NCBI GenBank assembly: GCA_003222245.1 | Contig: QHVH01000011.1 | Coordinates: 5,910-69,909, forward strand | Reading direction: 5' to 3' | DNA from: Blastocatellia bacterium AA13 | Lineage (GTDB): Bacteria > Acidobacteriota > Blastocatellia > UBA7656 | DNA length: 64,000 nt | Shown here: in pieces, positions 1-64,000 of the stretch | How positions within the stretch are numbered: position 1 is the stretch's first letter | Layout: the number at the start of each line of letters is the position of its first letter | The notes under the pieces: model-generated | The model's input: only the letters and a program-made list of their open reading frames with translations | The model's database searches: none | Told to the model about the DNA's origin: nothing | Translations under genes and position numbers: made by a program

Positions 1-1581
1 CGCCAATACGGCGTGCCTTCGGTCAATCTCGATCTCTTCGAGGTTGATTCGGCCGCCGTTTCGCTGGTACCGCAAGAGACCGCCGAACGTTACTCAGTGC
101 TTCCTCTGTCGCGCGTGGGATCAACGCTGACCCTGGCAATGATCGATCCCACTAATGTGTTTGCGATCGACGATATCAAGTTTATGACCGGGCTCTCGGT
201 TGAGCCCGTCGTGGTGAGCGAGCCCGCTCTCGCGCTCGCAATTTCGAAATATTACGGAACCTCGCGAGAGATCGAATTGGCGCGGGTCATGGAAGACCTC
301 GTCGCCGAATCCACCAACCAGAACGTCTACGGCGAAGACCTCGAAGACGTCGAGCTCGAAGACCTTGAGGAAGAGATCGATCTCGAGAACCTTGAGCGAA
401 TGGCCGACGACGCGCCGGTCGTCAAGCTGGCTAACGTCGTAATGGTAGACGCCCTGCGACGGGCGGCGTCCGATATTCACGTCGAACCGTATGAACGCGA
501 GTTCAGAATCCGCTTCCGGATGGACGGAGTGCTGCACAACATAATGTCTCCGCCGCTCAAGATGAGGGATGCGCTCACGTCGCGCCTGAAGATCATGGCG
601 CGGCTCGACATTGCCGAAAAGCGTTTACCGCAGGACGGGCGAATCAAGATAAGAGTGAAACTCGACGGACGTTCCAGAGAACTTGACCTCCGCGTATCGA
701 CGCTGCCGACGATCTACGGTGAAAAGATCGTGATGAGGTTGCTCGACAAAGAAAACCTCCGGCTGGACATGACTCAACTCGGTTTCGAGTCCGAAAGCCT
801 CGTAAAATTCAAACGAAACATCTCACGGCCTTACGGAATGGTGCTGGTGACCGGCCCAACGGGTTCGGGAAAGACTTCGACTCTCTATTCGGCCCTTCAA
901 AGTCTCAACACGATCGACACGAACATCATGACCGCCGAGGACCCGGTCGAATTCAATCTCGCCGGGATTAATCAGGTTCAGATGAAGGAGTCGATCGGGC
1001 TCAACTTCGCCGCGGCGCTTCGTTCATTCCTGCGCCAGGACCCGAACATCATAATGGTCGGCGAAATTCGAGACTTCGAAACCGCCGAGATTGCCGTCAA
1101 AGCCGCATTAACCGGCCACCTCGTCTTGTCGACGCTTCACACGAACGACGCGCCTTCCACGATAAGCCGATTGATGAACATGGGCATTGAGCCATTTCTG
1201 GTCGCAACATCCGTGAATCTTATTCAGGCGCAGAGACTCGTTCGCAAAATTTGCAAAGAGTGCAAGACCGAATTGCACGTGCCCATTGAAGCGCTGGTTG
1301 ACGTCGGTTTTAATGCCAGCGAGTCAAAGGAGATTCAGGCTTACAAAGGAATGGGATGCGCGGCCTGTAACAATACGGGCTACAAAGGCCGTGTCGGTTT
1401 GTACGAGGTTATGGAAGTAACCGACGAGCTGCGCGAACTGATCCTCGTGGGCGCATCGGGGCTCGAGCTGCGACGCAAGGCAATGGAAGAGGGAATGTTG
1501 ACGCTGAGAATGAGCGGTCTTGAGAAGATTCGCCGCGGACTGACCACCGTGGAAGAAGTAGTTCGAGAAACCGTGAAGTAA
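1..1581 (+). CDS. pilB: Type IV pilus assembly ATPase PilB (5'-truncated by window edge)
   Basis: Frame open from base 1; Walker A GPTGSGKT, LRQDPNIIMVGEIRD, TGHLVLSTLHTN, CKEC/CAAC zinc motif; followed by pilT and pilC. Confidence 0.95.
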   Translation, partial: RQYGVPSVNLDLFEVDSAAVSLVPQETAERYSVLPLSRVGSTLTLAMIDPTNVFAIDDIKFMTGLSVEPVVVSEPALALAISKYYGTSREIELARVMEDLVAESTNQNVYGEDLEDVELEDLEEEIDLENLERMADDAPVVKLANVVMVDALRRAASDIHVEPYEREFRIRFRMDGVLHNIMSPPLKMRDALTSRLKIMARLDIAEKRLPQDGRIKIRVKLDGRSRELDLRVSTLPTIYGEKIVMRLLDKENLRLDMTQLGFESESLVKFKRNISRPYGMVLVTGPTGSGKTSTLYSALQSLNTIDTNIMTAEDPVEFNLAGINQVQMKESIGLNFAAALRSFLRQDPNIIMVGEIRDFETAEIAVKAALTGHLVLSTLHTNDAPSTISRLMNMGIEPFLVATSVNLIQAQRLVRKICKECKTELHVPIEALVDVGFNASESKEIQAYKGMGCAACNNTGYKGRVGLYEVMEVTDELRELILVGASGLELRRKAMEEGMLTLRMSGLEKIRRGLTTVEEVVRETVK

Positions 1582-1621
1582 CAGCGCGCCGCGGCGCTCA
1601 AGTTACGCGTCGGGAGGTAGC

Positions 1622-2806
1622 ATGGCGGAAGTTGCACTGAGTGAGTTGCTGAAGAAGCTAATCGAGCTTAACGGCTCTGACCTTCACATAACGACCAATT
1701 CACCGCCGATGGTGAGAATCCACGGGGTGTTGAGATCTCTCGAATACGGCGACATGACTCCGGCGGAAACCAAGCAACTCGCGTATTCGGTTCTTACCGA
1801 CGCGCAGAAGCACAGGTTTGAAGAGACGCTGGAGCTCGACTTCTCCTTCGGAATCAAAGGGCTCTCCCGTTTCCGCGCCAATATATTCAATCAGCGCGGA
1901 GCCGTCGGCTGCGTGTTCCGTACCATCCCGTACGAGATTCGCTCTTTCGAGGATCTCGGGCTGCCAACCGTCGTTCATCGGCTCTGCGAAAAACCAAGAG
2001 GATTAGTGCTCGTCACCGGGCCTACCGGCTCCGGCAAGTCTACGACGCTGGCAGCGATGCTGGACAAGATAAATCGCGACCGGCACGAGCACATTATCAC
2101 CGTCGAGGATCCCATCGAATACCTGCACGCCCACAAAGGCTGCATCGTGAATCAACGCGAGGTTCACGGCGATACGCATTCGTTCGCGAACGCGCTCAGA
2201 GCCGCTCTGCGACAAGATCCCGATATCGTGCTCATCGGAGAAATGAGAGACCTCGAGACTACCGAAACGGCGCTTAGAATCGCGGAAACAGGCCATCTTA
2301 CGTTTGCGACATTGCATACGAATTCGGCCGTCTCATCGATCAATCGCGTCATCGACATCTTTCCCGCGCACCAGCAGGCCCAGATTCGAACGCAGCTCTC
2401 GATGGTGCTCGAAGGAATCCTGACACAATCGTTGATTCCCAAAGCGAATGGACAGGGCCGCAGCCTGTCAATGGAGATCCTCGTGCCCAACGCCGCTATC
2501 AGAAACCTGATCCGCGAGGACAAAGTTCACCAGATTTATTCGACCATGCAAACCGGCCAGGAAAAATACGGGATGCAGACATTCAATCAATCCCTGGCGA
2601 TGCTTTATTTCAAGAAGCAAATCACGCTCGAGATGGCATTATCTCGCTCGTCCAACGTAGACGAGCTCCAGGATTTGATCAGCCGCGGAGCCGCGGCGCT
2701 GCAAAGCGGCCAGTCGCCGGTCGGCGCTGCCGGCACGCCAAACCCGGGCCGCGGGCCTGGGCAACCGCAACGGCCAATGGCGCCTTTTGGACGAGTAGGA
2801 AAATGA
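1622..2806 (+). CDS. pilT: Type IV pilus retraction ATPase PilT
   Basis: GPTGSGKST, ALRQDPDIVLIGEMRD, TGHLTFATLHTN, AIRNLIRE and GMQTF signature motifs; GGAGG RBS. Confidence 0.96.
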   Translation: MAEVALSELLKKLIELNGSDLHITTNSPPMVRIHGVLRSLEYGDMTPAETKQLAYSVLTDAQKHRFEETLELDFSFGIKGLSRFRANIFNQRGAVGCVFRTIPYEIRSFEDLGLPTVVHRLCEKPRGLVLVTGPTGSGKSTTLAAMLDKINRDRHEHIITVEDPIEYLHAHKGCIVNQREVHGDTHSFANALRAALRQDPDIVLIGEMRDLETTETALRIAETGHLTFATLHTNSAVSSINRVIDIFPAHQQAQIRTQLSMVLEGILTQSLIPKANGQGRSLSMEILVPNAAIRNLIREDKVHQIYSTMQTGQEKYGMQTFNQSLAMLYFKKQITLEMALSRSSNVDELQDLISRGAAALQSGQSPVGAAGTPNPGRGPGQPQRPMAPFGRVGK

Positions 2807-2923
2807 AACGCAATAGGTGCAAGGGCGAAGCGGGCGCCTTCGCCGCTCCAGCACCCCGATGCGTCAGCGGTGCCCCCGCGGATCGAACAGTTGTCAGAGA
2901 AGAGCTTTCAGTGAGGGTCTAAA

Positions 2924-4147
2924 ATGCCAACTTATGTATTCAAGGGCCGCAACCGCCTTAACGAGATGGTAGTGGGAGAGCGGGTGGCTACTAATCGCTC
3001 AGCACTGGAGATGCTGCTGAGGCGCGAGCAGATCATACTGACAAACGCGCGCGAAAAAGGGCGCGAGATCAGTCTCCCGAAGGTTGGCCGCGAGAAAGTC
3101 AAACACAAACAACTCGCGCTCTTCACCCGGCAGTTCTCGGTGATGTTGGACGCCGGATTACCGCTCGTGCAATGTCTCGAAATCCTGGGTCAGCAGCAAG
3201 ACAACAAGGCATTTCAAAAAGTAATCCTGCAAACGCGAGGGGACGTCGAGTCCGGTATGACGCTGGCCGACGCAATGGCCAAACATCCGCGTGTCTTCGA
3301 ACCTCTCTACACCAACATGGTGGCGGCCGGTGAAACGGGCGGTATCCTCGACATAATTCTTCAACGCCTGTCGACCTATCTGGAAAAGATGGTCAAGTTG
3401 AAGAGCGACGTCAGAAGCGCTCTCATTTACCCGATCGCGGTCATCATCATCGCGATACTTGTCATCACCGTGATCATGATCGTCGTGATACCGGCTTTCA
3501 AGAACATCTTCGAAGGACTGCTGGGCCCCGGAGAACGGCTTCCCTGGCTGACCGAAATCGTAGTTTCCATATCGCGGTTCATGGCCGGCTTCTGGTGGTT
3601 GATCGCGATAGTAATCGGCGTCATCTTCTTCGCGGTCAAGGCCTGGTACAGGACGCCTAAAGGAGAACGGTTCATCGACCGGGCGATTCTCAAGTTGCCG
3701 GTTCTCGGCGTAATCATGCAGAAGATAGCCATCGCGCGATTCAGCCGCACGCTTTCGACGCTTCTCAGCTCAGGCGTGCCGATCCTCGAATCATTGGACA
3801 TCACCGCGAAGACGGCTGGCAACGTCATCGTGTCCGAGGCGGTGACCAAGGTCCGCCTTGGAATCGAACAGGGCCAAACCTTCGTCGAGCCTCTTAAAGC
3901 GAGCGAGATATTCCCGGTTATGGTCAGCCAGATGATCGGAGTCGGCGAACAGACCGGCGCGCTCGATGCGATGCTTGCAAAGATCGCCGACTTCTATGAA
4001 CAGGAAGTCGACGCGGCGATCGCAAACCTGTTGAGCTTAATGGAGCCGATGATGATTCTCTTTCTCGGCGTGACCATCGGAACGATTGTAATCGCGATGT
4101 ACCTGCCGTTGTTCAGCCTTATCGGAAAACTCGCCGGCGGCAAGTAA
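2924..4147 (+). CDS. pilC: Type IV pilus inner-membrane platform protein PilC (GspF family)
   Basis: FTRQFSVMLDAGLPL, AGETGG, GEQTGALD, EPMMI...AMYLPLF motifs; pilB-pilT-pilC order. Confidence 0.95.
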   Translation: MPTYVFKGRNRLNEMVVGERVATNRSALEMLLRREQIILTNAREKGREISLPKVGREKVKHKQLALFTRQFSVMLDAGLPLVQCLEILGQQQDNKAFQKVILQTRGDVESGMTLADAMAKHPRVFEPLYTNMVAAGETGGILDIILQRLSTYLEKMVKLKSDVRSALIYPIAVIIIAILVITVIMIVVIPAFKNIFEGLLGPGERLPWLTEIVVSISRFMAGFWWLIAIVIGVIFFAVKAWYRTPKGERFIDRAILKLPVLGVIMQKIAIARFSRTLSTLLSSGVPILESLDITAKTAGNVIVSEAVTKVRLGIEQGQTFVEPLKASEIFPVMVSQMIGVGEQTGALDAMLAKIADFYEQEVDAAIANLLSLMEPMMILFLGVTIGTIVIAMYLPLFSLIGKLAGGK

Positions 4148-4179
4148 GACAGTAAGACCGCGAAAATCTAAATACCTGT

Positions 4180-4207
4180 GGGGCGGCCGCCGAGGGCCGC
4201 CCCTTTT
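4180..4207 (+). terminator. Intrinsic terminator after pilC
   Basis: GGGGCGGCC-gccgag-GGCCGCCCC followed by TTTT. Confidence 0.75.
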
Positions 4208-4317
4208 CACGATTGCTCGTCACCGGAACTCGTGTGAGGCGTGTGAGGGGGAACAATGGACGCCTCTTCCGCCTGCAAGGTAGACTCTGCCCAGCCGCTT
4301 ACAGGGGAGGTTATCAA

Positions 4318-5952
4318 ATGAAGTATCGGGCGTTGATTCTTCCGCTTCTTCTCGCAGCTATTTTTTTCAACCCTCTATCAACAAATTCTATAAACGCTTC
4401 CTCCCGTCAGGCGGCCGCGCCGACAAACGATGACGCCGCGCGAATCAAAGACGAAGCAGTGAACCATTCTCAGTTGATGGATACGCTCAGCTACCTGACT
4501 GAGGTCATAGGTCCGCGGCTGACGAACTCGCCAAATTATCGGAGAGCGGCGACGTGGACACGTGACAAGCTGGCTTCCTGGGAATTGAGCGATGCGCACC
4601 TGGAGCCGTGGGGGCCTTTCGGCCGCGGCTGGTCGCTTCAGAGCTTTTCGGCACAGGTGGTCGAGCCGCAAGCAATTCCTCTTATCGCATATCCCAAAGC
4701 GTGGTCGCCGGGAACACCCGGCGAAGTAGTTGCCGAGGCTGTCTACGTGAACGCGAAAACCGAAGAGGATTTACACCGGTTCAAAGGCAAATTGCGCGGG
4801 AAGATCGTGCTCACGTCGTCGCTTCGTTCCGTGTCGGCTCACTTTGAACCGCTCGCTACGCGATGGACGGCCGAAGATATGTTGAAGTATGCCGACGACG
4901 AGCCGTATCCGCCTGACAACCCAGTTCTGGCGCCTCAACCAACTCCCGCAGAGATCGCGCGCGGGAAGTTCTCGGCACAGAAGCTCAATTTCATCGCGGA
5001 GGAAGGCGCGGCCGCAATACTCGAGCCGAGCTTCGTCGCGGACGGCGGCACGATTGCCGTAATGAGCGCTTCCGTTCCACAGCCTGCCGATACGCCATCG
5101 AACAAACGCATCAGACCATGGGCTCCGGACGCGCCCAGGATAGCACCGCAGATTGTCGTGGCGGTCGAGCATTACAACCGAATACTGCGGATGTTGGATA
5201 AAGGCGAAAAAGTGAAGCTCGCGATGAATCTCTCAGTGCGGTTTCACGATGAAGACCTGATGAGTTCTCATACGATCGCGGAGATACCGGGCTCGGATCT
5301 GAAGGACGAAGTTGTAATGATCGGAGCGCATCTCGATTCCTGGCATGCGGGAACTGGAGCAACCGACAACGGCGCCGGCGTCGCGGTAATGATGGAAACG
5401 GTTCGAATCCTTCAAGCGCTCAAGTTGAAACCTCGGCGCACGATTCGCATCGCTCTTTGGGGAGGCGAAGAGCAAGCGGGCGGCTCTCGCTTCTACGTCG
5501 AAAAGCACTTCGGCAAATGGGAAACCAGTAATGATGGGGGCGGTCAATCAGAACGCCGGTTGATGAAAACTCCCGAATACGACAGGTTCTCGGCATACTT
5601 CAACTTCGATGCTGGAACCGGAAAAGTGCGCGGCGTCTTTCTCGGAGGCAACGAGGGATTGCGCCCCATTCTGCGCCCGTGGCTAAAGCCCTTTGAAGAA
5701 CTCGGCGCGTCAACGTTGACCATCAACGGCGATTGGGGTTCGGACTTCGCGTGGTTCGATCAAATCGGTCTGCCGGTGGTCAACTTCATACAAGACGAGA
5801 TTGAATATGAGACCCGCACGCACCACACAAACCAGGATGTACTGGATCGAATTCAACCCGGCGATTTGAAACAAGCGGCGGCGGTAATGACCTACTTCGT
5901 CTATCAAACCGCTATGCGGAACGAAAAGCTGCCGCGCAAAACGATCAGATAA
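4318..5952 (+). CDS. Secreted M28-family metallopeptidase (carboxypeptidase Q-like, PA-domain insert)
   Basis: GGAGG RBS before ATG 4318; signal peptide; GPRLT, GAHLDSW, DNGAG, GGEEQ, SDF, HHTNQD zinc-peptidase motifs. Confidence 0.88.
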   Translation: MKYRALILPLLLAAIFFNPLSTNSINASSRQAAAPTNDDAARIKDEAVNHSQLMDTLSYLTEVIGPRLTNSPNYRRAATWTRDKLASWELSDAHLEPWGPFGRGWSLQSFSAQVVEPQAIPLIAYPKAWSPGTPGEVVAEAVYVNAKTEEDLHRFKGKLRGKIVLTSSLRSVSAHFEPLATRWTAEDMLKYADDEPYPPDNPVLAPQPTPAEIARGKFSAQKLNFIAEEGAAAILEPSFVADGGTIAVMSASVPQPADTPSNKRIRPWAPDAPRIAPQIVVAVEHYNRILRMLDKGEKVKLAMNLSVRFHDEDLMSSHTIAEIPGSDLKDEVVMIGAHLDSWHAGTGATDNGAGVAVMMETVRILQALKLKPRRTIRIALWGGEEQAGGSRFYVEKHFGKWETSNDGGGQSERRLMKTPEYDRFSAYFNFDAGTGKVRGVFLGGNEGLRPILRPWLKPFEELGASTLTINGDWGSDFAWFDQIGLPVVNFIQDEIEYETRTHHTNQDVLDRIQPGDLKQAAAVMTYFVYQTAMRNEKLPRKTIR

Positions 5953-6046
5953 GACCTCGGCGTCATTCGCAGCTCTAATCCATTGAGATCGCGTCTCGTG
6001 ATCGGTCGCCGGCTTTCGGCGGACTAGCTTTTTGATAAAGCGGAAA

Positions 6047-6610
6047 TTATTCGGGCTCGAACTCGTCGCGCACTCTGGTAACGCCGTTGGCGACCCGCGA
6101 GTTTGTGTGATGGTTGTGCCGGTTGTCGGTCTTGATAATCTCGTCTATGTGCGAGTCCAGCTCAATGAATTGATCGGCCACATCGATCAACCGCGGGCTC
6201 GTGTTACTGCGGAAGCCGGCAAGCTCAACGCGCACGCCTTTGTAGGCGATCGCGTTTATTGCATACGCGAAATCTTCATCTCCGGAGACGAGTACCGCGG
6301 TTTCGTACTTATCGGCGAGGGAAAGCATATCGACGGCAATCTCGACGTCAAGATTTGCTTTCTTCGTGCCGTCGGCAAAAGTCTTCAATTCCTTTTCGAC
6401 TACGCGATATCCGTTTCTCCGCATCCAGAGCAGGAAGCCTTGCTGGCGTTCGGCTTTTTCGTCGACACCGGTGTAAAAAAAGGCGCGAAGAAGGTGTGAA
6501 TCACGCCTCAGAAATGTCAGGAACTTCGCGTAGTCGATCTCTACGCCCGCGGCTTTCGCCGCATGAAATAAGTTATTCCCGTCGATAAAGATAGCTATCT
6601 TGCCTCTCAT
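6047..6610 (-). CDS. NYN (LabA/DUF88, PIN-like) domain protein
   Basis: IFIDGNNL, KANLDVEIAVDML, LVSGDEDF, LIDVADQFI motifs; start chosen at MRGKI. Confidence 0.9.
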   Translation of the reverse strand: MRGKIAIFIDGNNLFHAAKAAGVEIDYAKFLTFLRRDSHLLRAFFYTGVDEKAERQQGFLLWMRRNGYRVVEKELKTFADGTKKANLDVEIAVDMLSLADKYETAVLVSGDEDFAYAINAIAYKGVRVELAGFRSNTSPRLIDVADQFIELDSHIDEIIKTDNRHNHHTNSRVANGVTRVRDEFEPE

Positions 6611-6903
6611 GAACCTTCCCGAGTTGATGTTTATGACGAATCCCTCCGTCAGTTGTCGAATGTCTAACACAGGCGTTTCAAGCTATGCAAGGATGTCACG
6701 AAGGACAGTTGCGCCCATCAGAAGCGCATCCAACCTCGGACCCCTCCAAAGTCTATGCTCCTCTTTTCTGTAGGTTTGCTGGCATCCTTTACGCCCGTCG
6801 CGGTCTCAAAATAGCTGCTACAATGCGCCGCGGAATTGAGTCGCGGACATCATTCGCAGGAAAGTCGCTTGTATTATCCAAACAACTCGACAGGAGGACA
6901 CCG

Positions 6904-7257
6904 ATGAAGGCCAGAATTTTCGCGGGCGTATCCATAGCCCTGATGTCGTTAGCTCTAACCGCGTGCCCGGAACGCATACGAATTGGAGATATAACACGTG
7001 ATCCAGGCCGCTTTTACAATCGAGAAGTAACCGTAGCGGGCCGGGTCAACCGTTCATACGGGGCGCTGGACAAGGGCGTCTATGAGATCGACGATGGCAC
7101 CGGAAAGATCTGGATTTTCACTGAGAGATACGGCGTCCCAAGCAGAGATGGGTATATTGGGGTCACAGGAAAAATAATTCCCGGAATAACCTACAACGGA
7201 ACAAACTACGCCACGGTGCTGCGCGAAACGAGGCGCCGCACGCATCCGGGGAATTAA
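6904..7257 (+). CDS. Small lipoprotein, OB-fold-like, unknown function
   Basis: AGGAGG RBS; lipobox LTAC; EVTVAGRV...YEIDDGTGKIWIF pattern typical of periplasmic OB-fold proteins. Confidence 0.65.
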   Translation: MKARIFAGVSIALMSLALTACPERIRIGDITRDPGRFYNREVTVAGRVNRSYGALDKGVYEIDDGTGKIWIFTERYGVPSRDGYIGVTGKIIPGITYNGTNYATVLRETRRRTHPGN

Positions 7258-7300
7258 GTCAATTCGACTTTTGCGTAATTCAGGCGTAACTCATTAACGC

Positions 7301-7342
7301 AAAAACAGGGCGGCCGCTGGAGACACGGCCCACCCTGTTTTT
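7301..7342. terminator. Bidirectional intrinsic terminator
   Basis: AAAAACAGGG..GGCCG / CGGCC..CCCTGTTTTT between convergent genes. Confidence 0.7.
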
Positions 7343-7400
7343 GACTGTAGCTCCCCTTAAACGCCGAGTTCGTTATCTCACAGGCACGAATTTTGACGCT

Positions 7401-8486
7401 TCAGCCGTGCGTTCGCTCAAACTCTTTCATGAAGCCAACGAGCGCTTCCACACCCTCGATTGGGAAGGCGTTGTAAATCGAGGCTCGGCACCCTCCCACC
7501 GACCGGTGGCCTTTCAATCCATCCATCCCTGCCCTGGTCGCCTGATTTACAAACTCCTTTTCGAGCTCCTCGCTTGGCAGACGAAACGTAACATTCATGA
7601 GCGAACGGCTGTCTTGCAATGCGTGGCCTCGATAGAAGCCTGAGGAGTCGATTGCGCCATAAAGCAGATCGCCCTTCTTCTTGTTTCGGCGCTCCATTTC
7701 TTCGAGGCCTCCCTGTTGGATCAGCCACTTCAGCACCAGCCGCATTATGTAAATCGGGAATACCGGAGGGGTGTTGTAGAGCGATCTTTCCTTCACGTGA
7801 GTCTGGTAATCGAGCATCGTATGAAGCCCCTTCGGTATGCGAGACAGAAGATCGTCGCGAATAATCACGAGGGTCACCCCAGCGGGGGCCAGGTTCTTCT
7901 GCGCGCCGGCATAAATGAGAGCATATTTCTTAACGTCAATCGGACGGCTGAAGATATCCGACGAGGCATCGGCCACGAGCGGCACGTCGCCGCTGTCGGG
8001 TTCATGCCTCCATTCGGTTCCGAAAATAGTGTTGTTGGTGGTGAAGTGAAGATACGCGGCCGCCGGATTCAGTTTGATCTCTTCCGGGCGCGGCGTTCGA
8101 TTGAAGTTATCGGGTTCGGTTGTAGCCGCGACGCTAACCTGGCCGATGCGCTGCGCCTCCTTCATCGCTTTCTTAGACCACGAGCCGGTGATTATATAAT
8201 CCGCGGTTCCCCCTTGCGGCAGTAGATTCATCGGAACCATCGAGAACTGCAGTGAGGCTCCGCCCTGCAAGAACAAGATGCGGTAGTTATCCGGTATGCC
8301 GGCCAGCTTGCGCAGATCGGCTTCCGCCCCAAGTATAATTTCATCAAAGGTCTTCGAGCGATGGCTGATCTCGAGCACCGACATGCCGACGCCCGGCAGG
8401 GCGAGCAGATCTCTTTGCGCTTCTTCCAGAACAGGCAGAGGTAGAACAGCAGGGCCGGCTGCAAAATTGAATATTCGCTCGGTCAT
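7401..8486 (-). CDS. serC: Phosphoserine aminotransferase
   Basis: FNFAAGPA, EISHRS, LQGGASLQF, YAGAQKNL (PLP lysine), GHRSVGGCRASIYNA. Confidence 0.96.
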   Translation of the reverse strand: MTERIFNFAAGPAVLPLPVLEEAQRDLLALPGVGMSVLEISHRSKTFDEIILGAEADLRKLAGIPDNYRILFLQGGASLQFSMVPMNLLPQGGTADYIITGSWSKKAMKEAQRIGQVSVAATTEPDNFNRTPRPEEIKLNPAAAYLHFTTNNTIFGTEWRHEPDSGDVPLVADASSDIFSRPIDVKKYALIYAGAQKNLAPAGVTLVIIRDDLLSRIPKGLHTMLDYQTHVKERSLYNTPPVFPIYIMRLVLKWLIQQGGLEEMERRNKKKGDLLYGAIDSSGFYRGHALQDSRSLMNVTFRLPSEELEKEFVNQATRAGMDGLKGHRSVGGCRASIYNAFPIEGVEALVGFMKEFERTHG

Positions 8487-8737
8487 AATCTTCGCTCCTA
8501 TATTAATTCAGTATGTATGTGCTCGATGAGCTTCCAATGGTAATAGTACGTAGGAAAAAAACAAAACGAAAAGATGCGGCGACGCTTTCAAGGTGTGATT
8601 GAGAATGTGACTTGACTTGGATAAGGGCGGGGGATCAGCGCCTTTGGATCAGCGATGGAAGGAGGCGTGAAGAAAAACGGCGATCTGCGTTCTTCCTATC
8701 AGAAAAAAGTGGGATGTGATTAGTTTTAGCCTCCGCG

Positions 8738-9475
8738 CTATACGGCCTGCGCGATGCCTATCTGCAACCGCTCTTCGAGGCGGGTTTCTTCATCTTCGAT
8801 AATGCGCCCATCAAAAAGGCGGATATAACGATCGGCGTAGTTCGCGTACCGAGGATCATGCGTGACCATACATATCGTTGAACCGCCTTCGTGCATCTCT
8901 CGAAGCAAGGCCATCACAGCTTCGCCGCTCTTGGAATCGAGATTTCCGGTCGGCTCATCGGCAAGCAAGATCGAAGGGCTTCCAGCCACTGCTCGGGCTA
9001 CCGCTACACGCTGCTGCTGTCCGCCTGAGAGCTGGCTTGGAAGATACTTGGCGCGGTGCGGCAGCCCGACCTTCTCGAGGGCTTCGCTCGCGAGGCGCTT
9101 TCGATCCGCGGCGTTGAGCCGGCGATAGGCAAGCGGCACTTCCACGTTTTGCAGCACGGTCAGGTCGCCTATCAAGTTAAAGGTCTGAAATATGAAACCA
9201 ACTTCTTTGTTGCGGATTCGCGCCCTTTCACGCAGATCCAGGTCCGCAACGGGCTCACCGTTGAGCAAATAGGAGCCGGCAGTCGGCGTGTCGAGCAATC
9301 CAAGAATCGAAAGAAGAGTTGATTTTCCGCAGCCCGAAGGACCGCCGATCGAAACATAGTCGCCTTTATTTATTTCAAGGTGGATTTTCGAAAGCGCGTG
9401 GGTTTCGACTTCTTCGGTGTAGAAGGCCTTTGAGACGTCTTCCAGGCGAATAAGCGGATTGCCGTTGGTATTCAT
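8738..9475 (-). CDS. ABC transporter ATP-binding protein (LolD/MacB type)
   Basis: GPSGCGKST, LSGGQQQR, LLADEPTGNLD, VTHD; GAGGAG RBS before ATG 9475. Confidence 0.92.
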   Translation of the reverse strand: MNTNGNPLIRLEDVSKAFYTEEVETHALSKIHLEINKGDYVSIGGPSGCGKSTLLSILGLLDTPTAGSYLLNGEPVADLDLRERARIRNKEVGFIFQTFNLIGDLTVLQNVEVPLAYRRLNAADRKRLASEALEKVGLPHRAKYLPSQLSGGQQQRVAVARAVAGSPSILLADEPTGNLDSKSGEAVMALLREMHEGGSTICMVTHDPRYANYADRYIRLFDGRIIEDEETRLEERLQIGIAQAV

Positions 9476-9566
9476 TCTTACTCCTCTCAAAAATCTAAGT
9501 TTGCGGCCGCTTCTCCTGGTTTCAAAGAAATTTTGATCTTCGCGAAAGTTTTCCGGCAAACTCAGA

Positions 9567-10601
9567 CTAAGCCCGATCGCTTTGTACCCACGAATCCGGA
9601 AGAAACGATTCGATCGCCGTCCCGACCCCCTGCTGGGTCGCAAGCTCGCGCACGAGCGTAGCCACGGCGATGTCCAATACGCCGAGTCCGAAGGGTGAGA
9701 ATATCGTGACTCTGTTTTTGTCGGCGTTCGGCTTTGCCGTGCCTACGAGTACGTCCGCCAGAGTCGAAGCTATGAAGTCGCGATTGCCGGACTTCTGCTC
9801 AGCCAGATGAACTGATGTTTGAGCCCTGCATACATGATCCACGTCGTCCACGACGTTGTGCGCGGAGAGGATTATTTCCGGAGCAAGATCTCTGAGCGAA
9901 ACGTGCAGAATCACGCTCTCCGGTCTGCACGATGAAATGTCGGAGACGTGAGGCACTGTCGCGGTCGTCGCAAAAGAGATCAGGTTCCCGCCCGCGAACG
10001 CGGCATCGAGATTTTCCGCTATCGAAATATTCAAATCCGGAAACGCAGCTTCACACCGCGTCCGGAAGAAACTCGCGCGGCGGCCATCCAGATCGAACAG
10101 GCTCAGCCGCTTTATGCCCGGACAGGCGCTGCGCAGAAACCGTATGATCTCGAAATTGATCACCCCGCAACCGATGATCGACGCGGCAGGCTCGCCCGTT
10201 TCTTTCAGTAGAGAAGCCGCGGCGAGCGCTGCGCTGGCGGCAGTCCGCTTGGCGCTGATGAGCGAGCCTTCGAGGAAAGCTTCCGGTCTCCCGGTTTTAG
10301 CCGAGTTGAGGACAATCACCGCCGAGGCGCGATCGAGCCCCAAATCGTGATTTGAAGGGAAAGACGAAACCCATTTAATTCCCGCCGAGTTGAAGTCGCC
10401 GCCCAGATACGCGGGCAGCGCGATAATTCGGCTGGTCTCATCACCGGGAAACCTCAAGAAGGTGGATTGAGGCAATGAGCTGGCGCCGCTTCCGTGCGCT
10501 ATGTAAGCGTGCTTGACCGTGTTGAGGAGCTCCCTTTCTCGCCCTGCAAGAAGAGAAAGGACCTCGCTGCCCTTGATTATGAGAAGACTGTCATTGTGCA
10601 T
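9567..10601 (-). CDS. sbnB: 2,3-diaminopropionate biosynthesis protein SbnB (ornithine cyclodeaminase family)
   Basis: RIIALPAYLGG, GIKWVSSFPSN, RASAVIVLN, ISAKRTAASAA, LHVSLRDL, FSPFGLGVLD. Confidence 0.9.
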   Translation of the reverse strand: MHNDSLLIIKGSEVLSLLAGRERELLNTVKHAYIAHGSGASSLPQSTFLRFPGDETSRIIALPAYLGGDFNSAGIKWVSSFPSNHDLGLDRASAVIVLNSAKTGRPEAFLEGSLISAKRTAASAALAAASLLKETGEPAASIIGCGVINFEIIRFLRSACPGIKRLSLFDLDGRRASFFRTRCEAAFPDLNISIAENLDAAFAGGNLISFATTATVPHVSDISSCRPESVILHVSLRDLAPEIILSAHNVVDDVDHVCRAQTSVHLAEQKSGNRDFIASTLADVLVGTAKPNADKNRVTIFSPFGLGVLDIAVATLVRELATQQGVGTAIESFLPDSWVQSDRA

Positions 10602-10785
10602 GTTTGTAGCTCCCTCGGCTCGCCGGCGTCTGCCCGTCCGCGTGTTTCCTTACTGAGCTATCAAGGTTTCATCGGGCTGCGGCAGCGCCCGGAGCTGCCG
10701 CGGCTCGATCGACCGGCATTTTACCCTGATCTCAGGGTGCGTTCTGGGTTGTTATGGGCTAGACATTGGCCTCCTGGAATCCGCG

Positions 10786-10828
10786 AAAAACCGGGCCTCT
10801 ACGTGAGAGATAAGCAGTCAGAGGCCGG
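10786..10828 (-). terminator. Putative intra-operon terminator between the mbtH fusion and sbnB
   Basis: Minus strand CCGGCCTCT...AGAGGCCCGG followed by TTTTT. Confidence 0.5.
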
Positions 10829-10845
10829 AGGGAGCCGTTGGAATT

Positions 10846-11442
10846 CTATGCCGCGCTGGCCTGGACGAGATGGCCTCGCCCCTCGAGCGTCGAGAGATCG
10901 AGATCGGCGACGCACTTGACCTTTACATAGTCGAGCGTCAAACCGCCTTCGATGTGAACCGTGCCCGTTCCACTTTCGAAGTCCGCTCCGCCGAAGTTAC
11001 AGGAGTCGCGGTCCAGCCTGACCCCGAGCTCGGTTCCGCCCTTCGTGTCGGTGAACTTGATGTGCACGTAGTTGCGGTCGATCGCCTCTTTCAACAGTGC
11101 GGTCGTGCGCTCCGGCCGCAGCCCTGCTTCGACCGGGTGGTCGCCTTCGCAGAGGCGTTCTACAAGACTCTTCTCCTTCGGTCGATTCGGGTCCGGAGCC
11201 GGAGGCGGCGGGGGTGGGTTCTTCGCAAGCTCCTCCATTTTCTTTCGCAGGCTGAGCGGCCTCATATCCGTCCAGACCTCTTTAATGTAGGCTAGGCAGT
11301 CGGCTTTCGGGCCGGACTTGCCGGCGTCAGTCCACCCAAGCGGATTCTCTTTGTACTCGGGCCATATCGAGTACTGCTCTTCGTGGTTGACCACGACCTT
11401 GTAAATCGTCGTGTCTTCTCTATCCGGATCACTCCAGCTCAT
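10846..11442 (-). CDS. MbtH-like NRPS accessory protein fused to a ~110-aa C-terminal domain
   Basis: [13 protein letters not shown]...P.GW...[18 protein letters not shown] MbtH signature, poly-Pro linker, extra domain; AAGGAG RBS. Confidence 0.9.
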
Positions 11443-11476
11443 AATCTTCTCCTTTTATCATGAATTCAATCAACAC

Positions 11477-11520
11477 AACACGGTCGTAAAATGGTCGCAA
11501 CATGGTCGTATCATGGCCGG
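11477..11520. repeat. Four tandem 11-bp imperfect direct repeats upstream of the mbtH fusion
   Basis: AACACGGTCGT / AAAATGGTCGC / AACATGGTCGT / ATCATGGCCGG. Confidence 0.7.
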
Positions 11521-11584
11521 CCGGACCGCCGCCATTTTTTCTCCTGCTCCTCTTCTTCCCATTTGTCTCATATAGTCCATTGGA

Positions 11585-12121
11585 TTACGAATCTGTTTGA
11601 GCCTGGGGGCGCAGCCGCATCTTCTCGATAAGGACCGTGGCCTGATACTCGACGGTCTTAAGCAAAATCACGGCTCTTTCGCCATCCGAAAGCTCGCGTT
11701 CGAATACTCCCGCCAATCCCTGCAGAGGACCGTCGTTAACGATCACCGGATCGCCCTTACGCAGCACAACCCCGTTGTTCCGCACGAACCCGTCGGCCCC
11801 TATGCGGTCCGTTATCGCGTTGACTACTTCTTCGCCTAGAGGTATCGGAACCTCGCCGGTGCAGAGCACTCGATTGACGCCGCGAGCATATCGAATCGAG
11901 TGGAGATGAGAAGATGGCCTGAAGCGCGCGAAAAGATATCCCGGGAATAACGGCTTCACCATCACCCGTCGGCTCCCCGTTTCGGATTTTTCGCGTTTAA
12001 TTTTTGGCAGCAGCACCGTCAGCCCAAGCCTCCTGATATTGCTGGCGGCATTGTCTTCGCGATAAGGCTTAGTTTGAATCGCGTACCAGTTATCCTGCGA
12101 TAAGAATGCCAAGTCTGTCAT
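11585..12121 (-). CDS. Specialised NusG paralog (RfaH/UpxY/LoaP-like antiterminator)
   Basis: WYAIQTKP, PLFPGYLFARF (NGN domain), GDPVIVNDGPLQGLAG (KOW); heads an accessory operon. Confidence 0.88.
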   Translation of the reverse strand: MTDLAFLSQDNWYAIQTKPYREDNAASNIRRLGLTVLLPKIKREKSETGSRRVMVKPLFPGYLFARFRPSSHLHSIRYARGVNRVLCTGEVPIPLGEEVVNAITDRIGADGFVRNNGVVLRKGDPVIVNDGPLQGLAGVFERELSDGERAVILLKTVEYQATVLIEKMRLRPQAQTDS

Positions 12122-12495
12122 AAGTATTTCTGCCAGTCTTCATTTAGCGCGCACTTCAGATGGCCGCAGCTCGGCTAAGTACAGCGCCATTGCCTGTAGA
12201 CAGCGGTGAATCCAATGACTTGCCCAGAATTGCTTGCCGGAGCCTATTTCGGTTTCCTGTCTCCGAGTAGTCAGTTTTGGCATCGGCTCTCAGGTTTCAC
12301 GACGACAAACTAAAGATGTTGCGAGCCGGGCTGCGAAGCGTGAAAGTCTCAGTTGGAGAATGTGAAAACTAAACCACGGCGAGATGAAAGAAGATTTATC
12401 GTCAGCAAAGCCATGTTGGGGCTGATTTTGTTTCGCTTGAAACTGCTTACAGAATTACGCCCGACAGTCAGGCTGTTAGTTGAATGGCCGGCACG

Positions 12496-14106
12496 CTAAA
12501 ACCCATCAAATGGATCACCGCCGCCCGATTTTTCGACCTCGCTGACCCGTGTAGCCCATGACGGAAACGGGAACTGGACCAGCAGCGGAGTCGGAATTTC
12601 CGGCTGATGAACGATGACCGAGCCGGGCTTCAAGATACCGGCGCGGCCCCGGCTCGCAGCCGTCAAGAATCGATACTCGTCGCGGCTCGCTTCGGCCAGA
12701 TCCAACCGGCCTACAACCCTGAACGCGCAGTTGCCGACCACTCGTCGCTCGACTTCGCTTGCCGTTTGTTGAGCGCCGATTAAGATGACCCCCAGGCTCC
12801 TGCCGCGTTCCGAGATATCGAGCAACACTTCCTTGATCGGGCTCCAGCCATCCCGGGGCGCGTACTTGTTCAACTCATCGAGCACGATGAACACAAGCGG
12901 CCGGGCCGTACCGGTCTTCTCCTTATCTTCGAACATCCGGCGAAGAACGACGCCGACCACAAACCGCTTGGCGCGGTCGTGAAGGTTGTGAATATCAACT
13001 ACGGTGACCTGCTTCTTCTTCCAATCGATGCGGTGACGATCGGATTCGGAAACCCGTCCTCGAATCAAATGCCCGATTCGAAACGAAGCGGCGCGAAGCC
13101 GCCGTTCGAAAGCCGCTATAGTTCCCTGCGCCGCTGAGACCCAGTGAGTAACGCTCAGACATATGAAATCGACCAAATGATCGAACGTCTCGTAGGGGCT
13201 GAGATCGGCTTCCAGAGCCAGGGCCGCCTCGACGCGATCTATGACCGCCGACAGATGACTCGTCTCATCGTCGGCTTCGGCAAACAGGAAACGAAGATAC
13301 CGCTCGCGACAGAATTCTTCGATAGTCCAGCAAAACGCGGTAACGCCTTCTTGCCGGCTGCCGGTGTCCGGCAGCAGGACTTCTTCCCGAGCTTTAACGG
13401 GAGCGAAAATGGCCACGCTCGAAAACGCATTCGGAGTGAGACCGAGCTTCGCGTACGCTTCACTCGTTTCAGGCTTTCGACGCGCGTTCGGCTTGTCCAG
13501 GAAGAGCAGGTCTTCGCCTTTGACGTTGAATATGATCGCTCGCGTGTTCGTCGCCTGCTCCTCCAGTATTCCGCTCTGAAAAAGACCGTATAGGAGAAAT
13601 GTCGCGTAGCTTGTCTTGGTAGCGACGCCGGAAATTCCGGAGATGTTTATATGCGCGCCTCGCGAGCCGTCCAGGAATTCCAAATTGCCGTAGACCACCT
13701 CGCCGTCTCGCGAAAGCCCAAGCGGAAACTTCGTATTCATCGAATCGAAGAACAGCGCCTGATGGCGATCGGCTCCGGCAGCTCGAAATACGGACTGACC
13801 CGGCAGCGGCGGCACGAAGATCTCGGGTTCGACTCGGGTCACGGACACGTGGGCGATTATCGATTTACCCAGTGGAAAGATTCCTTGCTCGGATAGAAAC
13901 ACATCGCTATCGAATCTCGCGCCTTCGTGTCTCGCCTTCAGGATGTCTACGATTCCGTAGAGTGAAACTCGGCCGCCGTTCGGCAGCTCGCGGGTGACAA
14001 AAACCACATCGTCCAATTGAACTACTTGATCGGGCGACACCGCGATCCAAAATTCGAGCGGCTCCGCGTCTTGGGTGCCAAGGACCTTTCCGATTTCTGT
14101 GCTCAT
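12496..14106 (-). CDS. herA: HerA-family ATPase (HAS barrel + DUF87)
   Basis: Variant Walker A GISGVATKTS, FNVKGEDL, Walker B IVLDELNKYAP, ERGRSLGVILIGAQQ; coupled to upstream nurA. Confidence 0.85.
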   Translation of the reverse strand: MSTEIGKVLGTQDAEPLEFWIAVSPDQVVQLDDVVFVTRELPNGGRVSLYGIVDILKARHEGARFDSDVFLSEQGIFPLGKSIIAHVSVTRVEPEIFVPPLPGQSVFRAAGADRHQALFFDSMNTKFPLGLSRDGEVVYGNLEFLDGSRGAHINISGISGVATKTSYATFLLYGLFQSGILEEQATNTRAIIFNVKGEDLLFLDKPNARRKPETSEAYAKLGLTPNAFSSVAIFAPVKAREEVLLPDTGSRQEGVTAFCWTIEEFCRERYLRFLFAEADDETSHLSAVIDRVEAALALEADLSPYETFDHLVDFICLSVTHWVSAAQGTIAAFERRLRAASFRIGHLIRGRVSESDRHRIDWKKKQVTVVDIHNLHDRAKRFVVGVVLRRMFEDKEKTGTARPLVFIVLDELNKYAPRDGWSPIKEVLLDISERGRSLGVILIGAQQTASEVERRVVGNCAFRVVGRLDLAEASRDEYRFLTAASRGRAGILKPGSVIVHQPEIPTPLLVQFPFPSWATRVSEVEKSGGGDPFDGF

Positions 14107-15077
14107 TGACTTACCTGAAACAATCGCGCCTCAATCGCCCTTCTGATCGTCAACGAATCGCCCAGCCTATGACGCAGCTCATTTTCAAGCGAGCCTACAG
14201 GCATCAGGTTCTGAGGCGAGCGCGGATCGCGAAATGACTCCGCGGTAAAATTCGGCAAGCATGTTGAGGATAGATCGGCCAGCTCGATCGCTCTTTGAAG
14301 CCCGAGACCCGTTCGCACTTCGAGCCTCAACACTCCGGCAACGTCGTGATCCACTGCGCGCGGCTCACCTACTCTGAGATACCACGAGTAGCGATCATAT
14401 TGGCCTTTAGTGATCATGAAAAGCGGCGTCCGTCGGCCGGTTCTAAGCCTCCGCACGAGGTCGAACTGCGGCGACGGAAGATAAGCTTCGACCAGCCGCT
14501 TGATTACTCCAACCGCCGGCTGATTGATGCCGGCGAAATACGTGAGCGGTCCGTCGGCAAATACACAGGCCGAATCTCTCGACAGTTCTTCCGCAAGACG
14601 GGCCTCGGCTTCCCGCATCGAGTTCTGCAAGCACTCGACGGCGGCGGCTGGCTTGTTGTCGGATGCGGCGACCGGTTCAAAGGTCAGTTCAGTATTTCCG
14701 ATCTTGACCGAGTTGGCATCCGCGATCACCTGATCTTCAAGAGGGGCACCCGTGCCTACGACTATGCGGCGTCCAACTCTGATCTCCTGGAAGGCGGCTG
14801 TGTTTTGTTCGACGCGAACGCAGCCGACGGCGAATGAGCCGAAGAGACCTCGAATGATCCGACCGGTTTCGTCATCGAGAATAATGCGAGTCTCCACGCG
14901 CCTGACCCCATCGACGAAATGAAGAGGCTCGGGCCTTGGACCGGGCTTCGGCTCGACAGCGCGCCACTCGATGTTCTCGACGTCGGTATAGATTTTGCCT
15001 TCCGAATCGGGCTCAAGCTCCTCGATCTGGAACGCGCTTTCGTACTCAGCCGGCCAGGGATCAATTCGAATCATCAT
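14103..15077 (-). CDS. nurA: NurA-family nuclease
   Basis: FVDGVRR, FADGPL, GVIKR, DPRSPQNL..V..LE motifs; 4-bp overlap with herA. Confidence 0.82.
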   Translation of the reverse strand: MMIRIDPWPAEYESAFQIEELEPDSEGKIYTDVENIEWRAVEPKPGPRPEPLHFVDGVRRVETRIILDDETGRIIRGLFGSFAVGCVRVEQNTAAFQEIRVGRRIVVGTGAPLEDQVIADANSVKIGNTELTFEPVAASDNKPAAAVECLQNSMREAEARLAEELSRDSACVFADGPLTYFAGINQPAVGVIKRLVEAYLPSPQFDLVRRLRTGRRTPLFMITKGQYDRYSWYLRVGEPRAVDHDVAGVLRLEVRTGLGLQRAIELADLSSTCLPNFTAESFRDPRSPQNLMPVGSLENELRHRLGDSLTIRRAIEARLFQVSQ

Positions 15078-15411
15078 TTAGTTCAAACTCGCGGCAAGCC
15101 CACGTCGGTTTTAATCTTCGGGGCGCCATCAAAGGCGCATGGTCCATGATCGTCGATATTTTATTCATTTTGAAGTTCAACGCGCGATTGCGCTTGGTTA
15201 GGTCGAGCAGTTTGCGTTTCCAGTTTTCTACCGAAGCGGCGACTCGCTCATTCTGGCTCGCTTCTTGTGCAATTGGTGTATCTCCGTGGATGGAAGATAT
15301 GTCCTGGTACAGGATAATAGGCGTCTGCTTCATAGATACTATTCGACGCGGTGCATTGAATGGAAACGGAGGCGTAAACTCGGCCGATGTTACATCCTTC
15401 TCCTCAGTCAA
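15061..15411 (-). pseudogene. N-terminal fragment of a DUF4011-domain (helicase-associated) protein
   Basis: ENWKRKLLDLTKRNRALNFK matches the DUF4011 start motif; similarity is lost soon afterwards and the ORF ends at 116 aa. Confidence 0.7.
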
Positions 15412-15675
15412 TCAAGTTGAAGGGAGGCAATAGAAGGCAATAGGTCAGGCGGATAAAGCAAAGCAATGCAACAATGTTCGTATAATCGGCCAAGCATAGC
15501 TAACTTCAACGCGAAGACTCGGCAAGCATTGCTACCCTCATACCGCTTCAGCCGCGACTGAATGCGAAATCATCAGCGCCAGGCAATTCTGAATCTCTAT
15601 CATTAGAATTGATTTTACGCCGGTTTCGTTTCAGTATATGTCCCGCCATTGTCTTACCGGGAACAAGGAGGTCGT

Positions 15676-16926
15676 ATGAGTAACGCAAGAAGAGCAGCTC
15701 TCTTATCGATGCTGGCGGCTTTGATTCTCTCACTCAGTGGAGACGTATCGGCGCGAGGAAGAGAGATTTCTCTGAGAGCATCCGCGTCGGCGAAACCTGC
15801 CGTTATTAAGCCGGCTGCTCCTCAGATCGCTATCGTGATCCCCTCGAATCCAGTTGTAGTCGCGCCGGGACAGCCCGCTGTAGGCTCGCAAGAAGCGGCA
15901 ACGCCGGGCTCGGCTGGAGTCAAAACGGCGAGCCCGACCGCCGGAATTATCAACGCCCTGTGCAAGGTGACGTTGAACATCGTCGGATGCGGCTTCGACC
16001 CCGATACCGTGACGCTCAGTTGCGATACAAACAGCGATGGCTTGCCTGACAGCACGATTAAACTCCAGGATGTGACCGTGGTGAGCCACAACCTGGTTCA
16101 GGCCGTGCTGGTTCCGGTTTCGGATCAACTCCCCGGCACGGCGTTCCCCCTCTCGTGCTGCGGAGGCATCGCTACTCTGACGCTTTCGAGAACCTTCAAT
16201 GCGGCCGACGATAACATTTTTGGACCCTTCACTCAGACAACATCCATCAAGATCGATTTAGGGCTGAGAGCGCCGGTCGTTGTATCCGCTTCGCCGGCAG
16301 CCGGAGATTGCAGCCTGCCTCAGGACTTAGTCATTCCCGGGGCCTGTTTTCTTGGGGCCGACGGCCTCTCGAACATTACCAGCGTGTTCGCAGTCGATCG
16401 AGCGAACCCGAACAACGTGGTTCAGGCGACGCGGTTTGTCGTGTTGAATTCCAATTTGATCGACGCGCTGTTTAACTTCAGCGGCGCAAACGCGGGAAAG
16501 ACGTTTCTGATCTTCGTCAGCGGGCGCAACGGCACGAGCCGGAATCTTACGTCGCTGCCGAACGGCGCTTCTACGGGATGCCCCATCGGAAATGAGCAAG
16601 GCATTCAAGTGACCTTCTCGTGCAGATCAAACACTCCCGCAGCTCAGGATGTCGCCGTCATTCAATCGTGCTCCCTGGACCGAACTGACGCCGGAAGCGT
16701 CGTCCTGAATATCGCGGGCCTGAACATCAAGCCGGACGCGGTCGTCACCATAAACGGCCTGACCGTCAAGAAAGTGAAGTTCAAACAGCTCGACGCGTCG
16801 ACCAGCACATACAGAGCGCTGCAAGTAAAAGGCGGGCTCTGCGGAATGCTGCCCGGCCTGGTTGTGGTCACGAACCCCGGCATGCCGGGATCGGCGCCGT
16901 TCTCGCTCGCGGTTACGTGCGACTGA
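15676..16926 (+). CDS. Secreted cysteine-rich hypothetical protein (Ig/IPT-like beta domains)
   Basis: AAGGAGG RBS, signal peptide, 12 Cys, beta-rich segments. Confidence 0.6.
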   Translation: MSNARRAALLSMLAALILSLSGDVSARGREISLRASASAKPAVIKPAAPQIAIVIPSNPVVVAPGQPAVGSQEAATPGSAGVKTASPTAGIINALCKVTLNIVGCGFDPDTVTLSCDTNSDGLPDSTIKLQDVTVVSHNLVQAVLVPVSDQLPGTAFPLSCCGGIATLTLSRTFNAADDNIFGPFTQTTSIKIDLGLRAPVVVSASPAAGDCSLPQDLVIPGACFLGADGLSNITSVFAVDRANPNNVVQATRFVVLNSNLIDALFNFSGANAGKTFLIFVSGRNGTSRNLTSLPNGASTGCPIGNEQGIQVTFSCRSNTPAAQDVAVIQSCSLDRTDAGSVVLNIAGLNIKPDAVVTINGLTVKKVKFKQLDASTSTYRALQVKGGLCGMLPGLVVVTNPGMPGSAPFSLAVTCD

Positions 16927-16976
16927 TAATCGCGGGTCCGATACACCTGAAAGCTCTGCTTTAGCAGCTCATTTGA

Positions 16977-18065
16977 ATGTCGAGTTCCGTCACAGATTCC
17001 GCGTTCGAGGCTTCGATCGCGGAACACGTCACGCTGGCCCCGTTTACGACGCTTGGAATTGGAGGACCCGCTCGCTACTTCGCGGAGGCGACCAGTACCA
17101 CCGACCTATTGAACGGTATTGAGTGGGCAAGGCAGAGAGACCTTCCGCTCTTCGTGCTCGGGGGCGGAAGCAACGTCGTCGTCTCGGACGAGGGCTTTCG
17201 CGGACTCGTGCTGCGAGTGCAGCTTCGTGGAATTGAAACCAGGGCGGACGGCGATCGCGTAATTGTCGAAGCGCGCGCAGGAGAGGATTGGGACTCGCTT
17301 GTCTCCTTCTGCGTCAATAAAGGCTTAGCCGGTATTGAATGTCTATCGGGAATTCCGGGTCTGGTCGGCGCGACACCGGTTCAGAACGTCGGGGCTTACG
17401 GCCAGGAGATCAGCGAAACGGTTGTCTCGGTCGAAGCCGTGGACCTAACCACGAAGAATCTGGTCGCGATAAGCGGTGAGGCGTGTGGATTTGCATATCG
17501 CTCCAGCCGCTTTAAAGCCGCGGACCGGGGACGCTTCGTTGTAACCAAGGTCTCATATCGATTGGCTCCGAATGGCCGGGCCTCGGTGAGATATCCGGAG
17601 CTGAAAGCCTGCTTGAAGAACAACGGGCGTGAGAATACCGACGCCGCATCGATCAAAGAAGTAAGGGCCGCCGTTCTCGCAATCCGCAAGCGAAAAGCGA
17701 TGGTGATCGATCCATCCGATCCCGATTCACGCAGCGTCGGCTCCTTCTTTGTAAACCCGGTGACAACCCGCGAAACTCTCGAGCGAGTCAGATCGGTCGA
17801 CACAACGCTTCCAGGCATTCCGAATTTCCCAGCCGGAGAAGAGATGGTGAAGCTCTCGGCCGCGTGGCTGATAGAGCAGGCCGGAATGCGCCGCGGCTAC
17901 GTGCGAGGCGGCGTTGGAATATCAAAGAAACACACGCTGGCGATAATCAATCTCGGGACAGGTACGGCTCGAGAAGTTCTCGCACTGGCGGAAGAGATGA
18001 AATCACGCGTCAGGGACAAGTTCGGCATCGAGCTGGTTCCCGAGCCAGTGTTTGTCGGATTTTGA
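16977..18065 (+). CDS. murB: UDP-N-acetylenolpyruvoylglucosamine reductase
   Basis: TTLGIGGPA, LGGGSNVV, GIPGLVGATPVQNVGAYG, FAYRSS.FK, SVGSFFVNP, LVPEP. Confidence 0.95.
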   Translation: MSSSVTDSAFEASIAEHVTLAPFTTLGIGGPARYFAEATSTTDLLNGIEWARQRDLPLFVLGGGSNVVVSDEGFRGLVLRVQLRGIETRADGDRVIVEARAGEDWDSLVSFCVNKGLAGIECLSGIPGLVGATPVQNVGAYGQEISETVVSVEAVDLTTKNLVAISGEACGFAYRSSRFKAADRGRFVVTKVSYRLAPNGRASVRYPELKACLKNNGRENTDAASIKEVRAAVLAIRKRKAMVIDPSDPDSRSVGSFFVNPVTTRETLERVRSVDTTLPGIPNFPAGEEMVKLSAAWLIEQAGMRRGYVRGGVGISKKHTLAIINLGTGTAREVLALAEEMKSRVRDKFGIELVPEPVFVGF

Positions 18066-18188
18066 TTTATCGGACTTTGAATGGCTACAGCCTTTTCGTT
18101 TCTCGCATTGAGCACAATCGACGGCGAGTGATACAAGTCAGCAGCTTTACGTAGTGATCCGACTGTCAACGCTCGGAGGTTATTCCGG

Positions 18189-19427
18189 ATGAGCACATCA
18201 AGATTCCTGATCTTCGTCTGCGGCGTCTGCGGCGCCCTGGTTATTATCGCTTCAGTGCTGATTGCTCCAGCGTGGACAGCTCCTGAATCGCACTTGATGA
18301 ATTCGCGCTCCGAATTGCCGGTGAATCAAACCGGCAAGAGCTGGTACTTCGCCGTGTCGGGAGATTCGCGCGACTGCGGCGACTTAGTAATGCCGAAAAT
18401 CGCAAAATCGATCGAGAATATAAGCAGCCGGACCCCGGTCGAGTTCTACTGGCACATGGGCGATTTCAGACGCATGTTCGATATCGATTGCGATATGTTG
18501 AAGCGAAAGTATCCGAACTTCGACTGCGTGACGCGATCCGGCGGCGGGCTCGGGCCAGACGAGATGAACGAGTACCTCGATGCTGCATGGGATGACTTCA
18601 TCAAGAATCAGATCGCGCCATTCGGAAAGACGCCGGTCTTTCTCGGAATCGGAAATCACGAGCTGCTTGCAAACCGCACTCGAAACGAATATCGCCGAAA
18701 GTTTCAAAAATGGCTCACTCAGCAGCCGCTGCACGACCAGCGAAACTACGACGCCGCTAATTATCACCTCTATACAAACGAGGGCGATACCTACTATCAC
18801 TTCATCAAAAACGGTGTTGATTTCATCTATCTGGACAACGCCGACGCGACCGAGTTCGACGCGGCGCAGATCAACTGGTTGAGCGAGGTCCTCAAAGCCG
18901 ATGGGGCCGCGGAAACGGCGCCGTCGGCAAGGAAGAACGATGTTACGACAATCGTAGTAGGAATGCATGCGGCTCTTCCATACAGCAAGTCTCGGAATCA
19001 CGGGATGGACGCAACGTGCCAGGGCGTTTGCTCGGGCCGGCAGGTCTACGACATGCTGCGACGGGCTCAGACCGTGTTTGGAAAAAAGATCTATGCGCTG
19101 GCAAGCCATTCTCATTATTTTCAGGAGAACATTTTTGAAACGCAGCAGCTGGAAGGACAGAGCATTCAGGGCTGGCTGGTCGGAACCGCGGGAGCCGAGC
19201 AATACAAGTCGGATTTTTGGCAGAGCATTCAGTATGGGTATCTGCTTATTGAGGTACGCGCCGACGGAACGCTCAACCCGCGTTTCAATCCTGTCACTCG
19301 GGACATGCCGCCGCAGGCGACTGGAGAAGGCGCCGCGAGTTTGACGACCTTCTGCTACGAGAAGAATATGCGCCCGGCTACGAACGATGCTTTCACGGGG
19401 AGCTGCGCGTGCGGCGCGATAAATTAG
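18189..19427 (+). CDS. Exported calcineurin-like metallophosphoesterase
   Basis: GDSR, HMGDF, GIGNHE, GMHA, ASHSH motifs; N-terminal hydrophobic segment; GGAGG RBS. Confidence 0.75.
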   Translation: MSTSRFLIFVCGVCGALVIIASVLIAPAWTAPESHLMNSRSELPVNQTGKSWYFAVSGDSRDCGDLVMPKIAKSIENISSRTPVEFYWHMGDFRRMFDIDCDMLKRKYPNFDCVTRSGGGLGPDEMNEYLDAAWDDFIKNQIAPFGKTPVFLGIGNHELLANRTRNEYRRKFQKWLTQQPLHDQRNYDAANYHLYTNEGDTYYHFIKNGVDFIYLDNADATEFDAAQINWLSEVLKADGAAETAPSARKNDVTTIVVGMHAALPYSKSRNHGMDATCQGVCSGRQVYDMLRRAQTVFGKKIYALASHSHYFQENIFETQQLEGQSIQGWLVGTAGAEQYKSDFWQSIQYGYLLIEVRADGTLNPRFNPVTRDMPPQATGEGAASLTTFCYEKNMRPATNDAFTGSCACGAIN

Positions 19428-19875
19428 ATGCGGCTGTTTCCATCCAGTTGAATGTCGAATGAATGACGCAAGCTTCAAGATGCCCTCGCCAAAGCGGCGC
19501 TCGTTAAGCGCATCGATGGACATCTTCCGCGACGACTCTGAGACCGAAGTTCAGCCAGGCGATCGCCCTCCGCCGATTCTTATTGTGCGTATTTTTTTCG
19601 GATACATATCCGGCCGATTTTCTCTTGTCAGTACAACTCAGCCCAATTAGTATACGCAGACGCAAGGGCAAGCTCAGCATTTTAAAACAGGTTTGAGTGG
19701 CTCCGATGAGCTGAGAGGGTGCTTCCGGCGCCCTGTTTACAGTGGAATCACGCCGCAAAGGACGGGTGAGAGACTGCATAGAGAACGCACCGGAAATTTT
19801 CGGGGGTGAGGCGCGGAACAGTCCAGCGACAACCGCGTTGTCAGCGACGGAAGGCTCAGACCGGAGGGAATCCAG

Positions 19876-20460
19876 ATGGGCAGCAAGACGATTTCGCGAC
19901 GGCGCTTCTTTATTGAGTCGTGCGCCGGAGTCAGCTCAGCGTGGCTACTCTCAAACGTGCTTGATATTCCGTTTGCACAGGAGCACGCGCATCAGGCGGC
20001 GCTATCGCCGACGCCAACGAAGTTAGAATTCCTTTCTCCGGAACAGGCTGCCGAGATCGAAGCAATTGCTGCCCAGATCATTCCTACCGATGAAACCCCG
20101 GGCGCCCGCGAAGCGCGTGTCATATATTTTATCGATCGCGCCTTGGCGACCTTCGCCTCAGACGATCGTCCTGCCGTTATGAAAGGCCTCGACGATCTGC
20201 AATCACGAGTGAGGAAACGGTTCAAGAACTCGGGCAAATTCTCCGAGCTTAAGTCGAAACAGCAGATCGAGGTGCTCAAGTCTATTGAGAAGGGGAGCTT
20301 CTTCGAACTCATCAGGACGATGACGGTGTGCGGTATGTTCGCCGACCCCTCATATGGAGGCAACTACAACGAGATCGGGTGGAAGATGGTCGGCTTCTCC
20401 GACGATTTTGCCTTCGAACCTCCTTTTGGTTTCTATGATCAGGAGAGCGAGGCCAAGTGA
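19876..20460 (+). CDS. Gluconate 2-dehydrogenase subunit 3 family (Tat escort subunit)
   Basis: Tat motif SRRRFF; IIPTDETPGAREARVIYFID; GMFADPSYGGN...GWKMVGF. Confidence 0.88.
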   Translation: MGSKTISRRRFFIESCAGVSSAWLLSNVLDIPFAQEHAHQAALSPTPTKLEFLSPEQAAEIEAIAAQIIPTDETPGAREARVIYFIDRALATFASDDRPAVMKGLDDLQSRVRKRFKNSGKFSELKSKQQIEVLKSIEKGSFFELIRTMTVCGMFADPSYGGNYNEIGWKMVGFSDDFAFEPPFGFYDQESEAK

Positions 20461-22136
20461 TGGCGAAGTCTTACGCTAACATCGCGCGGACAAAGTTTGA
20501 CCAGAACGCGGAAGTCGATTTTCTGATCATAGGCGCCGGCGCTTCCGGTGGGATTATCGCAAAGGAGCTCGCTACGGCAGGGTTTCGCGTGGTCGCGCTC
20601 GAACAGGGACCATATCTCTCTGAAAAAGACTTCGTGCATGACGAGTTCAAGTTCATGCAGCAACGCGCCATCACTAACGATTACAAGCGACAGCCCAATA
20701 CCTTTCGCCATAGCGAGAAGGAAGAAGCCAAGGTTCAACCGGCGATCATCTACGGGCGGCTTGTCGGGGGAGGGAGCGTGCCTTTTGCCGCGAATTACTG
20801 GCGGCTTCACGAAATCGATTTCATCGAGCGAAGCAAGCTCGGTCCGATCGCCGGAACCGGATTCTCCGATTGGCCGATCACATACGCGGAGCTTGAGCCC
20901 TACTACACCAAGGCCGAGTGGGATCTTGGCGTGTCGGGAGCGCCGGGGCCGTTCGATTCGCCTCGATCAAGGCCCTATCCACTCCCTCCGCTTCCGATAA
21001 AGTCATCCGGCGTGCTTGCCGAGCGGGCCGCTCGCAAGCTCGGATGGCACGCGCAGCCCGCTCCGATGGCAATCCTGTCGAAGCCCTATCGCGGCAGAAG
21101 CGCGTGCGCGCATTGCGGATTCTGCTCGTACTTCGGCTGCGAGATGGAAGCGAAGTCGTCGACCCTGACCACCGTGATTCGAGAGGCTGAAAAAACCGGA
21201 CGCTGCGAGATCAGGCCTAACAGCTATGTGCGCCAGATCGAAGTCAACAAAGCTGGGCTCGTCACCGGAGTCACCTACTTTGACGAGAATCGCAAGGAAC
21301 GGTTTCAAGCCGCGAAAGCCGTTGTTCTGAGCGCGAACGGCGCCGAGACACCGAAGCTTCTGCTGATGTCGAAATCCTCGAAATTTCCGCACGGACTTGC
21401 GAACTCGAGCGGCAAGGTCGGCAAGTATCTTATGTTCAACGGCCACGCTAACGCAGGCGCGGTCTTCGAGCAGCAGTTGAACGAGTTCAAAAGCGTGGCG
21501 GTCAGCCGGATAATTCACGATTTCTACAACTGCGATCCGAAACGCGGCTTTTACGGAGGCGGCGGACTGGATACGCGGTTCGTTCAATACCCGCTCGGAT
21601 TTGCGATTCGTGGACTGCCTCCAGACGCGCCGCGATGGGGCCGCGAATACAAACGCATGCTGGCTGAACAGTACACGCGGACTCTGACGGTGCTTTGCCA
21701 TACGACTTCGCTCGCCGTCGAGTCGAACAACATAACGCTCGATCCTCACGTGAAGGATGAATGGGGTCTGCCCGCGGTGCGAGTCACGTATACCGATCAC
21801 GCGAGTGATCTCAAGATGATGCAGTTCCTTCAGGATCGCGCCAAAGAACTGCTCGATGCGGCCGGCGCGCGCAAGGTTTGGGCTCGTCCGGTCGGGCCCC
21901 AGTCGTTCGGCTTCCATCTGTTGGGAACCTGCCGGATGGGAAACGATCCGAAGGAATCAGTGATTGATAAGGATCACCGCACGCACGACGTTCCCAACCT
22001 GTTCATCAGCGACGGAAGCAGCATGGTGACGTCGGGACGAGGCCAGCCTACCTGCACCATTCAGGCGCTGGCTTATCGCGCTTCCGACCGGATCGTCCAG
22101 CTTGCAAAGAGCGGCGAGATCAAGTCAGCGCTCTAG
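20457..22136 (+). CDS. GMC-family FAD oxidoreductase (dehydrogenase large subunit)
   Basis: IIGAGASG, VGGGS, WPITYAELEPYY, CAHCGFCSYFGC Fe-S motif, HLLGTCRMG. Confidence 0.9.
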   Translation: MMAKSYANIARTKFDQNAEVDFLIIGAGASGGIIAKELATAGFRVVALEQGPYLSEKDFVHDEFKFMQQRAITNDYKRQPNTFRHSEKEEAKVQPAIIYGRLVGGGSVPFAANYWRLHEIDFIERSKLGPIAGTGFSDWPITYAELEPYYTKAEWDLGVSGAPGPFDSPRSRPYPLPPLPIKSSGVLAERAARKLGWHAQPAPMAILSKPYRGRSACAHCGFCSYFGCEMEAKSSTLTTVIREAEKTGRCEIRPNSYVRQIEVNKAGLVTGVTYFDENRKERFQAAKAVVLSANGAETPKLLLMSKSSKFPHGLANSSGKVGKYLMFNGHANAGAVFEQQLNEFKSVAVSRIIHDFYNCDPKRGFYGGGGLDTRFVQYPLGFAIRGLPPDAPRWGREYKRMLAEQYTRTLTVLCHTTSLAVESNNITLDPHVKDEWGLPAVRVTYTDHASDLKMMQFLQDRAKELLDAAGARKVWARPVGPQSFGFHLLGTCRMGNDPKESVIDKDHRTHDVPNLFISDGSSMVTSGRGQPTCTIQALAYRASDRIVQLAKSGEIKSAL

Positions 22137-22220
22137 CCAGGCCGGATTGTACGGATGAAAGATTCAAAGAAATCCGGCTCTCACTATCGAAATACACCTT
22201 ACCCAAACGAGGAAACTGTG

Positions 22221-22709
22221 ATGAAACGCTTGCGAGTTGTAGCTGCATTATCCCTGGTTGTCGTAGCTTTGGTATTTGCCGCGGCGGCTTATAAATCGAC
22301 ACCGGCCAGCTCAGGAGAGGCAGGCCTCCAGAATCAAGTCGAGTACTCCAGCGCAAAGAGCGCGGCGAATCGGCCCTTCTCCGACGTGGTGCGCGTGGGG
22401 AATATGCTCTACCTTTCAGGCAAGCTAGGGACGGACAGCAGCGGGAAACTCGCCGTCGGCGGCATCACCGCCGAGACAAAGCAGGCTCTCGAGAACATCA
22501 AAGCGGTGCTCGCGAGCAACGGCTCTTCGCTCGACAACGTCGTCAAAAGCACGGTCATGCTTGCGGATATGAAGGAATGGGCCGATATGAATTCGGTTTA
22601 CACGACCTTCTTCAAGAAAGAACGCATGCCGGCCCGCAGCGCCTTTGGAGTGACAGGCCTCGCTCTTAACGCTCGCGTTGAAATTGAGTGTGTGGCTACG
22701 GTGAAGTGA
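22221..22709 (+). CDS. RidA/YjgF family protein with N-terminal signal peptide
   Basis: LYLSG, VVKSTVMLADM, MN.VY, PARSA, VEIEC; hydrophobic leader MKRLRVVAALSLVVVALVFAAAA. Confidence 0.88.
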   Translation: MKRLRVVAALSLVVVALVFAAAAYKSTPASSGEAGLQNQVEYSSAKSAANRPFSDVVRVGNMLYLSGKLGTDSSGKLAVGGITAETKQALENIKAVLASNGSSLDNVVKSTVMLADMKEWADMNSVYTTFFKKERMPARSAFGVTGLALNARVEIECVATVK

Positions 22710-22824
22710 CGATCAGGCTGGTGTTAAACGAAAAGAGTCGTCCTCTGATAGATGGGGCGGGTTACTTCAAAGCGGAGCGGCCAATGGGCTCTTGGCTATT
22801 GACTGAAGGTCAAAGGCGCTCATT

Positions 22825-23172
22825 CTATACCCCCGCAAATGGGATCAGATCATCAACGCGTGTAATAAGAGGTTGATCAATTCCGGCGGAATCCGCTTCC
22901 GCATATACGTCCGCGGCACTTGCTCCTGATGCTATGAGGCGATCCCCCTTTAACGCGATCCATTGACCGGCGTATTCCTGGCGGTGCTCATCGAGCCATT
23001 TCATTTCCCTGGTAAATTCTTCGTTGGTGACTATCAGCGGCGCACGCCCATCTTTTGCCTGAGGAGCTGCCGGAGCCAGCCTACGATCGAGAAGGGCATA
23101 GAGTCTTCGCTGCTCAGAAATCGTAAGCTCATTGACCTTCTTCACCAATTCATCAAACTCGATTTGAGCCAT
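22825..23172 (-). CDS. DUF5678-like small protein
   Basis: WLDEHRQEYAGQWIALKGDRLIASG...P.I.RV pattern; AGGTAGG upstream. Confidence 0.7.
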   Translation of the reverse strand: MAQIEFDELVKKVNELTISEQRRLYALLDRRLAPAAPQAKDGRAPLIVTNEEFTREMKWLDEHRQEYAGQWIALKGDRLIASGASAADVYAEADSAGIDQPLITRVDDLIPFAGV

Positions 23173-23231
23173 AAAAGCCTACCTTTAGTAACATTTTTCT
23201 GGTGATTATAGCAGGTGAAATGCACGGCGCG

Positions 23232-23263
23232 TGATTGGTTGCGTGGCGCGACGCAACCAATCA
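23232..23263. promoter_or_regulatory. Perfect 13-bp inverted repeat (operator or hairpin candidate)
   Basis: TGATTGGTTGCGT-ggcgcg-ACGCAACCAATCA in a divergent intergenic region. Confidence 0.55.
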
Positions 23264-23438
23264 AGTCACTCTGTACGCGATTCCGCTTGTCACCGGTCAC
23301 GGGTCAAACTAGTATTCCGTCTCCCAAGGGTTGCGCGTTTTCAGATCAATCAACCGAATCCGTAGCAGACCGAAGAACAGAAAGGCAGTTCGAAGGAGAG
23401 CCTTCACTGAGAAGCTCACGCTCTCAACCTCTCAACCA

Positions 23439-24923
23439 ATGATGCGAGCGGATCGAAGAGTACACCGAGCGAGGCGCAGCAATGGAGCGGCAGCGCGTTT
23501 GCGTATAGCTCTCCTGATCTCCGCAACCATGCTGCTTGCATTTCCGCTCAGCATTTCAGCGCACGACATCCCCAACGACGTCACGATTAATGTCTTTCTG
23601 AAGCCCGAAGGACAAACCCTGCGGCTGCTTGCGAGAGTGCCGCTCAAGGCTTGCCGAGACGTCGACTATCCCCGACGTGGGGCCGGATTTCTGGATATTG
23701 CGCGAGCCGGTGATTCGCTGAGAGACGCGGCTACGCAATGGATTTCCGATGACGTGAATCTCTACGAGGGCAGTCAGCTTCTCGAGAAACCGACGGTGAT
23801 AGCCGTACGCGTATCGCTCGAATCTGACCGGTCCTTTGAGTCGTATGACTCGGCTCTTGACCATATAGCGAGCCCTCCACTCGCAAACAACATCGATCTC
23901 TACTGGAATCAGGGTCTGCTGGATGTGTTGTTCGAATATCCGATTCGCTCCGATCAATCTGACTTCTCGATTGAAGCTTCATTTGCGAAACTGGGATTGC
24001 AGGTCAACACGGTGCTTCGATTCCTGCCGCCGGGCGGCGCAGTCCGAGCGTTTGAGATAACCGGCGACGAGGGCCTCATCAGGTTGGACCCGAGATGGTA
24101 TCAAGCCGCATTGCGCTTTGTGGGAGCGGGATTCCTGCACATTCTGGGCGGGACGGATCATCTGCTCTTTCTCTTCTGCCTTGTCATCCCGTTCAGACGC
24201 TTCGCTGCGTTGATAAAAGTGGTGACCGCCTTTACTGTAGCTCACTCGATTACGCTCATTGCTTCTGCTTACAACCTTGGGCCTGACGCTCTATGGTTTC
24301 CAGCCTTCATAGAAACACTGATTGCGGTTTCGATTGTGTACATGGCTCTGGAGAACATCGTCGGAGCCGGCAAGGTGGGCAGAAGATGGGCGGTCGCGCT
24401 CGGCTTCGGCCTGATTCACGGGTTCGGTTTCTCATTCGCTCTGAGCCGGACGCTGCAATTCGCCGGGTCGCACCTGCTCACGTCGCTTTTGTCATTCAAC
24501 ATCGGCGTCGAGTTGGGCCAGCTCCTCGTTCTCGTTTTGCTGATACCGGCTCTGGAATTGCTCTTTCGATTCGTCGTAGCCGAACGAATCGGGACGATAA
24601 TTCTCTCCGCGATCGTCGCTCACACCGGCTGGCACTGGATGATGGATCGCTGCGACCGGCTTAGGGCGTTTGGGTGGTCCGCGTTGAGCGCAGCAACCCT
24701 GGCGAGCGCGATGCGCTGGTTGATGGCGCTGATCGTGCTCGGCTTGATCGTGTTTCTATCGCGGGAGATGTCCAAAAACCGCCAAGGTGCTTTAATCGCA
24801 AATACTCAAGAGCCTGAAAGTCAGCTCGACGCGGGTAGAATTGAGAAGCCGAAGGGCCGGCGGTTCTCTATACAGTCGTTTCTGCGCATGCTTCGTCGTG
24901 ATGAAAAGGGAGGAACCGTATGA
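23439..24923 (+). CDS. HupE/UreJ-family membrane protein with large periplasmic domain (start uncertain)
   Basis: HILGGTDHLLFL, TAFTVAHSITL, FGLIHGFGF, SFNIGVELGQL; signal peptide ending SA-HDIP. Confidence 0.85.
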   Translation: MMRADRRVHRARRSNGAAARLRIALLISATMLLAFPLSISAHDIPNDVTINVFLKPEGQTLRLLARVPLKACRDVDYPRRGAGFLDIARAGDSLRDAATQWISDDVNLYEGSQLLEKPTVIAVRVSLESDRSFESYDSALDHIASPPLANNIDLYWNQGLLDVLFEYPIRSDQSDFSIEASFAKLGLQVNTVLRFLPPGGAVRAFEITGDEGLIRLDPRWYQAALRFVGAGFLHILGGTDHLLFLFCLVIPFRRFAALIKVVTAFTVAHSITLIASAYNLGPDALWFPAFIETLIAVSIVYMALENIVGAGKVGRRWAVALGFGLIHGFGFSFALSRTLQFAGSHLLTSLLSFNIGVELGQLLVLVLLIPALELLFRFVVAERIGTIILSAIVAHTGWHWMMDRCDRLRAFGWSALSAATLASAMRWLMALIVLGLIVFLSREMSKNRQGALIANTQEPESQLDAGRIEKPKGRRFSIQSFLRMLRRDEKGGTV

Positions 24924-25963
24924 TTAACTTCTGTCGTTTGATGTCGGTAGTTGTTGCACTGGCGGTTGTAGCCGGAGCATCGGTTTCCACTCAGAGCGCT
25001 CAGCCCGTCAATGATCTGCCTAATACCTATGCCACAGTAGAGAACTGGGCGAAGATGCCCGAAGGCCGCATCTGGGGCGCGACCAGCGCAGTAGAGATTG
25101 ATCGCGACGGCAAGTCAATCTGGGTGGGCGAACGCTGCGGCGCAAATTCATGCGCCGGATCAACAATGGCATCGGTGCTCAAGTTCGACGAAACCGGAAA
25201 ACTCGTCAAGAGCTTTGGCGAAGGAATGTTCATTTTTCCTCACGGCATGCACGTGGACCGTCAAGGAAACGTCTGGGTGACGGACGGCGTTCCGCCCGGC
25301 GCGGCCAACAATCCCGCCGCCGCGGGCAAGGGACACATCGTCGTGAAATTCAGCCCCGAAGGAAAAGTTCTTCTGACGCTCGGAAAAGCCGGTGTAACCG
25401 GAGACGGCCCGGATACCTTCAATCAACCATCGGATGTAGTCACCGCGCCCAACGGAGACATCTTTGTCGCCGATGGACACGGAGGAAATTCGAACGCCCG
25501 CATCGTGAAGTTTTCCAAAGACGGCAAATTCATCAAGGCCTGGGGAAGGAAGGGCACGGCGCCCGGCGAGTTTGATACTCCGCACGCGCTGGCGTTCGAT
25601 TCACGAGGCCGATTGTTCGTCGCGGACCGCAACAACAACCGTCTTCAGATTTTCGATCAGGACGGCAAGTTCCTCGAAGAGTGGAAACAGTTCAGCCGCA
25701 TCAGCGGGCTCTACATCGATAAGAACGACGTTCTATATGCCGCGGATTCCGAATCCAATACGGCTCGTCATCCCGGCTGGAAGCGCGGCATCCGAGTCGG
25801 CAGCGCCAAAGACGGAAAAGTGTGGGCATTCATCCCCGATCCCGAAGCAAGCCCCGACAAGAGCGCTACCAGCGCAGCCGAAGGCGTCGCAGCCGATGCA
25901 AAAGGCAACATCTACGGCGCCGAGGTCGGGCCAAAAGCGTTGAAGAGATACGTCAAGAAGTAG
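24920..25963 (+). CDS. Secreted NHL beta-propeller, peptidyl-alpha-hydroxyglycine alpha-amidating lyase (PAL)-like
   Basis: FPHGMHVD, FNQPSDV, IFVADGHG, GEFDTPHALAFD, VADRNNNRLQIFD repeats; signal peptide; 4-bp overlap with hupE. Confidence 0.85.
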   Translation: MINFCRLMSVVVALAVVAGASVSTQSAQPVNDLPNTYATVENWAKMPEGRIWGATSAVEIDRDGKSIWVGERCGANSCAGSTMASVLKFDETGKLVKSFGEGMFIFPHGMHVDRQGNVWVTDGVPPGAANNPAAAGKGHIVVKFSPEGKVLLTLGKAGVTGDGPDTFNQPSDVVTAPNGDIFVADGHGGNSNARIVKFSKDGKFIKAWGRKGTAPGEFDTPHALAFDSRGRLFVADRNNNRLQIFDQDGKFLEEWKQFSRISGLYIDKNDVLYAADSESNTARHPGWKRGIRVGSAKDGKVWAFIPDPEASPDKSATSAAEGVAADAKGNIYGAEVGPKALKRYVKK

Positions 25964-26049
25964 GGCGCGATTCGAATCATAGACTTTCAATTCGGGCGGT
26001 GCTAGAGTGGCCTTCAGGACGCTGAACCTTCTCACCTGAAGGGGGCAAC

Positions 26050-27396
26050 ATGCACATTTTATCGAGGATCACGGGCGCGCTCGGCGGCGTAGCAGTGCTT
26101 GCGATTGCCGGCATCGCGTTATCCGGAGGCGCCGCGGCCGATTCGAAGGAAGGCTCGGTTCCTGCAAAGCCTACCTTCACAAAAGACATTCTTCCGATCA
26201 TGCAGAAGAAGTGTCAGGACTGCCATCGAGAGGGCGGTATGGCTCCGATGCCGCTGCGGTCCTACGAAGATGTGCGGCCGTGGGCGCGCGCGATCAAGGA
26301 AAAGGTCGTTTCGCGATATATGCCTCCCTGGCACATCGACCCCACGGTAGGCGAGTACGATCCTGATCCTTCGCTCAGCGATGCGCAGATTGCCACGATA
26401 GCGAAATGGGTTGATTCCGGCGCGCCTAAAGGCAACCCGTCCGATGCTCCGCCCCCTCGCGTCTTTCCACCCAACAACACCTGGGTGTTCGGCGAGGAAC
26501 CCGATCTCGTCGTCACAAGCGCCGGATTCGAAGTGCCGGCTACGGCGGCCGACCAATATCCGAAGGTGGATGTTCCTACCGGACTCACCGAAGACCGCTA
26601 CATCAAATGGATGCAGGTGATTCCCGAAGATCCCACCGTGCTTCATCACGTTCTTATCTACGCGCTTCAGAGCGAAGCAGCCACCGGAGGCGTGCGCGGG
26701 GTGAAACCCACGCAAGGTAGCAATTCTCTCCTGACTGAGTACGCGAGAGGTAACGACGGAGACATATTCGCCAACGGTACGGCGAAACTGCTGAAAGCGG
26801 GATCAAAGCTGCGGTTCAGTTTTCACTATCATCCCAACGGCTCAAAAGCGGTCAACGAGCATGCCAGGATAGGATTCAAGTTCTTTCCGAAGGGCTATAC
26901 GCCAAAATATCTGATTTCCACCAAAGGGGTCTCGTCTCCGGCTTCTCTGGCGATCCCGCCCGGCGAAGCGAACGCGAGAAGCGATGCTTACTTCAGGCTC
27001 GAAGAGCCCGCAAGACTCGTGAGCTTTCAGCCTCATATGCATTATCGCGGCAAGCGAATGGCGCTCGAGGCAATCCTTCCGGACGGACAGCCGCAGCTTC
27101 TCACCGATGTCGCGCACTTCGTCTGGACCTGGCAGATCACCTACGCCTATAAGACTCCACCTGCGTTTCCAAAGAACACGGTGCTGCACGTGACCTCTTA
27201 TCACGATAATTCGGCGGGCAACAGAGAGAACCCCGATCCTACCGCTTTCGTTGGATGGGGCGATCGAACGGTCGATGAGATGAACATCGGGTGGATCGAC
27301 TTTTACTACATCACCGATCAGGAATACGCGGATCTGCAAAAGCAGAAAGACGGTTCGCCAAAGGCTACTGTAGCGACGGGCTCAGGCCGACAATGA
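26050..27396 (+). CDS. Heme c + copper type II (PHM/DBH-like) monooxygenase fusion, secreted
   Basis: Signal peptide; CQDCH heme motif; VLHHV, FHY, PHMH, DEM copper-ligand motifs in PHM order. Confidence 0.82.
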   Translation: MHILSRITGALGGVAVLAIAGIALSGGAAADSKEGSVPAKPTFTKDILPIMQKKCQDCHREGGMAPMPLRSYEDVRPWARAIKEKVVSRYMPPWHIDPTVGEYDPDPSLSDAQIATIAKWVDSGAPKGNPSDAPPPRVFPPNNTWVFGEEPDLVVTSAGFEVPATAADQYPKVDVPTGLTEDRYIKWMQVIPEDPTVLHHVLIYALQSEAATGGVRGVKPTQGSNSLLTEYARGNDGDIFANGTAKLLKAGSKLRFSFHYHPNGSKAVNEHARIGFKFFPKGYTPKYLISTKGVSSPASLAIPPGEANARSDAYFRLEEPARLVSFQPHMHYRGKRMALEAILPDGQPQLLTDVAHFVWTWQITYAYKTPPAFPKNTVLHVTSYHDNSAGNRENPDPTAFVGWGDRTVDEMNIGWIDFYYITDQEYADLQKQKDGSPKATVATGSGRQ

Positions 27397-27461
27397 CTTT
27401 GATATCCGCTTCGGCAGTATGAGTTGAGCGACTGTCGAGTATAGATCTTGTTTTTATGATT

Positions 27462-28265
27462 TCAGTTTGGCTTCTTATCTTCGGGTGGGCTCACTGTTAC
27501 TTTAACTCTGACGCTATTCGAGAGTTCTGAATCACTCGCGGACAACTCAATTTCATAGGCGCCGGATGCGGCGAACCGCGCTCGCGTAATCGCTCTGGTT
27601 GAATCGGAAAAAGAGACCTCTCCGGGCCCGCTTATCTTCCTCCATGCCGTCGCCGGCTTGCCCCCGCGGGGGAGTCCGTCGTCTTCGATGCTGCCGTTCA
27701 ACGCGAGATCTTGATCCAACCGCACCGTGAAGCTTACCGCCGCGAGCGTGTCACCGCCGGCGTTAATATCCGCAAGCGGATTAATAACCTGAATCGCGGG
27801 GGCTCGGTTCACGCACACGAACTTCGGCGCCTTCGTCGAATCAAGGCCATTGATCACTTTCTTTGCGCTCGCGAGCTCCAGCTCATATAACGGATCCATT
27901 GTTTTGACGGTCGTAGTCGAGATCAAACCTGCAATCCGGACCGTCCACTGAATCTTGCCGTCGAAGTCGCCCGGCACGATCATGCTGCAGGCGAAACGAT
28001 GCCGCCCCGTCAGGAAGCGCGTCGGCTGATTTCGATCCGCGGCTCCTGGCGTGAAGGCGTTATTAACGCCGGGCTCAATCTCTACATCGATATGATTGGT
28101 GTTGAAGTAACCGAAGGACAGCGTGAGCGTGCCGTCTTTATTTTTCACAAAGCCGTCATATTGAAGATAAATCGGCTGAGAAGCCTGAGCTTGCGCCAGC
28201 GCTTCTTGGGTCCGCGCGCCGGCAAATATGATCAGGGAGGCAACGCACAGAAAGGCTCGCGACAT
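27462..28265 (-). CDS. Secreted hypothetical protein with C-terminal PKD/Ig-like domain
   Basis: AGGAGG RBS, signal peptide, DDGLP...W.KISGPG.VSF...F...G.YE..L.ASD PKD-like pattern. Confidence 0.65.
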   Translation of the reverse strand: MSRAFLCVASLIIFAGARTQEALAQAQASQPIYLQYDGFVKNKDGTLTLSFGYFNTNHIDVEIEPGVNNAFTPGAADRNQPTRFLTGRHRFACSMIVPGDFDGKIQWTVRIAGLISTTTVKTMDPLYELELASAKKVINGLDSTKAPKFVCVNRAPAIQVINPLADINAGGDTLAAVSFTVRLDQDLALNGSIEDDGLPRGGKPATAWRKISGPGEVSFSDSTRAITRARFAASGAYEIELSASDSELSNSVRVKVTVSPPEDKKPN

Positions 28266-28366
28266 TGGGCCTCCTGAACGATCAACGGAGTTTGAGCGAC
28301 TAGAGCGGATTCTTCTTCGATATCGCTTGCGGTTCCCGCACGAAACAGCGAGTCAATACTCGCCGA

Positions 28367-29017
28367 TTAATCGAGCCGCCGATAATAAGACTCGCCCGCG
28401 CAGGCGCGGCAGAGTACGCGGCCCTCTCTGACCACTTCGCGGCGGTCGTTTACACCTTCGCCGCATTCCTCGCATTGAACCCTTGAAACCGGACGGCCGG
28501 GCTGATCCTCTTCCGGCAGCTCGATCGAAACGCGCTCGACTTTGAAGAGCGATTCATCGGGGAGAATTTTATAAGCCTTCAACTGCCGTTGGTACTTATC
28601 CGATATTTCAGGAAAGACGCAATCGGCTACTTCGCGGGAAGAATCCAGCGCCACTACGCGCACCGCTTGCCTTGTTCCGGTGTTCAGAAAAGTCGCCGCG
28701 AGTTTTCCGTAGTCGCGGAACTTCATTGTGCGCTTTCCGAGGCGGCACCCGGTTACCGTATTGACCGCGTCGGCGGCGCAACGATCAATCTCGACGAAGA
28801 CGAGCATCTTCTTTTTGTCGGCTCCTCGCGGATCCTCGATGCCGACCTCGCGGCAGCCAAGCATCGCCATTCTCACGCCGAGCACCTGGCCTGCACACAT
28901 ATGGCCGTGTGATCGCTCGGCCTCTACCAGCAGCTCATCAAGAGATTCCATGAATTCTGTCTTGTTCGGAATGCGCTTTTGTGTTCGTCGATGCGTCTCA
29001 ATCAGCGCCATCAACAT
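28367..29017 (-). CDS. FmdE-family protein with C-terminal zinc finger
   Basis: [33 protein letters not shown]...CRAC; alternative start at 28951. Confidence 0.87.
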
Positions 29018-30237
29018 CAGTCGCCGGCTGCCGCGGGCGCCAGCTCGGTGTGAACCGGCGAGACTATTCGCGTTTCTTCGCGCGGCAGCATGTAGGCGAA
29101 TATCGTGCTCAGCATCGTCGCTCCCGAAGCTATTACCATCACGTTACGAAATCCAAACGCCGGCACGAGGTTATCCAGTAGAGCCGGGGAAAGAGCGCCG
29201 ATGCCCCAAGCGGCTCCCATCATCAACGCCGATACCGTGCTGGTCTCGCCCGGTACAAGTTCCTGCGCCATTGCGACATTCACAGGGATCGTCGACAGCA
29301 GTGCGAAACCGCCAAGCCCGAGGAACGCGAAGCTCAACGGGCCGCTAGTCAGGAACGCCGCCATCATCAGCGGACCCGAGAGCAATCCCGAATATAAAGT
29401 TACCGCGCGGCCCGACATTCGTTCCGCCAGAAAACCGCCCGCGAGACCGCCGATGCCCCCGAGCAACAAGAACACAGTGAGACCGCCGCCGGCTCCGGTG
29501 ACCTGATACCCTCTTTCGCCCAACAAGAAAGGCAGATAGTTGTTCGTGGTCATCTGCATGCCGGAACGAATCACCGTGATTATGTAGAGACAAAGCAGCG
29601 GCTTCCACACCGGCCAAAACGATGCGGCCAGATTCGGTTTGAGCCGCAGTGCGCCGGTCGCGTCACGCTGGTGGCGTTCGTGCGCGGGAAGCGGAGGACA
29701 GATCACATAGAGAACGGCGCTCGTGAGAAGTCCTATCGCGGCGGCGTAGTATGTACGTCCGAGGCCGAACAGCGTGATGAAAAAAGCAATTCCAATCGGG
29801 CCGATCGAGTAGCCTATGCTTCCCATCGCCGAGAACACCGCCAGACCGACTCTCCGCCGTTCACCGGACGAAACCGAAGCCATCGCGGCAGCCTGCGGAT
29901 GAAACGAGCCTATTCCGATTCCGCCTGCAATTAGAATCGCGAGCAGCACTCCATACGAAGGAGCAAGTCCGATCATCGATATGAAGACTCCGGTAATCGC
30001 GGGGCCGAAAACCGCGAATGACCGTCTGGCGTAGCGGTCAGAGATGATCCCGTAAACGGGCTGCATCAGCGACGACGATATTGCGTACAGCGGAGCGAGC
30101 CAGAAGACCTGCCCCGAGCTGAGGTGCAGATTGTCCTTGAGAAGCGGCAGAAGCGGAAAGATTATGCTGGAATACGAGTCGTTGACGAAGTGACCCGCGC
30201 AAAGCGCCGAAAGAGTCAGTTTGTCGCGTTTCCTCAT
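29017..30237 (-). CDS. MFS transporter (Fsr-like)
   Basis: GHFVND.Y, QPVYG.ISDR, FHPQA motifs; about 12 hydrophobic segments. Confidence 0.87.
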
Positions 30238-30277
30238 ACGTTCGCTGCCATTTCCTTCGCGCGCCGGTGAACGGGCT

Positions 30278-31093
30278 TCAGACTCGAGCAGTCGTCCTGC
30301 CTTCGAGCTGCGCGAACATGCGCTCTCGCGCCACGCCGATAAAATGATCGAAGATCGCGCGAGACAGACTGTCGTTCTGCCATCCTATTTCGGGGTGCCA
30401 TTGCACGCCGAGTATGAACTGGCCGCTTCTCGTATTCTCGACGGCTTCGATGACGCCGTCCGGGGCCCACGCAACCGGAACCAGATCTCGGCCGACGTTT
30501 TCAACTGCCTGATGATGATGGCTGTTAACGGCCGCGCGCGTCCCGCCGGCAAGCCGCGCAAGCAGGGAGTCTTCAGTGATGCTGATCGAGTGCTGATGCC
30601 GCTCTTGAATATCGCCCTGGCGATGCCTGATAGGATCTTTTGTTTGGGAAGGGATGTCTTGAATCAGGGTTCCTCCGCGATATACGTTGAGTACCTGGAT
30701 GCCAAAGCAGATGCAGAGCACGGGGAGACCCCGCTTTTCGGCCGCCTCCAGGAGCATCAGATCCGTCTCGTCGCGTCTCGGAACGTTGATCCCGCAATCC
30801 AGGATGGGCTCACGGCCATACCTGAGTGGATCGACATCGCTGTCCGACCCGGACAGGCATAGCCCATCGAGCTTTTCAACTACTGAGTCGATGTATTCGC
30901 GATTCGGCAGAAGCGGGAGGAGTATCGGCGTGCCGCCCGAGGCGAGGATCGCGTCCGGATATCCAATCCTGAGGTTGTAGTAGCTGGTCTCCCAGTTAAA
31001 GCGGCACGATATGCCGATGGCTGGTCTCAATTCTGAATTCAAGCTAGCAGCCCCTTCCCCGCTAAATGGCGTCCGGAGGTATCGTCGAAACAA
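30278..31093 (-). CDS. Gamma-glutamyl-gamma-aminobutyrate hydrolase family (class I glutamine amidotransferase, C26); start uncertain
   Basis: DVDP..YG, RDE, ICFGIQVLNV, VNSHHHQAV, GVQWHPE. Confidence 0.88.
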   Translation of the reverse strand: MFRRYLRTPFSGEGAASLNSELRPAIGISCRFNWETSYYNLRIGYPDAILASGGTPILLPLLPNREYIDSVVEKLDGLCLSGSDSDVDPLRYGREPILDCGINVPRRDETDLMLLEAAEKRGLPVLCICFGIQVLNVYRGGTLIQDIPSQTKDPIRHRQGDIQERHQHSISITEDSLLARLAGGTRAAVNSHHHQAVENVGRDLVPVAWAPDGVIEAVENTRSGQFILGVQWHPEIGWQNDSLSRAIFDHFIGVARERMFAQLEGRTTARV

Positions 31094-31496
31094 CCTGCTA
31101 AATCTCTCGGGTCAGTTCTAATTAATTCAGCGCCTATCCTCGAGTCTCGTACTCTTCGCAGGCCCTCGTCTCCGCAAAAAGGCAGAGTATCTTTCCCCGT
31201 GTGCCGATGTCAATTCGGGCTCAAGATTGAGAGGCTCGCGACAAGTTCTCAGCCAATCCGGAGCAATAGAACAGGGCTGAAGATCAGGCGGCCTATGAAA
31301 TTCCATATCGGAGACAGTCTAACGTTCTTAAACATACCTTATGAATCCGTCTATGGATCCAGGCAGTCAATCCTGGTGTCCTGACCTTTAGGGCACGCCG
31401 CCCGCCTGTGAGCTTTGCGCCGAAATTTCTTTTTGGGTAGAATGCAATGTTTCACTTTGATTCCCACAAAGCATCAACAATAAAAGGGGCGGTACG

Positions 31497-33368
31497 ATGG
31501 AATCCACAACCATTTTGAATAACGTGGAAGATCGGCATATCGAAGAACTCGACACAGTGACGATTCGATTTGCCGGAGACTCCGGGGACGGCATGCAGCT
31601 CACCGGAACTCAATTCACCAATACCTCGGCGGTTATTGGTAATGACATTTCCACTCTCCCGGACTTTCCCGCCGAGATACGCGCGCCGGCAGGCTCACTC
31701 CCGGGCGTTTCAGGATTTCAACTCAATTTCTCGAGCCAGGACATCAGAACACCGGGCGATCAGCCGAACGTTCTGGTCGCGATGAATCCGGCGGCGCTCA
31801 AGGTCAATCTTGCGGATCTCGAAGGTGGAGGAATCCTGATCGTCAACACCGATGCCTTTAACGAAGGCAATCTGAAGAAAGCGGGATACGAAAGCAATCC
31901 GCTCGATGACGGAAATCTGCTTCAGAACTATAGAGTCTTTAAGATTCCAATCTCGACCGCCAATCGAGCTGCTCTTCGGGAAGAAGTAAACATCCCGATG
32001 AAGGAGATCGACCGCTGCAAGAATTTTTGGGCGTTGGGGCTGATGTACTGGCTTTATGATCGGCCAATGGCTCCGACACTGACCTGGATCGAGACCCGCT
32101 TCAAGAAGACACCAGAGGTCGGCAAGGCCAACTCGACAGCTCTCCGCGCCGGCTTTGCATATGCCGAAGCCGCCGAGATATTCACGACTCACTATCGCGT
32201 AAAGCGGGCGGTCATTGCTCCCGGCAAATATCGAAAGATTACGGGCAACGAAGCGACCGCGCTGGGATGCGTCGCCGCGTCGCAACTGGCGGGCAAGCCT
32301 CTCTATTACGCAAGCTATCCCATAACACCGGCGTCGGACATTCTTCACGAGCTTGCCGCGCGAAGGAACTTCGGCGTAAAGACCTTTCAAGCCGAGGACG
32401 AAATCGCAGCCGTTTGCGCGGCCATCGGGGCTTCGTTCGCGGGCAGTCTCGGTGTTACCGGAACGAGCGGCCCAGGGTTGGCTCTGAAAGCCGAGGCCAT
32501 CGGACTGGCGGTAATGACGGAGCTGCCGCTGGTGGTTATCGACGTTCAGCGAGGCGGGCCGTCAACCGGGCTTCCGACCAAAACCGAACAGGCCGATCTC
32601 CTTCAAGCGATGTTCGGCCGCAACGGCGAGTGCCCGGTCGCAATAGTTGCTCCCGCAACCCCCGGCGACTGTTTTCACATGGCAATCGAAGCGTTTCGAA
32701 TCGCGACTCGACATATGATTCCGGTCATCTATCTTTCTGATGGATACCTGGCCAATGGAGCCGAGCCGTGGCGGTTGCCCGATATCGACGCTTTGCCTGA
32801 CTTCAAGGTCAAGAACAAGACAGAATCGAACGGTATTTTTCATCCCTATGAAAGGAACCCCGACACGCTTGCGAGGCCGTGGGCGTTGCCGGGCACTCCG
32901 GAGCTCGAGCATCGGATCGGCGGCATTGAGAAACAGGACACTACCGGGAACGTCTCATACGATCCCGAAAACCATATGCATATGGTACTGACGAGGGCGG
33001 AGAAGGTCGCGCTCATAGCCGACGACATACCCGATGTCGAGATTTTTGGCGAGTCGAGCGGCCGCGTTCTGGTAGTGGGCTGGGGCTCGACCTACGGTTC
33101 GATCACCTCCGCCGTTGAGGAAGTGCAGAATCGCGGAATGTCCGTATCGAGCGTGCACCTTCGCTACCTGAATCCTCTGCCTAAGAGCTTTGGCGATATC
33201 CTCGGCCGGTTCGACCGAATACTCGTTCCGGAGTTGAATCTCGGACAGCTTGCGATGTTGATGCGGGCCAGATTCCTTGTTCCGGCCATCTCGTTCCCGA
33301 AGGTAAAAGGCAAGCCATTCAAGATCAGCGAGCTTGTGGCGAAGATCGAAGAAGTCTACCAAGACTAA
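31497..33368 (+). CDS. 2-oxoacid:ferredoxin oxidoreductase alpha subunit (gamma-alpha fusion)
   Basis: FAGDSGDGMQ, YPITPAS, QAEDEIAA, TSGPG, QRGGPSTGLPT. Confidence 0.93.
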   Translation: MESTTILNNVEDRHIEELDTVTIRFAGDSGDGMQLTGTQFTNTSAVIGNDISTLPDFPAEIRAPAGSLPGVSGFQLNFSSQDIRTPGDQPNVLVAMNPAALKVNLADLEGGGILIVNTDAFNEGNLKKAGYESNPLDDGNLLQNYRVFKIPISTANRAALREEVNIPMKEIDRCKNFWALGLMYWLYDRPMAPTLTWIETRFKKTPEVGKANSTALRAGFAYAEAAEIFTTHYRVKRAVIAPGKYRKITGNEATALGCVAASQLAGKPLYYASYPITPASDILHELAARRNFGVKTFQAEDEIAAVCAAIGASFAGSLGVTGTSGPGLALKAEAIGLAVMTELPLVVIDVQRGGPSTGLPTKTEQADLLQAMFGRNGECPVAIVAPATPGDCFHMAIEAFRIATRHMIPVIYLSDGYLANGAEPWRLPDIDALPDFKVKNKTESNGIFHPYERNPDTLARPWALPGTPELEHRIGGIEKQDTTGNVSYDPENHMHMVLTRAEKVALIADDIPDVEIFGESSGRVLVVGWGSTYGSITSAVEEVQNRGMSVSSVHLRYLNPLPKSFGDILGRFDRILVPELNLGQLAMLMRARFLVPAISFPKVKGKPFKISELVAKIEEVYQD

Positions 33369-33413
33369 TAGCGGAAATAGTTCGGCCTTTATAGGTCGTT
33401 CGGGAGATTTTCA

Positions 33414-34460
33414 ATGAGTACACACGTGGCGGAAAACGGCGGCAACGGAAGTGAAGTCGTCAAACTGACGAAAAAAGACTTCGTATCGGATCAGGAGGTC
33501 AGGTGGTGCCCGGGATGCGGCGATTACGCGATCCTGGCTCAAGTGCAAAAGGTAATGCCCGAGCTCGGCCTCAAGCGGGAGAACATTGTATTCGTCTCCG
33601 GCATCGGCTGCTCGAGCCGCTTTCCTTATTACATGAATACCTACGGGTTTCACAGCATTCACGGGCGCGCGCCCGCGATCGCAACCGGCATTAAAACCGC
33701 GAATCCAGAGCTGTCGGTCTGGGTCATCACCGGAGACGGCGACGCATTGTCGATCGGCGGAAACCATCTGATTCACGCGATCAGGCGGAATCTCGACATC
33801 AACATCATCCTTTTCAACAACCGGATCTACGGCCTGACCAAAGGCCAGTATTCGCCCACAAGCGAATTCGGCAAGAAGACCAAATCCACGCCGTTCGGCG
33901 TAATAGACTATCCGTTGAATCCGCTTTCGGTCGCGCTAGCTGCTGAAGCCACTTTCGTGGCTCGCTCCGTCGATACGCACGTCGCGCACCTTCAGATGGT
34001 GGTCGAACGCGCAATGCGTCACAAAGGCGTCTCGTTTGTCGAGGTTTATCAGAACTGCAACATCTTCAATGATGGGGCATTTGATATGTTCACCGATCGC
34101 GCGGTCAAAGACGACAAGATGATCCAGATCGAGCATGGTAAACCGCTGGTCTACGGCAAGGAGCACAATCGCGGAATTCGTCTGCACGATATGCATCTCG
34201 AAGCCGTCGAGCTCGGCAATGGAATCAGCGAATCAGATTTGATCGTGCACAATGAGAAGTCGCCCGACTCCTACCTTGCTTACATGTTCGCGCGAATGGA
34301 GTACCCGGACTATCCGGTTCCGATCGGCGTTTTTCGCGATGTCGAAAAACGCACTTACGAGAGTTTGCTCGAGGAGCAGATACAGGGCGCGGTTGCAAAA
34401 ATGGGCGCGGGAAGCCTCGAGAAGCTCATCAATAGCGGCGACACGTGGGTTATTGACTAG
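33414..34460 (+). CDS. 2-oxoacid:ferredoxin oxidoreductase beta subunit
   Basis: WCPGCGD, SGIGCSSR, HGRA, GDGD TPP-binding motif, YGLTKGQ.SPT. Confidence 0.93.
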   Translation: MSTHVAENGGNGSEVVKLTKKDFVSDQEVRWCPGCGDYAILAQVQKVMPELGLKRENIVFVSGIGCSSRFPYYMNTYGFHSIHGRAPAIATGIKTANPELSVWVITGDGDALSIGGNHLIHAIRRNLDINIILFNNRIYGLTKGQYSPTSEFGKKTKSTPFGVIDYPLNPLSVALAAEATFVARSVDTHVAHLQMVVERAMRHKGVSFVEVYQNCNIFNDGAFDMFTDRAVKDDKMIQIEHGKPLVYGKEHNRGIRLHDMHLEAVELGNGISESDLIVHNEKSPDSYLAYMFARMEYPDYPVPIGVFRDVEKRTYESLLEEQIQGAVAKMGAGSLEKLINSGDTWVID

Positions 34461-34506
34461 AGTCGCGCGAGGAATCAGGCTGGATTAATCCACGCCTAAG
34501 AACACT

Positions 34507-34572
34507 GTAGGGGCTGGCCTCCGTGCCGGCCCCTCTTTGCGTTTGGCCTCCGTGCCGGCCCTTCTTTGCGTT
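34507..34572 (+). repeat. GTAG-type REP-like palindrome with a 29-bp tandem duplication
   Basis: GTAGGGGCTGGC-ctccgt-GCCGGCCCC; 34515-34543 vs 34544-34572 match 28/29. Confidence 0.65.
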
Positions 34573-34629
34573 TACGAATACTCGAGAACAGCAGGCGCGC
34601 AACACGCCTGCCACACCCGTCGGCTCGCT

Positions 34630-35706
34630 TCACAAACCGAGATTGAGAAACTCTTCAACATTCGTTTCAAGACTCGGGGCGCCGGCCGCGAGGAGAGGGC
34701 CGAGGCCTTCGGCGAAATATCTGATCAGTGCTTTCGCAAGCTCCCTTTCGTCTCCCGGTGAAAACATCAGCCCATTGACCTGATCGATTATGATCTCTTG
34801 AAGGCCTCCCGTCCGGGACGCAATCACCGGCAGCCGATTGGAGAGCGCTATTCGAGCGACGCCGCTCTGCGTGGCGCTTAGATAAGGCAGTACAAGAACG
34901 TCCGCCCAGTCAAAGAGGCTGCCTACCTCCTCGTTGGCTATGTATCGATCTTCTATTTCTACTCGAGACTCGAGCCCGAGATCTTCGATTAATTTCCTGT
35001 AAGGACTCGCCGGATCGTAAAACTCGCCTACGATTCTCAAGCGACAGTCAAAGCGTGCGAGTACTGCCGGCATTGCTCGCAACAGTACCTCCAGGCCCTT
35101 GTACTTTCTGACGAGCCCGAAGAAAAGGATGTTGCGGCCGCGTCGGTCCGGTCGAGACTTGCCCGCGAATTGATCTATGGAAGGAAGCGGGGCCACTCTC
35201 ACTACGGCGTCTGATCTGATCGTAAGAAGCGTGTTTAGATCGGCCTCCGAGTGCGTGATGAACCGATCGACGGGCAGAAACGCAAATCCGGCAAGCGCGA
35301 AATCGAACCATTTATCTTCGTGTGGAAGAATGTTGTGACACTCCAGCAGGACTCTTATTCCGGCGGCTTCAAAGAGGCCGCTTAGGATGCCGGTGACCGG
35401 CGCAAAGAACGTATTCCACCACTGAATGATCACGAGTTCAGGATCGAATTCACGTGTTTGATTTAACGCGCGAAGCCATGTGAGCGGGTTAAGAGGATCG
35501 AGCAGCGCCTCCGCTTCTGCATCGAGTTTTAGCTCGCTGGCGTCGGTCGTGACTTTCCCCGGAAACAGGAACGCCGGATAGAGCCGCTTGAATGAGATGA
35601 CTTGAACGGCATGGCTTCGGGCAGTCAGCTCCTTCCAAAGCCAAAAGACATGATGCGCGATCCCTCCTCTGAGAGGATACGCCGGGCCAATAATCGTGAC
35701 CCTCAC
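34630..35706 (-). CDS. Glycosyltransferase family 4
   Basis: GPAYPLRGGIAH, FFGLVRKYKG, LPYLSATQSG, GGL.E. Confidence 0.9.
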   Translation of the reverse strand: MRVTIIGPAYPLRGGIAHHVFWLWKELTARSHAVQVISFKRLYPAFLFPGKVTTDASELKLDAEAEALLDPLNPLTWLRALNQTREFDPELVIIQWWNTFFAPVTGILSGLFEAAGIRVLLECHNILPHEDKWFDFALAGFAFLPVDRFITHSEADLNTLLTIRSDAVVRVAPLPSIDQFAGKSRPDRRGRNILFFGLVRKYKGLEVLLRAMPAVLARFDCRLRIVGEFYDPASPYRKLIEDLGLESRVEIEDRYIANEEVGSLFDWADVLVLPYLSATQSGVARIALSNRLPVIASRTGGLQEIIIDQVNGLMFSPGDERELAKALIRYFAEGLGPLLAAGAPSLETNVEEFLNLGL

Positions 35707-36701
35707 CGCGTCGGGCTCTCCTCGCCTCGCCTTTTGACGACCGCTTCCGCTCGCGTTTCGTCTTCATCGGCGTTGACGATTGAATAGTCGTCTTCCCTTC
35801 TATACGAAAACGCGATCATCTCAGCAAGAAGGCCGAACAGGATGAACTGAACGCCGATGATTATGAACAAGGTTCCGATAATCAAGAGCGGCCTGTTTGT
35901 GAGCCACTGCAGATAGAAGATTCGCTGGTAAAAAAGGTAAATGTCTATGCACGTTCCCAGCCCGCTCAGCATAAGACCCATGACGCCGAAGAAGTGCAGC
36001 GGCCGGTTCGTGTATCGGGTCATCAGGATGACTGTTAACAGGCTGAATACTCCGCCGAATACTCGGCCAACCCCGTAGTGAGACGAACCGTGCCGCCGCG
36101 CCGCGTGTTCGATTTTGATCTCGCCTATGCGAAAGCCTCGGTAACTTGCAAGCACAGGCGTAAAACGATGGCGCTCGCCATAGATGAGGACTTCATCGAG
36201 CACCTCGCGTCGATAACACTTGAACCCGCAGTTGATGTCGTGCAGATGCACTCCGGTTAGAAGCGCCGTCGTCCAATTGTAAAGCTTCGAAGAGATTCTC
36301 TTGTTCAATGGATCCTGGCGGTCGTAGCGCCAACCGGAAACCAGGTCGTAGCCTTCTTCGATCTTGGCCAAAAATAGTGGGATGTGTTCCGGAAGGTCCT
36401 GAAGATCCGCGTCCATCGTTATGATCACGTCATACCTTGCCGCGCTGAAACCGGCTGCCAGCGCCGCCGATTTACCGAAGTTCCTCCTGAACTTTATGCT
36501 TCTGACGGAATGATCCGCGGCCCTTATTCGCGTGATCTTCTGATACGACCCGTCCGTACTACCGTCGTCGACAAAGATGATCTCGTATCGTTCGGCGACG
36601 TCGGCGAGAACAAGCGAGAGCCTCTCATGTAATTCGTCGAGCGATTCGCTCTCGTTCATGACCGGGATGATGATGGATATTGACGGACTGGTCGCCCTCA
36701 T
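35703..36701 (-). CDS. Glycosyltransferase family 2 (ArnC/GtrB-like polyprenol-phosphate GT)
   Basis: IIPVMNE, VDDGSTD, RNFGKSAAL, MDADLQD, DINCGFK; two C-terminal TM helices. Confidence 0.9.
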   Translation of the reverse strand: MRATSPSISIIIPVMNESESLDELHERLSLVLADVAERYEIIFVDDGSTDGSYQKITRIRAADHSVRSIKFRRNFGKSAALAAGFSAARYDVIITMDADLQDLPEHIPLFLAKIEEGYDLVSGWRYDRQDPLNKRISSKLYNWTTALLTGVHLHDINCGFKCYRREVLDEVLIYGERHRFTPVLASYRGFRIGEIKIEHAARRHGSSHYGVGRVFGGVFSLLTVILMTRYTNRPLHFFGVMGLMLSGLGTCIDIYLFYQRIFYLQWLTNRPLLIIGTLFIIIGVQFILFGLLAEMIAFSYRREDDYSIVNADEDETRAEAVVKRRGEESPTR

Positions 36702-36918
36702 ACTGTCCCTTTGTTCCTTCCGGCTTCCAAGCCGGGCGCGCCTAGTATACCCCACTCAAAGCCCGAATAATAAAGTAGTTCTTTCGGACATTGAATACGC
36801 ACACGGACCATAGTAGTATTCGGGGGTTCCGGGTCCCGGCCCCAAAGGCATCGATTGAAGTTAGGGCGCAAAAAGATGCACCGTCCCGGCTGTCTCTTAA
36901 GAGGAGTATCATTGGGCA

Positions 36919-39168
36919 ATGAAGTTCAGGCTAGTACTCTCTATTCTCATCGCTCTCTTTGTATTCACATCCATAGCCGTCATCCAGGCTGATGATCATC
37001 GGGCCGCCGGCCTTGATGGTTCGCCTTCCGGCAGTTCTTCAACAAAAGAGATTCGCAACTGGGAGCTTACCGGGCCCTGGGGAGGCGATGTTCGGTCGAT
37101 GGTTTGTTCGCCGGACAATGCCGATCTACTCTATCTTGGAACGAGCGATGGACAGCTTTTCAGATCAACGGACGCAGCGTCGACGTGGAGGCGCTTACGG
37201 CCGGGCCTGGGCAAAGCCGGCCTCTCGGTCGATTCGATAGCAGTCGACCCACGCAACACAAAGACGATGTACGTCGGCGCGTGGGCGGTTTCTCAAGCAG
37301 CGGAGAGCGGCGTCTATAAGAGCGAAGACGGCGGCGAACATTGGAGGCTGCTCGATCAGACGCGATCGCTTTCAGTCCGCTCGCTTGCATTGGGGCCTTC
37401 AGACTCGGCGCTCCTCCTGGCCGGCACGGCCAATGACGATCCCAATCTCAACGGCGTGTATCGCTCGACGGATTCCGGCAAGAGCTGGGGGCGCATTTCA
37501 CCCGCGGGCGATAAAGAAATTCGCAACATTGCGTCGCTGGCAGTCGACCCCAAGAACACGGACATCATTTACGCCGGAACATTTCATCTGCCGTGGAAGA
37601 CTCTGGATGGAGGCAAGACCTGGAAGCAGACCGGATATCAAGGTAACGGCTTCATAGATGATTCCGACATCTTTGGAATCTCGGTCAACGCCACAAACTC
37701 GAATCTCGTTTATATGAATGCCTGCAGCGGCATCTATCGCTCAACGTCCGCGGGTGAAAAATGGGCCAAGATACCTGGAATCCCTTTCAGCGCCCGACGC
37801 ACCTACGCATTGTTACCGCATCCCAGCGATCCCAACGTGATTTTCGCCGGAACCAGCGAAGGCTTATGGCGGTCAAAGGACGGCGGCAAGCGCTGGATGC
37901 TTCTCACCTCCAAGAACGTCGTAATCAGGGCGATCGTGATTCACGCGGACAATCCGAAGCGCGTGCTCATAGCGACCGACGATTTCGGAGTCGAGCTTTC
38001 AGACAATCTAGGCGACGACTTCAAGCCCGTGAACGTCGGCTTTATACATCGCCACATCCTCGCGATCCTGCCAGACGGCACGCAGCACGGACGCATCCTT
38101 GCGAGTGTTTTCAACGACGGCACGGCAGGCAGCGTGTTTGTTTCTTCCGACGACGGCGAAAGCTGGGAGAACTCTTCCCGCGGACTTGGGCAGCGAGACG
38201 TTTACTCGTTTTATCAGGCTCCTGACGGGACGCAGGCCATCTACGCGGCGACAAACGCCGGTGTTTTCAAGTCCGTCGATCACGGGGGCAACTGGTCATT
38301 CGTAGGCGGACCAAAGAAAGAAGAACTGCCGACGGCCAAAAGCAAAGTACGCTCGACGGGTCGAACTTCAGCTTCAGCGAAAGGATCGAAAGCAGCAATA
38401 GGGAAGTATGCTCAGGCTGCGAGTGTTCAGAGGAAGCGTCCATCCCAACGGGCAAAGGCGAAGAAGGAACCGCCGCCTCCCGAGCCAACGGGGCCGCCGC
38501 TTTTTGAGCTCAGCCGACAGGTTGACGCCATAACGAGCTTCGTCGACTCCGAGGGCAGAAGCGGTCTTTTGGCGGCTACGATGGATGGTCTTTTCATGAC
38601 GATGGATGAGACGCGCGGCTGGCAGCGCATTCCTCTACCCGATTATGATTCGGCGGGCCGGGTATTCTCCATCTCAACACACAAGGACAGTCCTAAGACG
38701 GTATATGTAGGAACTCGCGACGGTCTGTTCATATCGCGAGACGGCTGTTCCACGTGGGAGCACGTGAGTCGAGGCCCGAGCGGCGTGTCGGTGAAGGCCA
38801 TAGCGCAGGACCCGCGCGACCCCAATCTTGTTGTGGTCGGAACCAACTACGTTGTTTTTCGATCTACAAACGGAGGCAGGAGTTGGTCGGCTCGCGGCGG
38901 CGGTCTGTCACCCGGAGATTACACAGCGGTCACGTTCAATCCGCTCAATCCCAGTGAAGTGATGGTGACCGACTACTCGAGAGGCGGAATCTACAGATCC
39001 ACCGATAGCGGATATTCCTGGGTGCGAATCGACGATTCTCAGTTGCCGACCAGCAGGATATGGACGGTCATATTCGACCCGTTTGAACGAGACAAGGCCT
39101 ACGCGGGCAGTTTCTCATCAGGGGTGTACGTGCTTACAACCGAAAGGCGAGCTGGTTCTAAAGAGTAA
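36919..39168 (+). CDS. Secreted BNR/Asp-box repeat beta-propeller protein (YCF48/VPS10-like)
   Basis: Many S.DGG..W Asp-box repeats; signal peptide; GAGGAG RBS. Confidence 0.85.
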
Positions 39169-39259
39169 TCGAGGCGGCCGCCGAGAGAAACAAAAGACGG
39201 TTCGACGGCTAATCTTCCGGTCAACCAATCGGCCGCGGCAACCAGCGCTTAAAAATCAT

Positions 39260-40423
39260 ATGAAAATTCACGAATATCAAGGTAAGCAGCTCTTATCGAA
39301 ATTCGGAGTCACCGTTCCCCGAGGCGAGGTGGTCGACTCCGCGGGTCAGGCGCGAGCTGTTGCGGAGAAGCTCGGACTGCCGGTCGTGGTCAAAGCTCAG
39401 ATTCACGCGGGCGGCCGCGGCAAAGGCGGCGGCGTTAAGCTGGCCAGGTCGTTTGACGAAGCGGAAGCGTTCGCCAGCGAGATGCTCGGGATGACGCTCG
39501 TCACGCATCAGACCGGGCCTGAAGGCCGCGAGGTCCGTAGAGTCCTTATAGAAGAAGGGTTGAAGATAAAGCAGGAGTTCTATCTCGGCATCGTGCTCGA
39601 TCGAGCAATCTCGCGCCTCGTATTCATGGCGTCCTCGGCGGGAGGTATGGAAATCGAGGAGGTCGCGGCGCAGGAGCCCGAGAAGATATTAAAGGAGCCG
39701 ATCGATCCAGCCGTCGGGCTTCAATCTTTTCAGGCCAGGAAGCTCGCGTTTGGTATCGGCCTCCCTCCGGAGACCGTCAACAAGGCGGTGAAGTTCATGA
39801 CGGCTCTGTACCGCGCGTACGTCGAACTCGATGCCTCTCTTGCTGAGATCAATCCATTTCTATTGACGGAAGAGGGCGAGCTATATGCGCTCGACGCGAA
39901 GTTGAGCTTCGACGACAACGCCCTTTTCCGCCATAAGGACGTATTAGAGCTTCGAGATTTGAATGAAGAAGAGCCTCTCGAGATCGACGCGTCCAAGCAC
40001 GACCTCAATTACATCAAGCTCGACGGCAACATAGGCTGTATGGTAAACGGCGCGGGCCTTGCGATGGCGACCATGGACATCATCAAGCTTGCCGGCGGCG
40101 AGCCGGCAAACTTTCTCGATGTCGGCGGCGGCGCCTCACAGGAGCGCGTTGAAAATGCGTTTAGGATTCTCTTGTCCGATTCTAATGTGCGCGCCGTGCT
40201 CATCAACATCTTCGGCGGAATTGTCAGAACCGATATGGTTGCGACCGGCGTCGTGGAAGCCGCGAAGAAATTGGGCGTCAAGGTCCCCGTCGTAGTGCGG
40301 CTCGAAGGCACTAACGTGGAAAAGGGCCGCGAAGTAATAGAGAAGTGCGGACTTGGATTCAAAACCGCATCCAGTATGAAAGACGCGGCTGAAAAGATCG
40401 TAGCTCTGGCCGCGGCTCAGTGA
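39260..40423 (+). CDS. sucC: Succinyl-CoA synthetase beta subunit
   Basis: [50 protein letters not shown]. Confidence 0.96.
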
Positions 40424-41427
40424 CGATGCACGACCTGACGGTAATTGGAGCCGGGCCCGCCGGCCTTTCGGCCGCAAAAGAGGCGAGGCTCCTGGGTTTG
40501 AGTTTTATCGTGCTCGAGCGCGGCGTGGCGGCCGACACAGTTTACCGCTATCCATTGGGAACGATCCTCTTCTCCACGTCCAATGAAGTGGAGCTCGAGG
40601 CTGGCTCTCTTCCATCCGACCGCAAGCCCACACGCGAGGAAGTGCTCGCTCATTACAATCAAGTTGCTTTCAAAAAGAGCCCGGACGTAAGGTGCGGCCA
40701 GCAAGTCATCGACATCGCTGGAACGAAACGCGGCATGGAGGTCCGAACCAGAAATGCATGTTACCTCAGCCGCGCCGTCCTCGCGGCGATAGGAGGATTC
40801 GGCAAAGAGCGGAGATTGAACATCCCAGGCGAATCCCCCGAGCGCGTCTCGTATCGATTCAGCGACCCGGCGCCTTTCAAAAAGAAAATGGTCATGATAA
40901 TCGGCGGCGGAAACTCGGCAGCCGAAGCCGCGGTGTCATTCTGCCGCGCCGGGGCCAACGTAACTCTCTCCACTCGCGCCGAGAACCTATACAGTGCGCC
41001 AAGCCCTGAATCAGGAGCTGCCGCGATCAAACCATGGGTCCGCGAGCCTCTGGACCGAGCGGCCGCTGAAGGATTAGTTCGCATATACACGGGCTGCGAA
41101 GTCGCGGAAATCGGCCCCGACAGCGCGCTCATAAAAACTTCAGAGGGCGCCTCGGAGCGGATCGAGTGCGATCATATATTCGCTCTCATCGGCGCCGATC
41201 CCGACACGTCATTGCTGGAATCGGCCGGGGCTCGCATTGCAGGCGATGGGCGGCCGGTTTACAATCCTCTGACGAACGAGACGACGCTGAGCGGATTATT
41301 TGTGGCAGGCCATCTCACCCGCGAAAAACACATCAAGAGCGCTATTGAAAGCGCCAGAAAAACGGTGAGGGCGATCGCGGGCGGGCTGCGTGAAGGGGGA
41401 TTCAGTTATGGACGCGCCCAAGGCTGA
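40420..41427 (+). CDS. FAD/NAD(P)H disulfide-oxidoreductase, YpdA/thioredoxin-reductase-like
   Basis: [35 protein letters not shown]...GLFVAG. Confidence 0.8.
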
Positions 41428-43126
41428 CAGCAGCGAGCTCCAACCGATTACGGACGAGGTCGGGCATTCCGCCAATCGTTCCGTGCACACCGAACCCGCG
41501 CGCGGCAAGTTTCGGTGGCTCGCTGTTTCTTCCGGCCTGCTTCTGATTATTCTTATCACGATCGGAACGATACTGGCCGTCGTCAGACGGCCTTCAAGCA
41601 TCAGCCAATTGGTCGTTCGAACCGTTCCTCCCGGAGCGGAAATAACTCTCGACTCCCGCCAGCTTGGCCCGTCTCCAATCAAGCTCGAAGGCGTTTCCGT
41701 TGGCGCGCATCGGCTAACGATCACCAAGGATGGCTTCGAGCCTATTTCGGAAGATATCACGATCTCCGGATCGGATCCTGTCGAGCGATGGCTTAAGCCG
41801 ATTTTAGACGCCGGCGGCCTTTCTGCCGAAGAGCAGATAAAGCAGTACACGACCAGCGCGGATGAAGCCTTCAAGAACGGCGATTACTGCATGCCGTATG
41901 ATTCGAGCGCCCTTGGGTATGCCGATAAGATTTTGCAGCTCGAACCTTCCAATCAGTTTGCCAAAGATATGCGAGAGACGGTTAGACGAGCGCTCTATCG
42001 AAGCGCCCTGGACGCAAGTCAGCGCGGCAATCTGGCGCTTGCACAGGACTACTACGCCGCGCTGGTCGAGCGTTACCCGGAGGACGATGAAGCAAAAGCC
42101 GCCGCGGTCAAGTTGGAAGGCCAATTGGCCGCGAGAAAAGGCGAGGTGCGCGATCTTGTGCGAACCGCTCAGGAGGCGTTCCGCGCGGGCGACCTTAACG
42201 AGGATGAACGCAGCGCTTACTTTTACGCCAAGCAAGCTCTTGCGCGTGATCGCCAGAACGTCCCCGCAAAGGAAATTTTGAACTCGGTGAAGGAGAGACT
42301 GTTAACGGCCGGTGATTCCGCGTGGGCACGCGGTGAGTTCGATCTCGCTCTCAAGAATCTTGAGCAGGCGAGCCGTCTGTTTCCCGAGGATAAAGCACTC
42401 AGGCCTCACATCAGAGATCTAGAAGCGAGGCGCAATGGAGAAAATCGCGGCACGAGAGACCCGGCCGCTCGACGCGTCCAGGGTCTAGCGGAGTATGGCA
42501 GAGGGGAGTTCGCGGAGGCGATCTCCGACCTCAAGTACTCAATCGAAAGCGGCCAGGGCGCGCCCGGTCCGGAGGTCTATTTCGCTCTGGGTCGGTCTTA
42601 TCAGATGCTCCATCAACTCGACTACGCCGAGCATTACCTTCTAAGAGTCACCGGCTCCACTTCCGAAGCTCATCCATCCGCGATTGCCGCTCTCGGAGAT
42701 ATAGCCCTTGAACGCGGAGACCAACCGACCGCTCTTCGCCAGTATAAAAGGGCGCTTTCACTCGGGGGCAGCACTCTATATCCCGCGGCTGATCTCGAAG
42801 ACAAGATCGCCAGAATCGAAGTGCGAACTCAACAGGAAAAATCTCCGGAACCCGCGCCAATCTCGGTTCAGGTTAAGCATCAGCACGGCGGGATTCTGAA
42901 GGGGTCATGCTCGGGAACGTTGACGGTAAATTCGACCGGAGTACGATTCGACGGAACCGAGCACACCTTCGCTTCCAACCTGGTGACGGTTGGAGTCAGC
43001 GTGTCCGGAAGCGAAATGACTATCAAGCTTCCGAACCGCTCGGAGAAATTCAGCCTCTCACACGGAGATGCCGAGAGATTCATGAACGCTCTGACACGGT
43101 TTCAGGGAGAAGCCTCGAAGAATTAG
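41408..43126 (+). CDS. Membrane-anchored PEGA-domain + TPR protein
   Basis: Single TM, VRTVPPGAEITLD...G.HRLTITKDGF (PEGA), multiple TPR-like helices. Confidence 0.75.
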   Translation: MDAPKADSSELQPITDEVGHSANRSVHTEPARGKFRWLAVSSGLLLIILITIGTILAVVRRPSSISQLVVRTVPPGAEITLDSRQLGPSPIKLEGVSVGAHRLTITKDGFEPISEDITISGSDPVERWLKPILDAGGLSAEEQIKQYTTSADEAFKNGDYCMPYDSSALGYADKILQLEPSNQFAKDMRETVRRALYRSALDASQRGNLALAQDYYAALVERYPEDDEAKAAAVKLEGQLAARKGEVRDLVRTAQEAFRAGDLNEDERSAYFYAKQALARDRQNVPAKEILNSVKERLLTAGDSAWARGEFDLALKNLEQASRLFPEDKALRPHIRDLEARRNGENRGTRDPAARRVQGLAEYGRGEFAEAISDLKYSIESGQGAPGPEVYFALGRSYQMLHQLDYAEHYLLRVTGSTSEAHPSAIAALGDIALERGDQPTALRQYKRALSLGGSTLYPAADLEDKIARIEVRTQQEKSPEPAPISVQVKHQHGGILKGSCSGTLTVNSTGVRFDGTEHTFASNLVTVGVSVSGSEMTIKLPNRSEKFSLSHGDAERFMNALTRFQGEASKN

Positions 43127-43148
43127 TCCGGGACGCCGCGCCGATAAT

Positions 43149-44456
43149 TCACGAAGGCGCGTTATCGAACTTGCTCAGAGCGGCGGTAACGACTGCGCTC
43201 AGTTCCACGGGATAACAGATGCGGTCTATTCGATAGCCGCGCATTGCCCTGACAACCTCGGACACCTCGCTAATCTCGCTGATGCCGCCGCGGGGGTTTT
43301 CAACATAAATCAACTTCCGAGCGTCTGCTTCCGCGGGCGAGTAATATCCGTAGAAGGGTACATCGGCGGCGCGATCCACGATTACATAATAGTTTGGATC
43401 GAAGCCCTCCTGTTCGGCGCCTGCTCGAGCATCGTCCACCAGGGCCTGCGCTTGTTCGGCCGACAGGACGAAATCGGCGGCCTTGAATAATTTTCGGTGC
43501 ACGAATCGCCTGCATAGATCAGAGAGCACGGGGTCGGGCTCATCCATCCATTGTTTCATGAAGAACGTGACGTCGGTGTCGTCCAGGCTCAGATATTCTT
43601 GTGTCGTCACTTCACTGCCCGCCATCATTTTCTCGATAGCGGAGCCCAAATAGAAGTTCAGCTTTCCGTCGATCATCAGATGCCTTGCACGAGTGAGCGC
43701 CGCGACGAGGACGGCTTCCGCCGAGCGGAGGGTCCTGTGAAAATAGACCTGTCTGAACATGTAGTAGCGCGCATGAAGATATTCCTCGACGGCGTAAAGC
43801 CCTTTGGCCTCGACGTAGATCCGATCGTTCAACTCGTCGATTCGGAGAGTGTGAAGGACCCATTCGAGGTCGTAGACTCCATACTTCGCGCCGGTCATCA
43901 AGCTGTCCCGCAACAGGTAATCCATCCGATCACAATCAAGTTGCGAGGAAACGAGTTGTGCAATGTAATCAGGTTTGTAGGAGTGATCGAAGAGCCCGCC
44001 GGTCTGTTTTGGAAGAGTTTTATCGTGGGCGCGAAGAACCTGATTGACCTCGGTGCTTTCGTCCAATATGATGCGCCGGCTCCAATCCTCGTGATGGAAG
44101 TTGAAGACTTTTTCCATCACATGCGAAAAGGGTCCGTGGCCAAGATCGTGCAGAAGCGCGCCGGCTCGGCCCGTGATTCTCGCTTGGGATGTTATTTTGC
44201 ATTGAGCGCTCAGCAGGCCGAGTGCTCGCGTCATCAGGTGCATCACTCCGAGAGAATGGGTGAAGCGGCTGTGCTCGGCTCCCTGATAAGTGAGCATTGC
44301 CAGCCCGAGCTGCTTGATACGACGCAGCCTCTGGAATTCCGCGCAGTCAATTAGGTCGACGATCAGCCGATCATCCGGCAGGCTTTCATCGAGAGAGATG
44401 ATATTGTGTAAGGGATCGCGGTAGTTTCGTTGAGGCAACTCTGACCTTTGCAGCAC
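43149..44456 (-). CDS. HD-domain phosphohydrolase (SAMHD1/YwfO-like dNTPase); start uncertain
   Basis: FQRLRRIKQLG, HSRFTHSLG, LHDLGHGPFSH, LDCDRMDYL.RD, VYFH. Confidence 0.88.
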   Translation of the reverse strand: MLQRSELPQRNYRDPLHNIISLDESLPDDRLIVDLIDCAEFQRLRRIKQLGLAMLTYQGAEHSRFTHSLGVMHLMTRALGLLSAQCKITSQARITGRAGALLHDLGHGPFSHVMEKVFNFHHEDWSRRIILDESTEVNQVLRAHDKTLPKQTGGLFDHSYKPDYIAQLVSSQLDCDRMDYLLRDSLMTGAKYGVYDLEWVLHTLRIDELNDRIYVEAKGLYAVEEYLHARYYMFRQVYFHRTLRSAEAVLVAALTRARHLMIDGKLNFYLGSAIEKMMAGSEVTTQEYLSLDDTDVTFFMKQWMDEPDPVLSDLCRRFVHRKLFKAADFVLSAEQAQALVDDARAGAEQEGFDPNYYVIVDRAADVPFYGYYSPAEADARKLIYVENPRGGISEISEVSEVVRAMRGYRIDRICYPVELSAVVTAALSKFDNAPS

Positions 44457-44506
44457 TCAGCGGTTAGAACCCGCGAAAGACAAGGTGTTACATCGTTCGC
44501 TGAATA

Positions 44507-44583
44507 TGGTGCGCCCGGAGAGATTCGAACTCCCGACCTTCTGGTTCGTAGCCAGACGCTCTATCCAACTGAGCTACGGGCGC
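44507..44583 (-). tRNA. tRNA-Arg(ACG)
   Basis: GCGCCCGTAGCTCAGTTGGATAGAGCG-TCTGG-CT-ACG-AA-CCAGA...GTTCGAATC...GGGCGCACCA; 77 nt. Confidence 0.97.
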
Positions 44584-44620
44584 GATTAATGATTCACAAG
44601 GATCAGCGTAACAGTCGTGG

Positions 44621-44650
44621 ATTATCGCAAAGCCCTTGAAATATTGTCAA
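44621..44650 (-). promoter_or_regulatory. Sigma70-type promoter for tRNA-Arg(ACG)
   Basis: TTGACA-N18-GATAAT on the minus strand. Confidence 0.55.
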
Positions 44651-44702
44651 CGAACCGGCTTTTTGCTTTAAATGGTTTTCGCATCTTGAAAGTATTTTAG
44701 CG

Positions 44703-45386
44703 ATGGCAATGGCGAGTCTGGAACAGAAAGTCGCGCTGGAGAACGTCTCTTATGTAATTCAGAACCTGAGGGCCGTCTACGGAATTCCGGAGCGCTCCAT
44801 AACTCACAAGCCGCTCGACGAATTAATCCTGACGATCCTCTCTCAGTCGACAACGAACATCAACAGCAATCGCACCTTCTCGCGGCTTAAGAGCAGATTT
44901 ACTTCCTGGGACGAAGCGCGGATGGCGGATTGCGCCGATATCGAAGAGGCAATTAAGTCAGGCGGTCTCGCCAAACAAAAGTCAGGGCGAATTAAATCCA
45001 TCTTGAGCGAGATACACAGTCGAACCGGAGAAACCAGTCTCGACGTTTTATGCGAGCTCGATGTTCCCCAGGCTTCGGCCTTTCTCTCGAGCCTGAAAGG
45101 GGTTGGTCCGATCACGGTTGCCTGCACTCTCCTGTTTGGCTGTGGCCATGCGGTCTTTCCGGTCGACGTTCACATACTGCGTATCGCCAATCGGCTCGGG
45201 CTGATCTCCGAGCGCTGTACGGACTCTGAAGCTCATCGAATCCTGGCCGCGGCCGTGCCCGCCGAAAACTACTATGAGGCCCACATCAATATGATCAGAC
45301 ACGGCCGCGAGATCTGCCGGCCGCGTGCGCCGAAGTGCGAAACGTGCTGCCTCGTCGATTACTGCGAGTTCTACAGATCGCTATAA
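44703..45386 (+). CDS. Endonuclease III-like HhH-GPD DNA glycosylase
   Basis: LTILSQ, GVGP.T, FPVDVH, C-terminal CRPRAPKCETC.L...C 4Fe-4S motif. Confidence 0.88.
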   Translation: MAMASLEQKVALENVSYVIQNLRAVYGIPERSITHKPLDELILTILSQSTTNINSNRTFSRLKSRFTSWDEARMADCADIEEAIKSGGLAKQKSGRIKSILSEIHSRTGETSLDVLCELDVPQASAFLSSLKGVGPITVACTLLFGCGHAVFPVDVHILRIANRLGLISERCTDSEAHRILAAAVPAENYYEAHINMIRHGREICRPRAPKCETCCLVDYCEFYRSL

Positions 45387-45425
45387 TTTCATTCAACCCA
45401 ATGCCGCGTGATAAACTGCGACTTT

Positions 45426-46463
45426 ATGCATTTGCCTGAGAAACTCCGTGTCGGCACCGTCGATATCGAGCCCAGCCTGGTGCTCGCGCCAATGGCGGGT
45501 GTTACGGACTCGTCGTTTCGCCGCCTCATAAAGGAGCTTGGCAGCGTGGGTCTGATCGTTACGGAGTTCATATCCGTTGAAGGCTTAACCCGAGGTAACC
45601 TGCGGACTCATCGAATGATGAGGTTCCTGCCGGAAGAAAGACCGATCTCGATTCAAATATTCGGCTATGACGAGTCAAGGATGGCGGATGCTGCGGTAAT
45701 CGTCGAAGAATCCGGCGCCGATATGGTCGATATCAATTGCGGGTGCCCGGCGAAAAAGGTTGTAAAAGGCGGAGGAGGGTCGTCTCTCTTAAGAGACCTG
45801 CCGCAACTGGAGAAGATTCTTCGTACGATTCGCCGCGCCGTATCAATTCCGGTAACAATGAAGATTCGTATCGGCTGGGATGACGCGACGATCAATGCCG
45901 TCGAAGTGGGCCGTTTGATAGAAGATTGCGGTGGAGACATGGTGGCGATCCATGGGCGCACACGCGTACAGGGCTACAGCGGCGAGGCCAACTGGGAAGT
46001 AATCGCCGCGGTCAAACAGGCCTTATCGATCCCGGTCGTCGGATGCGGAGATGTCACCACTCCTCTCAAGGCCATCGAACGATTGTCTGAAACATCGGTG
46101 GATGGAGTTATGATCGGCCGCGGAGCAATATCAAATCCGTGGATATTTCGACAAACGTCGGAGTTGATGGAAGGTGTAAAGCCATACGAGCCTCCTCTTT
46201 CGGAAAAACATCGCGTCTTGCACCGGTATTACGATTTGCTTCGTGACGAGCTTCCGGAAAAGGCCCTCTCCGGCAAATTGAAGCAGATGTGCGGCTACTT
46301 TACGCACGGACTGGAGGGCGGATCCAGACTGCGAGAGCGGGTATTTCGAGCCCAGACCATAAGCGAGGTATTCGATCACATCGACGGGTACTTCTCTTTG
46401 AACGCCTGTATGGTCGATCCCGCGCCGGAGAATCTTCAGTCATCCTGCATTACATCGCCATAG
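45426..46463 (+). CDS. dusB: tRNA-dihydrouridine synthase B
   Basis: LAPMAGVTD, DINCGCP.KKV, TMKIR.GWD, IHGRTR.Q.Y.G, VMIGRGA..NPW. Confidence 0.9.
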   Translation: MHLPEKLRVGTVDIEPSLVLAPMAGVTDSSFRRLIKELGSVGLIVTEFISVEGLTRGNLRTHRMMRFLPEERPISIQIFGYDESRMADAAVIVEESGADMVDINCGCPAKKVVKGGGGSSLLRDLPQLEKILRTIRRAVSIPVTMKIRIGWDDATINAVEVGRLIEDCGGDMVAIHGRTRVQGYSGEANWEVIAAVKQALSIPVVGCGDVTTPLKAIERLSETSVDGVMIGRGAISNPWIFRQTSELMEGVKPYEPPLSEKHRVLHRYYDLLRDELPEKALSGKLKQMCGYFTHGLEGGSRLRERVFRAQTISEVFDHIDGYFSLNACMVDPAPENLQSSCITSP

Positions 46464-46784
46464 CAATCGTAGCCGATGACAGTATTGCAAGAGGCGCTCG
46501 ATTCGTACGCATTCACCTCCGACGATCATCCGAACGCGGCGAATATGTCACTGAAATTTCGAGCTGACCTGTCTCGTTCTCGAGTGAGAGCGCTACCACA
46601 GACTTGGCTTCAGAAGCAAATCCTGGCCAGTGTGGCGTTTTGAATCGAGCTTGTAGGTGGAGTAAGGTACGTATTGAACAAGCGCAACAATCCATGATAC
46701 TGTGCGCGGGCGTTTGTGCCGGATGGTATACATCTTCGACTTAACCGCAACCAAGAATTCTCTTCCAGTTTGACAGTACGAGAG

Positions 46785-48176
46785 ATGAACTCAGACCTTC
46801 TTTCTTCTATTCTGACCGCAATATCAAAACGGGTAAATCACCATAGTTTTAATACCTGGTTCAAACCTATCTCGCTCGCGTCTAGAGAGAATTCAGACAT
46901 ATACCTTCGAGTTCCCTCGGAGGTATATCGCGATTGGATCAGAAATCACTATCTCGATGTTGTAGAAGAGTCGCTCGAAGAATTGCAGTTGCACGGCTGC
47001 AGAATTACATTTCTCCTCGAAGACGGTTCTACCGCGCCGCCGGCGCAATCCGCTGTACGCGCGCAGGGAGGCTCAACGGCGGTCAAAAGTGAACTAATGA
47101 CTTCTCAGCCTGAAACGCAGAGCCACAGCGTAGCCAAGCCGATCAATCAGGAGCCGTCGGATCTGCAACTCAATTTTAAGTACACGTTCGATACTTTCGT
47201 AGTTGGCTCGAGCAATCAGTTCGCCCATGCCGCCGCGGTAGCCGTCTCCGAATCGCCTTCAAAAACGTACAATCCGTTGTACATATACGGCGGGGTCGGA
47301 CTGGGCAAGACTCACCTGATGCATGCCATAGGTCACTCTCTAAAGGGCCGGAACAAGGCGATCAAATTGACATACATCTCATCAGAGAAGTTCATGAACG
47401 AGCTGATCAATGCGATCAGGTATGACAAGACCATCACCTTCCGGGAAAAGTATCGCAATATAGATGTTCTATTGATGGATGATATTCAGTTCCTTGCCGG
47501 CAAGGAACGAACCCAGGAAGAGTTCTTCCACACCTTCAATGCGCTCTATGATTCTCAAAAGCAAATCGTGATTTCGAGCGATTGCCCTCCAAAAGAGATT
47601 CCGACTCTGGAAGAAAGGCTCCATTCAAGGTTCGAATGGGGCTTGATAGCCGATATTCAGCCGCCGGATCTCGAAACCAAAGTAGCAATCCTAAAAAGAA
47701 AAGCCGAGATCGAGAAGATAGATCTTCCTGACAACGTCGCTCTCTTCATCGCCAGCAAGATCAAATCCAATATCCGCGAACTCGAGGGATCGCTGGTTAG
47801 GCTTCTTGCTTATTCCTCACTGAAAGCTATGCCCGTGTGCCTCGATCTAGCGCAGGACGTCCTGAAGAACATTATTGAAGAGGACACCGACGGAATTTCA
47901 ATCGAGTTGATTCAAAAAGCAGTCGCACAGCACTATGGCCTGAAGGTCAGCGAGCTTAAATCCAAAAACAACTCGAGAACCATCGCCGAGCCGCGTCAGG
48001 TTGCTATGTACCTTTGTAAGACTCTGACCAAGTGCAGCCTTCCGGAGATCGGCCGCGAGTTCGGAGGAAAGCACCATACGACCGTACTCCACAGCGTCAA
48101 CAAGATCACGGCGCTCTACGAAAAAGATATGGTTTTCCACAGGTTAGTTAACAACATAATTGCGGAACTGAAATGA
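46785..48176 (+). CDS. dnaA: Chromosomal replication initiator DnaA
   Basis: [59 protein letters not shown]. Confidence 0.98.
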
Positions 48177-48390
48177 TTTGTTATAGTTTTCCACAGCTAA
48201 TGCACAATTACGCACAAGGCTATGTTGAAAAGTCCGTGACCGAACCTCAGGGGGTCAAAAGGTCCATCGCGGCCCTCATATTTTCCACTGCAATAGTAAC
48301 AGGCCGTTCATTCTATAATTCCTTAGATACAAAGGCTTTCTCAGGGATTTCCACTTTTCCACAGGTACTACTACTAGTACTAGTTTTAAA
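48133..48390 (+). other. oriC: DnaA boxes and DnaA-trio unwinding element
   Basis: TTTTCCACA at 48133, 48187 and 48355; near-boxes at 48198, 48208, 48223 (reverse), 48281, 48347; last box followed by GG-TAC-TAC-TAC-TAG-TAC-TAG-TTTTAAA. Confidence 0.88.
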
Positions 48391-48434
48391 CCATGTTTGA
48401 TTAACCACCAGAATTAGAAAGAGGGAGAGGGGAT

Positions 48435-49550
48435 ATGGAGTTTTCCGCCAGGCGATCAACACTGCTCAGAGAGATTAATCTCTTGCAGGGCGTTGTCGAA
48501 AAGAAGAACACGATTCCGATCCTGACCAATGTGCTTATAGAAGCCTCTCAGGAGTCCGGAATCAAGCTGGTTGCGACCGATCTCGATCTAACTCTATACA
48601 CAACCTGCGAAGCGGACGTAGTAAAACCAGGTGCGATCGTCTTGCAGGCGAAGAAGCTTTTCGACGTCGTGCGCAGTTTTCCGGACTCGGACATAAAGGT
48701 ATCCAGGGGCGCGGACGACTGGGTCACCATTGTGTGCGGTTCATCAAGGTTCCGGATGATCAGCCTGGCCAAAGAGCACTTTCCGTCAACTCCTCAATCG
48801 GTCTCGGACGGCTTTGGGATTAACGGCAAGGTGTTGCACAGCCTGATCGAACGCACGATTATGGCGATAACTCAGGAAGAATCGAGATACGCGTTAGGCG
48901 GTTCTCTCTTTTCGGTGTTTTCTGACAGGCTGGAAATGGCCGCGACCGACGGGCACAGACTGGCTCTAGCCGAAGCGCCGCTGGAAAGTAATGACGGCGT
49001 CGAAAGCAAAGTGATAATACCTCGGAAGACTTTGACGATGCTGCTCCAGCTTACTTCCGCTTCTGACGACCCTGTCCGCTTCTCCAGGGACGACAATCAT
49101 ATCTTCTTCGAAGTCGGTCATAGATTATTGACCTCCAGAATGCTGGCCGGACAATTTCCAAACTATGATTTGGTAATGCCGAAGAATAATGACAAATCGG
49201 TTATCTTGCCGCGCGGCGAGCTGGCCCAGTCCATTAGGCGAGTGGCCTTGATGGCTGATGAGCGCAGCCACGGCATTCGCTTTGCGCTCAGCGACGGTAC
49301 TCTTAATCTAACTTCGCAGACTCAGGATGTTGGAGAAGCAAACGAAGCGATTCAGACGGAGTATAAGGATGAGCCGGTGCAGATTGGATTCAACTCATCC
49401 TATTTGCTGGATTTCTTAAACGTGCTGGACTGCGAGACGGTGGTGATCGAGTTGAAGGAAGAGCAGAGCCCGGCGCTCCTGAAGCCAGGTGTAAATGAGG
49501 CAGGCGCCTCCTTTAAATACGTCGTGATGCCGATGCGCTTGAGCCATTGA
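48435..49550 (+). CDS. dnaN: DNA polymerase III beta sliding clamp
   Basis: TIPILTNVL, ATDLD, AATDGHRLA, G.FPNY, IGFN..YLLD, VVMPMR; follows dnaA. Confidence 0.97.
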   Translation: MEFSARRSTLLREINLLQGVVEKKNTIPILTNVLIEASQESGIKLVATDLDLTLYTTCEADVVKPGAIVLQAKKLFDVVRSFPDSDIKVSRGADDWVTIVCGSSRFRMISLAKEHFPSTPQSVSDGFGINGKVLHSLIERTIMAITQEESRYALGGSLFSVFSDRLEMAATDGHRLALAEAPLESNDGVESKVIIPRKTLTMLLQLTSASDDPVRFSRDDNHIFFEVGHRLLTSRMLAGQFPNYDLVMPKNNDKSVILPRGELAQSIRRVALMADERSHGIRFALSDGTLNLTSQTQDVGEANEAIQTEYKDEPVQIGFNSSYLLDFLNVLDCETVVIELKEEQSPALLKPGVNEAGASFKYVVMPMRLSH

Positions 49551-49594
49551 CCTGGTACCGAGACAGCGCGAGCGACTGGATGGACAGCTATATT

Positions 49595-50338
49595 ATGTCC
49601 AGAAACGAACCCGCAAAAATACTAATCGTCGACGACAGCGATGCCGTGAGAGCCAGCGTTAGCGGGTATCTCCGGGAGATGGACTATACGGTTATAGAAG
49701 CAACGGACGGTATACAGGGTCTGAAAAAGACTCTTTCTGAAAAACCGGATCTGCTGATCCTGGATGTCGTGATGCCGGGTATGGAAGGAACTCGCTTATG
49801 TCAGATAATTCGAGAGCGCGGCATAAACACTCCGATCATTATGCTTACGGAGAAAATCAGCCTGGAAGATAAGGTGCTGGGTTTCTCATCTGGAGGCGAC
49901 GATTATCTGGCGAAGCCGTTTAGCAAGGAGGAGCTCGAGTTAAGAATCAGGGCCTTGCTTCGAAGATCGGCGGATCGAAGTACGGGTTCCGGAGCTGGAA
50001 GTATTTCAGTCGGAGACATGGAGATAGACTTCGACCGGCATAAGGTCACCGAAGGCGGCCGCGACGTTGTTTTGACGCCGACTGAATTCCGGATTCTGGA
50101 GTTATTGGCATCCACCCCTGGAAGGGCATACTCGAGGCACGAGCTTCTGAACTATGTTTGGGACAGCGCCTTTGAAGGCTACAAGCGAAACATCGATCCA
50201 CACGTAAATCGCCTGCGCAATAAATTGGAGCCAAATCCGAACCGGCCGACCTACATTCTCACGGTCTGGGGAATTGGGTACAAGCTCAACGACGCCCTGC
50301 CGCCATCGTCCGATACAGCTCGACACAATTCAATTTGA
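49595..50338 (+). CDS. OmpR/PhoB-family response regulator (orphan)
   Basis: ILIVDD, LDVVMP (phospho-Asp), DDYLAKPF, LTPTEF, H..RLR.KLE, I.TVWGIGY. Confidence 0.92.
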   Translation: MSRNEPAKILIVDDSDAVRASVSGYLREMDYTVIEATDGIQGLKKTLSEKPDLLILDVVMPGMEGTRLCQIIRERGINTPIIMLTEKISLEDKVLGFSSGGDDYLAKPFSKEELELRIRALLRRSADRSTGSGAGSISVGDMEIDFDRHKVTEGGRDVVLTPTEFRILELLASTPGRAYSRHELLNYVWDSAFEGYKRNIDPHVNRLRNKLEPNPNRPTYILTVWGIGYKLNDALPPSSDTARHNSI

Positions 50339-50458
50339 TCGGAACCATCAGTCAAATCGATAGGTGACCGTTTTTTTATCTACCGGGGTTTCCAGCGCTC
50401 GTCTACTCTACTTTTGAGATAGTGGACTTTATCGGTTCGAGATGCGTGGAATTAGTTT

Positions 50459-50473
50459 AGGCACGGGCATTGC
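50459..50473 (+). promoter_or_regulatory. Sigma54 (-24/-12) promoter candidate
   Basis: AGGCACG-GGCA-TTGC, GG-N10-GC spacing. Confidence 0.6.
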
Positions 50474-50597
50474 CAACATAGGAATCAAACACACGACAGA
50501 TGCACGTCAGGCCGCACGAGCTTTTCCTCTTTGCCTGCTAGCTTGTGCGGCCTACCTTTATGGCGAATTAATAAATCGACGGATCAAACCCAGCGCT

Positions 50598-50613
50598 TGT
50601 TTCACGTGAAACT
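50598..50613. promoter_or_regulatory. parS centromere-like site
   Basis: TGTTTCACGTGAAACT, 15/16 to the consensus TGTTTCACGTGAAACA, just upstream of parA. Confidence 0.9.
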
Positions 50614-50708
50614 CGCCGTTATCGCCGCGAATCGGCTGATTATCATTCCCAAGACCTCAGGAATACCTCAGGTTACCAAACTGGAATATTCATGATATGT
50701 TAGCCGAA

Positions 50709-51491
50709 ATGGCGAGGGTCATCGCGATTGCAAATCAAAAGGGCGGAGTCGGCAAGACCACGACCGCGATTAATCTCGCAGCCAGCCTGGCATTCGCGGA
50801 AGCTCGCGTCTTGGTGGTTGATGTAGACCCCCAGGCGAACAGCACTAGCGGATTTGGGTTGCGCGGTTCAGTCAGGCAAAGCGTCTATCATTCTTTGGTC
50901 AACGGAAATCCATTAGGAGAAACGCTTCTCGACACGGAACTGCCGAATCTCAAGATCGCGCCTTCTGAAAAAAGCCTAGTGGCCGCCGAGATAGAGCTGG
51001 TGGACCTGCCGAATCGCGAGTTCCTCCTGAAGAAACAGCTCCAGTCTCTTTTGAACGAATTCGATTACGTTCTTATAGATTGTCCTCCGAGCCTCGGCAT
51101 GTTGACTTTGAATGCGCTCGCGGCCGCAAATTCCGTGTTGGTGCCGATACAGTGCGAGTACTTTGCCCTGGAGGGTGTGACCGAACTCTGGGATACGCTG
51201 GTTCGAGTTAGGAGAACCTTTAATCCCACTCTCGCCATTGAAGGATTCCTTTTGACGATGTACGACGAGAGGACTAACCTCTCCAACCAGGTTGTTTCCG
51301 ATCTGCGCGACTTCCTGGGCAATCAAGTTTTTTCGACCATAATACCCAGAAATGTTCGTTTGGCTGAGGCGCCAAGCTTCGGGAAACCGGTTGTCCTCTA
51401 CGATATCAAATCGAAAGGCGCTGAGAGTTACCTGAGACTGGCAAGGGAGGTAATAGAAAATGTCAAGAAAGGCGTTGGGCAGGGGACTTAA
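50709..51491 (+). CDS. parA: Chromosome partitioning ATPase ParA/Soj
   Basis: NQKGGVGKTTT, DPQAN, IDCPPSLG, QCEYFALEG, IPRNVRLAEAPS. Confidence 0.96.
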   Translation: MARVIAIANQKGGVGKTTTAINLAASLAFAEARVLVVDVDPQANSTSGFGLRGSVRQSVYHSLVNGNPLGETLLDTELPNLKIAPSEKSLVAAEIELVDLPNREFLLKKQLQSLLNEFDYVLIDCPPSLGMLTLNALAAANSVLVPIQCEYFALEGVTELWDTLVRVRRTFNPTLAIEGFLLTMYDERTNLSNQVVSDLRDFLGNQVFSTIIPRNVRLAEAPSFGKPVVLYDIKSKGAESYLRLAREVIENVKKGVGQGT

Positions 51492-52323
51492 CGCGTTGTT
51501 TAATCAAGTTGAATCGCTCGATCAGGATCTCAGGGAACTCGACGTCTCCCAAATCGAACCAAATGAGGCACAACCCAGGCACGTTTTCGATGACGAGAAG
51601 CTGAAGGAGCTGGTTCTCTCGATCAAATCAAACGGCATTATCCAGCCGATAGTCGTCAGAAAAAGCGGAGACGCTTTTCAAATTGTAGCCGGCGAGCGTA
51701 GATGGAGGGCCGCCAAGCTGGCCGGCTTGCAGCGGGTGCCGTGCATAATAAAGGAAATCTCCGATGATAATGTCCTCGAAGTCTCGCTGATCGAGAACCT
51801 CCAACGCGAAGAGCTGAACCCCATTGAAGAAGCATCCGCTTACAAACGGCTCGTAGAACAGTTGAAACTGACGCACGAGGAGATCGCTCGCAGGATCGGC
51901 AAGGATCGAACTTCCGTCGCAAACGCAATAAGGCTGCTAAAACTCCCATCGGAAGTACAGGAAATGCTCGAGAGCGGGCGCATATCGATGGGCCACGCCC
52001 GAGCAATACTCGCCGTTGAATCGCCAAAACATCAGGTTTCGCTGGCCGAAACCGTCGAGGCGCGAGCATTGTCCGTCAGAGAAGTCGAGGGCATAGTTCA
52101 AAAGGGAAAGGGCGGCAAGCCCAGGCAACAAGCGGCTCCGAACTCAACGGCTGTACGCGAGCAAGCGAATATCTCAGCGGCGGAAGCGAAGCTGGCTAAA
52201 AGACTCAATGCCCCGGTTTCTATTAATTTCAAGAGCCGCGGAGGCTCCATCCAAATCCGGTTTTCGTCCGCTGCGGATCTGTCGAGACTGTACGATTTGC
52301 TTATGCAGCGCGGCAGCAAATAG
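51460..52323 (+). CDS. parB: Chromosome partitioning protein ParB/Spo0J
   Basis: ALGRGL, QPR..F, GIIQP, IVAGERRWRA, ENLQRE.LNPIEEA, HTH, GHARA. Confidence 0.96.
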   Translation: MSRKALGRGLNALFNQVESLDQDLRELDVSQIEPNEAQPRHVFDDEKLKELVLSIKSNGIIQPIVVRKSGDAFQIVAGERRWRAAKLAGLQRVPCIIKEISDDNVLEVSLIENLQREELNPIEEASAYKRLVEQLKLTHEEIARRIGKDRTSVANAIRLLKLPSEVQEMLESGRISMGHARAILAVESPKHQVSLAETVEARALSVREVEGIVQKGKGGKPRQQAAPNSTAVREQANISAAEAKLAKRLNAPVSINFKSRGGSIQIRFSSAADLSRLYDLLMQRGSK

Positions 52324-52329
52324 CCGCCT

Positions 52330-53988
52330 TCACTTTGAGAGATAGCCGCGAGCCTCTTTTATTTCCACCAGATTATCGTCGGCTTGCTGCCACTGCTTGA
52401 GAAGCTTCGAGTAAATACTCCTCGCTTCTTCGCGGTTTCCAGCCTGTGCTTCGGCGCGGGCCAGACCTAAAAGCGAGCGGGCCCTGTTCGGCTGGCGCAG
52501 TAGGCAGTGTCGAAACTGTTCGGCAGCTTCCTTTGTCCGTTGCGCTCGCAGCAGGATCTCTCCATATAGCTCATGAGAAGGCTTTATCAAAGTCGGCGGC
52601 CCTGACGGAGGAGACATGTTCTCCTCGATACCACAGGCCTTTTTCATTGAATCAATAGCCTCGTTCATCCGTCCGTGAACAGCCGCGGCGACCGCGGTTA
52701 ACTCAAGCGCGTAGATTCGCCGAGCCGGTGAAGCGCCTTCCCCCGCGGAAGCAATCGCTATGTCGGCAGAGTTCTTCGCGAGACCGGCAAGCGATCGAAC
52801 AAAAACCGGAAGCGCATTGCCGGCGTCCGAACGGCGCGGGGTAGTCGCGGCGGCGGTCGGACCGTGTCCCGCGTGTTCTCCCATCATCGGATCCTTCACG
52901 AGGTCTTTGGAGCCGCCCTCAAGTGCATCGTTCGAATAAGCTCCAAAGAGCGACGATGCCAGCTCCCACTGCTCGGTCTCGACTATAAGAGTCGCGGCCA
53001 TTGTGGCGTAGTTATTCGCGTAGTAATTGGGTCTGAGGCGGTCCTCATCCTTCGATTCCGCCATCGTTTTCTGCATTGTGGCGAGCAATTGCCGGGCTGC
53101 TGATACTCTGCCCTGCTGAAGATACACGTACATAAGCCAGTGCAGGCTGTGGTAGTCCCGCGCGCTCAGCGATAGATGCTTTCGCTTTACCCACTCGTCT
53201 GACACCGTCCACGCGGACTCGTTTGACGCCGCCGCTTCCGGCCACATTCCTAGCTGTAGAAAGATGTGCGCCGGCATATGTCTCGCGTGATGAGCGTCGG
53301 GTGCTATTTGGGCATATCGCCTCGCCGCCGGCAGCGCTAGAATGGCGTGCTCGGGATCATCAAACGCATGAATGATGTAATGAGCCGCGCCGGGGTGATC
53401 GGGATTCCTGGCGTATACATCCAGCGCGATTGCGCCAGCCAGCGCCTGAGCCCGGTATCCCTTGTCGCCTGGTCTCACGGCGCCCAAAAGCGAAAGCGCG
53501 TAAAAGGCCGCCGCTTCGAGATCATCAGGATAATTCGAATAGATCTTTTCCATCGCGGCGCAATATGCCATGTCGCGCGCCAGCTTGTCCCCTTCCCCAT
53601 AAAGCGCCTTTACCGCGTTCAGGTAAGCGCGCTCGCGATCCGTGACCTTGACGTCGTCTCGAATCTTCTTAATGACCTGTTTGGCCGCCTCCGTATCCTG
53701 CTCTGACCAGAGCGGGTGATTCAGGGCCATGGACTCGCCCCAATAGCCCATCATAAAATTCGGGTCGGCTTTGGTGGACTGCCGGAATTCGTCCAATGCC
53801 TCCTCGAACCAGAAGGAGTGCAGCGCCGCTACGCCTCTTAGAAAATGGGTCTGCGAAGCCGATGACCCCGAGGTCTCAAAAGATATTTTCCCGAGAGCCG
53901 AAGCCCCCTGGCCCAAAGCCGCGGATGGGAGACATATCGCAATCAGCAGAGCAAGAGTGAATACGAGCCTTGATAGATGTTCTCTCAT
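52330..53988 (-). CDS. Secreted TPR-repeat protein with conserved His motifs
   Basis: GGAGG RBS, signal peptide, LHSFWF, HPGAAHYIIH, HARHMPAHIF. Confidence 0.75.
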   Translation of the reverse strand: MREHLSRLVFTLALLIAICLPSAALGQGASALGKISFETSGSSASQTHFLRGVAALHSFWFEEALDEFRQSTKADPNFMMGYWGESMALNHPLWSEQDTEAAKQVIKKIRDDVKVTDRERAYLNAVKALYGEGDKLARDMAYCAAMEKIYSNYPDDLEAAAFYALSLLGAVRPGDKGYRAQALAGAIALDVYARNPDHPGAAHYIIHAFDDPEHAILALPAARRYAQIAPDAHHARHMPAHIFLQLGMWPEAAASNESAWTVSDEWVKRKHLSLSARDYHSLHWLMYVYLQQGRVSAARQLLATMQKTMAESKDEDRLRPNYYANNYATMAATLIVETEQWELASSLFGAYSNDALEGGSKDLVKDPMMGEHAGHGPTAAATTPRRSDAGNALPVFVRSLAGLAKNSADIAIASAGEGASPARRIYALELTAVAAAVHGRMNEAIDSMKKACGIEENMSPPSGPPTLIKPSHELYGEILLRAQRTKEAAEQFRHCLLRQPNRARSLLGLARAEAQAGNREEARSIYSKLLKQWQQADDNLVEIKEARGYLSK

Positions 53989-54330
53989 TGAGACCTCCAG
54001 CGGAATCGACATTCTTGAAAGAGCCAAAATCCTATTCCCTCACCAACCGCAGCGCAAGCGCCAGTACCTTTTAAGCGCCGCTGCCTTTCAAGCGCTCCCC
54101 AACCTTAATGATAGCGGCGGAGCGCGCGAGAAGTAGGATAAATCTGCAAGGGCTAAGCCGAGCGGCATCCTCTTTCGTCGGTTGATCGGGGCGGCTAACG
54201 TCGCGGGCGGAGAAAACAGCGCCGCACTCTTCGATGTACTGGGCGATTCAAACACGTTTGCGCAGTTCGCATTGTGGAAAGGCGGTCCCAATTCAAAATC
54301 CGGCGAAAGTCGCGAAGTCGCGTCCTCAAA

Positions 54331-54360
54331 TTGACCTGATCTATGTGCTGCGTCTAGAAT
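54331..54360 (+). promoter_or_regulatory. Sigma70-type promoter for tRNA-Pro
   Basis: TTGACC-N18-TAGAAT, 14 nt before the tRNA. Confidence 0.6.
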
Positions 54361-54374
54361 GACGGATTGAACGT

Positions 54375-54451
54375 CGGGGCGTGGCCTAGTCCGGTAAGGC
54401 GCTCGCTTTGGGAGCGAGAGATCACTGGTTCGAATCCAGTCGCCCCGACCA
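54375..54451 (+). tRNA. tRNA-Pro(TGG)
   Basis: CGGGGCG acceptor stem, CTCGC-TT-TGG-GA-GCGAG anticodon arm, GGTTCGAATCC, CCA end. Confidence 0.96.
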
Positions 54452-54592
54452 AAGACATCGGGCAGCAGAGATCAGCGGCCACAACTCAGAGGTAGAACTT
54501 GCGAGAGAGCCTGATCTTCTCAGGCTACAAACAACGGCCTCTCTGCCCAAGCACGAGAGCCTCTGATCGACATTGTCAACCGTTGTCATTAA

Positions 54593-54668
<76 letters not shown>

Positions 54669-54739
54669 AAGATTCAATTGATTACAGGCAGCTAAACGGC
54701 TGCCTTTTCTTTTTTGGTGTGCCCATGATGGGCCGCCCG

Positions 54740-54860
54740 TGCCGAAGAGCATCCTTTCGAGCTTGTCCGCGGCGGTTGCTGCATATTAGGTAGACGTGAC
54801 TGTAGGTGTTCAGCGTCAGAGTGAGGGCTGGCGTGACCGTGAGTCGTTCGCTGACGAGCG
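54740..54860 (-). pseudogene. Frameshifted C-terminal remnant of a tyrosine integrase
   Basis: Joining frames gives LVSERL-GHAS-LTLTLNTYSHV-LPNMQQ-AADKLERMLFG (box II His and catalytic Tyr); faces the tRNA 3' end. Confidence 0.8.
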
Positions 54861-55123
54861 TAGTACTCCGCTGGCCGCCGACCCCGGCGCAACCGATCTT
54901 TTGATCTTCCTCCAAAATCTTCCTCGGGTCCGATTGCAAAACAACGATTCAAGGCCATATAATCGGCTTCGCAGTTTAGTTCAACAGGCTCTTTGCGTTG
55001 CGTTAGCGCCGAATCAACGCCCTCATACCCGTCGCAATTCTGCGCGATGGCGAACCACGCAGAGAACCATTTACGTTCAACCAACGAATCTAGTGCTGTT
55101 TCACAGGAAGATAACTTAAGGTT

Positions 55124-58100
55124 ATGGCATTGTTTGCTTACACTACTAAGGAATGCTCAGATAACGCCCGCCGATACGCATTATCGGACGAACTCGACCG
55201 CTTCAAGGAACGAGTGGAGAAATCGCAGAGTACCAGTCACTTCGATCCGTTTCCACCACCTTATCTGGTCAAGAAGAAGCTGGGTGGACGGCAGGGCCGC
55301 TTAATCGCTGATCTACGAAGTCAAGGGGACAATGCGGTGGTGGTATTTCTCGCGATCATGATCCGCGGAGATAAAGATTACCAGGATCACTTCGCCGTCG
55401 ATCCTGTCGGTTACGGTAAGCAATATTTTAGCCATCTCGTGTCCGACGAGCAGCTAGCCGTATACATTCACGAACGCACAAGGGCCACACCTCCACCAGC
55501 TAAGCCCACACCGAGTGAAGCTGAGTATGGGTTCCTTTACGAGGCGTTTGCCCATCGCCAAAACGCGGCCGATGAGTATATGGTTTATGAGACGATCCAG
55601 TGGAAGGAGGCCGTCGCGGAGGAGAGGATTGCCAACCAGCTGGTGCGGTTTGCCCAGCCCTGCCTTGAAGTGCTGTCGAAAAGTGCGGGCGTTCATTTTC
55701 TCGAGGTCCCGGGCAAAACCGGGTGGGGCTTGTGGGCTCACAGGAGCGAAAGCCGGCTGCTCCTGATTACTCCCGTTACGGACACGACAACCGAGAAAGC
55801 CACGAAGATTGTGGACCGTTATCGCGGGCAGTTGGAGACTGATGATCTGACGCACATTATCCGCTCTAGCCGACGAGCCTATCCAGCTTACATGCTCGCG
55901 GACGAGGATACATGGATCGAAATCGAGAAGGAACCCGTGACAAACATGGCGCTCTCGCCGGAGGAGTCCGAAGTCTTGCTCAGCGCACGCCGGCCGGAGG
56001 GGGCGTTCCCGCTATTCGTTAACGGCCGCGCCGGAAGCGGCAAGTCTACCGTCCTGCAATACCTTTTCGCCGACCTGCTCTACTACTACCTCAGCACGCC
56101 GTCGGTCCAGATTATGGGGTCGCCCGTTTACCTGACGGCGAACGGCGAACTGTTGCGGATCGCGAGGAGCTTTATTGAGCGTATACTCCGGAACGAAGCC
56201 GCTCTCCGGAACAGTGTCTTCGCTAATTTGGTCGAGGAGAACCGCGAGATTCTCAACGAGGCGTTTCGGGAGTTTCAACCGCATCTGCTCTCCATGGTCG
56301 ATGCAAGCACCAGGCTAGAGCGATTCGCGCTCTCCCGCCGCGTAGACTATTCGCAGTTCCGCGTACTCTGGACGGAATGGTTCGGTATGGATCGCGCAGC
56401 GACGCGGGAATTCGGGCCGGATATTTCGTGGCATGTCATCCGAAGCTACATCAAAGGAATGCTTTCGGAAACCCTGATGGATCCAGATGACTATGTGCAG
56501 TTGCCGGAGAACCAGATCACTGTGACTCGCCAGACATTCCAGGCGGTCTTCGAGCGGGTCTGGGACAGGCGGTACTCCAAAATCGCGGAAGCTCAAGGTC
56601 TTTGGGATGACCAAGATCTCGCCCGGTTCATACTCGATAACGATCTAGCGAAGCCTACGCATCCCGCAGTGCTTTGCGACGAAGCGCAAGACTTTACCAG
56701 GATCGAACTTGAGTTGCTATTGCGCCTCAACTTGTATTCCGATCGCGCTGTGCCACCCCACGACCTGAGCCGTGTGCCGTTCGCCTTTGCTGGCGACCAG
56801 TTTCAGACCTTGAACCCGACCGGCTTCAGGTGGGACACCATCAAGGCGTCCTTCGTAGAGAAGTTTATTCACGCGCTCGATCCGAGCGGACGCTCGGGCA
56901 GGACGGAACTCAATTATCGGGAACTTCATTATAACTACCGTTCCACTCCGCCCATTGTCCGCTTCAGCAACGGGGTTCAGGCATTGAGGGCGGCTCTTTT
57001 CAAAATGCCGGAGCTGCGGCCCCAAACCCCGTGGGCTCTTCCCCAAGGTGTGTTTCCTGTGGTTTGGTTCGACTCGGCAGACCCCTCCTTCTGGAAGAAA
57101 TTCAAGGAGACCGACTCGTTTATCGTTATCGTTCCCTGCAACGAGGGAGAAGAGGCTCAGTTTGTGCAAGAGGATCACGTCCTCAACCAACACATTCGCG
57201 TCGAGGATGGAATTCCACAAAACGTCTTAAGCGCAGTCCGAGCAAAAGGCCAAGAGTATCAAGTTGTTGTCGTATACGGCTTCGGGGCTGTGGTGCCGAA
57301 AGATCTAATGCTGCCTCTGGAGTCGGGCCATTCCGCAGACGAAACAAATCGGGACCAATCGCTCCCCCACCAATACTTCATCAATCGCCTCTACGTTGCG
57401 GTCACCCGTCCCAAACAACGATTGATCGTTGTGGACAGTGAGTCCGGTATCAAAGGACTCTGGGACTTTGCCAACCGTGAGGAGGTCGCGAAGCAGGTTC
57501 TCGATGCGGCAAACCGTGGCCGCACTGTCTGGAATACCGATCCAGAGGACGAGAGTGCCCCGGCTGTTGAGGGCATGGCAATGGGCAAAGCGGAGGATCT
57601 CACCCGTGAGAGCGCAGGCGATCCGATTGACAACGCGAGGACTTTCGAGGATGACGGCAGGGCTAGGAAAGATCCCTTTCTTCTGCGACAAGCGGCTCTT
57701 GCTTATCGAAGCGCTGGCGATGCAGCCAAGGCGACCGAGTGTCGGGCGCGCGCGCTAGAATTGGAGGGTCAGCACCTCGAAGCAGCTCAGGCCTATGTGG
57801 AAGCGGGATTCTTGATTCCCGAGGCGGTCCGGACTTATTGGAAGGCCGGAAAGACGGGCTGGCAGCAGCTAGCCGATTTGGGTAGATCGAATGCGGGGGT
57901 AGCCCGGGAGACGGAATTCAAATACGCGATTGCGATCGGAGCGAAGGGCATTTCGCTGGCGCAAGGAATTGAGCTTCTGGAGGAGATGGCGGCGCGCCTT
58001 TCGGATGGCACGTTTGCGTCTTATGTAGCATCCGAAAACGCATGGCGCGACGGGCTCAACGCAATAGTCGATTACGTCCGCAAAGACGCGCTCCATGTGA

Positions 58101-59494
58101 CGGCTTCAACACTCGAGCGCGTGCTCGAGAAGATTGAGGCGGCCGGCATTGCGCTACCGGACGGGAAAATGGGGGAAATTCATTTCCGGGCAGGAAGCTT
58201 GCAAAAGGCGGTGCATCGCTGGGAAAAATCCGGCGAAACGAAATCAAACGACTATTTGAAGGCGAAAGCGGCCATCGAGCCATACCCCGGAAAGCTTGCG
58301 GCGCTGATGAAAGTCGGGGCGACCGACGAAATCATCCTGGAGTTTGAAACTCACCCGGGAACACCAATGGAGTCCGCCCTGTGGGGTGTCGTCTCTTTAG
58401 CTTACCTCCAGCGCAATCGCCTCGACGACGCGTTCGATGCCGCTTGGGAATCGTTTGATGCTGCCGCGATGCGACTTATCGCATTGAAGGCGGTGTCGGG
58501 AGGTCGGTTCCCAGAAGCGATTCGAGTACTGCACGGCTCAATAATTGCGATGGTCCGAAATGAGGAGTGGGAGCCACTAGCCAAGTTCGCCTCAACACTG
58601 GATTTCTCGCCGGACTCGAACTGGGCTGAGGGCCCAGTTCGAGAAATTGTCGAGGGGCATGCGGACGCGCTCCAATGCACCCTTATACGAGCCTTGGCCC
58701 GATCAGAGAAATTTTCCGAGTTGCCAGGACACCTTCAGCGGCAGTTTAGCGAATTCTTGCGACGTTTCCTCCGCGTGAAGGAGGGAAAGTGGCGCAGCAC
58801 CGTCTCGGTGGAGGAGGCAGGCGCCGCCATCGAGCGCGGAGGGCGGTTCACTGACGCCTTGGGCTTTTATGAGGCCGTTGCTCGAGAGCCAAATTTCTCA
58901 GACGATGCAAAACAGTTTGCTCGCCGCAGGTGGATCGTTTGTAAGAACAGACAACTGGAACACGAGCGCGAACAGGGGGGGAAAAGCCGTCGGGTTTTCG
59001 ACGTTCAGCGCGAGCTCTCAGAGGAAATGACGCGCTTGGGAGTCAAGCGAGTTGACGAACTCCCGAAGTATCCGGATATCGCTGCCATTGAGAAACCGTC
59101 TAAGGCCGCATCAGTTCAGAATTCGGAGGTGAGGGATGACAAGCCGATTGCGCCCCAACGCGATACTCCGGAGACTGTCACCACGCCCGCAGTTCCCGAA
59201 ACAGTGCAACTCGAACTAGCAGACCGGGTTGCCGCCAGACTCGGGAATTTTGTGATCGACTTATCACGTCGGCTTGGCCGCTGCAACATTTCGCACGAGC
59301 CAACAATGCAAACGGCATTCGTAAACCTCCGCCAAGGCCAGGCTGGGGGCGAGAAGGCATGGCGAGCAGTGTCGCCCACGGAATGGGTCTGCGAGGATTG
59401 GCGACTTCGGCTTTCTCATTCTGGTGCCAAACTGGAGATTGCGCTCGATGATATGGGAGCGTGCCTATCTATCTACCAACCGCTTCGTGCCTAA
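55124..59494 (+). CDS. Large SF1 (UvrD-like) helicase with N-terminal extension and helical/TPR-like C-terminus
   Basis: GRAGSGKST, YLTAN, CDEAQD, AGDQFQT, NYRS, AKGQEY, YVAVTRPK; 1456 aa uninterrupted. Confidence 0.85.
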   Translation: MALFAYTTKECSDNARRYALSDELDRFKERVEKSQSTSHFDPFPPPYLVKKKLGGRQGRLIADLRSQGDNAVVVFLAIMIRGDKDYQDHFAVDPVGYGKQYFSHLVSDEQLAVYIHERTRATPPPAKPTPSEAEYGFLYEAFAHRQNAADEYMVYETIQWKEAVAEERIANQLVRFAQPCLEVLSKSAGVHFLEVPGKTGWGLWAHRSESRLLLITPVTDTTTEKATKIVDRYRGQLETDDLTHIIRSSRRAYPAYMLADEDTWIEIEKEPVTNMALSPEESEVLLSARRPEGAFPLFVNGRAGSGKSTVLQYLFADLLYYYLSTPSVQIMGSPVYLTANGELLRIARSFIERILRNEAALRNSVFANLVEENREILNEAFREFQPHLLSMVDASTRLERFALSRRVDYSQFRVLWTEWFGMDRAATREFGPDISWHVIRSYIKGMLSETLMDPDDYVQLPENQITVTRQTFQAVFERVWDRRYSKIAEAQGLWDDQDLARFILDNDLAKPTHPAVLCDEAQDFTRIELELLLRLNLYSDRAVPPHDLSRVPFAFAGDQFQTLNPTGFRWDTIKASFVEKFIHALDPSGRSGRTELNYRELHYNYRSTPPIVRFSNGVQALRAALFKMPELRPQTPWALPQGVFPVVWFDSADPSFWKKFKETDSFIVIVPCNEGEEAQFVQEDHVLNQHIRVEDGIPQNVLSAVRAKGQEYQVVVVYGFGAVVPKDLMLPLESGHSADETNRDQSLPHQYFINRLYVAVTRPKQRLIVVDSESGIKGLWDFANREEVAKQVLDAANRGRTVWNTDPEDESAPAVEGMAMGKAEDLTRESAGDPIDNARTFEDDGRARKDPFLLRQAALAYRSAGDAAKATECRARALELEGQHLEAAQAYVEAGFLIPEAVRTYWKAGKTGWQQLADLGRSNAGVARETEFKYAIAIGAKGISLAQGIELLEEMAARLSDGTFASYVASENAWRDGLNAIVDYVRKDALHVTASTLERVLEKIEAAGIALPDGKMGEIHFRAGSLQKAVHRWEKSGETKSNDYLKAKAAIEPYPGKLAALMKVGATDEIILEFETHPGTPMESALWGVVSLAYLQRNRLDDAFDAAWESFDAAAMRLIALKAVSGGRFPEAIRVLHGSIIAMVRNEEWEPLAKFASTLDFSPDSNWAEGPVREIVEGHADALQCTLIRALARSEKFSELPGHLQRQFSEFLRRFLRVKEGKWRSTVSVEEAGAAIERGGRFTDALGFYEAVAREPNFSDDAKQFARRRWIVCKNRQLEHEREQGGKSRRVFDVQRELSEEMTRLGVKRVDELPKYPDIAAIEKPSKAASVQNSEVRDDKPIAPQRDTPETVTTPAVPETVQLELADRVAARLGNFVIDLSRRLGRCNISHEPTMQTAFVNLRQGQAGGEKAWRAVSPTEWVCEDWRLRLSHSGAKLEIALDDMGACLSIYQPLRA

Positions 59495-59504
59495 ATCTGC
59501 CAAC

Positions 59505-59618
59505 ATGATGACCACATTCGACAGTATTAAGGAATCTGTCCAAGAGTTTTTCTGCGACCTTCACTACGGTAAGCTGAAGCTATCCGAGTATCAGCGCGAT
59601 GGTGTTGAAACATCGTAG
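59505..59618 (+). pseudogene. N-terminal stub resembling DUF262 (GmrSD-type) proteins
   Basis: MTTFDSIKESVQEFFCDLHYGKLKLSEYQRD resembles the MTTFDST...GKIQLP.FQR start of DUF262 proteins; stop after 37 codons. Confidence 0.55.
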
Positions 59619-59829
59619 TACACGGACGGTGCTCTCCCAGGGACAATGGTAACTTCGAGGGCGTACTGCCGACGAATACATCATCGATCAAAATGCCGCC
59701 CCAAGCGGCTCGCTCGTGATTTCGACCTGATGAACTTTGGTTGGTTGACTACTTGCCATCCGATCTACTGGCGCCCCTCGCGCCGCTGGAGCGCTCGTCG
59801 CGATCAGACCGGAGGACGCTACTTAGGCT

Positions 59830-59899
59830 CGTCATACCCTCTTTGAACTCCACGATCCCACTCTTGAAATTGGAACCGACGCGCACTCCCCAAACCAAG
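59830..59899. repeat. 70-bp direct repeat, copy 1
   Basis: 62/70 identical, ungapped, to 63680-63749. Confidence 0.85.
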
Positions 59900-60125
59900 G
59901 AAGCTACGAGTTGAAGCAGTTCTCAATGATGGACTCAGAGTCTGAGTGCCGGGCTCTTAGAAAAAACCTAGCACATCAATTTAGGAGTGAAAGGTCGATG
60001 GCTGTCTGAGATTTGCGCTCCAGCCAGCATCAATACTCGAGACGCAGCTTGAGACGCACCTGAGACGCAGCTTGAAACGATAAAAGCCTATCGAACATTG
60101 ATTTGATGCCAGATAAATAGGCAAG

Positions 60126-60155
60126 AGTGGGTCGGCCTTTTGAGGCCGACCCACT
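60126..60155 (-). terminator. Hairpin downstream of the 954-aa gene
   Basis: AGTGGGTCGGCCT-tttg-AGGCCGACCCACT perfect 13-bp stem. Confidence 0.65.
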
Positions 60156-60168
60156 AGCAGAGACAATT

Positions 60169-63033
60169 TCACCGGTGCGCTTGAATGTTGCCTTGAGCGA
60201 GATTACCCTGCCGAATTGAGGAATGGCCTCCGGATATGTTTATACGGAAAAAGTCTTTGCTCCCCGGCTCGCCATTGTCTTCACATACTATTTCAAACTG
60301 GGCGGGATCGTTGTTGATCGTTCCTGTACCGCGGAACGTGACCTGGTTGGGTCCCGTTTGAGCGAACGCGAGAATCCTCTCAGACACGAGATGAATCCCC
60401 TGATCGGTGTCACGATAATTCAAATGGCCGCTTAACGACCGATCCGCATTGAAGGAAAAGCTCACGGTCTTTCCCAAGATGCTGCCGCCAGCGGTCACTT
60501 TGATGATGGGGCCATTGTTTCCTCCGCCTCCGCTGCCTCCGCCGCCGCCATTTCCGCTGCCCGGAGAGCAACTCCCAATGGTGAACTGAGTGCCCCCACG
60601 AGTAATATCGCGCTTGGCGTTTACCTCGGACGTGAACGTTTGACCTCGCAAGCCGACAAGCGTAGTGCCGACTCCGATCGGCGGTCCGTGAGTGACCAAT
60701 GGATTGAGCTTGCCCACTGATACCTTTACCTTGATCGTGTTGTTCACGGAATCGAACGAGCCGCTATCGGCAGCGCCCTGTATGGTACTGCTTATCGAGC
60801 CATCAGAGTTTCTAACCGATGTACCCCATGAGAAGGGCGTCACTTGCGGATCGGACGAAGCGCGCACGAAGAACTGGTCGCCTCGGTCGGATAGACCAAA
60901 ACTGTAGTCGCCCCGAGGGCTCAATTGGATGAATGGCGCATTCGCCGTGAAGTTCATTCGCCAATTCGACGCGACCGGCACGCTCGACAAGTCGGAGACC
61001 TTCATCTCAGCTACGATCACAAGGCCGTCCGGCCCGTTCTCGCATGAGTACTTGATGGATAGAATATCGAGCGGGTCATTCGCAGGAACCACACCAAGCA
61101 ACCCTGTTGTGACGTCTTGAGCAAAGTCGACTACCTGGGCTCCGTCGGATGGCGGCGCAAAAGAAGGCGGCAGCGCGGAGCCTTCCTTCGATGCCGGGAT
61201 CGATCCGCCGTTGATGCCGGGCCCGCTAATCTGGCGGGTCACGAATGTATGACCATCAACGTCGTTGTGATCGTCAGTGTAGGCTATTACCGCCGCGCCC
61301 GTAGGATCAAATGAAACTTGAAAGTAGTCGAGCAGGTTTCGGTTCGCGTTCCCCAACGTTCCACCCTCCGAGATATTTCCGGCGTGAATGAAATGGTCGC
61401 TGGCCGTTACCTGACGGAACGTGGGTACGTCGGAGCTTGCGTTTAAGCTCTGGGCATAAAATAGCTGCCAGTTCGCAGCGTCGTTGTCGGTTGCTTCGGA
61501 GGAGCCGAACCATACGATTCCCACCGACCCAGGAGTCGATCCGGTTTCGAGCCACGGAAGCAAGGCCGTGCGCGTCTCCGGGCCGTCGCTCACCCGCACG
61601 GGCTGGCTCCAGGTGACGCCCTTGTCCGAGGAGTGCGCAAGGAAGATGTCCTTGTCGTTGGAATACGCTACGTAGGCCGTGCCGTTAGGTGTGCCGTCAT
61701 CCGCGACCTTGACTACGAAGAATATATGATCAACTCCATTAGGATCGCTGGCCGCCTGGCGGCATTGATAAGTCACTGGCGCCAGGCCCGGGGCCGGTGG
61801 AGTGCCCACGCAGACCTGGCCGGAGCTTCCGCTTACATAGACGGTTCCTGTTGCCTGGTGCACGTCGATGCTGCCAACCTGCCCGATCAAACCCGCTGTA
61901 ACGGCCGGCCCGTACGTTAAGCCTCCATCTTCCGAGCGTTGAATCTGGGTCAGCGCCGGTGCGACCGTGCGGTAGAGGAGGTAGACCTTGTCCTTGCCCA
62001 GGAATTCAGTCCACTGACGATCATCGACTGGAATGCCTCCAGTCAAGTTACCAGCCGGGTTCAACGCGAAGGTCGCGCCTCGATCAGTCGAGCGCGCCGC
62101 CGATATGTTAGCGATAACCAGACTCGTTGTTGCGAGCGTGCAAGGCTGACCTGGGATAGGAGCATCGAAGCCGACCGCGAGATCGACGTCTCCTCCGCCG
62201 TCGGCTCCGACCGAGGTTGCGGTCTCCTCGGTGATTGAGTCGGGCTGCCCTCGGTAAATAGGATTTCGCATTCCTGGATCGTAAGTAGGACTGCCCGGCT
62301 TCAGATCGAAATACCAGAGGTCCGTGCCCGCTGGGACGCCGCGAATTCCCACGACGTAAGCGTTACCGAACCTGTCGGTGCGATTGCTTGGTTCTCCGTC
62401 GCTCGCGGTTACGGGCGCCTTCAATGCCACGTTCGGACTGAATGTAATTCCGCCTTTCACATAATTGGCGGCACGGGTCGCGACCTTAGCCTTTACTTCA
62501 GCAGTGCCGCGATACTGATCGACCTGCGGCGTAACCGTGAAATAAATGACGTGTATCGTATAAAGGCCAGTGCCGGTAGAGGCCGGATCTATGGTTGAGG
62601 CCTCTTCCGTGCCTGGCGCACCGTTGGCGGACAGGCCTACTTCAGGGCCGGTGATCGAGTCCTTATGGATGTGAAGATCGTAATCATTCGTTGGGATAGC
62701 CCAGTCGATTTTTACCGAGACAATCTTACCCGTCCAATCAGCCGAGCTCCCGGTGACGGTCAGACTAAACGTCTCGCAGTTGACTCCCTCCACGCATGTA
62801 TCCTCTCCCGTGGCCGGACCTCCCACCGCGGTCCCTGTCCACGTTATGGACGCGCTGGCCGGCCCGAGCGAGGCAGCCGAAGGGCTTGCTGCTGATGCGA
62901 ACAGAGCTGAAGAGAGGCCAAAGGCAGTGATGACCATTGCGGCAATCAACAAAAGACGAACGCTAATAGTCGAGCGATGTCCAAAATGCGTATTTGTAAA
63001 TCCCGACGGAATACCTCGCCTTATGAGTTTCAT
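60169..63033 (-). CDS. Large secreted protein: sialidase/Asp-box propeller, beta-sandwich domains, Gly-rich linker and post-COAP-1-like C-terminal domain
   Basis: AAGGAG RBS, signal peptide, STDRGATF / SEDGGLTY / SSDKGVTW, KVTAGG...DNGEPG..D.F.I...GNIQ. Confidence 0.72.
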   Translation of the reverse strand: MKLIRRGIPSGFTNTHFGHRSTISVRLLLIAAMVITAFGLSSALFASAASPSAASLGPASASITWTGTAVGGPATGEDTCVEGVNCETFSLTVTGSSADWTGKIVSVKIDWAIPTNDYDLHIHKDSITGPEVGLSANGAPGTEEASTIDPASTGTGLYTIHVIYFTVTPQVDQYRGTAEVKAKVATRAANYVKGGITFSPNVALKAPVTASDGEPSNRTDRFGNAYVVGIRGVPAGTDLWYFDLKPGSPTYDPGMRNPIYRGQPDSITEETATSVGADGGGDVDLAVGFDAPIPGQPCTLATTSLVIANISAARSTDRGATFALNPAGNLTGGIPVDDRQWTEFLGKDKVYLLYRTVAPALTQIQRSEDGGLTYGPAVTAGLIGQVGSIDVHQATGTVYVSGSSGQVCVGTPPAPGLAPVTYQCRQAASDPNGVDHIFFVVKVADDGTPNGTAYVAYSNDKDIFLAHSSDKGVTWSQPVRVSDGPETRTALLPWLETGSTPGSVGIVWFGSSEATDNDAANWQLFYAQSLNASSDVPTFRQVTASDHFIHAGNISEGGTLGNANRNLLDYFQVSFDPTGAAVIAYTDDHNDVDGHTFVTRQISGPGINGGSIPASKEGSALPPSFAPPSDGAQVVDFAQDVTTGLLGVVPANDPLDILSIKYSCENGPDGLVIVAEMKVSDLSSVPVASNWRMNFTANAPFIQLSPRGDYSFGLSDRGDQFFVRASSDPQVTPFSWGTSVRNSDGSISSTIQGAADSGSFDSVNNTIKVKVSVGKLNPLVTHGPPIGVGTTLVGLRGQTFTSEVNAKRDITRGGTQFTIGSCSPGSGNGGGGGSGGGGNNGPIIKVTAGGSILGKTVSFSFNADRSLSGHLNYRDTDQGIHLVSERILAFAQTGPNQVTFRGTGTINNDPAQFEIVCEDNGEPGSKDFFRINISGGHSSIRQGNLAQGNIQAHR

Positions 63034-63462
63034 AGCCGGATCTCCTTATCGTAAAGAATCGAATGCGTCGTACGGACCGCAGGCTCCCTGTATGTCCAGA
63101 GCCTCGAAGGCGCCGAGTTGGATTGAGGCAGCAAAGCGCGGAGTCCTCCGAAGCGCAATGCAAAATTTACCGATGATTTGTATGCAGATAGTGCATGGCA
63201 GCGCCAACCGTGTAGCCAAACATAACAAAGTTAGGACTTGTTTCATCTCGCGAACTGGGCTTGGCAATTGAAATTCCATCGGCCGCTCGGCGAGAACGAG
63301 CAGTGATCCAGGCTCATCTTTTGAGGAAGCGACTTTCTTCTAAGCGAGCGTAAAGAAATAGCTTTCCGGATTGAATCCGCTATTGGCCTCAAGCCCGAAG
63401 GGGTTGCGCCCTCCTTTCAGCCTGGTTTGCCGTACTCGGCAACTCCGGGGAAGCGTGCATGA

Positions 63463-63672
63463 TTGATTGGCGCCTGGGTATACTTGGCTGCTTTGGACGT
63501 ACATCATTGCCGAATCTTCGGTCGTTGCGAATCGAAAAACGGGATCATGCCTTTCGATTGTTTAGTCGATCAGGTCATGACTCGTCCGCCTTACAGCGAG
63601 CGCGGAGGGGTTTCTGGATTGTCGACAACTGTTCCGCTCATTGAGGACAGCGCGCCGTAGAACGCCTGCAGC
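63463..63672 (+). mobile_element. IS630-family transposase remnant (frameshifted, internal stop)
   Basis: AWVYLAALDVH..RIFGRCE..NGI.PFD.LVDQVMT.PPY, then in the next frame ARRGFWIVDNCSAH*GQRAVERLQ. Confidence 0.75.
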
Positions 63673-63679
63673 CAAGTAT

Positions 63680-63749
63680 CGTTATACCCTCCTCAAACTC
63701 CTCAATCCCACTCTTGAAATTGCAACCGACGCGCACTCCCAAAACCAAG
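63680..63749. repeat. 70-bp direct repeat, copy 2
   Basis: 62/70 identical to 59830-59899. Confidence 0.85.
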
Positions 63750-64000
63750 AGTTTCTTGACGTGTGCGCAAATTGAGTGATACACATGCCGCCGCAACAGG
63801 AAAAAGTTGGTAAACACCCTAAAGTCAGTTGCTGCGGACAGCTAAATATAATGCATAGCCCGCTCTGATATCGGCGCTGGATTTCATAAGGCTGAATGAG
63901 GCGGAGGCCCTGGGCGCTTTCTCATTTGGTGAACAATTAACTTGGCCGCGACGCTTCCTAAGCGGGAGTCTGTGATGCTCATAGAGTAAAACTTCTATAT

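Follow-up and report, generated by a model that had tools for sequence, protein, structure and literature searches.

The animal copper monooxygenases PHM (peptidylglycine alpha-hydroxylating monooxygenase) and DBH (dopamine beta-hydroxylase) draw their electrons from free ascorbate and are, to our knowledge, known almost exclusively from eukaryotes. In other copper enzymes, namely copper nitrite reductases fused to cytochrome c, and a relay between cellobiose dehydrogenase and LPMO (CDH-LPMO) in fungi, a haem group feeds electrons to the copper site. PAM combines PHM (EC 1.14.17.3) as its catalytic core with a second half, PAL (peptidyl-alpha-hydroxyglycine alpha-amidating lyase, EC 4.3.2.5); the accessible part of PMC6529398 covers PAM of eukaryotes only. 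A literature search of sources outside the subscription journals yielded no characterised bacterial haem-PHM enzyme.

The window analysed here, a stretch of 64,000 nucleotides from Blastocatellia bacterium AA13, contains at positions 23439-28265 four genes, each of exported or membrane type as judged by ORF reading and Pfam. One of them codes for a protein, cytPHM, that combines a predicted haem-c domain with a PHM/DBH-like fold. The features of the locus are the following:

19876..22709, + strand: candidate accessory cluster of a Tat-signal Gluconate_2-dh3 small subunit, a GMC flavoprotein and an exported RidA (Pfam)
23439..24923 (alternative start 23331), + strand: HupE_UreJ_2 membrane protein with an extended extracytoplasmic N-terminus (Pfam)
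24920..25963, + strand: PAL-like NHL beta-propeller, 347 aa, exported (Pfam NHL, match to PAL 3fvz)
26050..27396, + strand: cytPHM, predicted haem-c / PHM-DBH-like dicopper monooxygenase, 448 aa, exported (AF2, Foldseek, VIA, family profile)
26167..26439, + strand: haem-c domain of cytPHM, about residues 40-130, with CxxCH at 26212-26226
26491..27315, + strand: two-domain PHM/DBH fold of cytPHM, residues 148-422 (VIA, profile alignment)
27462..28265, - strand: partner protein, 267 aa, secreted, with an N-terminal Ig-like and a C-terminal PKD-like domain
27783..28202, - strand: N-domain of the partner, residues 22-161 (alignment A2)

The first three genes of the region are co-oriented and the first two overlap by 4 bp, as an earlier note on this DNA had stated: the start codon of the NHL gene at 24920 and the HupE_UreJ_2 stop codon ending at 24923 form the sequence ATGA. 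The NHL start is preceded by an AGGGAGG-like site, and 86 nt separate the NHL gene from that of cytPHM, which has a GGGGG-rich ribosome site ahead of it. Hydrophobic, signal-like segments were recognised by eye at the N-termini of the translated NHL, cytPHM and partner proteins. Scans of the locus gave 5 promoter candidates (3.0 expected from shuffled sequences) and 6 terminator candidates (6.4 expected), neither result standing out from the shuffles.

A cofactor-free AF2 model of cytPHM (pLDDT 80.5) was compared with solved structures. Foldseek returned DBH (E 3.9e-14) and PHM (E 2.7e-13 to 3.7e-10) as best matches, the next unrelated family following at 1.4e-5. With VIA, the model matched DBH at a Z of 22.1 (rmsd 2.6 Å over 262 residues) and PHM at a Z of 20-21.8, while the next family, PNGase F, reached at most 10. 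Residues 148-422 superposed on residues 55-327 of PHM with an rmsd of 2.6-3.6 Å over 243-247 residues, at a sequence identity to PHM and DBH of about 15-16%. The two-domain beta-sandwich of PHM (PDB 1phm, 1opm, 1sdw) and DBH (4zel), members of the non-coupled dicopper monooxygenases (PHM, DBH and TBM; Pfam Cu2_monooxygen and Cu2_monoox_C), is common to the cytPHM model (Z 20-22).

PDB searches with the single cytPHM sequence or with a close-family profile gave no PHM match, and the broader family profile alone found PHM; for the family profile A4 (26 members, 32-66% identity) the E-values were 3.4e-10 for DBH and 1.8e-8 for PHM. Taken alone, cytPHM scored below the Pfam cutoffs for both Cu2_monoox_C (E 1e-3, 18.9 bits, cutoff 23) and Cytochrome_CBB3 (E 1e-3, 19.4 bits, cutoff 27); two paralogues of the same genome passed the Cu2_monoox_C cutoff, with 33.5 and 27.4 bits. 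The haem domain gave a weak profile match to the cytochrome c 4rlr.

The earlier note had picked out the motifs CQDCH, VLHH, FHY, PHMH and DEM and had read from them the six copper ligands of PHM in PHM order. All the motifs were found in the cytPHM translation, CQDCH corresponding to C55, C58 and H59; the putative CuH ligands are H199 and H200 (VLHH) and H259 (FHYH), and the putative CuM ligands are H329 and H331 (PHMH) and M411 (DEM). Together with M91, these residues are invariant in A4 and in A1, an alignment of 28 close homologues, so the motifs are not a product of chance. A4 aligns the HH, qvHY, HxH and dEM motifs of the family to the matching motifs of PHM, and the DBH ligands as well; the CuH pattern (His-His...His) and the CuM pattern (His-x-His...Met) agree position by position, with similar spacing between ligands. 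The ligand reading was thereby borne out, and so, by HMM and predicted structure, was the relationship to PHM. On sequence grounds, Met91 is the likely axial haem ligand, and with CxxCH it gives the pattern of class I c-type cytochromes, a haem attachment site plus a distal ligand. Sequence and model together show cytPHM to be a fusion of a haem-c domain and a dicopper fold of PHM/DBH type, for which the binding of metal and haem is predicted.

Unlike the animal enzymes, with their soluble reductant, cytPHM is bacterial and, by prediction, periplasmic, and carries an N-terminal haem-c domain; it also differs from the PHM and DBH systems compared in having no DOMON domain, in having a dedicated Ig-like partner protein and in being multi-copy. 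The principle would be that of the cytochrome-fed nitrite reductase fusions and the CDH-LPMO relay, in which a haem domain delivers single electrons to a copper site; the copper folds and the chemistry of those enzymes differ from cytPHM, and no homology is claimed.

The cytPHM family comprises 7,384 clusters at 50% identity (E 1e-30 or better), and a single genome of soil Acidobacteriota can hold a dozen copies or more. The genome studied here holds 16 copies; C55, C58, H59 and M91 are kept in all of them, and 14 keep all haem and copper residues. In two paralogues the haem is kept and the CuM ligands are lost.

The 113 ORFs near the paralogues include S15, M18, M20, S8 and M12B peptidases, two PmbA/TldD proteins, an OPT transporter and an oligopeptide ABC ATPase, a list given without a background rate.

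An AhpC-TSA/Redoxin domain lies ahead of the haem in 15 of 18 sampled longer members, and also in P0121 and P0122, and AhpC-TSA and thioredoxin genes occur near two paralogues of this genome. The redoxin fusions hint at thiol or peroxide chemistry beyond a simple monooxygenase model. These observations, together with the two paralogues that have lost CuM ligands, could mean that the PHM-like part is no monooxygenase and works instead as a copper-handling or peroxide/thiol-linked redox protein, such as a haem-copper oxidase or peroxidase with peroxiredoxin-like domains. We consider this very improbable: the full set of non-coupled CuH/CuM ligands is invariant across the family in A1 and A4, cytPHM superposes on both PHM and DBH with Z above 20, and the protein of the window has no redoxin domain (Pfam). 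A dicopper monooxygenase is the reading that we prefer.

The convergent gene next to cytPHM codes for a secreted protein whose C-terminal part is a K319L-like PKD domain (residues 177-258, Pfam); the part that is conserved beside cytPHM is the N-domain. The scan of 79 related loci, in which HMMs were run against six-frame pieces, placed the N-domain within 6 kb of the enzyme in 54. The partner gene lay within 1.5 kb of the enzyme gene in 32 of 33 cases among the completely listed genomes and in at least 42 of 75 over all genomes; conversely, the enzyme was found within about 600 bp in every one of 20 regions, taken from 17 genomes, that were centred on a partner gene. Second, paralogous enzyme pairs carry a partner copy of their own. 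No partner gene occurs nearby in 23 of the 79 loci, nor for 15 of the 16 paralogues of this genome; evidently the enzyme does not always require one.

The N-domain (model pLDDT 87) matched no Pfam or NCBIfam family, and sequence searches found no solved relative. Structure searches gave generic Ig-like folds at best (Foldseek E of 0.017 or higher; Z up to 5.8 in the wide VIA search), and the ESM Atlas unnamed clusters and nothing else. Models of the complex with cytPHM reached an ipSAE of 0.84 in three runs, whereas the best of 3 controls scored 0.00. Among 157 solved complexes, 116 pass the mark applied to this score; among 215 mismatched pairs, 2 do. At least 96% of the contacts were common to the three runs, in which the partner had a pLDDT of at least 85. 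Since the partner is without a solved relative, the score does not reflect recall of a known complex. The models dock the N-domain onto the CuM domain, where it packs against residues 395-408, the loop running into the Asp-Glu-Met copper ligand. Gene neighbourhood and models together make a heterodimer of cytPHM and the partner's Ig-like N-domain the most likely working form. Partnership with the PKD-like protein, raised as a possibility in the earlier note, is the best-supported element of that first reading.

According to the accessible text of PMC12164859, Arg240 of PHM forms a salt bridge with the C-terminal carboxylate of the peptidyl-glycine substrate. In the profile alignment this residue corresponds to Gln327 of cytPHM (PHM 'yrvHtH', family 'fqpHmH'), and position 327 is Met, Leu, His, Phe, Thr or Ala in the other paralogues of the genome. 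PHM Asn316 and Tyr318, which we take to be substrate contacts, are replaced by Ile413 and Trp415 ('dEMcnly', 'dEMmigw'). Because the residue that holds the carboxylate in PHM is not kept, a Gly-extended peptide is probably not the substrate of cytPHM.

The HupE gene matches PF13795 (HupE_UreJ_2) over residues 227-376 (E 8e-40, 136 bits, cutoff 24.5). The protein coupled to it contains Pfam NHL repeats (E 3e-23) and matches PAL 3fvz over one stretch of about 165 residues (E 4e-26); PAL is also the top solved match for residues 30-200 (E 1e-13), identifying the protein as a true PAL relative with a propeller homologous to that of PAL (PDB 3fvz, 3fw0). Five of its residues, H108, H187, H222, R237 and E321, are invariant in 23 orthologues. 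The Zn ligands of PAL are presumably His585, His690 and His786, located via the chain numbering of 5wm0, and Tyr654 is assumed to be catalytic. His585 aligns to His108 in the printed alignment; His690 and Arg706 correspond to His222 and Arg237, and His786 to Glu321, through blade register alone. Tyr654 is replaced by the invariant His187 ('sdgY', 'adgH'). Unlike PAL, the NHL protein is free-standing, translationally coupled to HupE_UreJ_2 and usually encoded away from the copper enzyme.

These relationships bear on the proposal, made from the sequence of the window, of a split bacterial PAM. In such a system cytPHM would hydroxylate the alpha-carbon of a C-terminal glycine, or a carbon adjoining an amide or amine nitrogen, the NHL protein would cleave the carbinolamide to amide and aldehyde, and HupE/UreJ would supply metal. 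Each of the two proteins is genuinely related to one half of PAM, three invariant residues of the NHL protein have the PAL counterparts given above, two of them by register only, and the genes are neighbours in the window's lineage. In the family tree (FastTree with local supports, several long branches flagged), the Blastocatellia-type clade of the window holds 11 of the 12 loci with NHL, and all 9 of those with HupE, within 6 kb of the enzyme; NHL lies within 6 kb upstream in 11 of the 12 informative loci of this clade, including L011, a rearranged locus in which the genes are still together. NHL adjoins the enzyme-partner pair in just three places of the tree, among them a distant genus with a different gene order (L128, L129) and L049, on a branch separate from both. 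HupE_UreJ_2 stands in one operon with partner and enzyme, and without NHL, in another family.

Across the whole family the three genes do not travel together, NHL occurring within 6 kb of the enzyme in 12 of the 79 loci and HupE in 9, and 44 of the 54 enzyme-partner loci having no NHL within that distance. Of 29 orthologous NHL loci, 12 have HupE directly upstream and just one contains the copper enzyme; among the enzyme matches listed, NHL is within 3 kb of an enzyme gene in 3 of 58 places, all of one genus. HupE_UreJ_2 and NHL are a module of their own, which elsewhere occurs without the copper enzyme. As both the enzyme and the NHL family are multi-copy, some adjacency is expected by chance. 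Amidation of peptidyl-glycine as such is unlikely, because Arg240 of PHM is Gln, Tyr654 of PAL is His and the third Zn His is apparently Glu. What stands of the split PAM is thus the kinship with PHM and PAL, and what finds no support is the fixed three-gene system and the residue for the peptidyl-glycine carboxylate; as a whole we regard it as unlikely. A looser, facultative functional link of HupE and NHL with the enzyme-partner pair is possible, since NHL adjoins the pair in two further branches and a HupE operon exists elsewhere. A peptide or amide substrate with a PAL-like second step is likewise possible, because peptidases and peptide transporters are somewhat frequent around the paralogues and NHL recurs in three branches.

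The cluster of Tat-signal small subunit, GMC flavoprotein and RidA is tied to the enzyme by neighbourhood in the window and in 5 loci: all three genes run in the direction of the partner gene and precede it in L001, L002, L005 and L012, and in L014 the GMC and small-subunit genes are divergent from cytPHM. A GMC-type flavoprotein is also involved in the CDH-LPMO relay; the GMC gene is linked to cytPHM by neighbourhood alone. Other paralogues adjoin a PQQ dehydrogenase and cytochrome c, or alternative complex III and cytochrome c. The GMC, PQQ dehydrogenase and complex III neighbours offer only hints as to the electron supply, and the GMC cluster may be functionally linked to the cytPHM system.

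If cytPHM and all its neighbours in the window were to act together, they could form a modular periplasmic pathway of oxidative C-N cleavage. The Tat-exported GMC flavoprotein, which is without the usual cytochrome subunit, would feed electrons to the fused haem; cytPHM with its Ig-like subunit would hydroxylate a carbon adjoining the amide or amine nitrogen of peptides or related compounds; the PAL-like lyase, with its 3-His/1-Glu metal site and served by HupE_UreJ_2, would split the carbinolamide; and the exported RidA would handle imine by-products. We hold this sequence of steps to be distinctly doubtful; were it true, bacteria would have an equivalent of animal peptide amidation that is driven by haem and assembled from interchangeable components.

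Our preferred reading, which we think probably correct on the strength of sequence comparison and models, is a periplasmic dicopper monooxygenase fused to haem c and forming a heterodimer with the Ig-like domain, HupE-NHL being separate and the substrate probably not Gly-extended. Single electrons from a periplasmic cytochrome or dehydrogenase pool would enter at the haem of cytPHM and pass to CuH and CuM, taking the role of ascorbate in animals, and O2 at CuM would serve to hydroxylate a C-H bond of the substrate. From its position on the CuM domain, the partner N-domain could mould the substrate site or control access to it. HupE_UreJ_2 and NHL, a translationally coupled pair with a putative variant metal site (three His, one Glu, plus Arg), stand beside the copper enzyme in this lineage without being a fixed part of the system, and may act on the cytPHM product.

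The cytPHM family is a very large bacterial branch of the PHM/DBH enzymes with a predicted built-in haem donor and a dedicated partner subunit. A single characterised member would show how a cytochrome feeds a non-coupled CuH/CuM site, and would provide a soluble bacterial model for an enzyme class whose mechanism is debated. Through its occasional PAL-like neighbour, the family also opens the origin of two-step amidation to test, and a characterised member would also reveal the periplasmic hydroxylation targets of abundant soil bacteria.

The region 23439-28265 of the window and the genes upstream of it were annotated as follows:

19876-22709, + strand: Tat-signal small subunit (Gluconate_2-dh3), GMC flavoprotein and exported RidA (Pfam)
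23439-24923, + strand: HupE, a HupE_UreJ_2 membrane protein of 494 aa (ORF; alternative TTG start at 23331; Pfam E 8e-40)
24920-25963, + strand: NHL-repeat protein of 347 aa (ORF; Pfam NHL repeats E 3e-23)
26050-27396, + strand: cytPHM, the haem-copper enzyme, 448 aa (ORF; Pfam Cu2_monoox_C and Cytochrome_CBB3, both sub-threshold only)
27462-28265, - strand: the partner, a convergent protein of 267 aa (ORF; Pfam K319L-like PKD domain, C-terminal)

Inspection of the sequence showed that the HupE and NHL genes are joined by an ATGA overlap preceded by a ribosome site; 86 nt separate the NHL gene from the cytPHM gene, which has a ribosome site of its own. For the four genes NCBIfam gave nothing decisive beyond Pfam, and promoter and terminator scans of the locus yielded counts no better than those of shuffled sequences. 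A DUF5678 protein of 115 aa (22825-23172, - strand) is encoded between the RidA and HupE genes, on the opposite strand. Downstream of the partner gene, a protein is encoded (28367-29017, - strand) that combines an FmdE domain with a DksA/TraR zinc finger at its C-terminus; one related locus has it in the same place (L003:4621-5271). Beyond it come genes for an MFS transporter (29017-30237) and for a Peptidase_C26 protein resembling gamma-glutamyl hydrolase (30278-31093). Three loci from records named 'uncultured Clostridia bacterium' (L007, L012 and L013) are about 80% identical to that of the window, with identical four-gene order; in the tree they branch from within the Blastocatellia-labelled loci, and the Clostridia label looks doubtful.

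The structure of cytPHM was modelled with AlphaFold2 on 28 homologues (pLDDT 80.5). The first Foldseek matches of the model were human DBH (E 3.9e-14) and rat PHM (E 2.7e-13 to 3.7e-10), the next row being unrelated (E 1.4e-5). A second structure aligner gave Z 22.1 against DBH (rmsd 2.6 Å over 262 residues) and Z 20-21.8 against PHM, with residues 148-422 superposed on PHM residues 55-327; PNGase F came next, at Z 10 or less. With DBH and PHM at the top and Z above 20, the predicted fold is the two-domain PHM sandwich that the earlier note had expected.

PHM was not matched in sequence searches with cytPHM alone or with a profile of its close family. A profile of 26 diverse members matched DBH (E 3.4e-10) and PHM (E 1.8e-8), and in the same alignment the HH, qvHY, HxH and dEM motifs of the family fall on the copper-ligand motifs of PHM. 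Residues C55, C58, H59, M91, H199, H200, H259, H329, H331 and M411 do not vary in either the alignment of 28 homologues or that of the 26 members. The copper motifs picked out by the first reading of the DNA were thus read correctly, and its claim of a haem-PHM fusion holds: CxxCH, Met91 and the six copper ligands are invariant and a PHM/DBH fold is predicted.

Arg240 of PHM has been described as forming a salt bridge to the C-terminal carboxylate of the substrate (PMC12164859). In the profile alignment its position is taken by Gln327 of cytPHM. The positions of Asn316 and Tyr318, which contact the substrate in PHM, are occupied by Ile413 and Trp415. Judged by its sequence and its predicted structure, cytPHM is filed in the non-coupled dicopper monooxygenase superfamily; given these three replacements, it is unlikely to be a peptidyl-glycine hydroxylase.

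The most constant neighbour of the enzyme gene was the partner. An HMM of its Ig-like N-domain (residues 22-161) gave a hit no more than 6 kb away in 54 of 79 related loci; second paralogue pairs within one locus have their own partner copy each, and in the Vicinamibacterales the partner gene codes for 155 aa and starts 5 nt past the stop of the enzyme gene. Partner genes are present in 31 of the 301 sampled genomes, reaching at least 14 copies per genome. Where the genomes were listed in full, 32 of 33 partner genes had a listed enzyme gene no more than 1.5 kb away, and the sole exception (locus L141) also proved to have an adjoining enzyme gene; for all genomes together the count was at least 42 of 75. 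Every one of 20 partner-centred regions, from 17 genomes, contained the enzyme within about 600 bp.

The model of the enzyme-partner complex gave ipSAE 0.84 in three runs, versus 0.00 for the best control; 116 of 157 solved complexes and 2 of 215 mismatched pairs attain the mark set for such models. The runs had at least 96% of contacts in common, with partner pLDDT of at least 85. The predicted interface involves enzyme residues 167-170, 298-304 and 395-408, the last being a conserved loop that leads to Asp409-Glu410-Met411. The modelling supports binding of the partner to the enzyme, and the guess that the convergent PKD-like protein is a partner of the enzyme was a sound one, given the gene neighbourhoods and the complex model.

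The N-domain itself was modelled as a plain Ig-like sandwich (pLDDT 87), for which no specific relative was found by sequence, Foldseek, the second structure aligner or an atlas of predicted structures. No His, Cys or Met is invariant in its alignment, so that a role of the partner as copper chaperone seems unlikely. No partner gene was found near the enzyme in 23 of the 79 loci or near 15 of the 16 enzyme copies of the window's own genome; the enzyme can live without it.

A word-indexed search retrieved at least 7,923 cytPHM-related clusters (90% identity), under names such as 'cytochrome c', 'hypothetical' and 'alkyl hydroperoxide reductase'. With an exhaustive profile search the number of representatives was 28,161 at E 1e-3, 18,156 at 1e-10 and 7,384 at 1e-30. 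The family was found in 33 of 151 sampled Acidobacteriota genomes, a tally that takes in one unpublished genome (G024), several having at least 10 matches; among the sources of related loci were also Hydrogenedentota, Nitrospirota and Sumerlaeota. The 16 own-genome copies comprise that of the window and fifteen paralogues outside it:

C9:167063-180328: tandem array of five
C47:94660-97434: tandem array of two
C97:175472-178187: tandem array of two
elsewhere: six single loci

Genes for a partner, NHL protein or HupE are absent from the vicinity of all fifteen; their neighbours include peptidases (S15, PmbA/TldD, M18, M20, S8, M12B) and an OPT transporter. All ligands are kept in 14 of the 16 copies, and two have lost CuM while keeping the haem site. 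These two (C92:271436-272962 and C9:179072-180328) retain CxxCH and Met91; in one of them HxH is changed to QxQ and Met to Thr, and the other is without the C-terminal motif. Decay or a change of function may account for these two copies.

An AhpC-TSA/Redoxin domain precedes the haem-copper unit in 15 of 18 sampled longer members (P0124, P0142, P0143, P0152 and others) and also in P0121 and P0122. The Redoxin fusions point to a thiol or peroxide link beyond what the simple model explains. Some longer members have more domains: esterase, GDSL lipase, ankyrin, CBM48 or BlaR1 peptidase.

PAL (3fvz) matched the NHL protein in one long stretch (E 4e-26) and was the best solved match to its residues 30-200 (E 1e-13). 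The latter alignment places His108 of the NHL protein opposite PAL His585 and His187 opposite Tyr654. Blade register gives three further counterparts: His222 for His690, Arg237 for Arg706 and Glu321 for His786. All five residues of the NHL protein are invariant in 23 orthologues. The protein is thus PAL-like, and both its metal site and its catalytic site are apparently altered.

Orthologues of the NHL protein were found in 60 of 301 genomes (including the unpublished G024 and G049), often in several copies. Among 29 NHL loci other than the window's own, 12 (families f1, f7 and f25) have HupE_UreJ_2 immediately upstream of NHL, and one, which belongs to the same family as the window, contains the copper enzyme. 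The genomes for which enzyme genes were listed hold 58 NHL places; 3 of these, one genus throughout, were within 3 kb of such a gene. For these reasons HupE plus NHL is a conserved pair in its own right. One of the HupE-NHL loci that lack the copper enzyme encodes, after NHL, a protein of 142 aa whose C-terminal part holds a CxxCH motif (L117:2565-2993); read by eye, it appears to resemble a cytochrome c'-type protein.

Of the 12 loci of the window's clade whose upstream DNA extends far enough, 11 have NHL; in one of these, L011, HupE-NHL is shifted to the opposite side, still close. Two loci of a distant genus (L128 and L129) have the order partner, enzyme, convergent NHL, without HupE, and L049 has a more distant NHL upstream. 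In the enzyme tree (FastTree, 140 sequences; local supports only, long branches flagged) these three NHL-linked cases fall in separate sub-clades of the partnered clade, and the NHL-enzyme link is not entirely a matter of descent. Loci L134 and L135 (one genus, family f69) have PPIase (Rotamase_2), HupE_UreJ_2, AbgT-family transporter, partner and enzyme genes on one strand, with no NHL gene in the operon. As these arrangements show, the four genes pair up in different lineages, which fits facultative co-operation, although chance should account for some of these encounters in multi-copy families.

The earlier note had proposed a split PAM, in which the copper enzyme hydroxylates, the NHL protein cleaves and HupE supplies metal. 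Its haem-PHM fusion stands, but an obligatory three-gene system does not, with the enzyme in only one of the 29 NHL loci. That enzyme and NHL protein nevertheless act as such a pair finds some favour in the recurrence of NHL beside the enzyme-partner pair in three sub-clades, but we regard this reading as improbable.

The small subunit, GMC and RidA genes run into the partner gene in L001, L002, L005 and L012, and in L014 GMC and small-subunit genes are divergent from an unpartnered enzyme; the link to partner or enzyme genes thus recurs in differing gene orders. Such flavoprotein dehydrogenases usually possess a cytochrome c third subunit, and no cytochrome subunit gene adjoins the GMC dehydrogenase genes of the window. 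Other own-genome paralogues adjoin a PQQ dehydrogenase and cytochrome c, or alternative complex III and cytochrome c. The fused haem may be fed by periplasmic dehydrogenases of the GMC/PQQ kind.

A full-text literature search, with subscription journals outside its reach, returned no characterised bacterial haem-PHM member. The cytPHM family is a large and apparently unstudied variant of the known PHM/DBH kind of enzyme.
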